Positions 1 to 64,000 of a DNA stretch of 64,000 nucleotides are shown in pieces. This DNA comes from Squalus acanthias (Eukaryota). The translations under genes and the position numbers were made by a program. Positions within the stretch are counted from its first letter, which is position 1; each line of letters starts with the position of its first letter. A model generated the notes under the pieces. It worked only from the letters and a program-made list of their open reading frames with translations. It had not been told where the DNA came from and made no database searches. The stretch covers positions 36,396,001 through 36,460,000 of the forward strand of contig CM059432.1 in assembly GCA_030390025.1 (NCBI GenBank), in the 5' to 3' direction.

Positions 1-292
1 ATTTACTAATCAGAAATGCAATCGGCCACATCTGGATTCCCAATTAGCCACATGTGGCTAAGGTATTGGACAACACGGACTTAATTCCTATATGTTGCTG
101 TACATTTAACATCATTCCTGTACCACTACCCATCATAGTAATGAGTAATGTCATCACTGTAATTATTTATATATAACACCTAAAATTTAGAAAACATCCC
201 ATAGTGCTTTAGAAGAGAAAATGGAGACTGAGCTTCAGTAGGAGAAGTTGGGAGTGAGCTGACCACAAGCAAAATTGAAAAGGTATTTTTTT

Positions 293-2610
293 AAAATATT
301 CGTTCATGGGATATGGGCGTTGCTGGCAAGGCCAGCATCTATTGCCTATCCCTAGTTGCCCTTGAGAAGGTGGTGGTGAGCTGCCTTCTTGAACCGCTAC
401 AGTCCGTGTGGCGAAGGTACTCCCACAGTGCTGTTGGGGAGGGAGTTCCAGGATTTTGACCCAGCGATGATGAAGGAACGGCGATATACTTCCAAGTCAG
501 GATGGTGTGCGACTTGGAGGGGTACTTGGAGGTGGTGGTGTTCCCATGCGCCTGCTGCCCTTGTCCTTCTAGGTGGAAGAGTTCATGGGTTAGGGAGGTG
601 CTGCCGAAGAAGCCTTGGCGAGTTGCTGCAGTGCATCTTGTAGATTGTACACACTGCAGCCATGGTATGCCTGTGGTGGAGGGAGTGATTTTTTTTTTAA
701 GGTGGTGGATGGGGTGCCAATCAAGCTGGCTGCTTTGTCCTGGATGGTGTCGAGCTTCTTGTGTTGTTCGAGCTGCACTTATCCAGGCAAGTGGAGAGTA
801 TTCCATCACACTCTTTACTTCTGCCTTGTAGATGGTGGAAAGGCTTTGGTGAGTCAGGAGGTGAGACACTCGCCACAGAATACCCAGCCTCTGACCTGCT
901 CTTGTTGCCACAGTATTTCTGTGGCTGGTCCAGTTAAGTTTCTGGTCATTGGTGACCCCCCAGGATATTGACGGTGGGGGATTCGGTGATGGTAATGCCG
1001 TTGAATGTCATGGGGCGGTGGTTAGACGCTCGCTTGTTGGAGATAGTCATTGCCTGGCACTTGTGTGGCACGAATGTTTCCTGCCACTTATCAGCCCAAG
1101 CCTGAATGTCGTCCAGGTCTTGCTGCATGCGGGCATGGACTGCTTCATTATCTGAGGAGTTGCGAATGGAACTGAACACTGTGCAGTCATCAGCGAACAT
1201 CCCCACTTCTGATGTTATGATGGAAGGAAGGTCTTTGATGAAGCAGCTGAAGATGGTTGGGCCGAGGACACTGCCCTGAGGAACTCCTGCAGCGATGTTC
1301 TGGGGCTGTGATGATTGACCTCCAATCACCACAACCATCTTCCTTTGTGCTAGGTACGACTCCAACAAGTGGAGAGTTTTCCCCCCCGATTCCCATTGAC
1401 TTCGGTTTTACTAGTTCTCCTTGATTCCACACTCGGTCATATGCTGTCTTGATGTTGAGGGCATTCACTCTGACCTCACTTCTGGAATTCAGCTCTTTTG
1501 TCCGTGTTTGGACCAAGGCTGTAATGAGGTCTGGAGCCGAGTGGTCCTGACGGAACCCAAACTGGGCATCCGTGACCAGGTTATTGGTGAGTAAGTGCCA
1601 CTTGATGGAAGGTGTCGTCGACACCTTCCATCACTTTGCTGATGATTGAGAGTAGGCTGATGGGGTGGTAAATGGCTGGATTGGATTTGTCCTGCTTTTT
1701 GTGGACAGGACATACCTGGCCAGTTTTCCACATTGTCAGATAGATGCCAGTGTTATAACTGTACTGGAACAGCTTGGCTAGAGGCGTAGCTAGTTCTGGA
1801 GTACAAGTCTTCAGCACGACAGCCGGGATGTTGCCGGGGCCCACAGCCTTTGCTGTATCCAGTGCGCTCAGCCGTTTCTTGATATCACGTGGAGTGAATC
1901 GAATTGGCTGAAGACTAGCTTCTGTGGTGGTGGGGATCTCAGGAGAAGGCCGATATGGATCATCCACTCGGCATTTCTGGCTGAAGATGGTTGCAAATGC
2001 TTCAGCCTTGTCTTTTGCACTCACGTGCTGGGCTCCACCATCAGTGAGGATGGGGATATTCATGGAGCCTCCTCCTCCCGTTAGTTGTTTAATGGTCCAC
2101 CACCATTCAGAACAGGATGTGGCAGGACTGCAGGGCTTTGATCTGGGATCGCTTAGTTCTGTCTATAGCATGCTGCTTCCGCTTTTTAGCATGCATGTAG
2201 TCCTGTGTTGCAGCTTCCCCCAGGTTAGAACTGCATTTTTAGGTACAGCTGGTGCTGCTCCTGCCCTACTCTTCTACACTCCTTATTGAACCAGGGTTGG
2301 TCCCCTGGCTTGATTGTAATGGTAGAGTGAGGGATATGCTATGCTGGGCCATAAGTTTACAGATTGTGGTGGAATACAATTCTGCTGCTGCTGATGGCCC
2401 ATAGCGCCTCATGGATGCCCAGTTTTGAGCTGCTAGATCTGTTCTGAATCTATCCCATTTAGCATGGTGGTAGTGCCACACAACACAACGGAGGGTGTCG
2501 TCAGTGTGAAGACTGGACTTAGTCTCCACAATGACTGTGTGTGGTGGTCTCTGCTACCAATGCTGTCATGGGCAGATGCATCTGCGACAGATAGATTGGT
2601 AAGGACGAGG
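293..2610 (-). mobile_element. CR1-group LINE (family B), 5'-truncated, frameshifted ORF2 (RT region)
   Basis: Overlapping minus-strand ORFs carry non-LTR RT motifs: [49 protein letters not shown]. The same 3' tail occurs at ~28100 and ~44050. Confidence 0.85.
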
Positions 2611-3025
2611 TCAATTTGAGAGAACTTTTGAATGCAGAGTGAGAAGTACCAATGTGGAGAGGTTTAGGGAAGACATTCTGGAAGGAGCAAGATGGCTGAA
2701 GGCTCTGCTACTGATGGTGGAAGAAAGGAGAGATAGTAGAATGGAGTTGGAGGGCCAACGAGCATAGGCCGGAACATGGGAGTAGGAGGTGATTGTAGGA
2801 CTAAGGTGAGAAGAAGCTAGAGAGGAATTTATAAGTAATACATTGTGGGTCAAGGAACCAATGGCAGTTGTGGAGAATATCAGATAGGTGAGTGAACCCT
2901 GAGGGATTTGTACTGGAGCCTTAGATTTTCACCATATCTTGCATGGAGGAACAGAGCTCTGTATATACAAGTTGGCAGATGACATGAAGTTAGGAGGCAC
3001 AGTAAGTTGTGTAGATGGGAGAAGG

Positions 3026-4315
3026 AACATACATAAGAACATAAGAAATAGGAGCAGGAGTAGGCCATTCGGCCCCTCGAGCCTGCTCCGCCATTCAATA
3101 AGATCATGGCTGATCTAATCTTAGCCTCAACTCCACTTTCCTGCCGCTCCCCATAACCCTTGATTCCCCTGTTTTTCAAAAATCAGTATATCTCCGCCTT
3201 GAATATGTTCAATGACTCCACCTCCACAACTCTCTGGGATAGAGAATTCCAAAGATTCACGACCCTCTGAGAAGAAATTCCTCCTCATCTCCGTTTTAAA
3301 TGGGCGACCCTTTATTCTGAAACTATGCCCCCTAGTTCTAGATTCCCCCACGAGGGGAAACATCCTCCCTACATCTACCCTGTCAAGCCCCCTCAGAATC
3401 TTATATGTTTCAATAAGATCACCTCTCATTCTTCTTAACTCCAATGAGTATAGGCTCAACCTTTCCTCATAAGACAACAGCTTCAACTCCGTGAACCTTC
3501 TCTGAACTGCCTCCAATGCAAGTATATCCTTCCTTAAATAAGGAGACCAAAACTGTACGCAGTACTCCAGGTGTGGTCTCACCAATGCCCTGTACAGTTG
3601 TAGCAAGACTTCCCTACTTTTATACGCCATCCCCCTTGCAATAAAGGCCAATATTCCATTTGCCTTCCTAATTACTTGCTGTACCTGCATGCTAACTTTG
3701 TGTTTCATGTACGAGGACACCCAGATCCCTCTGTACCGCAGCATTCTGTAGTCTCTCCATTTAAATAATATTTTGCTTTTTTATTCTTCCTACCAAAGTG
3801 GATAACCTCACATTTTCCCACATTATGCTCCATCTGCCAAATTTTTGCCCACTCACTTAACCTATCTATATCCCTTTGCTGACTTTGTGTACTCCTCACA
3901 ACTTGCTTTCCCACCTATCTTTGTATCGTCAGCAAATTTGGCTACAGTACACTCGGTCCCTTCATCCAAGTCATTAATATAGATTGTAAATAGTTGAGGC
4001 CCCAGCACTGATCCCTGTGGCACCCCACTAGTTACAATTTGCCAACCTGAAAATGACCCATTTATTCCAACTCTCTGTTTTCTGTTAGTTAGCCAATCCT
4101 CTATCCAATCTAATATATTACCCCAACACTCTGAGCTCTTATTTTGTGCAGTAACCTTTTATGCGGCACCTTATTGAATGCTTTCTGGAAATCCAAATAC
4201 ACTACATCTACTGGTTCCCCTTTATCCACCCTGCTCGTTACATCCTTAAAGAACTCTAGTAAATTTGTCAAACACTGTTTCCCATTCATAAAACCATATT
4301 GACTCTGCTTGATTC
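3026..4315 (-). mobile_element. CR1 LINE (family A) 3' portion
   Basis: ORF 3127-3744 has LYRALVRPHLEYCVQFWSP and RGDLIETYKIL; CR1-type terminal repeat reads aacataagaacataag on the + strand. Confidence 0.9.
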
Positions 4316-4720
4316 AGACTAAGTGAGTGGGCAAAACTATGGAAGATGAAGTTCACTGGGGAAAATGTGAGGTAATCTATGAAAGACAAAGTTTTCTTAA
4401 TGGTGAGAGATTGAAAACTGTGGAGGAGCAAAGGGATTCGGGTGTCCAGTTACACACATCACTAAAAGTTACTGCACAGGTTCAAAAGGCTACTGGAATG
4501 TTGGCTTTTATCTCGAGGGGGCTCGAATACAAACAGGAGGATGTGATGTTTGAGTTGTATAGAGCCTTAGTCAGACCCCATCTGGAGTTCTGCGTTCAGT
4601 CTTGGGCACCGAACCTCAGTAAGGATAGCAAAATACTGCGGATGCTGGAAAATTGAAACAACAACAGAAAACGCTGGAAAAACTCAGCAGGCCAGGCAAC
4701 ATCCGTGGAGAGAGAAACAG

Positions 4721-4756
4721 AGTTAACGTTTCAGGTCGAAACCCTTCGTCAGAACT
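4721..4756 (-). ncRNA. Minimal type I hammerhead ribozyme (PLE-associated)
   Basis: Minus strand reads AGUU-CUGACGAA-GGGU(UUCG)ACCU-GAAA-CGUU-AACU: catalytic core, stem I AGUU/AACU, stem II with UUCG loop, palindromic ACGU stem III. Confidence 0.75.
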
Positions 4757-4955
4757 GAGAAAAAAGCAGGAAATGAAACAGATAAAAAAGCAAGGGGGAG
4801 GCTGGGGGAGGAATAAAAGAACAAAAGGGGTGGTCTATGGTAAGTAGAGACAGACTGTCTCTACTTACCATAGACCACCCCTTTTGTTCTTTTATTCCTC
4901 CCCCCCCCAGCCTCTCCCTTGCTTTTTTATCTGTTTCATTTCCTGCTTTTTTCTC

Positions 4956-4991
4956 AGTTCTGACGAAGGGTTTCGACCTGAAACGTTAACT
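4956..4991 (+). ncRNA. Minimal type I hammerhead ribozyme (PLE-associated), mirror copy
   Basis: + strand reads agtt ctgacgaa gggt ttcg acct gaaa cgtt aact, identical to the minus-strand copy at 4721-4756. Confidence 0.75.
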
Positions 4992-6476
4992 CTGTTTCTC
5001 TCTCCACGGATGTTGCCTGGCCTGCTGAGTTTTTCCAGCGTTTTCTGTTGTTGTCTCAGTAAGGATATATTGGTCTTGGTTTGTATTCCCTTGTTTAGCA
5101 GGTTGAGGCATGATCTAATTGGCGTATTTACAACGATTAAAGGATTAAATAGGAGTAGATACAGAGAGGTTATTCCCAGTGGTGGGGGAATTCAGAACAA
5201 GGAAGCGCAATCTTAAAATTAGAGCAATTCATTATTGAAATCAGGAAGCACCTTTTCACACGAATGGTCGTGGAAATGTGGAATTCTCTCCCCAAAAGGC
5301 TGTGGATGCTGGGTCAATTGAAATTTTCAACGCTGAGATGGACAGATTTTTATTAGGTAAGGGTGTCAAGGGATATGGATCAACGGCAGCTAAATGGAGT
5401 TGAGGGACAGAACAGCCATGGTCTAATTGAATGGCAGAACAGGCTTGAGGGGCTGATGAAGAAGGTATTGAAGTCAAGTCTGGAGGTAACAAAAGCATGG
5501 ATATGGGTTTCCGTATCATTTAATCGTAGAATGATAGAACCTTGCATCTCTGTTTCTGGAAGGGCATTTCATGTCCTAACAGCCCTACTGCATTAAGAAT
5601 TAAGAAATCTCTACTCTCTTTTAACCCCTCATCCCTCCTCCCTATCCACATTATATTTATGCCTTCTAGTTACCCCCCAGTGGGAATCGCTTTTCCTGAT
5701 TTAACCCTAACCCATGAATTTTGAACATCTCTATCTGATCTCCTATTAATTTCAGTTTCTTTGTCTTCCCTTATAACTAAAGCCTCGCATTCCTGGTATC
5801 ATCTAAACAAATTTCTTTTGCACCCTCCTCATAGCCTTGATATCTTTCCTAAAGTAAGGTGCCCAAAACTAGATGCAATATTCTAACTGTGGCCTTACAA
5901 ATGGTTTGTATAAGTTAAGCATTACTGAATTGCTTTTGTACTGTATACTGCTATTTTGTACTGTATACTGCTATTTACGAAACCTAGGTTTCACATGCTT
6001 TTTATATATAACAACTTGTCCTTCTGATATATGTATTCTTTCTGCCAAAATGTATTGCCTGTAATCTATCTGCCTATTCTACTAACTGGTCTATGTCCTC
6101 CTGAAGTTGCTTATAATCCTCTTCAGTGGCTCATGCTCACTATTTTGTGTTGTCTGCAAATTTTGATTGTTCCTCCGCAACCCACATCACGTACATATAT
6201 TTATAGGAATTGGGCGTTAATCTGTCATGAGGGATCTGGGGGCAGGGAAAGCAGAGAAATTTTTCCACCAAGAGTGGAGAGTATGGGTAGTATTGTGGGA
6301 GATGTGGGCAGCAAGGGATGTGAAATGATCAGACAAGTTGTTGAGGATGAGGAATCACTCAGTGCAAAAAGTGAACAAATCTATGTAGGTGACCAGGTTT
6401 TTGAAAGAGGGGCGGACGAGGGTGTGGGTCTTGAATGAGGAAAAGGTGCTGGAGGGTATGAGATTAGGGTGGGATG

Positions 6477-8735
6477 CAATGTTCCCTCTAATTTTTTTTC
6501 CCTGTTCAGTCCCGTAAATTTGCTCTGCGGCTGCATGCGCGGTATCTTCTCCAGTGTCAACAGCTGGTGAGCAGCCTGCACGGGACCTCCTGATCGATGC
6601 AAGATGAAAGAATTAATACATAATTTACAACAAATATATATTCCTTTAAGGCACAAAAACCCTACAGGAAAAGTGGTCCAACTGTGGCTAACAAGAGAAG
6701 TTAAAGATAGTATTAGATCAAAGGAAGAGGCTTATAATGTTGCCAAAAGAGTAGTAAGCCTGATTGAGGATTGGGAGGATTTTAGAATTCAGCAAAGGAG
6801 AAATTGATAAAGAAAGGGGAAATAGAATGAGAGAGTAAACTAGCGAGAGACCTAAAAGCAGACTGTAAAAGCTTCTATAGGTATGTGAAAAGGAAAAGAT
6901 TATCGAAAATAAATGTGGGTCCCTTACAGGCTGAGAAGGGAGAAATATAATACGGAATAAGGAAATTGCAGACAAATTAAACAAATACTTTGTGTCTGTC
7001 TTCACGGAAGAAGACGCAAAAAACTTCCCGGAAATAGTGGAGAACCAAGGCTCTAGCGAGAATGAAGAACTGAAAGAAATTAGTATTAGTAAAAAATAGT
7101 ACTGGAGAAATTAATGGGACTGAAAGCCGATAAATCCCCAGGACCTGATGGCCTACATCCTAGGGTTTTGAAAGAGCTGGCTGTAGAGATAGTGGATACA
7201 TCGGTTGTCGCTTTCCAAAATTCCATAGATTCTAGAACAGTTCCCGCAGATTGGAAGGTAGCAAATGTGACCCCACTATTTTAAGAAAGGAGGGAGAGAG
7301 AAAACGGGGAACTACAGACCAGTTAGCCTGATATCAGTAGTAGGGAAAATGCTAGAATCTATTATTAAAGACATGGTAACAGGGCACTTAGAAAATAATA
7401 ATAGGATTGGGCAGAGTCAACACTGATTTATGAAAGGGAAATCATGTTTGACAAATCTTACAATTTTTTGAGGTTGTAACTAGCAGAATAGATGAGGGGG
7501 AACAAGTGGATGTGATGTATTTGGATTTTCAGAAGGCATTCGATAAGGTGCCACACAAGAGGTTATTAAACAAAATTAGGGCTCATGGGATTGGGGGTAA
7601 TATACTAGCATGGATTGAGGATTAGTTAACGTCAGAAAACAGAGAGTAGGAATAAACGGGTCGTTTTCAGGTTGGCAGGCTGTAACTAGCGAGGTACCAC
7701 AAGGATCAGTGCTTGGGCCTCAACTATTCACAATCTACATCAATGATTTGGATGAGGGAACCAAATGTAATGTAATATATCCAAGTTTGCTGATGATGCA
7801 AAGCTGTGTGGGAATGTAAGTTGTGAGAAGGATGCAAGGAGGCTTCAAGGGGATATAGACGGGCTAAATAAATGGGCAAGAACATGGCAAATGGAATATA
7901 ATGTGGAGAAATGTGAAGTTATCTACTTTGGTAGGAAAAATAGAAAAGCAGAGTATTTTTTAAATGGTAAGAGATTGGGAAATGTTGGTGTTCAGTGGGA
8001 CCTGGGTGTCCTTGTACACGAATCACTGAAGCAATTAGGAAAGCAAATGGTATGTTAGCCTTTATTACAAGAGGATTTGAGTATAAGAGTAAAGACGTCT
8101 TACTGCAATTATATAGGGCACCGGTGAGACCACACCTGAGTATTGTGTACAGTTTTGGTCTCCTTACCTAAGGAAGAATATACGAAGGATATACTTGCCA
8201 TAGAGGGAGTGCAACAAAGGTTCACCAGACTGGTTCCTGAGATGGGGGGATTGTCCTATAAGGAGAAATTGAGTAGACTCGGCCTATATTCTCTAGAGTT
8301 TAGAAGAATGAGAGGTGATCTCATTGAAACATACGAAACTCTTACAGGGCTTGACAGGGTAGATGCAGGGAGGATGTTTCCCCTGGCTGGGGAGTCTAGA
8401 ACCAGGGGGTCACAGTCTCAGAATAAGGGGTCGGCCATTTAGGACTGAGATGAGGAGAAATTGCTTCACTCAAAGGGTGGTGAATCTTTGGAATTCTATA
8501 CCCCAGAAGGCAGTGGAGGCTCAGTCATTGAGTATATTCAAGACAGATCAATAGATTATTGAATATTAAGGGAATCAAGGGATATGGGGATAGTGCAGGA
8601 AAGTGGAGATGAGGTAGAAGATCAGCCATGATCTTATTAAATGGCAGAGCAGGCTCGAAGGGCCAAATGGCCTACTCCTGCTTCTATTTCTTATGTTCAT
8701 ATGATGCACGCCCGCGCAGCTTAGGAGGAACATTG
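6477..8735. mobile_element. hAT-like MITE (~150 bp) split by a CR1 insertion
   Basis: Ends CAATGTTCC (6477) and GGAACATTG (8735). Flanks GTGGGATG/GTGGGATA are a 7/8 match of an 8-bp TSD. The halves join across the CR1 at GATGCA (6596-6601, 8703-8708). Confidence 0.7.
6602..8702 (+). mobile_element. CR1 LINE (family A), 5'-truncated
   Basis: Broken ORF2 (WLTREVKDSIRSKE, QQRFTRLVP, RGDLIETY) ending in a ttcttatg-type tail. Confidence 0.9.
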
Positions 8736-9624
8736 GTGGGATAGGACCTGGTGATAAAAGCTATGGAGGTTTGAGTGGGGGATATGGTGGAATATGTGAG
8801 AAGGCGTTAGTTAAAGAAAGTGAAGGAGTCAATGTGAGCCAGAAATCATTGGGGTACAAGTTATTAGGCAAACCAAAAGTGGGTAGGGAGGTGTTTATTT
8901 CCAAGGGAAATGAACATTCTGGAGGTAACTTTGGAGTGTGCCACTAGTTGGAGACCTTCCAAGAGCATCCGAAATGGGAAAGTTGGATAGACAGGAGCTT
9001 GGAAAAATGGTTAAATCCTGGCAAACTTGATGCATTGTTAAGAGAGCATGTTGGTGAAAACATTTGCTTGTGTTCAGTTTATTGTACAGAGCAAGGTAAG
9101 CTAGAAGTGGAGCTTCTGTGGGTTTTGCACTGCGTAGGCTACCATGCATGGCTTCCAACATCAAATATGTCATGTGTTCTGAGTCTTTGATGTTAGTGAG
9201 GGAGAGGTTCTAGTCAAGCTGAAGAGACTGAAAAGATCAATAAATTCTGTGACATCAATGAACTATCCCACAGAATCCAATGACAAGTCATTTTGAAGGA
9301 GTCAGTGAACACTTGGGAGATTTTGACTGTAAAAATGTGTTCTGTGTTCAAGGCTTACAGAACTTATACCAGCAGCTACAGACCTGTTAACCTGACCTGA
9401 ATCTCAAAACTGGCAATTCTCACAAAATGGGATAGTACCCATATAAAATATATGAACATACGTATAAAATATCCTAATAGACATTTAGTCTCCGACTGTA
9501 TTTTTGAGGCAACATCAATGAAAAAGACATATAAAATAGTGAATCTTGTCATTTGAAAGGTCTTTAATAAAATGCAGTATGAGAGTCCTTCACAAATAAA
9601 ATCCCTATCACTGGTAAGATATGA

Positions 9625-10262
9625 ACAAAGGCAAATGGCATGTTGGCTTTTATTGCAAGGGGGTTGGAGTACAAGAGTAAGGAAGTCTTAGTATAGTTGT
9701 ACAGGGCTTTGGTGGGAGCACATCAGGAGTACTGTGCACAGTTTTGGTCTTATCTGAGAAAGGACATACTTGCCTTGGAGGCGGTGCAACGAAGGTTCAC
9801 TAGATTGATCCCTGGGATGAGAGGGTTGTCCTACGAGGAGAGATTGAGTAGATTGGGCCTAAACTCTCTGGAGTTTAGAAGAATTGAGAGGTGATCTCAT
9901 TGAAACATACAAGATACTGAGGGAGGGGTGACAGGGTAGATGCTAAGAGGTTGTTTCCCATGGCTGGAGAGTCTAGAACTAGGAGGCATAGTCTCGGGAT
10001 AAGGGGTCGGCCACTTAAGACTGAGATGAGGAATTTCTTCACTCGGGGTTGTGAATCTTTGGAATTCTCTACCCCAGCGGATGCTGAGTCATTGAGTATA
10101 TTCAAGGCTGAAATACAAAGATTTTTGGACTCTAGGGGAATCGAGGGATATGGAGATCAGGCAGGAAAGTGGAGTTGAGGTTGAAGATCAGCCATGATCT
10201 TATTGAATGGCGGAGCAGGCTCAAAGGGCCGTATGGCCTGCTCCTAATTCTTATGTGCTTAT
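9625..10262 (+). mobile_element. CR1 LINE 3' fragment
   Basis: ORFs 9697-9894 and 9951-10178 match the CR1 ORF2 C-terminus seen in other copies. Confidence 0.85.
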
Positions 10263-10269
10263 ATGGCCA

Positions 10270-11255
10270 CTAAGGGATGCACAAGAGAAACTGACGGGTA
10301 ATGTCAGTGAAATGGCAAAAATATTGAATAGTTACTTTGTCTCCGTTTTTACCAGGGAGAACAACAAGGTGGACAATAGAAGAGGTCAAAAAGGATATTG
10401 ACATTTAAGATAGATTGGAGGGAGATCATTAATAAACTAGACCAACCTGGAGAGCATAAAACTCCACGTCCACAGGACTGGAGGACAGCTAAGGCTATTC
10501 CTAGATTCAAAAAGGGAGATAGAACAGGTCCAGGGAACTATGGGCTACTCTGTCTTGAAGGGGTTTGCAGCACCGTACAGTGGATTACTTTGAAATGTAA
10601 TGACTGTTGCGTTGGGAAGCAAATAGACCATTAAGAACCAAAACAAAGGTGATGCAAAACTTGTATAAAACAAGATTAGAATATTGCATCCAATTTTGGC
10701 AGCCCTACTTTAGGAAGGATGTCAAGACTATGGAGAGATTGCAGAAGACTTTCATTAAGATGAAAGGCTTTAGTTCTGAGGAAAGTCTAGAGAAACTTGG
10801 CATTTTTTTATTTAGGAGCACAGAATATAAAAAGGAGACATGATGGAGGTTTTCAAAATTATGTAGGGCCTTGATACGTTAGAGGGGAAAAACTACTTTC
10901 ACTGGCCGAGTCGGTAACTAGAGGCCATAAATTTAAGATCATCACCAAAAATTAAGAAAATGTTTTGGGGATGTGTTTTTAAATACAGATGGTTGTTAGG
11001 ATATGAAATTTCCTACCAGAAATAGTGGTGGAAGCTGAATCTATTAGAGCTTTTAAAGGGAAGTAGATAAATATTTGAGAAAGAGAACTTTAAAAGGTAT
11101 ATGGGGAAAGAAAGAGAAAAGTTCCATATTTATATAACCTATATAAGCGCATTTCATGTCCTCGCAGGGGAACAGGACTAAGTGGATAGCTCTATCTGAG
11201 AGGTGGCACAGTTATAATGGGCCAAATGGCCATCTCCTGTACCATATAATTACAT
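10270..11255 (+). mobile_element. Older, internally deleted CR1 fragments
   Basis: Residual motifs ILNSYFVSVFTRE and RLEYCIQFWQPY. Confidence 0.6.
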
Positions 11256-11465
11256 CATTCTGACTTCATTTTATGCACAGCAGGATTTCACAAATGGGAG
11301 TGAGATGAATGATCAGTTAACCTATTCTTGCTGGTGTTGGTTGAAGGAGGAATGCTGGATGAGACACTGAAATTGCTCTGGGATCTTAAGCATCTCATCT
11401 GAAGTACTGTACCTCTGCCAATGTAGCACTTCCTCAGTACCGTATTGAATGTCAACCTAGATTAT

Positions 11466-12377
11466 GGCCCGGAATTTGCGGTCAACGAGGAAGCGACGGT
11501 GCAGAGAAGATTTACAAGGATGATACCAGAAATGCAAGGGTATACATATCAGGAAAGGATGAACAAGCTGGGTCTCTTTTCTCTTTTTAAAAAAAAAAGA
11601 AGGCTGAGGGGTGACCTAATAGAGGTCTTTATCAAAAATGTTCCTAATTTTAGAGTGGATACAGAGTGAATGTTTCCACTTGTGAGGCAGAATGGATAGA
11701 GAGAGAATGTTTCCACTTGTGGGGAAGAGCATAACTAAGATAGTCACCAAGAAATCCAATAGGGAATTCAGAAGAAACTTCTTTACCCAAAGAGTGGTGA
11801 GAATGTGGAACTCGCTACCACAGGGAGTGGTTGAAGCGAATAGTATAGATGCATTTAAGGGGAGGCTAGACAAGCATATGAAGGAAAAGGGAATAGAGGG
11901 TTATACCGATAGATTTAGATGAGGAAAGATGGGAGGAGGCTCGTGCGGACCATATACATGGACTGGTTGTCAAATGGCTTGTTTCTGTGCCGTATGTCCT
12001 ATGTATGTGAACTCTTAAACAGCAAACCAGGAAGTAAAAGGCACAGATTATAACTTTTTAATAAATTTGAGTGTGAAATAAAGATTGGTACATACACATA
12101 GGATTAAGATAGAAGCTGAAATATCATTAACAAACTTTATTTAAAAAAACAGGGAAGTTTTTGTCAGGAACTACAATTCAGTGTGATTTGAATTGATTGC
12201 TGGATCCGGGGAATTCCACTGCGCAATCTGTGGAACAACGCAGAATCACTGACCGCAACTTCTGGATTTCTACGTTTATCTGTGCATGCGCTGACTCCAG
12301 AATTTGCAGTCACTTAGAGGAGTAATGACCGTGAACGCTGACAGTTTCACTGTCATTATCACCGCAAAATCCGGGCC
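11466..12377. mobile_element. PIF/Harbinger-like MITE containing a CR1 3' fragment (~11500-12007)
   Basis: 17-bp terminal inverted repeats GGCCCGGAATTTGCGGT and ACCGCAAAATCCGGGCC match 16/17. Flanks are TAT/AAT (imperfect 3-bp TSD). Superfamily call is inference. Confidence 0.6.
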
Positions 12378-13277
12378 AATGTGTTGGGTAAGTCCTGGAG
12401 CTCAGCTTGGCACCACCCACCTTGGATTGGCTCAGGAAGTAGCACAGTTGCCTCTGACGCATCTTGTGGAGACAGAAAACAGCCTCTGATTTTGTATCTC
12501 CTTTTGGTTTTCCAGGTGATGTGCACTGAAACTCAACAGACATGAGTTCCACATTAAATCACTAAACTCCAGATTAGTAGAGTTTCTGTTTACTTAATAA
12601 ATGGAGTTGAGGCACAGATCAGCTATGATCTAATTGAATGGTGGAACAGGCTCAAGGGGCTGAATGGTCTACTTATGTTCCACAGCAAGATCCCATTAAC
12701 AGCAATAACATTAATTGATTATTTATCTTTTTTCCTGCTGGTATTGGTTGAGTGAGAAATATTGGCCAGGATACCAGGCAAACTCTGGGGAAGTTGAGGT
12801 AGATCTAGGAAAAAGGCCTTGTTGGTTTAATGGCCTTTTGCTGTTCTTGAAAAATTCATATGTTCTTGCATTCTTAAGCGAACCATTGCTTGTACTGTAA
12901 TGTGGGTTTGATTTTGGAAGTTGCAAAGGAAAGGTCAGGTCTGTGCTGTAGGGCTTCGCTATTTTTGTTGTCTGCCAGGTCACAACCATCATTAGTTCTG
13001 CTCCCAAGGCACTTTGGACCATTAGTTGCTCGTTCCTCCTAGGCTGTTCATTCTGCACAGCTTGTTTTAGGGACTTTCCATCATCTGAGTCAGTAAAAGT
13101 ATCAGCATGATTCAGCCTGTAATTATTTAGATTGAGTATCAGAACTCAAGACTATATTTAACCAGCATATTCAGTAACACAATGGAATTGAGTAGCTCGT
13201 TTACCAGAGCTTCTAATTTCCATGTGATTAAAATAGTTAGATGCACTAACCCTTAAGAACTGGGAGAATATTGTCTT

Positions 13278-13855
13278 CTACAGGGCCTTGGTGAGACCAC
13301 ACCTTGAGTACTGTGTGCAGTTTTGGTCGCCTTATCTGAGGAAGGATGTTCTTGCCATGGAAGGAGTTCAGCGAAGATTCACAAGGCTGATACCTGGGAT
13401 GACTTATGAAGAGAGATTGGGTCGATTGGGCTTATACTCACTGGCGTTTAGAAGAATGAGAGGGGATCTCATTGAAACTTATAAAATTCTGACAGGACAG
13501 GACAAACTAGATGCAGGAAGGGTGTTCCCGATGGTCGGGGAGTCCAGAACCAGGGGTCGCAGTCTAAGGATAAGGGGTAAGCCATTTAGGACAGAAATGA
13601 GGAGGAATTTCTTCACCCAGAGAGTGGTGAACCTGTGGAATTCTCTGCCACAGAAGGCAGTAGAGGCCAATTCATTAAATAGATTCAAGAAGGAGTTGGA
13701 TATATTTCTTAAGGCTAAAGGGATCAAGGATATGGGGAGAAAGCAGGGACAGGGTATTGAATTTGGATGATCAGCCATGATCGCATTGAATGGCGGAGCA
13801 GGCTAGAGGGGCCGAATGGCCTACTCCTGCTCCTATCTTCTATGATTCTGTGATT
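13278..13855 (+). mobile_element. CR1 LINE 3' fragment
   Basis: ORF 13288-13770 has VRPHLEYCVQFWSP and NFFTQRVVNLWNSLP. Confidence 0.9.
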
Positions 13856-14294
13856 CACCATACTTCAAGTTGGTCATTTTCTTTTTGAATGCCATTGTCT
13901 TTTACTATCCCTTGCCCCATTCTCCCACCCCGGCAATCACTCTTTCTAGGTTACAGCTACGTGGGCACTGGCTGCTGTCCGATATCTTGCGCATATGGCC
14001 ACTCTCGATATAGAATGAGACTGAGTGCTGGCAGGATGTTTTGAGTATTGTGGCCAATTGACTGAGAGGCATCACAACTAAGCCTGAACCTGTCCTCATC
14101 CAACATTCTCTCAACCCCCCCCCCCCCACCCCCACAGATCCTTTCTAACGGAGAGGAGGGGGTCACCTGGATGGTGATAAAGAGCAGGAACTGTCAGCTA
14201 ATCCACCCACCCAAGACGAAAGGCTACTTGAGCAAGGTAATAGAGAGCTGCTAGTACACGTAGAACCGTATCCCAAGCAAGAGTCAGTGCCTTA

Positions 14295-15345
14295 AGAACA
14301 TAGAACATAAGAAATAGGAGTAGGCAGGACGGACCCTCAAGCCTGCTCTGCCATTCAATAAGAGTGAGAAGTCGCACAACACCAGGTTATAGTCCAACAG
14401 CTTTATTTGAAATCACAAGCTTTCGGAGCGCTGCTCCAATAAGAGCATTCTGCTTCAACTCCACTTTTTCGCCCAACCCCATATCCATTGATTCCCTTCG
14501 TGTTTAAAAATCTATTGATCTCCGTCTTGAATATACTCAGCTACTAAGCATCCACAGCCCTGTGGGGTAGAGAATTCCAAAGATTCACAACCATCTGAGT
14601 GAAGACATTTCTCCTCACCTCAGTCCTAAATAGCTGACCCCTAGTTCTAGACTCTCCAGCCAGGGGAAACAGCTTCTCAGCATCTACCCTGTCAAGCCCT
14701 CGAAGAATTTTATACATTTCAATGAGATCATCTCTCATTCTTCTAAACTCCAAAGAATATAAGCCCATTCTACTCGATCTCTCTTTATTGGACAGCCCCC
14801 TCATTCCAGAAATCAATCTAATGAGCCTTTGTTGCACCCCCTTTAAGGCAAGTATATCCTTCTTTAGGCAAGGAGACTAAAACTGTACACAGTACTCCCG
14901 GTGTGGCCTTGTGGTCTCCCCAAAACCCTATAATTGCAGCAAGACTTCCTTACTTTTGTACTCCAACCCTCTTGCAATAAAGGCTAACATACCATTTGCC
15001 TTCCTAATTGCTTGCTGTACCTGAATGTTAACTTTGATTCGTGTACAAGGACACCCAAATCCCTCTGCATACCAACATTTACTAGTTTCGCAGTCTTTAA
15101 AAAAAAAAAATTCTGCTTTTCCATTCTTCCTACCAAAATGGATAATTTCGCATTTCCCCACATTATAATCCATCTGCCACCTTCTTGCCCACTCACTTAA
15201 CCTGTCTATATCCCATTGCAGGCTCTTTGCATCCTCCTCACAGCTTACTTTCCTACCTAATTTTGTATCGTCAGCAAACTTGGATACATTGGACTCAGTC
15301 CCCTCGTCTAAGTCATTAATAGATTGTAAATAGCTGAGGCCCAAG
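14295..15345 (-). mobile_element. CR1 LINE 3' portion
   Basis: ORFs 14544-14837 and 14928-15428 ([17 protein letters not shown]). Confidence 0.85.
14364..14437 (-). mobile_element. 74-bp Penelope pLTR fragment inserted in a CR1 tail
   Basis: Identical to 53641-53714; flanked by the direct repeat CAATAAGAG (14356-14364, 14437-14445). Confidence 0.75.
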
Positions 15346-15429
15346 TGACTACACTTCAAAAAGTAGTTCATTGGCTGTAAAGTGCTTTGGGGCATCCGGT
15401 GGTCGAAAAAGGTGCTATATGAATGCAAG

Positions 15430-15606
15430 TCTTTTTTCTCTTTTTCTTTTCTCTCTCTTTCTTTTCTCTCCTCTCTTTCTTTCTTTCTTTTCTCTCTCTC
15501 TTTCTTTCTCTCTCTCTCTTTCTTTCTCTTTCTTTCTCTCTTTCTTTCTCTCCTCTCTCCTCTCGCTCTCCTCTCTCTCTCTCCTTTTGTGTTCTCTCTT
15601 TCTTTC
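15430..15606. repeat. Imperfect (TC)n/(TTTC)n pyrimidine tract
   Basis: Directly visible; it extends the ...gcgctatat..gcaagtcttt tail of a SINE/L2 fragment at 15346-15430. Confidence 0.9.
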
Positions 15607-15607
15607 T

Positions 15608-15985
15608 ACATAAGAACATAAGCAGGAGTAGGCCATTTGGCCCCTCGAGCCTGCTCTGCCTTTCAGTAAGATCTTCCTCATCTCCACTTTCCTGCACTAT
15701 CCCCATATCCCTTGATTCCCTTTAATATCCAAAAATCTATCGATCTCTGTCTTGAATATACTCAACGACTGAGCCTCCACAGCCCTCTGGGGTAGAGAAT
15801 TCCAAAGATTCACCTCCCTGAGTGAAGAAATTTCTCCTCATTTCCTCCATCCTAAATGGCCGACCCCTTATTCTGAGACTGTGACCCCTGGTTCTAGACT
15901 CCCCAGCCAGGGGAAACATCCTCCCTGCATCTACCCTGTCCAGCCCTGTAAGAATTTTGTATGTTTCAATGAGATCACACACTCA

Positions 15986-16046
<61 letters not shown>

Positions 16047-16067
16047 CTCTCTTTCTCTCCTTTTCTT

Positions 16068-16110
<43 letters not shown>

Positions 16111-16970
16111 CTTGTTACAACCTGCCAACCCAAAAATGACTCATTTATTCCTACTCTGTTTTCTGTCCGTTAACCAATCCCTAGTCCATGCTAATCTATT
16201 GCACTCAATACCATGAACTCTGATCTTATGTAACAACCTCTTGTGTGGCACCTTATGGAATGCCTTTTGAAAATCCAAATAAACTGCATCCAATGGTTCC
16301 CGCCTCTTCCCCACCCCCAACTTATCTACCCTGCTAGTTACACCCTCAAAAAAAAAACTAATAGATTTGTTGAACATGATTTCCCTTTCATAAAACCATG
16401 TTGCGTCTGCCAAATCATTTGATTTTCTAAGTGCCCTGTTACTACGTCCCTAATAATAGATTCTAGCATTTTCCTTACTACTGATGTCAGGCTAACATAT
16501 TCCCTGTTTTCTCTCTCCCTTCTTTCTTGAATAGTGGGGTTACATTTGCTACCTTCCAATCCACAGGCACTGTTCTCGAATCTAGGAAATTCTGGAAGAT
16601 CAAAACAAGCACATCCACTATCTCTGCAGCCACCTCTTTTAAAACCCTAGCATGAAGGCCTTCAGGTAATGGGGATTTGTTGGCTTTTAGTCCCATTAAT
16701 TTCTCTAGTAATTTTTCTTTACTAATATGAATTACTTTAAGATCCTCACTCATTAGACCCTTGGTTCCCCACTATTTCTGGTATTTTTTTGTCTTCTATT
16801 GTGAAGACAGATACAAAATATTTGTTTAATGTCTCTGCCATTTCCTTATTCCCCATTATAATTTCTTCTGTCTCTGCCTCTAAGGGACCCACGTTTACTT
16901 CCGCTAATCTCTTCCTTTTAACCTACTTGTAGAAGTTCTTGCAATCTGTTTTTATATTTCTTGCTAGTTC
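15608..16970 (-). mobile_element. CR1 LINE fragments with internal deletion
   Basis: ORFs show YLDFQKAFHKVPH, WKVANVTPLFKK and DLIETYKIL. Confidence 0.85.
15976..16102. repeat. (CA)/(TC)n microsatellite
   Basis: Directly visible long TC run inside the CR1 copy. Confidence 0.95.
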
Positions 16971-17479
16971 AGCTTAGAGGAGATGAAGGGGTGGAAATAA
17001 AAGCAAAACAGACTGCAGTAATTCTGTGCATCGAATGGCTTGTTTTAGAATTATTCAGTTGTCTGAACAGCAAGTTCAGCCAGAAGTCAAAATCTCTCTT
17101 ATTTCTCCCTCCATTATGTAGGCTGCTCTGGTTGCTGCTTATTGGAGCTCCAGGGCAAATGGGTGGAAATGTAGAAAAATGCTGTGCAATGGGAGACTAT
17201 TAATAAACTCTTGCAGTGCTTTCAGACTGCTGTGTAATAGGATTCAGAATTCGTTTTTGGAAAAACAGAATAAAGCTGTCAAATAATTTCGAATCGCCAG
17301 ACAATAATTTGATTACCCAGGCCTTGAACATTTATGTGTTTTTTTTTGAAGATTTTCTCTTGGAAGGTAGCGACTCGTTCCTGGGCTATAGTTTCATGCG
17401 CATTGGGTGCTGTCCCATACATTACCAGTGATCATCCTTCATGCCTGAGGGTAGATAGTAAATTAGGTCTGCACAGAGC

Positions 17480-20400
17480 GGATTAAACAGAGTGCACTTA
17501 AACAGAGTGTTTTATTTGGGAATTTGGAGAGTGGGAATTCAGAGAAAAGGGGGAAGGAGTTGCTGCTTTTTGCCTGCTTTGTGTTTTGTGTTACAGGTAG
17601 ATATTTAATTTCATTTACCCATAACTTAATCTAGATCAAGTAAGTAGTCAAGAAACTAAACTGTAAACTAAGTTACTTAAATACAAATTTAATTAAATTA
17701 ACAAGGTTGTATAGGGATGGCAGTACAGGTGGTGTACTGCAGCATGTAGGAGTTTGTGGAGAACATTGTGATCCAGGACAAACACGTTTGCAGTAAGTGC
17801 CTGCATCTTGAGGAACTTCAGCTCAGAGTTGTTGAGCTGGAGTCTGAAGTGCAGACATTGCAGGGCATCAGGGAGGGTGAGAGTTACCTGGACACTTTGA
17901 TCCAGGAGACAGTTAGGTTAGGTAGTGGTACAGGTCTGGTTAGTGGTCAGGGACAGGAGGGTGTGACTGCAACTCAGGCAGGTAAGGGGACCCCAGGTGC
18001 AGTGCTGGAGGAGCCTCGACCTTTGCCTTCATCCAACAGGTATGAGGTTCTTGCTGCCTGTGTGGATGAGGGAAAAGCCTGCAGGATGGATGAGCAAGCT
18101 GACCATGGTGCAGGAGACCATTCAAGTGGGGGAGTGAAAGGGAATGTAGTTGTGGTAGGGGGCAGTATAGTCAGAGGAGATAGATTCTATTCTCTGCAGC
18201 CGCGACCGGGAGTTCCAAAGGTTGTGTTGCCTGCCTGGTGCCAGGGTTATAGACATCTCCTCGCAGCTGGAGAAGAACTTGGAGGGGGAGGATCCAGTTG
18301 TCGTGGTCCACGTAGGAACCAACGACATAGGTAGAACTAGGAATGAGGTTCTGCTGAGGGAGTTTGAGGAGTTGGGGTCCAAATTAAAAAGCAGAACCTC
18401 AAAGGTGGTAATCTCTGGATTGTTACCTGAGCCATGTGCCAATTGGCATAGGGATAAGCATATTAGAAGGTTAAATGCGTGGCTCAAAGAGTGGTGTGGG
18501 AGGCGGGGATTTTGCTTAATGGGGCACTGGCACCAGTACTGGGGGAAGAGGGAGCTGCTCCGTTGGGACAGGCTCCACTTAAACTGAGCTGAAACCAGTG
18601 TCCTGGCAAATCGAATAACTAGGGTAGTAGACGGCTTTAAACTAATGAAGTGGGGGTGGGAGGATTCGGGAAAGAGTAAATTTAAAAGCAGCAAGAAAAT
18701 TTCAAGGCTCTGGAGCAGAGCAGAGTTTTGGGTAAAAATAAGCAGTGGGTCAGGAAGGGTTAGAGTAACAAAGTTAATAAGGCATCAGTGACTAAGGTGA
18801 CATCAGGGAAAAATAGAAAAAAGCTAAAGGCACTATATTTGAATGCACGAAGCATTTGCAACAAAATAGATGAATTAATAGCACAGATAGAAATTAATAA
18901 GTTTGATCTAATAGCCATTACGAAGACATTGTTGCAAAGTGACCAAGGTTGGGAACTAAATATTCCAGGATACTTAACTTTCAGAAGAGATGGGCAAAAT
19001 GGAAAAGGAGGAGGGATAGCCCTGATAAAGGATGGGCTAAAGACAGTAGAGAGAAAGGATCTAAGCTCGGAAAATCAAGAAGCTGAATCAGTTTGAGTGG
19101 AGCTAAGCAACAGCAAGGGGCAGAAAACATTGGTGGGAGTTGTTTATAGGCCCCCAAACAGTAGTTGTAATGAAGGGCAGAGTATAAATTAGGAAATTAG
19201 AGGTGCATGTAACAAGGGTAATACAGTAATCATGTGGGACTTTAATCTACATATAGACTGGGCAAACCAAATTTGCAGTCATAGTGTGGTGGACGAATTC
19301 ATGGAATATATACAAGATTAATATAAGTAGAGAAAAAGTACTAGAGAAACTAATGGGACTTAAAGCTGACAAATCCCCTGGACTTGATGGCCTACATCCT
19401 AGGGTTCTAAAAGAGGTGGCTGAAGAGATAGTGGATACATTGGTTTTGATCTTCCAAAATTCCCTAGATTCTGGAATGGTCCCAGCGGATTGGAAGGTCA
19501 CAAATGTAACACCGCTATTCAAGAAAGGAGGGAGAGGTAAAAACAGGGAACTACAGGCCAGTTAGCCTGACATCAGCCGTCGGGAAAATGCTGGAATCCA
19601 TTGTTAAGGAAGTGGTATTAAGTCACTTAGAAAATCATAACATGATAGGCAGAGTCAACATTGTTTTATGAAAGGGAAATCGTGTTTTTTTGAGGATGTA
19701 ACTAGCAGGGTAGATAAAGGGGAACCAGTGGATGTAGTTTATTTGGATTTCCAAGAGGCATTTGATAAGGTGCCACCCAAGAGGTTATTACACAAGATTA
19801 GGGCTCATGGGGTTGGGGATAATAAAGTAGCATGGATAGAGGATTGGTTAACGGACAGAAAACAGAGAGTAGGGATAAACGGATCTTTTTCAGGTTGGCA
19901 GGCTGTAACTAGTGGGGTGCCGCAAGGATCAGTGTTGGGGCCTCAGCTATTTACAATCTATATTAATGACCTAGATGAAGGGACAGAGTGTAATGTATCC
20001 AAGTTTGCTGATGATACAAAGTTAGGTGGGAAAGTAAGCTATGAGGAGGACGCAGAGAGGCTAGAGAGAGAGAGATATAGACCGGTTGACTGAGTGGGCA
20101 AGAACATGGCAAATGGAATGCAATGTGGGGAAGTGTGAAGTTATCCACTTTGGTAGGAAAAGCAAAAAAGCAGAATATTTTTTGAATGGTGAGAGACTGG
20201 GAAATGTTTGCATTCAGAGGGACCTGGGTGTCCTTGTACATGAATAACATAAAGTTAACATGAAGGTACAGCAAGCAATTAGGAAAGCAAAATGGTATGT
20301 TTGCTTTTGTTACAAAGGGATTAGAGTATAAGAGTAAAGAAGTCTTACTACAATTATACAGGGTATTGGTGAGGCCACACCTGGAGTACTGTGTACAGTT

Positions 20401-20925
20401 CTGGTCTCCTTACCTAAGGAAAGACATACTTGCCTTAGTGGGAGTGCAACGAAGGTTCACTAGACTGGTTCCTGGGATGAGGGGATTGCCCTATGAGGAG
20501 TGATTGAGTAGAATAGGCCGATATTCCCTAGAGTTTAGAAGAATGAGAGGCGATCTAATTGAAACATCATATTCTTGCAGGGCTTGACAGGGTTAATGCT
20601 GAGAAAATGTTTCCCCTGGCTGGGGAATCTAGAACACGGGGTCACAGTCTCAGAATAAGGGGTTGGACATTTAGGACATAGATGAGGAGAAATTTTTTCA
20701 CTCAAAGGGTTGTGATTGTTTGGACTTCTCTGCCCCAGAGAGCTGTGGATACTCGGTCATTGAGTATCTTCAAGACAGGTCGATAAATATTTGGGAATTA
20801 AGGGATATGGGGATAGTGCGGGAAGGTGGAGTTGAGGTAGAAGATCAGCCATGATCTTGTTGAATGGCGGAACAGGCTCGAAGGGCCAAATGTCCTACTC
20901 CAGCTCCTAGTTCTTATATTCTTAT
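17480..20925 (+). mobile_element. Near full-length CR1 LINE (5' UTR, ORF1, ORF2 with internal deletion), inactivated
   Basis: ORF1 remnant, then APE endonuclease start (LYLNARSI, DLIAITKT), then RT ([26 protein letters not shown]) and 3' tail. The 5' boundary is approximate. Confidence 0.85.
17717..18640 (+). pseudogene. CR1 ORF1 remnant: zinc-finger/leucine-zipper plus SGNH esterase domain
   Basis: CSKC followed by an L-rich heptad segment; VVVVGGSIVRG, CLPGA, VVVHVGTND and DRLHLN match the esterase blocks of CR1 ORF1. Frameshifted. Confidence 0.8.
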
Positions 20926-21464
20926 GTGATGGGTGGGGGGTGGGAAGGCCTGAGCTAAATTTGATTCTCCATTGATATTGGTGTCGGTCACTACAAAGTG
21001 ATCGCAATCTTGATTTTTTCTTCATTTCTCTCCTCTCAGCACAGAATTGAATGTGCCACTTAACCGATCTGTATGGTTCATTTCCCCATAGGGGCAGTGA
21101 ACTAGCAACTAAGCTGTCAGGATTGCTACTTATATTTTATTTTTAATTCTCTGGGCATCTCCAGTGCTGCCAATTGGGAATCTTCACCCTGAGGAGCTCA
21201 GTTATCCCACCTGCCGGTTGGAATGGCAACACATTTTATCTATGAAGTGGTCCTTTAGTGGAAAATGCAGAAAGTTAAGTATCCCAGTAATTCCTTTAGT
21301 TATAAGAAAAAAAATCTTAGCCCTCATTTATAAGGACATCAGAAAAGTCAGGAATGGAAAATAGATGTTCAGTCTATATTTTTTATTCCTTCTCGGGATG
21401 TGGGTGTCTCTGGCAAGGCCAGCATTTATTGTGCATCCCTAGTTGCTTTGAGAAGCTGGTGATA

Positions 21465-21965
21465 CAACTTGCATTGGAGGCAGATCAGAGAAGGTTCACT
21501 AGGTTGATTCCTGGGATGGAAGGGTTGTATTATGAGGAAAGGTTGGGCCTATACTCATTGGAATTTAGAAGAATGAGAGGTAATTTTATTGAAACATATA
21601 AGATTCTGAGGGGTTTGGACAGGGTAGATGCTGAGAGGATGTTTCCCCTCGGGGGGGAATCTGGAACGAGGGGGCATAGTCTCAGAATAAGGGGTCATCC
21701 ATTTAAGACAAAGATGAGGAGGAATTTCTTCTCTGAGGGTCATGAATCTTTGGAATTCTTTACCCCAGAGAGCTGTGGAAGCTGAGTCATTGAATATATT
21801 CAAGGCGGAGATAGACAGATTTTTGAGCAACAGGGGAGTCGAGGGTTATGGGGAGCGGGCAGGAAAGTGGAGATGAGGCCAAAATCAGATCAGCCATGAT
21901 CTCATTAAATGGCGGAGCAGGCTCGGTGGGGGGGGGGGGCCGAATGGCCTGCTCCTGCTCCTATT
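21465..21965 (+). mobile_element. CR1 LINE 3' fragment
   Basis: QRRFTRLIPG and IETYKILRGLDRVD in ORF 21354-21785. Confidence 0.85.
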
Positions 21966-21967
21966 TA

Positions 21968-22950
21968 AGAACATAAGAAATAGGAGCAGGAATAGGCCAC
22001 TTGGCCCCTCGAGCCTACTCTGCCATTCAATAAGATCATGGCTGATCTTGGGCTCAAAGCCACTTCCCTGCCCGCTCCCCATAACCCTTCACTCTCTCAT
22101 CTTGCAAAAATCTGTCTCTCTCCACCTTAAATGTATTTAATGACCCAGCCTCCACAGCTCTCTGGGGCAGAGAATTCCACAGATTTATGACCCTCTGAGA
22201 GAAGCAATTCCTCCTCATCTCAGTTCTAAAAGGGCGACCCTTTATTCTGAAACTATTCCCCCGAGTTCTAGATTTCCCCAGGAGGGGGAACATCCCCTCT
22301 GCATCTACCTTGTCGAGCCCCCTCAGTATCTTATGTTTCAATAAGATCACCTCCCATTCTTCTAAATTCCAATGAGTATAGGCCCAACCTGCTCAACCTT
22401 TCTTCATAAGTCAACCCCCTCATCTCAGGAATCAACTGTGTGAATCGTCTCTGAACTGCCTCCAATGCAAGTATATCCTTCCTTAAATAAGGAGACCAAA
22501 ACTGTACGCAGTACTCAAGGTGTGGTCTCACCAATACCCTGTTCAGTTGTAGCAGGACTTCCCTGCTTTTATACTCCAACCACCTTGCAATAAAGGCCAA
22601 CATTCCATTTGCCTTTTTGATTACTTGCTGTACCTGCATGCTAACTTTTTGTGTTTCATGCACAAGGACCACCAGGTCCCTCTGAACTGTAGCATTTTGG
22701 AATCTCTCTCCATTTAAATAATAATTTGCTTTTTTATTTTTCCTGCCAAAGTGGATAACCTCTCACTTTCCCACATTATACTCCATCTGCCAAATGTTTG
22801 CCCACTTACTTAGCCTGTCTATCTCCCTTTGCAGATTCTTTGAGTCCTCTGCACAACTTGCTTTCCCATCCATCTTTGTATCATCCGCAAACTTGGCTAC
22901 ATTACACTCGATCCCTTCATTCAAGTCATTAATGTAGATTGTAAATAGTT
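21968..22950 (-). mobile_element. CR1 LINE 3' fragment, tail-to-tail with the previous copy
   Basis: ORFs 22054-22350 and 22331-22672 (VRPHLEYCVQFWSP). Confidence 0.9.
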
Positions 22951-24374
22951 AAATAGTAATTAATTGTAAATAAATTGTAAATATTAATTATTGTAAATAA
23001 ATAATTTCTTATGTTATGTAATTGAGTGGCTTGCAGGCCACTTTGGACGGAAATTAAGAGTCTTGGACCGTTCATTTCACAACAGTTCTTGACTTGTAGG
23101 TTTGGTTGTACCAGCTACACCAGGAGCCCTAGGAAGATCAGGCTGTTGTCTACTGTTTCACTGACTGAATGTGGCTAGGGACTTGTTAGTTTCAAAGTCT
23201 AATTCCTAAAGCATCTCAACTGCCAGAAGGTCAATCTAATCAAAGATTCTTTTTTTAATTCCTTGGACGTATAAAAATGTACTTTTGCACTGAACATTAA
23301 GGAGAATTTATGCAGGAGATAATATAATGGGGCAAATGGGAGAATGTATGGAGATTAACTGGAGTGTTTTCCATATCCTGCTAATTTATTTGCAGCTAAG
23401 CTGATCCTGATATGCAAAACTCATGAAGATGATTCTCTATCATTAATGTTAATTTTGAGGGCATTTTATTGTACCTCTAACTGTGCTGATCCCAGGCAAG
23501 CTGTACTGATTGATGTGAGAGCAAGCTTGCTGCACTTGCTCGCATAGGAGCAACAATCTGATCTGCTTGGCTCACCCACGTTGGAAAGTGATGGTCCTGG
23601 TAGGGTTGTAGGAACACTGCTCTGTTGAATTTTTTTTTTCCTTTCCCAGTTTTCTCCTCTCTTGAGCAATGGTAATTCATGCAGGAGTAAAGTTGTAGAA
23701 GTGTTGGCAGCCCTCCTGTGCACTACTCAAATAGCATTGTGTGACACTAGAACATGAGAGCGTGAGCAGGATATTTTATCGGAAGGTGTCAGTACTGCAC
23801 CCGAGCGTGCTCCTGCTCTTGCCCAACATCCATCGGCTGACGGACCACGAGTCAAACTGGGCACCATCTGGGTCTTTGTTGCTCGGTTGCACATGGGTGC
23901 ATTTAACGCCAAATCATTGGGAGCATCAAAATTAATTACAGTTGGCTGAATTACAGTAAAGCAGAGTGATTTTTGAAGGCGATACCCTAATATAAATGCA
24001 GTCAAACTAATGTTTTTTAAGGGTCAGCCTATGGAGTACTCACCCATGCCTTTTCTCAGAATTTTTTTTTAGCACTGCTATATTTATAACTTGGTACAGT
24101 ACTATATCAGAGAAGTGTTGGGTTAGCCTAGCTGTTTGGAGTTTTGTGCCTTGAAATCATGGTATTCAGTGTATAAAGGCTTAGTGCATTCATACGAAAT
24201 TCCTTCTGTATCTTTGGTTTTAAATGGGTAACTGCCCTTGTTAAAATAGCAGGCAATTGAATTCCATGTGAGTGGGTTAAGCTTTCGTGCGTTGATGTTC
24301 AAATAGACAAATTTCAAGGCATTGGTTTCAAAATGCAACTCTGGAGAAAAGTCAGTTGGCAGTCTTTTTTAAGA

Positions 24375-25210
24375 ACCATCGCAGAATCTTGCAGCACTGA
24401 AGGAGGCCATCATGCCTTTGCTGGCTGTTTAAAAGAGCTATCCAATTTAGTTCCACACTCCAGATTTTTCCCCATAACCCTGCAAATTAGTCCTCTTCAA
24501 GTACATGTCCAGTTTTGAAAGTTCCTATGGAATCTGCTTCCACCACCCTTTCAGGTAGTGCGTGTGAAAACATTTTCTCCTCATTTCCGCTCTAGTTCTT
24601 TTGCCAGTTATTTTAAATCTATGACCTCTGGTTAGCAACCCACTTGTCAGAGGAAACAGTTTCTCCCTACTTTCTCTATCAAAACCCCTCATAAGTTTGA
24701 ATATCTCTGTTAAATCTCCCCTTAACCTTCTCTGCTCTAAAGAGAACAATCCCAGCTTCTCCAATCTCTCCACATAACTGAAGTCCCTCAATACTGGTAT
24801 CATCCTGGTAAGCCTCCTCTGTACCCTCTCCAAGGCTTTGACATCTTTCCCAGAATTGTACACAATACTCTTTTGTTTTTGTATTCAGTGCCCCTATTTA
24901 CAAAGCCAAGTATCGTATATGCTTTATTAAACACCTTATGAAATTTCCCTGCCATCTTCAAAGATTTGTGAATATGTATCCCCAGGTCCCTCTTGCTCTT
25001 CACCCCCTCAAAAAAAAAAAGTACCATTTTAGATTATACTGCATGTTTTTCCTCCCATAGTGCATCACTTCACATTTATCCACATTAAATTGCATCTGCC
25101 ATCTGTCTGCCCATTTCACCAGCCTATCCATGTCCTCCTGAAGTCTGCTACTATCCTGCTCACTATTAACTACTTTGCCAAGTTTTGAATCATCCACAAG
25201 CTTTGAAATT
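24375..25210 (-). mobile_element. CR1 LINE 3' fragment (different subfamily)
   Basis: LERVQRRLTRMIP, LFSLEQRRLRGDL and WQMQFNVDKCEV. Confidence 0.8.
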
Positions 25211-25381
25211 GTACTCCCGTTTCCCAAGTTCACTTTCCCTTTCTGGAATCCAGTGAGTAATTGGACAGTGTGGCGTGGTACTGAGTCATACAAGTTAGGA
25301 AGGTGCCAGGTTCCATTCCTGGTCTGCTTTGCTGGCCAATCTTACAGGTTTAGGGGAAAAAAAGTGGGATATACAATGAAT

Positions 25382-25539
25382 CGATGTTCCCTTTATTTTT
25401 TTGGGGGGGTGCGCAGCTCCTTTAACAGGATGTGCGGCCCATAAAAACCCACGCATGCGCTGGAATTTATCTATTTAAAAGCCGGTGCGCCAGCTGAACG
25501 GGAGTTCCAGACAGCTGTGGTGCCTGAACTGGAACATTG
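25382..25539. mobile_element. hAT-like MITE (158 bp)
   Basis: Ends CGATGTTCC and GGAACATTG; perfect 8-bp TSD CAATGAAT (25374-25381, 25540-25547). Confidence 0.75.
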
Positions 25540-25699
25540 CAATGAATATCATTAAATTTGCACAGTAAGGCTTGGAAAGGGACTTGGTGGTAGTAGTCGG
25601 CAGATCACTTTGTATCCAGAGTGAAGCAGGTTAAAATAAATAAATAATACAGTAGTACGATATATAGCCAGAATAGAGATCAGTAACAGTTTTATGTTA

Positions 25700-26090
25700 A
25701 TAACTTGCATATATATAGTGCCTTTACTGTAGAAAAATGTCCCGAGGCATTTCACATAGGTGTAATCAGACAAAAATGGACACTGAGCTAAAGGAAATAT
25801 TAGGATTGATGACCAAAGGTTTGGTTAAAGAGGGTCTTAAAAGGAGGAAAGGGAGTTGGACAGTCAGAGGGGTTCAGGGAGTGAATTACAAAACATGGGA
25901 CCCAGAAGGCCCCATAAAGGTGTAGTCACCGGTGGTTGGGTAAGGGAAGGAGAAATGTACAGCAGGCCAGAGTCCGAGGAACAGAGTTCTGGGAGGATTA
26001 TAGAGCTGGAGGAGGTTATTTTAAACTGGTGGCATTGGGGGACCGGGAGCCAATGTAGATCAGTGTAGTAGTGGTCATAGGTGAACAGGA
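25700..26090 (-). mobile_element. L2 LINE 3' fragment
   Basis: Starts with the aacttgcat..atatag tail shared with 29708, 33008, 45565 and 62870; encodes DLHWLPV. Confidence 0.7.
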
Positions 26091-28150
26091 CCAGGCGTAC
26101 TAAAAAAAAAATAAGGTGCCAACCTGGGGAAGCTGCAACACAGGACTTGGTCATAGGTGAACAGGACCAGGCGTACTAAAAAAAAAAATAAGGTGCCAAC
26201 CTGGGGAAGCTGCAACACAGGACTTATATGCATGCTAAACAACGGAAACAGCATGCTATAGACAGAGCTAAGCGATCCCACATTCAACGGATAAGATCAA
26301 AGCTCTAGTCCTGCCACATCCAGTCGTGAATGGTGGACAATTAAACAGCTTACGAGAGGAGGTGGTTCCAGGAATATCCCCATCCTCAATGATGGACCCA
26401 GCACGTGAGTGAAAAAGACAAGGCTGAAGTGTTTGCAACCATCTTCAGCCAGAAGCGCTGAGTGGATGATCCATATCGACCTCATCCTGAGATCCCCACC
26501 ATTACAGAAGCCAGTCTTCAGCCAATTCGATTCACTCAACGTGATATCAAGAAATGGCTGAGCACACCGGATACAGCAAAGGCTATGGGCCCTGACAACA
26601 TCCCGGCTGTCGTGCTGCAGACTGTGCTCCAGAACTAGCCGCGCCTCTAGCCAAGCTGTTCCAGTACAGCTACAATACTGGTGGAAAGCCTTTGGGAAGT
26701 CAGGAGGTGAGACACTCACCACAGAATACCCAGCCTCTGACCTGCTCTTGTTGTATGTCCTGTCCACAAAGCAGGACAAATCCAATGCAGCCAGTTACCG
26801 CCCCATCAGTCTACTCTCAAATCATCAGCAAAATGATGGAAGGTGTCATCAACAGTGCTATCAAGCGGCATTTACTCACCAATAACCTGCTCACCGATGC
26901 TCAGTTTGGGTTCTGCCAAGACCACTCGGCCCCAGACCTCATTACAGCCTTTATCCAAACATGGACAAAAGAGCTGAATTCCAGAGGTGAGGTGAGAGTG
27001 ACTGCCCTTGACATCAGGGCAGCATTTGATCGAATGTGGCATCGAGCCCTAGTAAAATTGAAGTCGATGGAAATCGGGGGGAAAACTCTCCACTGACTGG
27101 AGTCATACCTAGCACAAAGGAAGATGGTTGTGATGATTGAGGGTCAATCATCACAGCCCCAGGACATCGCTGCAGGAGTTCCTCAGGGCAGTGTCCTAGG
27201 CCCAACCATCTTCAGCTGCTTCATCAATGACCTTCCCTCCATCATAAGGTCAGAAGTGGGGATGTTCGCTGATGATTGCAGTGTTCCGTTCCATTCGCAA
27301 CTCCTCAAATAATGAAGCAGTCCATGCCCGAATGCAGCAAGACCTGGACGACATTCAGGCTTGGGCTGATAAGTGGCAAGTAACATTTGCACCACACAAG
27401 TGCCAGGCAATGACTATCTCAAACAAGTGAGAGTCTAACCACCACCCCTTGACATTCAATGGCATTACCATTGCCGAATTCCCCACCATCAATATTCTGG
27501 GGGTCACCGTTGACCAGAAACTTAACTTGACCAGCCACACACATACTGTGGCAACAAGAGCAGGTCAGAGGCTGGGTATTCTGTGGTGAGTGTCTCACCT
27601 CCTGACTTCCCAAAGGCTTTCCACCACCTGTAAGGCACAAGTCAGGAGTGTGATGGAATACTCTCCACTTGCCTGGATGAATGCAGCTCCAACAACACTC
27701 AAGAAGCTTGACACCATCCAGGACAAACCAACCCGCTTGATTGGCACCACATCCACGTTCACTCCCTCCACCACTGCCACACTGTGGCTGCAGTGTGTAC
27801 CATCTACAAGATGCACAGCAGCAACTCGCCAAGGCTTCTTTGGCAACACCTCCCAAACCCGCGACCTCTAGCACCTAGAAGGACAAGGGCAGCAGGCGCA
27901 TGGGAACACCATCACCTGAAAGTTCCCCTCCAAGTCACACACCATCCTGACTTAGAAATATATCGCTGTTCCTTCGTCATCGCTTGGTCAAAATCCTGGA
28001 ACTCCCTCCCTAACAACACTCTGGGAGTACCTTCACCACATGGACTGCAGTAGTTCAAAAAGGCGACTCACCACCACCTTCTCAAAGGCAATTGGGAATG
28101 GGCAATAAATGCTGGCCTTGCCAGTGATGCCCACAACCCATGAATGAATT
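26091..28150 (+). mobile_element. CR1-group LINE (family B), 5'-truncated
   Basis: [44 protein letters not shown]; homologous to 293-2610. Confidence 0.85.
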
Positions 28151-28369
28151 TTTAAATAAAGGATAGGTTAAACGCGGTAGAGTTTTGATGAGCTGAAGTC
28201 CACGGAGGGTGGAGAATGTAAAGGCTTTACAATGCGTTGACCACACAAGTATTGTGTTCATTTTTAGTCACCATGTGACAGAAAATGTTGCAGGAAAGAG
28301 GAGTGCAAAGGATATTAATGTGTGGTGATTGTTTATAACTGAATGGCTTGCTAGTTAGTCCACTGTAGA

Positions 28370-28595
28370 GGGCATTAGGTATCAACTGCATAGTTTAGGA
28401 CTGGAATTGCATTTGGGCCAGACCAAGTAGAGGTCTCAGGTTCCCTTCTCTGAAGGACATTAGTGAATCAATTGGTCATTTTGTTAGTGCCAGCCCACAA
28501 ATTACCAAATTACTGAATTAAATTTCACAACTTGGCATGGTGGGATTTGAACTCACGACTCCTGGTTTGACACCCCAGGCCATTACCACTACAAC
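28370..28595 (-). mobile_element. tRNA-derived SINE fragment
   Basis: Reverse complement of the family at 51490-51755, with A-box-like tagtggtaatgg and B-box-like gttcaaatccc. Confidence 0.6.
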
Positions 28596-28892
28596 TATTA
28601 TGGCATAAGTGATGAAGAAAGTTTAGAGAAGCTTAAACATTATAGTTTAGAGAGAAGGTGGTTCAAGGGGGACCTCATTGAGGTGTATATAAAATAATAA
28701 ATGGTATAGATAAGGAAACTAATGTTTCAAGTTATGTCTAAAATGTAGGGCTAGAGAACATGAATGTAAATTGGTGAAAATTATATGTTGGAGCAAAAAA
28801 CTCCATGTATTCAAGGTAATAAAGGATTGGACTGTACTGAGTGAGGTAATGGGGTTATTCAAAATACAATTGGATAACATGATGAAAGAATT

Positions 28893-29212
28893 GGGGGTAA
28901 AAATTGGGTAGCACCCCCTTTGGGGCCAGCAACAAAAATGGCCACACGCCACCTCCCCTTTAACTAGCGCCGCCCCGGCCGCAGGTAGGCCCCCCTGACC
29001 CCGGCGGATATAGCGTCCGGCGGCAAGTTGGGGGGGCGTCACCCAATATTACAACCAGGGCGCTGCGCACGGTGATGACGTCATCGCCGGCAGCGCCGCT
29101 TACCTCCCGCTGAATTTCGTGGGAGGCGTTAGCGGCGCTGCGCCCAGGCGCTAGTTGATTTACGCCCTGTTAGGGTGCTAACGGGAGGCGCAAATCAACC
29201 GATTTAGCCCCC
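28893..29212. mobile_element. GC-rich MITE-like element with imperfect terminal inverted repeats
   Basis: GGGGGTAAAAATTGG and CCGATTTAGCCCCC ends, TAGCACCC/GGGTGCTA sub-terminal inverted match, internal hairpins, and sharp CpG enrichment relative to the flanks. Confidence 0.5.
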
Positions 29213-29707
29213 TTGATATTTAGTGTGACATTCCAACTGTACCTTAAAATTGCATCCAAATTAATTTCTTTGGTTAATTATGGTGCTAGATTTCTCTGTC
29301 TCCAAGCAAACTTGCATATAACCCAAAACGCTTCACATCCAATGTATTGTTATTATCATAGAATCATCGAATGATACAGTACCGAAGAAGGCTATTTGGC
29401 CCATCATGCCTGTAGGCAATGCTGTAGCCAATTTGTGCACTGCAAAATCTTCCTAACGGCAATGCGATTAATAACCACTTAAACTTTTTTTGTGATACTG
29501 GTTGAGGGAGGAATGTTGACCAGGACACTGGGAGATCTTTGACATCTTCCATGTCATGAGATCCTTCATGTCTTCCTGAACAGACAGATGGGGCCTCGCG
29601 TTGGTGTTTCATCAGAAGGTGCACTCTCAATACTGCACTTAAGTGTTAGCCTAGATTATGTGCTGAAGTCCTAGAGTGGACTTGAAACCGCCCCCCCCCC
29701 CCCCCCA

Positions 29708-30135
29708 AACAACAACTTGCATTTATATAGTGCCTTTAACGTGTTAAAATGTCCCATGGCGCTTCACAGGAATGTTATCAGACAAAATTTGACACCAAGC
29801 CACATGGGAGATATTAGGACGGTGACCAAAAACTTGGTCAAAGAGGTATTTTTTAAGAAAGGTCTGATAGGAGGAGAGCGAGGCAGAGAAGTTTAGTGAG
29901 GGATTTCCAGAGCTTAGGGTCTAGATAGCTGAAGGCACAGCTGCCAATGGTGAGGCGAAGGAAATTGGGGATTCATGAGGCCAGTATAGGAGGAATGCAG
30001 AGTTCTGGGAAGGTTGTAGGGGTGGAGGAGGTTACAGCGATAGGGAGGGGTGAGGCCATGAAGGGATTTGAACACAAGGATAGTCATTTTAAATTTGAGG
30101 CATTGCTGGACTGGGAGCTAATGTAGGTCATGTGA
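29708..30135 (-). mobile_element. L2 LINE 3' fragment
   Basis: aacaacaacttgcatttatatag tail; colinear with 33008-34090. Confidence 0.75.
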
Positions 30136-31378
30136 GGACCGGGATAATCAGAGCTTTGACTCTAGCAAAAGTGCTACCAACTGACTCAAGTTGATATGTC
30201 CTTCCTTGTTGGAAAATGTTTTAAGTGTATTAGAGTTCTGTCAATAAAACAGCAGTAAAAGTGAAGTCAATGGGAATCAGAGGGAAAACACTCCAATGAC
30301 TGTAGTCGTACCTGGCACAAAGTTGTGGTTGTTGGAGGCCAATCATCCCAGCCCCAAGACATCCCTACAGGAGTTCCTCAGGGCAGTGCTCTAAGCCCGA
30401 CTATCTTCAGTTGCTTCATCAATGAACTTCCTTCCGTCCTTAGGTGTGTACTATCTACAGGATGCACTGCAGCAACTCACTAAAGTTTCTTCAGTAGTGC
30501 CTCTCAAACCCACGATCTCCACCACTTCTTCGTCCTGACTTGGACTCGTATCGCTGTTTCTTCATCGCTGGGTTAAAATTCTGGAACTTCCTCCCCAACA
30601 GCACTGTGGGAGCACCTTCACCACATGGACTGCAGCGATTCAAGAAGGAAGCCCAGCCCAACCTTCTGCAGGTCAACACGATGTGCTGCTGAAGGAATAG
30701 GGATACGTAGGCTTGCTCTTTGATTCCCAATATGGCACAGGTCCAGTCGCAGATTATGCCTCCCTTAACGTTAGATTCTAGGCTAAATTTCCCTCCGTGT
30801 TTATAGCATGGGTTACTTTGGGAATAGGCCACCTATCTGGCTCATCAGCTGGTACAGACAGACCCAAGCATTTACTTTTGAATAAAATGGAGTGCGAGTG
30901 GGAGTAACCTTTTTTTAAAAATAGAAACCTTCCTCCAGCTACCTTCTTGATAGCCCCTCTCCTGTATTACCTGCCTTCTGTGTTATATATTGTAGCACAC
31001 AAAACACATACGTCTGTTAATTGTAACTTTTTAATATGTTTTGTTAGAAGCAGAAAAGTAATTAAATTGTCAGTGAGGGATGTGATGGAGAATGCAATGG
31101 GGGTTGTAAACCTGGTAAAATATGCCAATGGGGCCAAAAGCTGTTCAACTGTGTTCATTTTATAGCTGCAAGTATTTCATTTAATTTAAGTTCTACTCGG
31201 ATAGCATTTGTAGTAAGTTTGGCACAAAACCTTGAGGAGGGAGCCCAAATATGCTGTCATTTAAAAAAAATAAAAATAATAATAATTGCTCGCAGGATTG
31301 GCAGTAACCAATATGTCTTTATAATATAAATTGAGAAATTGAAACCTTGATCTTGTATGTGCTTCAGAGGGTTGTGAA

Positions 31379-31546
31379 CAATGTTCTCTGTAAGCTGCGC
31401 TTTGATCTTGCGCGGCTTGTTTCTTTTAATGTGCGGTCCCTTTAAATTTCTGCGACTGTGCGGTATTTACAATGGAAAAGCTGGTGAGCGGCCTGTGCGG
31501 GACTTTTCCCATTACTGCACGGCCGCGCAGCTTAGAGGGAGCATTG
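31379..31546. mobile_element. hAT-like MITE (168 bp) inserted in a CR1 3' fragment
   Basis: Ends CAATGTTCTCT and AGGGAGCATTG; flanks GTTGTGAA/GTTGTTAA (7/8). CR1 sequence continues on both sides. Confidence 0.75.
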
Positions 31547-31861
31547 GTTGTTAATCTTTGGAATTCTCTACCCCAGAGGGCTGTGGATGCTCAGTCGATG
31601 AGTATATTTACGACTAAGATCGATAGGTTTTTGGGCACTAAAGGAATCAAGGGTAATGGGGATAGGGCAGGAAAGTGGAGTTGATGTAAAAATTCAGCCA
31701 TGATGGCTGACTCAAGATGCCGTATTGCCTACTCCTGCTCTTATTTCTTATGTTCTCATGAATTATTGTCCAACCTGCCTTCAACTCCTTCCATTGGAAT
31801 CAGAAATTGAGGCAATCTTTCCATTGTCTGAGTAGAGTGTCTTTTGCCAGCACCTTGTACT

Positions 31862-32320
31862 TCCAGGGATGAGGGATTACAGTTACTTGGATAGACTGGA
31901 AAAGCTGAGGTTGTTTTCCTTAGATCAGAGAAGGCTAAGGGGAGATTTGATAGAGGTGTTTAAAATCATGAAGGGTTTAGATAGAGTAAATAAGGAGAAA
32001 ATGTTTCCAGTGGCTGAAGTGTTGATGACCAGAGGGCACAGATTTAAAGTGATTGGCAAAAGAACCAGAGGCGACATGCAAAAAAAACTTTTTTACGCTA
32101 GTGGTTAGGATTTGGAATGCACTGCCTGATAGGGTGGTGGAAACAGATTCAATAGTAGCATTCAAAAGGGAATTGTATAAATACTTGAACGAGGAAAAAA
32201 ATTACAGGAATATGGAGAAAGAGCCAGGGAGTGGGATTAACTAGATTGCTCTTTGAAAGAGCTGGCGCAGACTAAATGGGCCAAATGGCCTCCTTCTGTA
32301 CTGTACTATTCTATGATTCT
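31862..32320 (+). mobile_element. CR1 LINE 3' fragment
   Basis: LFSLDQRRLRGDLIEVFKIM. Confidence 0.8.
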
Positions 32321-32609
32321 ATCTCCTCCTTCTCCCCTGTTCTCAGAACCACTTCCTTCCCGTGCAGATGTTATAGGATGTGCAGGTGCCCAGAATATCT
32401 TGGCCCAGCCTACTTCCGGATCACTAACCCCATGTCTATGTTTTAATTCAGTAGTTAAGTCTTTGATATGTGAGCATCGTGACACTCATTTATTGCTATC
32501 ATCTGGTTTGCATGAAAATGATACTACCTCTGTACAGCTAGAGATAATAAAGATTCAGTGACAAGTGACGTTATTGGTATGATTCATTTTAATTGTCCAG
32601 CGTTGTCTA

Positions 32610-32990
32610 CTTGGTTCATTTGGCAGCAATACTCCCTGCGTCAGAATGTTGTGGGTTGAGGGGACACTCCAGGATTCAAGAACATTATCTGGTCTGACAA
32701 TCCACTGCAATAATGAGGGAGCTCAGTATTGTCAGAAGTGCCGTCCTTTGGATGAGACATTAAGTGAAGCACGCCTTGTCTGCCTGTTCGGGTGGATATT
32801 AAAGATCCCATGGCACTATTGGAAGAAGAGCAGGGAGGTCTGGTGTCCTGGGCAACATTCCTTTCTCGAGCAACAAAAAAAAAGATAAATCTTACTGCTG
32901 TTTGTGAGATCTTGCTGTGTGCAAAATGATGGCTGTGTTTGCCTGTACAAGTCACTGCACTTCAAAAAGACTTCATTGAGCAACAATTTG
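32610..32990 (+). mobile_element. Deu-domain SINE, degraded
   Basis: gtgccgtcctttggatgagac...aaagatcccatggcacta...gaagaagagcaggg resembles the Deu domain; homologous to 44428-44762. Confidence 0.65.
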
Positions 32991-33007
32991 AGATGCAATA
33001 AGGTCTT

Positions 33008-34090
33008 ACAACAACAACTTGCATTTATATAGCGCCTTTAATGAAGTAAAACGTCCCAAGGTGGTTGATTGGACCGTTGTCAAACAGAATTTGACACCAA
33101 GCCACATGAGATATTAGGATAGGTGACCAAAAGCTAGGTCAGAGGCAGGTTTTAGGGAGTGTGTTAAAGGAAGAGAGTGGAGAGGTTTAGGGAAGGAATT
33201 CCAGAGAATTAGGATCTAGGTAGCTGAAGGCACAGCTGCCAATGCTGGAGTGAAGAAAATCGGGAATTCGCAAGAGCCCAGAATTGGAGGAGCTCAGCGA
33301 TCTCGGAGGGTTGTAGGCAGAGATCCCACTAAGGTGTGCGCGCGACTGCGCAGTGGTCTGAGGTCCCGCACAGGCTTTTATATTGTAGATACTGCGAATG
33401 CGCAAAAATTTGAATGGACCGCGCATTGGGGGAGGCAGGCCCTGCAGGAGGTACTGCAGCTTACGGAGGACATTGGTTGTAGGACTGGAGGAGGTTAGAG
33501 ATAGGATGGGGTGAGGCTATGGAGAGATTTGAAAACAAGGATGAGAATTTTTAAATCGAGACGTTGTTGGACCGGGGAACAAATGTAGGTCGGCGAGCAC
33601 AGGGATGTTGGGTGAATGGGACTTGGTTGTGAGTTAGGATGCAGGCAGCAGAGTTTTGGATGAGCTGGGAGTCTGGCCAGGAGAGCTTTTGAAGTGTCGA
33701 GTTTGGCGGTAACAAAGGCATGGTTGAGGGTTTCAGCAGCAGATGATCTGAGGCAAAGGTGGAGATGTTAAGGAGGTGGAAATAGGCGGTCTTCGTGATG
33801 GCGCAGATATGTGGTCGGAAGCTCATCTGTGGGTCAAATATGACACCAAGATTGCGAACGGTATGGTTCAGCCTCAGACAGTGACCAGGGAGAACGATGG
33901 AGTCAGTGGCTAGGAAACAGAGTAACAGAGTTTGTAGCAGGAAACTAAGTCGGTGGCTTCGGTCTTCCCAATATGTAATTGGAGGAAATTTATTCTCGTC
34001 CAAAACTAGATGTCTGACGAGCAGTGACCAATCAGAAGCAGTAGAGGGGTCTAGAGAGATGGTGGTGAGGTAGAGATGGGTGTCGTCAGC
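33008..34090 (-). mobile_element. L2 LINE 3' portion
   Basis: ORF 33551-34108 has ADDTHLYL, VRNLGVIFD, TKTAYFHL and LIQNSAA, typical of the L2 ORF2 C-terminus. Confidence 0.8.
33318..33475. mobile_element. hAT-like MITE (158 bp) inserted in L2
   Basis: Perfect 8-bp TSD GTTGTAGG (33310-33317, 33476-33483); the right end gcagctta..ggacattg is shared with the other copies. Confidence 0.7.
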
Positions 34091-37000
34091 TGGTGTCATA
34101 TCTAGCACAAAGGAAGATGTGGTTGTTGGAGGCCAATCATCTCAGACCCAGTATATCGCTGCAGGAATTCCTCGGGGCAGGATCCTAGGGCCAACTATCT
34201 TCACCTGCTTCATGTTTACCTTTCCTCCATCATTAAGATCAGAAGTGGGGCTGTTCGCTGATGATTGCAGAGTGTTCAGCTCCATTTGCAATTATTCAGA
34301 TAAGAAAGCAGTTAATGCCTCGGGTGGATATTGTAGTGCCAATAGTAGTTCAGAAACCAATGAAAGGGAAGAGAGTAGAGTAACAGTCAGAAATTGCACT
34401 TTAGGCACTACATGTAGAGGGAAAACTAAGATGTAAAGTGATTAAACCAAGTGAGAGAAATAAGAAACAAGTGAGAAAAACATTGGAGCCGAATGACAGG
34501 CTAGGGTGTGTGGCCCAAATAAGTGTTCTTTATACACACGCACAAAGTATAAGGAATAAATTGAATGAACTGCACGCGCAAATTCAAATTGGAGGGTATG
34601 ACATGGTAGCCATTACTGAGACATGGCTGCAAGATGGCCAGGACTGGGAACTAAATATACCAGGTTACAAGGTCTACAGGAAAGATAGAGAAAATGGCAG
34701 AGGGGGAGGTGTAGCCTTCGTGATTAAGGATGCGATCACTTCAATGATAAGAGAGGATATAATGAAAGGTAAGCAGGCAGTGGAGACTTCATGGGTAGAA
34801 TTAAGAAATAGGAAAGGATTTAAGACTGTAGTGGGAGTTGTATATAGGCCCCCTGGTAGCAGCTGTGAAGTGCTAGATTGTATAAATGCAGAAATTAGAC
34901 AAGCATGTAGTAAAGGCATAGTGGTTTTAATGGGGGATTTTAACTTTCATATAGATTGGGATAAGTAGACTAGCATCTGTCAGAAAGGTAGTGAATTTCT
35001 TGAGTGTCACCGGGATAGTTTTCTGCAACAAAATGTCCTAGAGGCAACAAGGGGGCCTGCTATATTAGATTTAGTAATGAGCCAGATTTAATTAACACCC
35101 TAACTGTGCGTGAACATTTATCCAATAGCGATCATAACATGATCAAGTTCAATGTAGCATTTGAAAGGGAGAAATACAAAACAGCTACTAGATTTGGGTA
35201 CAGCCGACTTCAAAGGGTGAGACAGAGACTGTCCACAGTTAACTGGGCAAATCTGTTAATGGGTAAAACAACAAAAGATCAGTGGAAGATGTTCAAAAAA
35301 GAATTTAAGGTGATACAGAACCAGTTTATACCCCTGAGGGGCAAGAGCTCTACTTGCCAAAAACAAAACAGCCATGGACAATTAAAGAGGTGAGGGATAG
35401 TATAAAACTAAAAGAAAAACATACAAAAATTCAAAAAATAGCACAGATCCTGGCGAATGGGAAAGATACAAAGAACAGCAAAGGGTCACAAAACAGATAG
35501 CAAGAGCTACAAAAAGGGAGTATGAAAGGAAACTTGCAAGGTATATCAAAATCAACACTTTTTTACAATTCTATTAGGAAAGAGGGTACACAGGAGCAAT
35601 ATTGACCCCTTAAAAACTGACGCAGTGATATTATCAATGATAAAGAAATGGCAGACATGTTGAATAATTACTTTGTCAGTATTTACAGTAGAGGAAGAGA
35701 AAGCATGCCAGAAATCCCAAGGAAACTAAATTAGGGACAGGGACTCAATAAAATTAATGTAAGTAAAATAACAGTAATGAAGAAAATAATGGCACGAAAG
35801 TGACAAATCCCCAGGACCAGATGGTTTCCATCCCAGAGTTTTAAAGGAAGTAGGTGAGCACATTGCAGATGCCCTAACTATAATCTTCCAAAGTTCTCTC
35901 GATTCAGGAACCATTCCTTTAGATTGGAAAATTGTGCTATTCAAGAATGACGAGAGAAGGAAAGCAGGAAATTATAGACCAGTTAGCCTAACATCTGTTG
36001 TCGATAATTGCTAGAGTCTATAATTAAGGATAGGGTGACTGAAAACCTTAAATTTTCAGTTGATCAGTGAGAGGCAGTGTGGGGTGGGGTGGGGTGTACA
36101 GAAAATAGGAAGGATATATTGTCCTTGGAGGGAGTGCAGCATAGGTTTACCAGAATGATACCCGGACTTCAAGGGTTACGTTACGAGGAGAGAATACACA
36201 AATTAGGGTTGTATTCCCTAGAATTTAGATGGTTAAGGGGTGATCTGATCGACGTTTTCAAAATATTAAGGGGAACCGATAGGGTCGATAGAGAGAAAGA
36301 ACTTAAATAGGAGCAGGAGTAGGCCATTTGGGCCTTCGAGCCTGCTCCGCCATTCAATAAGATCATGGCTGATCATCTACCTCATCTCCACTTTCCTGCA
36401 CTATCCCCATATCCCTTGATTCCCTTAATATTTAAAAATCTATTGATCTCTGTCTTGAATATACTCAACGACTGAGCCTCCACAGCTCTCTGGGGTAGAG
36501 AATTCCAAAGATTCACCACCCTCTGAGTAAAGAAATTTCTTCTCATCTCAGTCCTAAATGGCCGACCCCTTATTCTGAGACTGTGACCCCTGTTCCAGAC
36601 TCCCCAGCCAGGGGAAACATCCTCTCTGCATCTATCCTGTCAAGTCCTGTTTCAATGAGATCACCTCTCATTCTTCTAAACTCTAGAGAATATAGGCCCA
36701 GTCTACTCAATCTCTCCTCAGGACAATCCCCCCATCCCAGGAACCAGTCTGGTGAACCTTTGTTGCACTCCCTCTATGGCAAGTATATCCTTCCTTAGGT
36801 AAGGAGACCAATACTCCAGGTGTGGTCTCACCAGGGCCCTATATAATTGCAGTAAGATGTCTTTACTCTTATACTCAAATCCTCTTGTAATAAAGGCCAA
36901 CTTACCATTTGCTTTCCTAATTGCTTGCTGTACGTGCATGTTAACATTCAGTGATTCGTGTACAAGGACACCCAGGTCCTTCTGAACACCAACATTTCCC

Positions 37001-37686
37001 AACCTTTCACCATTTAAAAAATACTCTGATTTTCTATTTTTCCGACCAAAGTGAATAACTTCACATTTCTCCACATTATATTCCATTTACCATGTTCTTG
37101 CCCACTCACTTAGCCTGTCTATATCCCCTTGAATCCTCCTTGCATCCTCCTCACAACTTACATTCCCACCCAGCTTTGTATCATCAGCAAACTTGGATAT
37201 ATTACATTTGGTTCCCTCATCCAAATCATTGATGTAGATTGTGAATAGCTGAGGCCCAAGCACTGATCCTTGCGGTACCCCACTAGTTACAGCCTGCCAA
37301 CCCGAAAATGACCCGTTTATTCCTACTCTCTGTTTTCTGTCCGTTAACCAATCCTCAATCCATGCTAGTACATTACCCCCAATCCCATGAGCCCTAATTT
37401 TGTTTAATAACCTCTTGTGTGGCACCTTATCGAATGCCTTCTGAGAATCCAAATACACCACATCCACTGGTTCCCCCTTATTTATTCTGCTAGTTACAAC
37501 CTTAAAAACCTCTAACAGATTTGTCAAACACGATTTCCCTTTCATAAATTCGTGTTGACTCTGCCCAATCCGATTATTATTTTCTGAGTGCCCTGTTACC
37601 AAGTCGTCGTTAATATATTCTAGCATTTCCCTACTACTGATGTCAGGCTAACTGGTTTGTAGTGCCCCGTTTTCTCTCTCCCTCCT

Positions 37687-37880
37687 TGTCGTAAGAATGA
37701 GCCTTACGCGTGGTGAACTTAAAGTAAGCTTTAATCAACTAAAAAGGTGCTACATACAAAAGAGGTCTTACTCTATGCCTCTCCAGGATCCAACTGATCA
37801 GCCTAGTATTTATCCTGGACTAATCACAGGAAGTGATGCAATAAAGTTCGAGTCACAGGAAGCTGTATTGTGTTACCACA
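37687..37880 (-). repeat. 3' LTR
   Basis: 194 bp, identical to 41968-42161; preceded on the minus strand by the PPT. Confidence 0.95.
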
Positions 37881-37892
37881 TTCTCCCCCCCC
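37881..37892 (-). promoter_or_regulatory. Polypurine tract
   Basis: Minus strand GGGGGGGGAGAA directly abuts the TGTGG start of the 3' LTR. Confidence 0.9.
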
Positions 37893-38091
37893 AAAAGATT
37901 AGGAGGCCGGGATGAAGTTCGAGTCACAGGAAGCTGCATTGTGTTACCACATTCTCCCTCCATTTCGTAGCCGCTGGACGAGGGAGAGCCGCACCCGTTT
38001 GGGTTCTCGTAGCGGTAGAGGGCCCCTAGCCCGTTTACCAGCCGCGGGCCGTGGACCAGAGTCCGAGTGATCCAGCCCGCTCTGTGAGCGG

Positions 38092-41000
38092 TCAGGACTG
38101 ACTGTGTACTGGTGCCCGAACGGGTGTCGGGCAGGGCTGTGGCAGATCCGTTTCCGAGCGTATGGTACGGGGTGGATCGTGGCTGCGCGTGCGATCCCCG
38201 ACGGGCTGATAGTCAGTCTGCCCCAGGTCGGCACGCTGGAGTGAGGTACCAGCCGGCGTCAGATCCAGATCGTGATGAGAGGCACCTGGCGAGCCCAGAG
38301 ATGTGCCTGGTACAATATCATCCCCTGGTGTCCCTCTATGTTTCGGCGGGCAGGGAGCCAGATCCCGCAATGACACGGTAGATTCCCGACCGTCAGGATA
38401 CCGAATATAGGCGTAGGTAGGGTTGACGTCAGTGAGCTCAACCTCATCTACCAGGGGGTCATTCTTAGACGCCCGAACATATCTTCGGAGTAGCACTGGT
38501 CCCGGTGCAGTCAGCCACGACGGGAGAGATATCCCATAGGATGAGCGACGCTGAAATCGGAAGAACCGTTCATGAGGCGTCGTATTTGTGGCGGTCGAAA
38601 GGAGGGACCGTGTGGAGTGTAATGCGTCTGGAAGTACTGCTTCCCATTGCTGGTTGGGTAGGCCCCGAGATCTCAAAGCCAGACGTACCGCATTCCAGAT
38701 GATGGCGTTAAAACGCTCGACTTGCCCATTCCCGACCGGATGATAAGGCGTCGTTCTGCTGGCAGCAATACCCCGTTCCGAGAGATAGGCCTTGAGTTCT
38801 CCTGACATAAAAGAAGGGCCCCGATCCGAATGAACATAGGATGCCATGCCACAGAAAGCAAATACCTGCTCAAGGCAGCTGATAACCGTGGTCGTCAGCA
38901 TATTGGGGCAGGGAAAGGCAAACGGAAAACGGGAATACTCATCGACCATGGTCAATAGATAAGTGTTGCGAGTTGAAGAGGGCAACGGCCCCTTAAAATC
39001 GATGCTAAGCCGTTGCATTGGCTGGGTCGCATGTATGAGTATACCACCCGAGGGGCGGAAAAACTGAGGTTTCAATTCCGCACAGACTCTGCAGTCCGAG
39101 CACATCTTCTTTACATCCCCGGTAGAGAATGGGAGATTTCGAGACCGCACGAAGTGTAGCATGCGAGTAACGCCCGGATGACACAACCCATCATGGATGT
39201 CTACGAGCGTAGAGGGTGCCATGGCGGAGCAGAATGCTCGTGTGAGGGTATCCGGAGCCACATTCTCCTTGCCAGGTCGATAGTGGATGGTGTAACCAAA
39301 AGAGGCCAATTCCAGCCGCCAAAGCTGGATTTTATTATTTTTAATTTTGGTCCGTTTTCGATTATCGAGCATGAAGGCGACCGATCGCTGGTCCGTGATT
39401 AAGGTAAAGTGCTGGCGAGCTAGGAGATGAGTCCACTTCCATACTGCCTCTATGATGGCTGTAGCTTCTTTCTCGACTGGAGGATAATGTAGCTCAGCCC
39501 CTTGAAAAGTCCTGGACAAAAATGCCACCGGACGACCTTCCTGATTCAGAGTGGCCGAGATCGCCACCTCCGAGGCATCACACTCAACGACAAAAGGAAG
39601 ACTCTCATCGATGGAGTGAAGAGCCGCTTTCTCCAACTGTTTTTTCAGGAGGTTAAAGGCTGCAACAGCCGCTGTGCCTAGTGGGAATGTGCTGGCCTTC
39701 AGTAGAGGTTGGATTCGGTCCGAGAAGTTAGGAATCCATTTAGCATAGTATGCAAACAGGCCGAGGGCCCGGCGCAAGGAGGCCGGATTCTTAGGTGGCG
39801 GGAGTTCTTGGAGTGGGCGAAGCCTTTCAGGGTCAGGTTTAATGATGCCATTGCCCACACAATAGCCAAGGATGTTGATGGTTGGTTGTGACTTAATGGA
39901 TTTAGCCGCATTTAATGTCAAATTACGGTGCTGGAGTGCATCCCAAAATCGTTGGAGATTGGCGTCATGTTCCCGCTGATTGCGACCTGCGACAGTAATA
40001 TTGTCCAGATAAGGAAACTTATCCTTTAAGTCTTCCTGTTTGACCAGGTCATCCATTGCTCGCTGGAAGACAGCCACTCCATTAGTGACCCCAAAGGGGA
40101 GGCGACGAAATTGATACAGCCGTCCATTGGCTTCAAAGGCCGTATACTGCTTGTCTGAGACCTTCAAGGGTACCTGATGATAGGCACTTTTCAGATCATA
40201 TGTTGAGAACACCGTGTACTCAGCCAGTTTATTAACCATATCATCGATGCGCGGCAATGGGTATGCGTCCAAGTCCGTATATTGATTGATGGTCTGTGAA
40301 TAGTCAATGCACAGCCGTTTCTTGTGAGGTTGTAGAGGGTTCTTAACAATAACGACCTGGGCGCGCCATGGCGACGAACAAGGCTCGATGATATCCTCTG
40401 CTAAAAGCCGAGAAATCTCAGCCGCAATAAAAGACTGGTCTTCCTGACTGAAACGTCGTGACTTTGTTATAATCGGTTTGCATCGAGGAGGGATACTGGT
40501 AAACAGTGAGGGTTCATCCAGTGAAGCTGCTGACAATGCACAGAACGGTAATCGAGGTCGTATATTAGAAATAGTGAGTTCAGGTTTGGATCCGCCGAAC
40601 TCAATGGTGAGCTTCTTATGCTGCTTTTGAAAATCTAGCCCTAAGATAAGATCACTACATAAGTCCTTGAGCACCGAAAGCCGGGTGGAGGGATACCTGT
40701 GACCATTAAGTGTTATTTCAACCATACAAAAGCCAGAAATTCTGGTATTAAGTGATGACTGAGCCATCGCAATTGCCTGGTCCGATGGGAAAACATGTAG
40801 CTTTAACTCTGCAACAATCTGTTCCCTAATGAAACTATCAGTGCTACCTGAGTCAATTAAGGCATCTAAAGTATGTCCATTAATTGATGCTTTTGTAGCT
40901 GCATGGAATAGGTTCTGAGGACAAGCAGCTGTAATTGGTGTCGTTGCACAAAGAGTGGCTGAAACTCTAGGTGTGTTTCTTCGAGAGAAAACCCGAGAGG

Positions 41001-41889
41001 AAGCACGATAGATTTTAGCCGGAACATCTTGATAGGCCCTTACCGGGGCAGTTCGGTAGGACTTAGCTTGATAAGCCCTCGTAGAGGCTCTTGATAGGCA
41101 AACCTTTGCAAAATGACCCTTTTTGTTGCAATGACTGCAAAACGCATTGCGAGCAGGGCAGAATTTCCGAGGGTGAAACTCATCACCACAAAAGAAGCAT
41201 TTCTTAGATTGCCAAGAGGCTGCCACAGTGGGGTCATCATCCTCTTCATCAGTGAAGTCATCAGATTGATCGTCAGGGATAAAGTCCTCCCTAATAGAGT
41301 TCACCTGTGGCCTCTTAAATTGCCTGACTGTAGTTAAGGCAGCAGACCGAGGTCTGGGCACTGTATAAAGGTCTGCATTTCTTTTTGCCAGATCTAGAGA
41401 GCAAGCCATGTCATAAGCTCTCTGAAGCTCAAGTGTCTTACTTTCCAGTAGACGCTGGCGTATAAATGGGGAGGCAAGCCCGCAGATGAAAGCATCACGG
41501 ATCATTTCTTCACGGTACAGCTCAGCTGAGGCCGCCTGAAAGTTACAGTCCATACTAAGTCTGCGAAGCTCTTGGAGGAATTTATCAATGGATTCCTCCG
41601 GCCCTTGTTGGGCTGTAGCTAGTAGATGTCTGGCATAGACCTCATTCGGTGTCTTAGTATATAGTCTTTTAAGCGTCCGAATTGCCTCCTCGTAACTGCC
41701 CCATTCCTCGACATACTGAAATACATTCGGGGTGACACAGTTGATGAGTATCCGCAATTTTGAGTCATCATCAGCCTTGCAATATTCGAGAAAATTGTCA
41801 AACGTGCGATACCAGTGTTTCCACACCTTACCGGCTGCTGGGGTGTTTGGGTCCAAGTCAAGACGCGATGGTTTAAGGATGTTTTCCAT
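38092..41889 (-). CDS. Gag-Pol polyprotein (Gag with two zinc knuckles, aspartic protease, RT, RNase H, integrase), 1265 aa
   Basis: CFFC..H..C and CSHC..GH..C knuckles; LIDSGS; RLCIDY, YPLPRID, DLKSAYHQ, LPFG, YLDN; ECDAS, EKEA, TDQRS; HHCC plus IDFKGP/SDRG/VERFN (D,D,E). Confidence 0.95.
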   Translation of the reverse strand: MENILKPSRLDLDPNTPAAGKVWKHWYRTFDNFLEYCKADDDSKLRILINCVTPNVFQYVEEWGSYEEAIRTLKRLYTKTPNEVYARHLLATAQQGPEESIDKFLQELRRLSMDCNFQAASAELYREEMIRDAFICGLASPFIRQRLLESKTLELQRAYDMACSLDLAKRNADLYTVPRPRSAALTTVRQFKRPQVNSIREDFIPDDQSDDFTDEEDDDPTVAASWQSKKCFFCGDEFHPRKFCPARNAFCSHCNKKGHFAKVCLSRASTRAYQAKSYRTAPVRAYQDVPAKIYRASSRVFSRRNTPRVSATLCATTPITAACPQNLFHAATKASINGHTLDALIDSGSTDSFIREQIVAELKLHVFPSDQAIAMAQSSLNTRISGFCMVEITLNGHRYPSTRLSVLKDLCSDLILGLDFQKQHKKLTIEFGGSKPELTISNIRPRLPFCALSAASLDEPSLFTSIPPRCKPIITKSRRFSQEDQSFIAAEISRLLAEDIIEPCSSPWRAQVVIVKNPLQPHKKRLCIDYSQTINQYTDLDAYPLPRIDDMVNKLAEYTVFSTYDLKSAYHQVPLKVSDKQYTAFEANGRLYQFRRLPFGVTNGVAVFQRAMDDLVKQEDLKDKFPYLDNITVAGRNQREHDANLQRFWDALQHRNLTLNAAKSIKSQPTINILGYCVGNGIIKPDPERLRPLQELPPPKNPASLRRALGLFAYYAKWIPNFSDRIQPLLKASTFPLGTAAVAAFNLLKKQLEKAALHSIDESLPFVVECDASEVAISATLNQEGRPVAFLSRTFQGAELHYPPVEKEATAIIEAVWKWTHLLARQHFTLITDQRSVAFMLDNRKRTKIKNNKIQLWRLELASFGYTIHYRPGKENVAPDTLTRAFCSAMAPSTLVDIHDGLCHPGVTRMLHFVRSRNLPFSTGDVKKMCSDCRVCAELKPQFFRPSGGILIHATQPMQRLSIDFKGPLPSSTRNTYLLTMVDEYSRFPFAFPCPNMLTTTVISCLEQVFAFCGMASYVHSDRGPSFMSGELKAYLSERGIAASRTTPYHPVGNGQVERFNAIIWNAVRLALRSRGLPNQQWEAVLPDALHSTRSLLSTATNTTPHERFFRFQRRSSYGISLPSWLTAPGPVLLRRYVRASKNDPLVDEVELTDVNPTYAYIRYPDGRESTVSLRDLAPCPPKHRGTPGDDIVPGTSLGSPGASHHDLDLTPAGTSLQRADLGQTDYQPVGDRTRSHDPPRTIRSETDLPQPCPTPVRAPVHSQS

Positions 41890-41967
41890 GATGGGTGATT
41901 CCCTGGATCCTTAGTTCCGAGTTCGTCCAAAAAGTTTGAGTGCGAAGTTTTTCAAAGTTGATTAAAT

Positions 41968-42161
41968 TGTCGTAAGAATGAGCCTTACGCGTGGTGAACT
42001 TAAAGTAAGCTTTAATCAACTAAAAAGGTGCTACATACAAAAGAGGTCTTACTCTATGCCTCTCCAGGATCCAACTGATCAGCCTAGTATTTATCCTGGA
42101 CTAATCACAGGAAGTGATGCAATAAAGTTCGAGTCACAGGAAGCTGTATTGTGTTACCACA
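41968..42161 (-). repeat. 5' LTR
   Basis: 194 bp; the minus strand has TATA-like GATAAATA at LTR position 67-74 and ATTAAA at 146-151. Confidence 0.95.
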
Positions 42162-44427
42162 CTCCTTTCTTAAATAGTGGGGTTACATTTGCCACCTTCC
42201 AATCCACGGGAACCGTTCTAGAATCTATGGAATTTTGGAAAATGACAACCAATGCATCCACTACCTCTATAGCCACCTCTTTCAAAACCCTCGGATGTAG
42301 GCCATCGGGTCCAGAGGATTTATCGGCTTTCAGTCCCATTAATTTCTCCAGTACTATTTTTTTGCTAATAATTTCTTACAGTTCCTCATTCTTGCGAGAG
42401 CCCTGGTTCTCCACTATTTCCGGGAAGGCAGGCACAAAGTATTTGTTTAATTTCTCTGCCATTTCCTTATTCCCCATTATAATTTCTCCTGTCTCCGCCT
42501 GTAAGGGACCCACATTTACTTTCGCTAATCTTTTCCTTTTTACATACCTATAGAAGCTTTTACAGTCTTTTTATATCTCTCGCTAGTTTACTCTCATTCT
42601 GTTTTCCCTTTCTTTATCAATTTCTTGGTCCTCCTTTGCTGAATTCTAAAATCCTCCCAATCCTCAGGCTTACTACTCTTTTTGGCAACATTATAAGCCT
42701 CTTCCTTTGATCTAATACTATCTTTTACTTCTTGTTAGCCACGGTTGGACCACTTTTTCTATGGGGTTTTTGTGCCTTAAATGAATGTATATTTGTTGTA
42801 AATTATGTATTAATTCTTTAAATGCTAGCCATTGCTTGTCTACCCTCATACCTTTTAATGTAATTTCCCAATCTACCTTAGCCAACTCGCCCCTCATACC
42901 TATGTAGTTTGCTTTGTTTAGATTTAAGACCCTAGTTTCGGATTTAACTAAATCACTTTCAAACTCAATATAAATTCCACAGAAACTATTTCCACTGGTT
43001 GGGGATTCTCGGACTAGGGGGCATAGTCTAAAAATTAGAGCCAGACCTTTCAGGAGTGAAATTAGGAAGCACTTCTACACACAGAGGCTGGTAGAAGTTT
43101 GGAACTTTTCCGCAAACAACAATTGATGCTAGATCAATTAATTTTAAATCGGAGGTTGATAGCTTTCTGTTAACCAAAGGTATTTAGGGATGTGGCCCAA
43201 AGGCGGTATATGGAGTTAAGTCGCAGATCAGCCATGATCTCATTGAATGGTGGAGCTGGCTTGAGGGGCTGAATGACCTACTCCTGTTCCTATGTTCCTG
43301 CATGAAGCTAGACCTGGACAACATCCAAGCTTGGGCTGATAAGTGGCAAGTAACTTTCATGCCACACAAGTGCCAGGCAATGACCATCTCTAACATCAGA
43401 GAGCCTAACCACCTCCTCATGACATTCAATGCCATTAACATTGCCGAGGCCTCCAACATCCTGGGGGGGGGGGGGGGGGGGGAGGTCACCATTGAGCCAA
43501 AGCTCAACTGGACCAGCCACATAAATGCTGTGGCTACTAGAGCTGGTTAGAAACTGGGTATTCTGCAGTGAGTGAATCACCTACTGACTTTCCAAGGCCT
43601 CTCCACCATCCATAAGGCACAATTTAGGAGTGTGATGGAATAGTTTCCATTGCCTGGATGGGTGCAGCTGCAGCACCACTCGACGGTAGACACCATCCAG
43701 GAACAAAGCAGTCTTGCTTGATCAGCAGCCCAGCCACTACCAACGCACCGTGGCTGCAGAGGGTACTATCTATAGGATGCACTGCAGCAATTCACCAAGC
43801 CCCCCTCAAAGCAGCGACCACCACCACCACCTAGAAGGACAAGGGCAGCAAGTGCATGGGAACACCATCACCTCCAGGTTCTCCTCCAAGTCACGCATCA
43901 GCTGCTTGGATATATATCGCCATTCTTTCATTGTCGCCGGGTCAAGATCCTGGAACTCTCTACCTAACGGTATTGTGGGAGTACCTTCACCACGCAGACT
44001 AACGGTTCAAGAAGGCGGCTCACCACTACCCTCTCGTGGGCAACTAGGGATGAGCAATAAATGCTGGGTTTGCCAGCGATGCCCACATTCCGAGAATGAA
44101 TAAAGAAATTGTTTTAAATAAATCTAAACCTTTCTCAAGTGTTTGGCTTGTGCTTTTCCATTTGTTAACTGCCAGAAAAAATTGATCTTTGGAAACTGCA
44201 AAAAAATTCAGCACTTCAAGGGTTAAGTTATTCTGGAGACCAACATCCATCTTCCCTTTGCAGTCATTTATAATGGAAGTTTTCAGGTCATCTTTGCACT
44301 GCAGTTGCTATTTTTAGAATGCAATTTTCTCTGTCTGTCTTTTTTTCCCCCACTGAGTGCTTTGTGCAATACACCAAAGCTTCTCTGCAGTGGCTGAGCT
44401 TGCTTTAACTAGTTGAGTACTGCAATC

Positions 44428-44762
44428 CTGTGATGCGTCTTTTGGATGAGACGTTAAACCGAGGCCCCGTCTGCTCTCTCAAGTGGATGTAAAAGATCCC
44501 ATGGCACTATTTTGAAGAAGAGCAGGGGAGTTATCCCCGGTGTCCTGGCCAATATTTCTCCCTCAATCAACATAACAAAAACAGATTATCAGGTCATTAT
44601 CACATTGCTGTTTGTGGGAGCTTGCTGTGCGCAAATTGGCTGCCGCGTTTCCTACATTACAACAGTGACTGCACTCCAAAAGTACTTCATTGGCTGTAAA
44701 ACGCTTCGAGACATCCGGTGGTTGTGAAAGGCGCTATATAAATCCAAGTCTTTCTTTTCTTT
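44428..44762 (+). mobile_element. Deu-domain SINE (5'-truncated) with L2-like 3' tail
   Basis: ggatgagacgttaaaccgaggcccc...aaagatcccatggcactatt is Deu-like; it ends aaaggcgctatataaat..aagt like the L2 tails in this window. Confidence 0.75.
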
Positions 44763-45564
44763 TTAATGGCTTTCAAAATGTATTTTTTCCTGCCTGATGC
44801 AGTATTGTTAGGGATTCAATAAATTGCAATTGTCAATTCTTCATATATCCACTCAAAATAAAACATTTATAATTACAATTGTAGGTTTTTGTCCTTCCCA
44901 ACTTTGGTTGTGTCTAGAGAATATTTTGAACTTTATAACACATGGGGTGGTTACAGATCTGTCACTGGTGGTAGTGGTTGGAGGAATTTGAGATGATAAA
45001 TTAATATTATCACACAATAATGTATTGGTACAACGTTTAAGCTTGTGGTTTACATGTGTTAAAAAAAATCTCCGTATTGTTGCTAATGTGCTAAATGAGG
45101 CCAGTGATGGAGCTTTGTGATTTACAGAAATTGTGTTTTGGGCGAATTCTAAATGTGTATTTATTTGTCTGTATGACCGAACTGTAAATGAGCTGCTTTG
45201 TCCTTATTTTGACATTCAGTGACGTGTGGGGAGTTTTCCCCAGACTGTTAGAAATTCTGCCTGGAGTCTTCTGCTTTCAACAAAGCTGCTGAATTCAGAC
45301 TCTCCCTGCTGATGTTTGTTGTTGCTGAATAATTTTGAAATCTAGTTTCACTTCATAGATGGTGTAGGATACTGTTAATTTACACAGGATTTGGATTAAT
45401 TTGATTGATTGTCACTTGGTTAATTCTTTGTAAGGGAATATGTTGCTCTTTTAAATTTGGATCTGATTTATATTTGATTTACTTATCCTGTGGAGAAAAG
45501 ATTAATCAGACTGCCCTGAAGCCTACTAATGTTATACGATTGATTTTTCTTTATTGTAGTAATG

Positions 45565-46130
45565 TAACAACTTATATTTATATAGCGCCTTTAACGTAAT
45601 AAAACGTCCCAACGTCACAGGAGTGTTATCAAAACAACAACAAAAATTTGACACCGAGCCATATAAGGAGAGGTTAGGGCAGGTGAGCAAAAGCTTGGTC
45701 GAAGAGGTAGGTTTTAAGGAGAGTATTAAAGGAGGAAAGAGAAGTAGAAAGGCAGAGAGATTTAGGGAGGAAATTCCAGAGCTTAGGACCTAGGCAACAG
45801 AAGGCACGTCCACCAATGGGGGAGCATTTAAAATCGGGGATGTTCAAAAGTCCAGAATAAGTGGAATGCAGAGGTCTAGGGGGATTATAGAGCTGCAGGA
45901 GATTAGAGATGAGGAGAGGCGAGTCCATGGAGGGATATGAAAACAAGGATGAGAATTTTAAAATCAAGGCGTTGCTTAACTGGGAGCCAATGTAGGTCAG
46001 CAAGCACAGGGGAGATGGGTGAGCTGGACTTGGTATGAGTTAGCACACGGGTGACAGAGTTTTGGATGACATCAAATTTATGGAGGGTAGAACTAGGGAG
46101 GCCGGCCAGGAGTGCATTGGAATAGTCAAT
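45565..46130 (-). mobile_element. L2 LINE 3' fragment
   Basis: IGGRAFCCLGPKLWNFLP and FNTLLKTYLFDQAF. Confidence 0.8.
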
Positions 46131-46141
46131 AAATAACCTTT

Positions 46142-48762
46142 AACATAGAAACATAGAAGATAGGAGCAGGAGTAGGCCATTCGGCCCCTCGAGCCTGCTC
46201 TGCCATTCGATGAGATCATGGCTGATCATCCAAACTCAGTACCCTGTCCCTGCCTTCTCCCCATATCCCTTGATACCTTTAGCCTTAAGAAATATATCTA
46301 ACTCCTTCTTGAATATATTTACTGACTTGGCCTCAACTGCCTTCTGTGGTAGAGAATTCCACAGGTTCACCACCCTCTGGGTGAAGAAATTCCTCCTCAT
46401 CTCTGTCCTAAATGGCTTACCCCTTATCTTTACACTGTGACCTCTTGTTCTGGACTCACCCGCCATCGGGAACATCCTTCCTGCATCCAGTCTGTCTAGC
46501 CCTGTTAGAATTTTATAAGTTTCAATGAGATCTCCTCTCATTCTTCTAAACTCCAGCGAGTATAAGCCCAATCGACCCAATCGCTCCTCGTACGTCATTT
46601 CTGCCATCCCAGGTATCAGTCTGGTGAATCTTCGCTGTACACCCTCCATGGCAAGAACATCCTTCCTCAGATAAGGCGACCAAAACGGCACACAATACTC
46701 AAGGTGTGGTCTCACCAAGGGCCTGTACAGCTGCAGCAAGACATCCTGTTCCTGTACTCAAACCCTCTCGCTACGAAGGCCAACATACCATTTGCCTTCT
46801 TAACCGCCTGCTGTACCTGCATGCTTACCTTCAGCGACTGGTGCACAAGGACACCCAGGTCTCGTTGCACTTCCCCTTCTCCCAATCTATTGCCGTTCAG
46901 ATAATAATCTGCCTTTCTGTTTTTGCCACCAAAGTGGATAACCTCGCATTTATCCACATTATACTGCATCTGCCATGCTTCTGCCCAATCACCCAACCTG
47001 TCCAAATCATACTGGAGTTTCTCGGCATCCTCCTCGCAGCGCACACGCCCACCCAGCTTTGTGTCGTCTGCAAACTTGGAGATATTACATCTAGTTCCCT
47101 CATCTAGATCATTAATATATATATATATAGTGAATAGCTGGGGTCCTAGGACCGATCCCTGCGGAACCCCACTAGTCACTGCCTGCCACTCGGAAAAAGA
47201 CCCGTTTATTCCAACTCTTTGCTTCCTGTCTGCCAACCAGTTCTCTATCCAAGTCAGTACCTTGCCCCCAATCCCATGTGCCTTAACTTTACGCGCTAAT
47301 CTCTTATGTGGGACCTTATCGAAAGCCTTCTGAAAGTCCAAATACACCACATCCACTGGTTCTCCCTTATCTATTCTATCAGTTACATCCTCAAAAGATT
47401 CCAGTAGATTAGTCAAGCACGATTTACCTTTTGTAAATCCATGTTGACTTTGTCCAATCCTGTCACTGTTTTCCAAGTGCTCTGCCATTACATCTTTTAT
47501 AATGGACTCTAGCATTTTCCCCACAACCGATGTCAGGCTTACCGGTCTATAATTCCCCGTTTTTTCTTTACCACCTTTTTTGAACAGTGGGGTAACATTA
47601 GCTACCCTCCAATCCATGGGAACTATTCCAGAGTCTATAGAATTTTGGAAGATGACCAGCAATGCATCTACTATTTCTAGGGCCACTTCCTTAAGTACCC
47701 TAGGATGTAGATTATCAGGCTCTGGGGATTTATCGGCCGTCAATTTCCCTAACACCATTTCCCTACAAATACTGATTTCATTCAGTTCCTCCCTCTCATT
47801 AGACTCTATGTTCCCCGACATCTCTGGGAGGTTATTTGTGTTCTCCTTTGTGAAGACAGAGCCAAAGTATGTATTTAATTGGTCTGCCATTTCTTTGTTC
47901 CCCATTATAAATTCCCCTGATTCTGACTGCAAGGGACCTACGCTTGACTTCACCAATCTTTTTCTCTTCACATATTTATAAAAGCTTTTACAGTCAGTTT
48001 TTATGTTCCCTGCAAGCTTACGCTCGTACTCTATTTTCCCCCTCTTAATTAATCCCTTTGTCCTCCTTTGCTGAATCCTAAACTGCTCCCAATCCTCAGG
48101 TTTACTGCTTTTTCTGGCCAATTTATATGTCCTCTCCTTGGATCTTATGCTATCCCTGATTTCCCTTGTCAGCCATGGTTGAGTCACCTTTTTTGTTTTA
48201 TTTTTATGCCAGACAGGGATGAACAAATTCTGTAGTTCATCCATGCGGTCTTTGAATGTTTGCCATTGCCTATCCACCGTCAACCCTTTGAGTAACATTC
48301 CCCAATCTATCCTACCCAACTCGCGCCTCATACCATCGTAATTTCCTTTATTTAAATTCAGGACCCTAGTCTTTGAGTCAACTATTTCATTCTCCATCTT
48401 AATGAAGAATTCGATCATATTATGATCGCTCCGCCCCAAGGAGCCCCGCACAAAAAGATTGATAATTAATCCTTTCCCGTTACATAATACCCAGTCTAAG
48501 ATGACCTGGTCTCTAGTTGGTTCCTCGACATATTGGTCCAGGAAACCATCCCGTATACACTCCAGGAATTCCTCCTCCACAGTATTGTTACTAATTTGGT
48601 TAGCCCAATCTATATGTAGATTAAAGTCACCCATGATAACTGCTGTGACCTTATTGCACGCGTCTCTAATTTCCTGTTTAATGCCATCCTCAACCTCTGC
48701 ATTACTGTTTGGGGGTCTGTATACCACTCCCACTAACGTTTTCTGCCCCTTGGTATTTCTCA
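46142..48762 (-). mobile_element. Relatively young CR1 LINE, 5'-truncated; 673-aa open ORF2 segment plus frameshifted C-terminus
   Basis: GVVYRPP, MGDFN, SDHN (APE); [33 protein letters not shown] (RT); continues in 46236-46739. Confidence 0.95.
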
Positions 48763-48767
48763 GTTAT

Positions 48768-48957
48768 ACAAAAGCAAAATACTGTGGATGCTGGAAATCT
48801 GGAATAAAAACAGAAAATGCTGGAAATACTCAGCAGGTCAGGCAGCATCTGTGGAGAGAGAAAAACCAGAGTTAACGTTTCAGGCCGATGACCTTTCATC
48901 AGAACTGGAAAAAGTTAGAGATGTAACAGATTTTAAGCAAGTGCAGGGAAAGGGGGG
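48768..48957 (-). mobile_element. Penelope-like pLTR fragment (same family as 4628-5054)
   Basis: agcaaaatactg.ggatgctggaaa...gagttaacgtttcagg is shared with the left arm at 4628. Confidence 0.75.
48870..48906 (-). ncRNA. Minimal type I hammerhead ribozyme
   Basis: Minus strand reads AGUU-CUGAUGAA-AGGUC(AUC)GGCCU-GAAA-CGUU-AACU. Confidence 0.72.
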
Positions 48958-51175
48958 AGTTTTGTGTCCTCTGCAAATTTTGAAATTGTGCCCTGTACAC
49001 CCAAGTCCAAGTCATTAATATATATCAAGAAAAGCAGCGGTCCTAGTACCGACCCCTGGGGAACACCACTGTGTACCTTCCTCCAGTCTGAAAACAACCG
49101 TTCACCACTACTCTGTTTCCTGTCACTTAGCAAATTTTGTATCCATGCTGCCACTCTCCCTTTTATTCCAACTTTACTGGCAAGCCTATTATGTAACATT
49201 TTATCAAACTCCTTTGGGAAGTCCATGTACACCACGTCAACCGCATTGCCGTCATCAACCCTCTCTGTTACCTCATCAAAAAACTCAATCAAGTTAGTTA
49301 AACACGATTTGCCTTTAACAAATCCGTGCTGGCTTTCCGTAATGAATCAACACTTGTCCAAGTGATCTGTTAACTTTGTCCCTGATTATCGTTTCTAAAA
49401 GCTTCCCCACTACCGAGGTTAAACTGACTGACCTGTAGTTGCTGGGTTTATCCTTACGCCCTTTTTTGAACAATGGTGTAATATTTGCAATTCTCCAGTC
49501 CTCTGGCACCGCCCCCATATCTAAGGAAGATTATGGCCAGTACCTCCGCGATTTCCTCCTTCCCTCAAGATCCTAGGATGCATCCCATCCGGTCCTGGTG
49601 ACTTATCAACTTTAAGTACAGACAGCCTTTCTAGTACCTCCTCTTTATCAATTTTTACCTCATCCAGTATCTCCACTACCACCTCCTTTCGCTATGACTT
49701 TGGCAGCATCTTCTTCCTTGGTGAAGACAGATGCAAAGTACTCATTTAGTACCTCAGCCATGCCCTCTGCCGTCTTGTGTAGGTCTCCATTTTGGTCCCT
49801 AATCGGCCCCTCTCTCTTCTCTTAGGCTGTCCCTCGGAACCGAGGATGACTTGCTTCCACATTAAAAATGAGTTTGCAGGTGACTGATGAGTCCAATGCG
49901 GGACCTACAGTCTCTGTCACAGGTGGGGCAGACAGTGGTTGAAGGGGCGGGTGGGTGGGGTGCTTGGGTTGACGTGCGCTCCTTGCGCTGCCTGCGCTTG
50001 GTTTCCGCTTGCTCCCGGCGAAGAGACTCGAGGTGTTCGGCGCCTTCCCGGATGCTTCTCCTCCACTTTGTGCGGTCTTGGGCCAGGGATTCCCAGGTGT
50101 CAGTGGGGATGTTACACTTTTTCAAGGAGGCTTTGAGGGTGTCCTTGAAGCGTTTCCTCTGCCCACCTGGGGCTCTCTTGCCGTGCCGGAGCTCCGAGTA
50201 GAGCGCTTGTTTTGGGAGTCTCGTATCGGGCATGCGGACAATGTGACCCGTCCATCGGAGCTGATCGAGCGTGGTCAAAGCTTCGATGCTGGGGATGTTG
50301 GCCTGAGCAAGAACACTGACGTAGGTGCCCCTATCCTGCTAATGGATTTGCAGGATCTTGCGGAGGCAGCGTTGATGGTACCTCTCCAGTGCTTTGAGGT
50401 GCCTGCTGTACATGGTCCATGTCTCTGAGGCATACAGCAGGGCGGGCATCACTGCTGCTCTGTAGACCATGAGCTTAGTGCTGGGTTTGAGGTCCTGGTC
50501 TTCAAACACTCTCTTCCTCAGGCGACCGAAGGCTGCACTGGCACACTGAAGGCGGTGTTGGACTTCGTCGTCGACGTCTGCCCTTGTTGACAGTAGGCTC
50601 CCGAGGTATGGAAAGTGGTCCACGTTGTCCAAGGCCTTGTCGTGGATTTTGATAATCGGGGGGCTGTACTGTGTGGCGGGAGCAGGTTGGTAGAGGACCT
50701 TTGTCTTACGGATGTTTAGTGTAAGGCCCATGCTCTCGTACGCTTCGGTAAAGGTGTTGATGATGGTTTGGAGTTCGACCTCCGAGTGAGCGCAGACGTA
50801 AGCGTCGTCTGCATACTGTAATTCGACGACAGAGGATGGGACGACCTTGGATCTGGACTGGGGCGACGGAGGTTGAACAGTTTCCTGTTTGTTCTGCAAA
50901 TTAGCTCCACTCCAGCGGGGAGCTTACTGAGGGTGAGATGGAGCATTGCAGCAAGGAAGATCGAGAAGAGCGTTGGTGCGATGACACAGCCTTGCTTGAC
51001 CCCGGTCCGTACGTGACTTGGGTCTGTGGTGGAACAGTTGGTCAGGATCACGGCTTGCATGTCATCGTGAAGCAGGCGGAGGATGGTGACAACTTTTGAG
51101 GGCACCTCTCCTCTTACTACCCGTTTACTATTTATATGCCTATCGAAGACATTTGAATTCCCTTTTATGTTAGTC
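48958..51175 (-). mobile_element. CR1 LINE fragment split by an RTE insertion
   Basis: WRIANITPLFKKG and [22 protein letters not shown]1 sequence resumes at ~51105. Confidence 0.8.
49811..51104 (-). mobile_element. RTE-clade LINE, 5'-truncated
   Basis: GVKQGCVIAPTLF, YADD, FPYLGS, LRWTGHIVRMPDTRLPK and a C-terminal CPTC..H..H; short-repeat 3' tail. Confidence 0.88.
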
Positions 51176-51489
51176 AAGGACCAGTAATCCACAGTGCACC
51201 TGCAACAATACCAATGGAATGAATGTACTTGCATTTTTATAACACCTTATCAGTCCTTTAGCATTCGGTAAAAAATCTTCACAGCTAATAAATTATTATA
51301 CAAACTTATGAAGGGAAGGATGAGAAAAGATCATCTAGCCCATCAAACTCGATGCATCCAGTCAGTCAGTCAGTGACGCAACCTTGTAAAATGTTCACAC
51401 ACCCACTAACCACATTATCTCCTATGAGAAGCCATGTTTTAAGCTGATCTTTGAAAATGGTCAATCCTACCATTTCCATTCTGGTAGAA

Positions 51490-51755
51490 TGGGATAGTGG
51501 TAATGGTACTGGACTAGCAAACTAAACGTTGTCGGTTCAAATCGCACCATGGCAAGCTGTGAAATTGAATTCAGTAAATGGTACCAGAAAAGATGATCAT
51601 GAAAGCTGTCGGATTATTGTAAACCCAACTGCTTCACTAATGCCCTTCAAGGAAGGGTACCTGCCACCCTTACTTGGTCTGGCCTACGTGTGACTCCAAT
51701 CCCACACTATGTGGTTGACTCTTAATGCCCTCTTAAGTGGCCTAGCAAGCTGCTC
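51490..51755 (+). mobile_element. tRNA-derived SINE
   Basis: A-box-like tagtggtaatgg and B-box-like ggttcaaatcg; second copy at 28370-28595. Confidence 0.65.
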
Positions 51756-53599
51756 TTGTAAAACAACCACAGTCTTCTTAGCCTGGTTCTTCACACAGCA
51801 ATATATAAGCAGTTCTGTGCAGTCTCCAAAATGTTTTTTTTAAGAAAGTTTCTAAACATGTCATTTAAGTATTGTCATCTCCCACTCAACAGCTACCTGA
51901 TTTGCCTTGCATTGTAATGAAGAAAATGTATTTATTTCCAACTTTAAAATAGTATAAAAACAGGCTGCTATCTAGCCAAACCTGTGTGATACTAATATCT
52001 CAAAGCGTAATGCAGATGTTCCAGTATGATTCCGACCATACCCCTGTAATCTCCCTTCCATGTAACTCTGTGAATGGAGTGGGGGAGGGAGTTATTCTGA
52101 ACATAATTGGGGAGTAGACGTTGCCATCTGCGTAAATCGGACTCTTTCACTAGAGAGAAAAATTGTAGGTTGTTGCCCTTGGCAGCACTTCTCCATTTCC
52201 TGATGACCAGTTACAGAATAACACTAGAAGTTTGGGAGCAAGTTGCTTACTTGGAGTTGAGAGGCAGCATAGTTGGTGGATCTAAAAAGAAAAATGGAAG
52301 CTATTTAAAAAAAAAAACTTTATTTTTAAATAACCTCCTTTCCTAATGTCAGTTTCCTTGACTGGTTTTCATTTGGACAGTGCTGAATGATCATGTAAAC
52401 TGAATGGAGGAGGTGGTTTAGTGAAGGAACAGTGTATTTTTTGAAAGGTTGATTTCAGGGCCATTGAAGTTTGAGGATCACAAAGATAGTGCACATTCTG
52501 TGTAACCGTGAATATTTCAGGTGGGGTTAGTTCTGCTGAATTTCCGACTTTTCAATACTAATGTATAAAGATTCTAGCTATCTCAACTTCCATGTAGAGT
52601 CAATAATGAAGAGTCAGCAATTTGAAATTGTCAGAGTAAGGAGAGGGGTTAGAAGATTTCTTTATGCAGTGGGTTGTTGGGGCATGGAATGCTTTGTCAC
52701 AGGTAACGGTTGAGGCAAAGATCTTTGCATCTTTTAAGGGCAAATTATATAAATATTTGAAGCGGAGGAAGACAAGGCTGTAGGGAGAGAGCAGGGCAGT
52801 GTGGTTAATTTTGGATTGCGCTAGCAAGGGGTAAGTGTAGACACACTGGGCCAAATGGTGGCCTCCTGTAATGGACCAAATAGTGGTCTCGTGCTGAAAA
52901 CTTCTATGGTTCTGTGGTCACCAAACTTGCTGTTCTGTACAGAGTTGCAAGCTGCACCTAATTTGTGTTGAGGCAAAGATATAGAAGAATATCATGAACT
53001 GAGTGCAGAGCATAAAGGTATGCAACGACAGATCCAGGGCTGAATTCTATTCCGAAGCAAACTTCTGCAGTATCACTGTCCCCTTAACTTTCAGTTGTTC
53101 CCTCTGTGTGGTTTGGAACTATGAGAAACACAAGAGAGTCAGTTTGAGTTTGTAAAGAATGACATTGACTTATTATTGCAGCTCACTACCTGAGTTACAG
53201 CTTGCCCTTCTTTCATGAAAGTAGGTCAAAAGTACTGTTAATTACATGCAGCTTGCTGTCTAAAAAAGTTTCCATTCCAAGTTTTTCTCTGCAGTTATTC
53301 TTCGTCCTTGAATTAAATGGTTGGAGACCTGTGCTGTCTTTTTCTCTTCTTCCTGCTGCCATTCCTTTGCTAAAGGGTGGGAAGACACCTGTGCTTCAGG
53401 CCTGGATACTTCTGATTCTACTTGCACCCCTTAGGTTATGTCTGATCAGTGTATCCCATTCCTCCTCTTCAATTTAAAAACTTGGAGTTGGACGATAGAG
53501 GAAGTTATTGTGAACCTGCGACCTACTTCTCCTTGGGATACTGTGTTAGTAACGCCTCATTCTAGGATTTGGGTACATAATCAAGGCTGACACTTTAAT

Positions 53600-54335
53600 G
53601 ATGATGTGGAGATGCCGGTGTTGGACTGGGGTGGACAAATGTGAGAAGTCGCACAACACCAGGTTATAGTCCAACAGCTTTATTTGAAATCACAAGCTTT
53701 CGGAGCGCTGCTCCTTCGTCAGGTGAAGTGAAGAGATGCATATAGGCACAGCATATATAGTCAGAGAACACTGCCAGATGATTACAGTTAATCTTTCCAA
53801 CTGCCCTTTATCACACCTCGGCAGAGAGATAATCACGGCAATCAAAGGTGTGGATGGTGTCCAAACAGGTCAGTCAGGCAAAACATTACATCAAAGACAA
53901 TGTGGCAGATGCTGGGGTCTGTATGGAAAACAAAAAACTTTTTTTGCTGGAAATCACAGCAGGTCCGGCCGCATCTGTGTAGAGAGAACAAGCCAACGAC
54001 GACTCGAGTCTGGATGACTCTACGTCAGGTGGGGTTACAAGTAGCGTGATATGAACCCAAGATCCCGGTTGAGGCCGTCCTCATGGGTGCGGAACTTGGC
54101 TATCAGTTTCTGCTCGACGATTTTGCGTTGTCGTGTATCTCGAAGGCCGCCTTGGAGAACGCTTACCCGAAGATCGGAGGCTGAATGTCCTTGACTGCTG
54201 AAGTGTTCCCCGACTGGGAGGGAACACTCCTGCCTGGCGATTGTTGCGCGGTGTCCGTTCATACGTTGTCGCAGTGTCTGCATGGTCTCGCCGATGTACC
54301 ATGCTCCGGGGCATCCTTTCCTGCAACGTATGTAC
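53600..54335 (-). mobile_element. Penelope-like element 3' portion (GIY-YIG endonuclease C-terminus plus pLTR)
   Basis: ORF 54035-54358 reads C..C...YIGET.QTLRQRMNGHR, PVGEHF, E.KLI, GLN. A hammerhead lies downstream on the same strand. Confidence 0.85.
53690..53726 (-). ncRNA. Minimal type I hammerhead ribozyme (second PLE family)
   Basis: Minus strand reads UCAC-CUGACGAA-GGAGC(AGC)GCUCC-GAAA-GCUU-GUGA: perfect stems I and II, palindromic AGCU stem III. Confidence 0.8.
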
Positions 54336-55614
54336 TGAGGTTGTGATGCAAGTGTCATCTTTCAGAAGTGATGCTGAACCATTATTCCATCTTGTTTGGT
54401 CCCCATTTACTTTGAGCCACAATTCAATTAAACAAATATGACTTATGTTGACAATTTGCCACTTAGCCAGATGAATAGGCTTCATTTGGTATTGAGATCC
54501 AAGATGGGGTGGTTGTGGCACGGATGGTGTCGGAAGCTTGTTACGGAAATGATAGTTGTCCCTGTGAACTGTTTACCAGTTGTGGCTATAGTTAGAAGAG
54601 AACATTTATATACCACATCTAAAACCGGAAGGTACTGCTGCGAATGACATGACTATAATCAATTATAAAGCTCAGGTAAAAAAAAATAGCATGACCTTCT
54701 TCTACTTCCCTCAGTTACTTAATATGCAGTTTGACAATAGATACAACAGATGCCCGTTTCCTCTTATTATGGCATCTCAATGCTGTCGCTAGAATTTCAA
54801 TAAGGTGGCCGTGAGTAATCTTCATACTATGATGGCCACTTGAACTGTAAAAATACCCAGCTGCACAATTATAGATTTTGACCTTCTAAACTTGGTTGTT
54901 GTTTGGAGAGAGAACGAGAACTTTTGAGCTTAACACTAGGGTGAAATATGGGTGATTGCAAGGTAGTCATTGGTCATGGTGGAAACATTTTAAATAACTA
55001 AATGAAAGTATCATATGAGATGTATTGCAAAATGAAGCACATTGACTTGTGTTTATTGAGTCTATCCCCAACCCTGTCAACAGCATTGACCCGATATGCT
55101 AAAACCTAGAGACATCAACATCTGTTGCTTAACTTTTACCCAGTTTACAGCATTTACTTGATGCTTTGGATAATTCCTGTGCGACAGATTTCATCTTGCT
55201 CTATTCCTATTTTTGCCCAGCTGCCATAATAGATTGCCCATTGTGAGTCTGCTATTAATAGGACATGTGATTAGTTAACGCTCCTAACAACTCAAAGAAT
55301 AGGGCTTTTGTGCCTCAGGTACTTTTATGCAAAATTGTAGTGCATGAGCAGGAAATCGTGTTACGCTCACAAGTAAGTAACCTCATTCAGATATTGGGCA
55401 GCACCAAATCTCTTGCCTTGGTTGTTAAGTTCTCGTTATGGCACAGATTACATGGATTGTTGGCCCGATTGGGTGTGTTAGTGCATTGAAACTTTGCGAA
55501 GATAAATACTATTTTGAAAAGTGAAATTAGTTGCATTCTCAACCCAGTTAGTTTTGGGCCCAGTTAGAGGTGAGAGTGCTACCACTTAAGCCATGGCTGA
55601 CACCTTGGGTGGTA

Positions 55615-56050
55615 GCTATGAAGAAAGATTGAAAATTGAGTTTGCCTTAACTGGAACAGAGAAGATTAGGGGAATCTAATACATATTTTCAAAGTTATGA
55701 ATGATTGAGAGGGTAAACCGTGAAAGATTGTTCCCATTGATTGGAAGTCTAGGACAAGGGGACATAATCTTAAAATCAGAGCAAGGCCATTCAGGAGAGA
55801 AGTTATGAAATACTTCTTCACACAAAGGGTGGTAGAAGTGTGGAGCGCTCTCCCACAAAAACCAGTAGATACTAGCTCAATTAATAATTTTAAATCTGTG
55901 ATCAATAGATTTTTGCTAGCTAAGGGTATTAAGGGATATGGAACCAAGGCGGGTAAATAGAGTTAGGATACAGATCAGCCATTATATAATTGAATGGCTG
56001 AACAGGCTCGAGGGGCTTAATAGCCTACTCCTGTTGTATGTTCCTATGTT
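55615..56050 (+). mobile_element. CR1 LINE 3' fragment
   Basis: Colinear with other CR1 3' ends (cacaaagggtggtagaagtgtgg, cagatcagcc, cctactcctg). Confidence 0.75.
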
Positions 56051-59000
56051 ATGTAAGGCTCTTCGAAATGTGTGAGGCACAAGACATAAATGCAAGTGTT
56101 TTCTTTTTCCTTCAACATTCAGCTTAACTTTCATAACCCTATGTTCTGCATATAACTTTTTCCAGAGCAGACGCTTTGGGGGGGGGGGATTGATATGCAA
56201 ATGAAGTGGTATAATGTGCTTGGGATATTTTATGCTAAATTCACAGTACAGTTGATTGGTTTTGCTTCCATAAATCCAAGGCATTGCTGAATCTATAAAC
56301 AAAGTCTTTGGATTGCATCTTGGAATAATAAGACTGACTCAAAGCACAGATCTGGCTATTCTGTAAATTACTGGAATTACCTTGACTTTTACAGAAATAC
56401 ACAGTATTATTTACTGGTCACATTTGAAAAGATATAATATGATAAAATCTTCAAAGGCTTGCAGTTATATATCTCCCAAAATCTCTCAGCACTTTTCCTG
56501 CAATGAATTACTTTGGAATGTAGTTACTGTTCAGTGGGTAAATACGGCAGCCATTTTGTGCACAGCACAAGGTAATGGATATGTGTTTAGTGGTGGTGGT
56601 TGAAGGAGCGATGTTCGCCAGGAGAACTTTGTATATTTTGGAATAGTGCCATAACATCTTTAACGTCTTCTTAAATCACAATAACAGATTTGGTTTAAAG
56701 GTATCTCTGACTTGTTTGAATGTTGTGGGTTTGAAGTTTTGACTGCTGGTGAGGAGGGCTGGAAGTTTTTTTTTCCAGCTACAATTATGTACATGGAAGC
56801 TGGTCCAGCAAAACATCATGTAGATACCCTGAGCTCTACTGTGCTTTTCTTCCCTAGAATGTCTTGGCCCTCTCTCCCTTGATACCATGACCCACTTCTA
56901 TGTCCAGGGCTCGTCTCAGTTTCTCCTCTTCCACTCACATACTTATGTTGGTGTGAATTTCCAATTGATGTGATTGTTAATTTGTCGATCAATGTAGTAG
57001 ACTATACTTGTTCATTGTTCTTGTTGGTCCTGGTCCCTGTTGCTGTGTTTGGATACCCCTCTCATAACTCATGCAGGATAAAATAGGATGATTGATAGTG
57101 TGCATATATGGAAGTGAAAATTTCTCGCTTGCAAGCCATAAAACCCTTCGATTTTTTTTCCTCTAAACTGAAACTAGGTCATCCTCATCCCTTCTCTTGC
57201 TAAATGCAGACAATGGCTTGCAGTAGCAGGGAGAGGAGTGTTATTATGCTGTAGGGGGTGTGTTGTACATGGCCTGAACTTCCTGGTATCTCTCTCTTTG
57301 TGTGTGGTATGTTATTTATGGGATATCTATAATGTTCTGCTTGAATCTGATTGTTTTATGCATGAGGAATAATAGCTGCACTACCTTTCCTTTGCTTTCT
57401 CAGTCTGTGCCTTGTGCTGCTATTGATCCACTGATATGATTTGAAATGCAAATTAATGCAAATTTGTTTCCAAACCTCTAAATTTATCCTTTGTAGCAAG
57501 CAGTGAACAGCAGGGGTAATGTAGGTTTTTCAGTATAAAGACGGCCAGTTAAAGCTTAAGCAGCAGCTTAATAAAGATGGTTTTTAGATTAATACTAGAG
57601 AGCAGGGAGAGTGGTTCTGAAGCAAAGCCTGTGACCAAGGAGCACTAGTCTGCCTGTTAAATTTGCAGCATGCTGAAGATCCTTATTGAATTTGTTGCAA
57701 GGCCAGTAGGATAGTGGCAACATATTTCTTGAAGCATATCTGTGATTCACAAAAGGTCGGGTCCTGTGCCTGTGAAAGTCACAGATTTAGTCTGTTACAT
57801 TGATGTGGCATCAGCAGAGGGTGTCATAAAAAGTGGCATCAAAATTGATGATTATAGAAGGAGGGAAAGTGCTACAAATTGGAAATAAACAAAGAAGGAA
57901 AGAACTTGCATTTATATAGCGCCTTTCATGTGCTCAAGATGTCCTAAACTGCTTCACAGCCAATGAATTACCTTTGAAGTGCAGTCACTGTTATGTAGGC
58001 AAATGCAGCAACCAGTTTGAGAACAGCATGGTCCTATAAACAGCAATGAGATAAATGACCAGTTAAATGCACAACACGTCTATCAGTAAACAAAAAGAGA
58101 AACAACATATGAAGATATCAGGTGGAGAGCCTTCATCAGAACTCTGACCAATTATCTCCATTCAAAATATCTTTTTTCTATTTGTAGATGCTGATGAACA
58201 TGCTGTATAGGAGGGGGGGGGGGGAATAAATTTGCATCCTCAGGATGTCCCAGTGAGCTTTACAAACAAGGAATTACTTTTGAAGTGCATTCTCTGTTGA
58301 TGTTTAGGAAATGCGACAACCAATTTGCACACAGCATGGTCCCAGAAGGAGCAAATGAATGAAAGACCAGATCATGTTCTGTTCTCATCAGCTAACTATT
58401 TTTATATATTACATTAGTGACGATGTTAAATTAATGACCCCTCGTCATTGACTCTCCAAGCAGAGGAAATAGTCTTTCCCTATTCCCACTCTCAAAACTC
58501 CTCATAATTTTAAGAAGCTCTATTAATTCCCTTCTTGGCTTTCTCTACTCCAGCAGAACTAGTCCAAGTATCTCGAGTCTCTCCTCGTGACTATAGTTTC
58601 CCATCCCTGTTATCATCCTGGTGAATTTACGCTGTATGCTTTCTATGGCTTTAATGTCATTTCTATAATGGGGCAACCAAAACTGCACATAGTACTTTGT
58701 GTCCAACCAATGTTTTTTAAAACTTTATTAATAATACTTGTATTCTATGACACTATTTATAAAACCCAAAATCCTATTTGCCTTTCAGTGTCTATCCATT
58801 AAATATATGCTCCCATTCCTTATCCACATTAAATTGCATCGGTCACCTGTCTGCCCATTCCTTTAACCTTTGTGATTTCTGGGGTACACCACTTCCTACC
58901 TTTCTCCAGTTGCAGCAACACTCATTTACTCATCTGTTTCCTGACTGTCAACCAGTTTTCTATCCATGATGCTACATTCCCTTTATACAATACACTTGCA

Positions 59001-62000
59001 TTTTTCTAACAAACCTCTTATGAGACACCTTATAAAATGTCTTACAAAAGTTCACATACACTATATCTAAAGCTGAATGAAAATTGTAAATCAATGTTTT
59101 CAAATGCTATTTATATAATATGCTGCATCTTCAAAGTCCTGAACACTCTGTAGGCTGTTCTAATTGTAATTAAAACTGCCTCAAAAGTGCATCTCTTCAG
59201 TGTTCTATAATGGGTTCTGACCTACATCGTGGGCATTTGAATGTCTTGTGTTTTCCCTCTGCAATTTCCTTCCCTCCCAAGAAGGTGTTCTGGCATATAG
59301 CTGAGTGCTGTCAGCCCTTTATTGCCTAGCCCAAGAGACCACTCTTGGATGCTATTTATATTCATATAGTGCCACCAGTCCCTGGCATGTGGGTCTATCA
59401 TACTTGGCAACACCATCAAAGCAAAGTACCTGGATTTGGTAAGGCTAGTGGCCAGGAGGACCAGGGTGTTACAAGCCTTAACAAACCTGGCAGGTTTATT
59501 TGATGACAGAGCATGCTTCGGAAGCATGTGGCATTACTATGGTACTATGAGCTTAGACTGTTGGTTGCATTTATGTTGCACTTCTAATGTTAAAGTAGGT
59601 CTCCGAATTTTTCATGGGGTTGGGGGTGGAAGTGAATGGCAAGCAGGGAATTTGGTGGGGGAAAGGACGGGGATGTCTAAAAGGCCTAAGTGAGGTGGGA
59701 GAGAGAGATGTTTAGAAGGCTTTTGATGACAGAGCGCGGTAAAGTGGGTTTGAATGAACCATTCAAGGGGTAGGGATGCAGTGACTCAAAAATCAGCTAC
59801 CAATTGTGGATTCAAGTGAGTAATTTGGGCTAAACAGAAGCCGAGGTTTTTACACCAGTAACTCGGCCTGAACAAGCAGCCAGGGAGGTTGATAGCCAAC
59901 ATCAGATGCATTTAGGTGTTGTTGAGAGCTGAGCAGAATAGCTTCAGTCTTGTGGACATTGAGCAGTAGGAAGTTATGCCTCTACTAGCACTGATGTTGG
60001 ACAGGCAGTCAAAAGTAGTGCAGCAGCAATGGAGCCAGGAGTGAAATTGGGCATCGTTGGCATATATGTAGAAGCTAACTCAGTGCTTAAGGATGATACC
60101 GATGGGGCATGTGGACGATAAGTAGGAGGGACCATCGATTGAGCTCTGGGGTACACCAGAGGTGACCATTCGCGCAAGGGAGAAGCCAATTCATATTAGC
60201 TGCATTGGAACAGGTAATAATGGAACCACAGGCCTGCGAGTGTCATGGAGATGGAATGTGGAAGAGAATGAAGTGGTCTACAATGTTTATAGCAGTGGAG
60301 GGCAAGAATGGACCGAGAAGCCACGATTGCAGTTACACAGCATATAATTTGTTAATATGACCAGTGCCTGAAGAGATGGAGATAGAGGTTGACTATATCA
60401 GGTCATGGTGCTGAGAAGAGCAATTTGAGTGACGAGCTGAGTTGGAAAGGGATGGAGGGACTTTATGAAAGAAATGTGTTTGAGTGCTGGTTAGAGGAAA
60501 TAGGGATGAAACTTCAGTCTACAGGGATTTGATGGTTAAGAGGGGCAGGGATAGCTGATGGTTGGTTTACCATTTTATTTTCTCCCTCCACCCCAAAGCC
60601 CAAGGACACTGGCCAATTGGGATGATCCTTGGGCTTAGGTCCATTCAACCCAGCACCAGGGATTGAATCTGGAAGCTTCCTAGTCTATATTGAGTTATTG
60701 GGGAGGCATTCAGGTGTGATACCCTCGAGACCCCTGAGAATGGTAAAGCCTTGTAGCACACGCCGAGTCATTACCATTCTCTATACAATTGTAGATCTTA
60801 GGCTTGAACGTATCCAGTTGCCTATAAATATTCCTGAATGAAATTTATATTAAAAAGGTGATGTTTTATTTACATGTACAATTTCATTGTTTTGGCGACT
60901 ATCCTGCCCCATGTTATGTCCGAATAAACACAAATTGGTGTGGTAATAAGTAGCTGCTTTTACTTCCAAGACCCTATAGAATATTCCATCAAAGAATACA
61001 CAGTAATACAAGAGAAGACATTGGAGTGTCATTGCTACAATGTGCTTACCCCATTAGGGGGCCATCTATTGTTCAGTTAACAATATGCAAGTATCATACA
61101 TATCACCCCAGTCATCGCAGTGGCTGCATTGCGAGTATACTAAATGCCTTGGAAAAGGACTCCCATATGTAATTTGAGCAATTCACCAGTGCCAGAGACT
61201 GAAATCACACATTCCTGTGACACCTAACACTTAGGAATTCTTACAGAAGTATGAAAGAACTCCTCTTGCAGTCACTAGTGTGATATCCTGCATACACTAG
61301 TGTTGTTTGCAAGGTTTCTAAATTGCTAGTTTGTACTGACATCTGCCAGTTTTCTTTTTTTGTATTTTAAATACTCCATTTTAAGCTCCCCAATAACTGT
61401 TTGTAAAGGCACTGCATATCTGAGCCACACAGACCACAAGGTCCTCATTCAATTCCTGATTTGTACTGAGTTAGCTGATCTCAGCCAGGGTTGCAGTAGA
61501 ACCCCTGGACTAGGACAGGGCAGATCACCTAGGGTTCTTGCACCTGAGTGCTATCTGGTGATTCTTGCATTGTGTGTATGGTTTGGGAAGGGAAGAAGAG
61601 GGGAGACTGGGTTCTGCAGCAGTGCTGCCCATCAAGTAACCTGTTAATGCTAACTATCTAAGCTCACATATGAAGGGCAGCCCTTGGGTGATGTATTGGA
61701 GTTCGACCATGCTGGTAGGATTGGGCTCGGTTGTGATGCTCCCCTTGGTTAAATAGCCTGTCAACAGGCTTTATAATGGGCATGGGTGAAAGGCGGACCT
61801 TGAGCGAAATACTGGAGGCTGGCCATGTTTAAATACTCCAGCATAAGTCAGTACCTTGAGGGGAGAAAATAGGTCACAAAAAAACAGAGCTATCTATTTT
61901 AAAAAGCTCCTTTTTGACTCAAAATGCTGAGATCTAAAAAGAGAATATTTATAGATGTAGAAGATGAGCTCACTGGTGTCTGTCACAAGCTTATTCTTTA

Positions 62001-62869
62001 GGTGAAATATAAATAGCTATTGCATACTCGCACGTTGCATTCACTATTTATACACAAGGGTGTAAAGGAAATGCAATTAGTAATTAAAGTATTAATGTTG
62101 GTTTTGATATGCTGAAGGAAGTTGAGCTGCTTTGATATGTATGAATAGTGCTGCAGACTGTGGGCAGCAAATCATTACTTTACCAAATACTGACTACAGT
62201 TCCCTGCTCATCAATTTTGGGTGATTGCTCTAAACTTCCTGTAATTAATAATTGTGACATTTTTGAGGCCATCATCGTGTGTTAAATAAATGGGAGGCAG
62301 TGTCTTACTGTCTAGCATGACGGGCAGGAATAAGAATGAAATAAAAAGGACCCACAAGCTTCTGTTGATTACATTTTTTTTTAATTCTCACTCGTATCCA
62401 GAGTAATTAAAAAAATTTTTTTTAAATGTGGTCGATTTTCTCCCTGCTCCTCAAAACATTAACTCCTGCTGGTTTTATTTTAATATATTTGTCCCTCAGG
62501 ATGTGACCGCACTGGCAAGGCTGCATTCATTGCCCATCCCTCTGTTTTTTTTATTAGGTAAGGGTATCCAGGGATATGGATCAAAGGCAAGTAAATGGAG
62601 TTGAGGTACAGATCAGTCATGATCTTATAATTGAATGATGGAATGGGCTCGACGGGCTGAATGGGCTACCCCTGTTCCTGTGTCCTTTAGAAGGTGGCGT
62701 TGAAGCTGAGTGGCTTGCTTATGCCATTTCCGAGAGAATTAAGAAGCAATCATGTTGTGTGGATCTGGAGTTGCATGAGGGCCAGACCCGGTAGCAGTAA
62801 TGGAAATCAAACATACTCAATAGTATTCAGGCTGTTTTAAAGCCTCAGGCTTCGCTCTAGCTATTTGAT

Positions 62870-63500
62870 AACAGCAACAACTTGTATTTATATAGCGCCT
62901 TTAACATAGTAAAACATCCCAAGACGCTTCACAGGAATATTATAAGACAAAATTTGACACCGAGCCACATAAGGAGGAATTGGGGCAGATGACTAAAAGC
63001 TTGGTCAAAGAGGTAGGTTTTAAGGAGCGTCTTAAAGGAGGATAGAGAGGTGGAGAGGCAGAGAGGTTTAGGGCAGGGAATTCCAGAGCTTAGGGCCTAG
63101 GCAACAGAAGGCACGGCCACCAATGGTTGAGCAATTATAATCCGGGATGCTCAAGAGGGCAGAATTAGAGGAGTGCAGATATCTCGGGCTGGGGGGAGGT
63201 GGTTGTGAGGCTGGAGGAGATTACAGTGATAGGGAGGGGCGAGGCTATAGAGGGATTTGAAAACAAGGATGAGAATTTTGAAATCGAGGCATTACTTAAC
63301 CGGGAGCCAATGTAGGTCAGCGAGCACAGGGGTGATGGGTGAACGGGACTTGGTGTGATTTAGGACACGGGCAGCAGAGTTTTGGATAACCTCAAGTTTA
63401 CATACTGTAGAACGTGGGAGGCCAGCCAAGAGTGCGTTAGAATAGTCAAGTCTAGAGGTAACAAAGGCATAGATGAAGGTTTCAGCAGCAGATGAGCTGA
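62870..63500 (-). mobile_element. L2 LINE 3' fragment
   Basis: Closely similar to 45565-46130. Confidence 0.8.
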
Positions 63501-63549
63501 TGCTTATATCCCCTACTTAATGGTATCCAGTAAACCAATATCACTTATA

Positions 63550-64000
63550 GTGAAATTCAATGTAGAGAAATGCAAAGTGCTTCAAATAGGGACAAAAACA
63601 TCCAGGAAGGGACTATTAACTTAAATGGAAAGAAAATAATCATGGAAAATGAGAGAGATCTGGGGGTCCTGATTTGACAATAAATTGTAGCTATCACAAC
63701 AATGCTCGGTGGCAGTGAGTAAAGCAAATCAGATATTGGGATGTATTAAAAGGTCACTATTGAGCCGAAATAGAAGGGTAAACCTGCACTTTATAAATCA
63801 TTGATGGGATTGTACTTACAGTACTGTGTACAGTTCTGGTTGCCAGAATATAAAAAGGATATTGCAGCTATTGAAAGGATACAGAACAGAAAAAGCAGAA
63901 TGATTGAGAGGATGGAGGGATTGGATTATGAGGAGCAATTATGTAAATTGGGCATGTTCTCACTGCAAAAGAGAAGGTTGAAAGGTGACCTGATTGCTGT
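63550..64000 (+). mobile_element. Degraded CR1 fragment running off the window
   Basis: aaattcaatgtagagaaatgcaaagt, gtactgtgtacagttctgg and gagaaggttgaaaggtgacctgatt match CR1 ORF2. Confidence 0.7.

Follow-up and report, generated by a model that had tools for sequence, protein, structure and literature searches.

A putative self-primed clade of Ty3/Gypsy retrotransposons in animals, represented by a young element family of Squalus acanthias

The Ty3/Gypsy element located in the window, i.e. the whole stretch of 64,000 nt of Squalus acanthias DNA that was analysed, very probably primes reverse transcription in a Tf1-like manner with the RNA of its own LTR, after a cut inside ATTAAA at the end of a duplex between LTR and primer site. 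Self-priming, as suggested in a first-pass annotation of the sequence, is supported by covariation of the primer site with the LTR across families, by aberrant copies according to which the minus strand stops where the paired segment ends (LTR position 151), by primer copies of self type, and by 1810 self-type against 0 tRNA-Ile-type primer sites.

The element and the predicted pairing

The element is an LTR retrotransposon of the Ty3/Gypsy type (4475 nt, minus strand), with TG...CA LTRs, a target-site duplication (TSD), a polypurine tract (PPT) and the domain order PR-RT-RH-IN (Table 1). The LTRs showed 0 mismatches in 194 nt, and among solved structures the RT was nearest to that of Ty3 (E 3e-47). 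Two Cys/His knuckle motifs were read from the sequence of the gag-pol frame. From stop to stop the window frame (38092-41910) has 1272 aa, when most young copies have 1323-1325 aa, and the window copy is accordingly broken near the 3′-end of the frame. No chromodomain match was obtained behind the integrase in the window protein or in three relatives, in a comparison where the window frame was shorter than the frames of most copies. Extra copies of the purine tract and LTR start were present upstream of the true PPT, two in the sub-lineage of the window and three in the closest metagenome relative (window 37912-37961; L255; L031). The element is surrounded by a LINE copy with an RT domain (37087-37647 and 42164-42731), which resembles an endonuclease-RT LINE at 46712-48763.

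Table 1. Features of the element in the window; positions are those of the whole stretch.
Feature	Position	Strand	Remarks
5′ LTR, 194 nt, TG...CA	41968..42161	-	
3′ LTR, identical to 5′ LTR	37687..37880	-	No pairing partner behind 3′ LTR
Target-site duplication AGGAG, 5 bp	42162..42166	-	Other copy 37682-37686
TATA-like GATAAATA, LTR 67-74	42088..42095	-	Aligned by position and flanks with TATAAATA of two sister families
Probable transcript start, LTR 96-98	42064..42066	-	TATA +30; end of inverted tract in L348 (n=1)
Paired segment, LTR 141-151; putative 3′ part of self-primer	42011..42021	-	Contains ATTAAA (42016-42011)
Putative RNA cut, LTR 150/151	42011..42012	-	Minus strong-stop DNA would end at 151
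Hairpin directly 3′ of paired segment	41998..42010	-	
Second hairpin, in U5	41971..41989	-	
Predicted primer-binding site TTTAATCAACT, 1 nt behind 5′ LTR	41956..41966	-	
Single gag-pol frame: protease, RT, RNase H, integrase	38092..41889	-	
Extra purine tract and LTR-start copy	37912..37961	-	Sub-lineage: window copy and 1/5 others
Polypurine tract	37881..37892	-	

The terminal CA of the 5′ LTR is followed by one A (41967) and then by TTTAATCAACT (41966-41956), which is the exact complement of AGTTGATTAAA (42021-42011, LTR 141-151), with 44 nt between the two. The structural claims of the first-pass annotation held on inspection. The 11-mer was complementary to LTR 141-151 base for base; TGG was missing behind the 5′ LTR, and with no TGG within the first bases no tRNA 3′-CCA end is able to pair; the pairing partner was found only after the 5′ LTR, none being located behind the 3′ LTR; and the two small hairpins proposed between the paired arms were both present in the minimum free energy (MFE) fold, where the 11-bp helix closes a three-way fold with them.

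The predicted fold had z-scores of -3.64 for a 66-nt piece (1 of 200 shuffles as good) and -3.33 for a 91-nt piece. A 141-nt piece was no better than shuffles (z = -0.03), with the helix still included in its MFE and centroid structures. Pair probability of the helix was 0.91-0.92 in contexts starting at LTR 98, 121 or 141, and none of 2000 shuffles of the upstream 130 nt yielded an 11-bp run. In the predicted folds of most relatives a helix began at or near the equivalent of the 41998-42010 hairpin. Comparison with Rfam gave no match.

The junction of LTR end and primer site, as in the window, was identified at 1810 genomic places with a self-type site (family A). All 150 scored RT matches in the genome were 99-100% identical, which together with the 1810 junction copies indicates a young family. 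Family C is a sister family in the same genome with 82% RT identity. Insertions were often preceded by AG (about 23 of the 30 best-matching loci, L001-L030 with flanks L287-L316, a set biased towards the flank of the window), and three junctions 4247 nt apart (G000:C1:566502-575030) form a tandem array, in which the elements apparently share LTRs. Related proteins with E ≤ 1e-50 numbered 1443 of the 8000 scored. The named relatives were from shrimp, copepod, nematode, cnidarians, mussel, tunicate and shark, and catshark was the only named vertebrate relative among the 120 proteins listed. No relatives were found among viral contigs, and the ESM Atlas returned generic RT clusters only.

Covariation of primer site and LTR across the clade

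From 564 metagenome relatives the best 80 were kept, and 28 of these had a readable junction of LTR and leader. Two others, L047 (split over contig ends) and L052 (shifted register), showed pairing of 13 and 15 bp outside the 28, and the 5′-end was absent from the remaining relatives of the best 80. Seven near-duplicates (L034, L037, L038, L055, L060, L082, L093) were left out and the three families of the own genome were added, resulting in 24 rows with an RT identity of 43-82% to the window.

Compensatory changes between the post-LTR 11-mer and the LTR, proposed as a check in the first-pass annotation, were found in these related families. Over 12 positions the 24 primer sites formed on average 11.6 pairs with their own LTR and 8.6 with other LTRs, when the maximum in 100,000 permutations was 9.96. 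At least 11 of the 12 positions were paired with the own LTR in 22 rows, and pairing beyond 11 bp extended for a mean of 3.0 nt in own against 0.63 nt in cross comparisons (19 rows). Site positions 4-9 were variable yet paired; positions 2 and 10 were invariant, with G at position 10 in 24/24 rows. The helix is 10-19 bp long where unbroken, closes 21-68 nt, and begins 1 nt behind the LTR in 24/24 rows, the LTR end being fixed by the LTR pair in 14 rows and set from the CA before the helix, i.e. not independently of the helix, in 10. The 24 rows are related to one another, but sister rows on supported branches differed on both sides (L033/L059, L035/L036, L066/L090 and L031/window).

At closer range, L033 and L093 (99% identical, 38 of 3592 aligned bases differing) were separated by a change which was present in both LTRs and matched in the primer site, the one-step product that would be expected from copying of the primer. 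Mismatches in the 5′ LTR of L084 and L090 were absent from their 3′ LTR. Perfect pairing is not strictly kept, because three family C insertions with different flanks had a common primer site with 2 mismatches to the LTR, and L034 and L038 had one mismatch each. Within the family, a matching LTR change was present in 0 of 29 copies with an altered primer site, a count which is uninformative, as most site variants probably arose after insertion. In the leader of L040, a 17-nt piece of U3 was repeated directly behind an 18-bp pairing, and L046 contained two copies of its primer site.

Aberrant copies, the candidate cut and alternative explanations

A degenerate search was conducted for junctions where the primer site continues as inverted upstream LTR. 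Loci with LTR end, A, site and inverted upstream LTR were identified in family C (15), family A (2) and family B (3, representing 2 events), in total about 19 events, and in all fold-back junctions the primer site was of self type. Such junctions were far commoner in family C (15 loci, when roughly a quarter of the 877 junctions of B and C belong to C) than in family A, with 2 against about 1900, and in family B, with 3 loci.

Four family C copies (class I) comprised the full LTR, A, site and inverted U3. Three of these were closed by TSDs (two exact, one mismatched), and had accordingly been integrated as palindromic cDNA. Six solo-like copies (class II, TSD exact in five), found through a different junction, had an inverted U5/R of 47 nt, T (five) or TTT (one), a short sense U5, A, site and inverted U3, with the stop 1 nt into the paired segment in five and 3 nt in one. 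On sequence grounds, class II is read as strong-stop DNA which would have stopped 1 nt inside the paired segment and then, after folding back on itself, would have used its own primer as template; a template switch during plus-strand synthesis is also a possible route. Class III (L326, L329, L331, L332 and L334; TSD exact in four) starts at an internal TG, which precedes the paired segment by 11 nt, and ends at the inverted U3 start; this DNA end agrees with neither the TATA-based start nor the cut site. In family B, at three loci (two events), the site continued into inverted U3, PPT and interior. In family A, both LTRs of L348 and L349 were deleted between a 5-nt microhomology (LTR 17-21 and 151-155), which we read as a first-transfer error.

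A further search for breaks covered LTR 151-166 and required non-A at LTR 149-150. It produced 14 matches, equal to 11 loci or pairs, and owing to this range and requirement some junctions were missed, e.g. one at the other 6-nt microhomology. In three elements of different sub-lineages both LTRs were joined at 151 through AGC (3-nt microhomology), and in the solo-like L367 and L368 (TSD clear in one) the U3 end plus TT was joined to 151 without microhomology. A break at 151 in L364 was set aside as it was present in one LTR only. Five breaks were located elsewhere, at least three of them in one LTR only. The minus strong-stop end was placed at the last A of the segment (window 42011), or in a microhomology of 3-5 nt starting there, in 12 of 13 independent events, and 2 nt further in the remaining one.

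A primer consisting of LTR 141-150 and a template beginning at 151 would have their simplest single cause in one cut between the two, as in Tf1. According to the proposed mechanism, the RNA would fold LTR 141-151 onto the primer site and would be cut between A150 and A151, by analogy with Tf1 by the RNase H of the element, after which the 5′ piece would be extended through U5 and R up to A151. The resulting strong-stop DNA would then jump to the 3′ R, which would be about 15-30 nt long given a hexamer ending at the cut. Plus-strand synthesis would copy the primer and rebuild the site, normally stopping after about 12-14 bases, and both cDNA ends would carry 2 extra bases. A primer ending at A150 would leave 2 nt beyond the CA of U5, matching the 2 nt beyond the U3 end in L367 and L368. 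Poly(A) sites are located 10-30 nt behind the hexamer, and with a hexamer ending at the cut the site would be placed at a distance of 10-30 nt into what remains of R. This length would suffice for strand transfer and may explain the overlap of hexamer and cut.

The commonest local variation was right behind the paired stretch, at site positions 14-15 in families A and B. Positions 14 and 15 varied in 4 and 1 of 19 B loci and in 1 and 10 of 30 A loci, respectively, and position 15 had 14 variants in family B. This variation would be in line with the plus-strand transfer point, and the position-15 variant of family A may be a single mutation of a sub-lineage. L286 and L339 had internal deletions that begin immediately after the part of the primer site which is paired.

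The TATA-like motif, estimated at about 70 nt before the paired site in the first-pass annotation, was at a distance of 74 nt (LTR 67-74 and 141). The TATA boxes precede the paired segment by 74 nt in family A and 90-92 nt in families B and C, which indicates that the primer probably has a long 5′ extension. As also suspected earlier, the paired site is probably not the transcript start: TATA +30 corresponds to LTR 97, and the inverted tract of L348, reaching from LTR 151 to 96-98 and missing from its own LTRs, ends 30 nt behind the TATA-like box. The tract of L349 continues to LTR 32, so the skipped 3′ RNA is also usable as template, and L348 gives only a hint of the start. TATA spacing and this one informative copy put the probable RNA start about 45 nt before the duplex. 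A transcript start near LTR 97, with a primer RNA about 54 nt long, of which the last 10 bases would be paired, is the arrangement towards which we lean slightly. Five family C copies ended 11 nt upstream of the paired segment and not at TATA +30, which would point to a start 11-13 nt upstream. Contigs of eight possibly-RNA runs over the stretch contained no starts, ends or poly(A) tails, and one raw-read run had 0 reads on the stretch. Retrocopies with a poly(A) tail and an end 0-22 nt behind LTR 164 were not found, and among 796 LTR matches there were no recombinants of subfamilies A1 and A2 across LTR 141-158, which were meant to map R.

The stop at 151 and the self-type primer copies would be explained equally well if transcription started at LTR 151, the 5′-end remained uncut, and the 3′-LTR copy of the segment, on the same or a second RNA, acted as primer. 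In L323 and L353-L355 the site had indeed been annealed to the 3′-LTR copy and extended through U3 and the purine tract. This scheme is nevertheless improbable, since the A at 151 follows another A and no TATA is present at -30, when a TATA-like box is located 30 nt before LTR 97, since start and cut sites would have to coincide, and since R, which is needed for strand transfer, would be lost on cutting of the 3′ copy.

The first-pass annotation had also proposed that the same fold blocks premature polyadenylation. Masking of the signal only at the 5′-end was reproduced in the predicted fold, with an unpaired probability of the hexamer of 0.05 in the 5′ context and 0.38-0.50 in the 3′ context, and in 15 of the 24 rows the last bases of the paired segment are ATTAAA or AATAAA. 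The proposal did not extend to the other nine rows, where the helix lacks a canonical hexamer; that of L035 and L039 is located outside the helix. On the modelled folds, hiding of the 5′ ATTAAA might be a side benefit of the helix in some families, although we lean mildly against it. A helix that serves solely to hide the poly(A) signal, when another RNA primes, is very improbable: the helix is kept in the nine rows, its start, 1 nt behind the LTR, is at the position required of a primer, and the breaks at 151 would be left unexplained.

Least probable, and largely refuted, is priming in trans by a 5′ fragment of tRNA-Ile(AAT) ending in the D-arm: a match to a host tRNA fragment, named in the first-pass annotation as evidence against self-priming, does exist, as host tRNA-Ile(AAT) genes pair with all 11 bases (9 Watson-Crick and 2 G-U) with a predicted duplex energy close for the window family (-9.8 vs -10.3 kcal/mol) and better for family C, but the match was chosen after the fact (the other screen, with ARAGORN, comprised 44 sequences, mostly Lys and Cys), the tRNA-type site left no imprint in any copy of the three families, pairing is mismatch-free in 10/24 rows (14 with mismatch) against 20/24 with the own LTR, and no reason is given for the stop at 151. 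The commonest paired motif of the clade resembles the D-arm of host tRNA-Ile(AAT) (9/11 identical; L213, L215, L216), either by chance or as a relic of an older primer.

Significance and comparison with known systems

Self-priming has been demonstrated experimentally in fission-yeast Tf1, with whose relatives it is usually associated. Its signature is here present in a large and very active animal clade, with at least 1443 related proteins and thousands of near-identical copies in one vertebrate genome, and annotation based on the PBS will miss such elements. New in this material are the integrated reverse-transcription accidents. The main interest is in the record of the cut that these would provide, down to the base, and in a primer which is probably internal. 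The aberrant copies lead to predictions at base level, i.e. a cut at LTR 150/151, 2-nt cDNA ends and possibly a long primer, and such copies represent a general way of reading priming mechanisms from genomes alone. In the broadest reading, a widespread animal Gypsy clade unrelated to Tf1/sushi may have evolved self-priming on its own, with a long capped leader as primer that is cut internally inside the poly(A) hexamer, one helix acting as both primer duplex and 5′ poly(A) mask, primer copying keeping the site matched to the LTR, and accidents recording the cut to the base; we hold the balance for this combination to be nearly even, tipping marginally against it.

Mag and Cigr-1 are short elements with one gag-pol frame and paired knuckles, and Mag and SURL are primed by tRNA. 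The present element has a marine-animal range like that of the Mag lineage, and may be affiliated with Mag or Cigr-1. The Repbase name "Selfy" presumably stands for self-primed animal Gypsy elements, which may be this clade; if so, the basic pairing signature may already be annotated in Repbase. In the papers searched, neither the word "Selfy" together with Gypsy nor a report of self-priming in this clade was found. The passages available from PMC5006619, PMC3601003, PMC6934838, PMC10886601, PMC3587641, PMC8556966, PMC6238403 and PMC12440569 do not mention it, and those of the clade surveys PMC6238403 and PMC8556966 contain no PBS passage. In supplement file 1 of PMC6238403, Cigr-1 is listed under Mag (A, B, C clades).

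In PMC7175516, PMC4600332 and PMC5341516, Tf1/Tf2 of Schizosaccharomyces pombe and Tj1 of S. japonicus are described as lacking a tRNA site and having a primer site complementary to their own 5′ LTR, and in Tf1 pairing is by the first 11 bases, with the RNase H cut located between bases 11 and 12. The present element is similar to these in having no tRNA site and a primer site complementary to its own 5′ LTR, kept by covariation, and similar to Tf1 in a template RNA that would end at the 3′ edge of the paired segment, 12/13 aberrant events being compatible with LTR 151 or its equivalent. Unlike in Tf1, the duplex is 10-19 bp and not fixed at 11, with a loop of 21-68 nt, it is probably internal to the RNA instead of formed by its first bases, and the cut would be located within the poly(A) hexamer, 1 nt inside the duplex. 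Unlike the Tf1/sushi group, the element has no chromodomain match, two Cys/His knuckle motifs, and hosts among animals of several phyla; by the chromodomain it would not belong to the Tf1/sushi lineage. Self-priming has also been predicted from complementarity in plant Tcn1 chromoviruses and in TAR (Houba, Osr-1) Copia elements (PMC6317226, as far as available), and thus occurs as a prediction outside one lineage. The present case is likewise based on complementarity, and differs in lineage and hosts; the passages of PMC6317226 on the plant elements give no cut site or intermediates.
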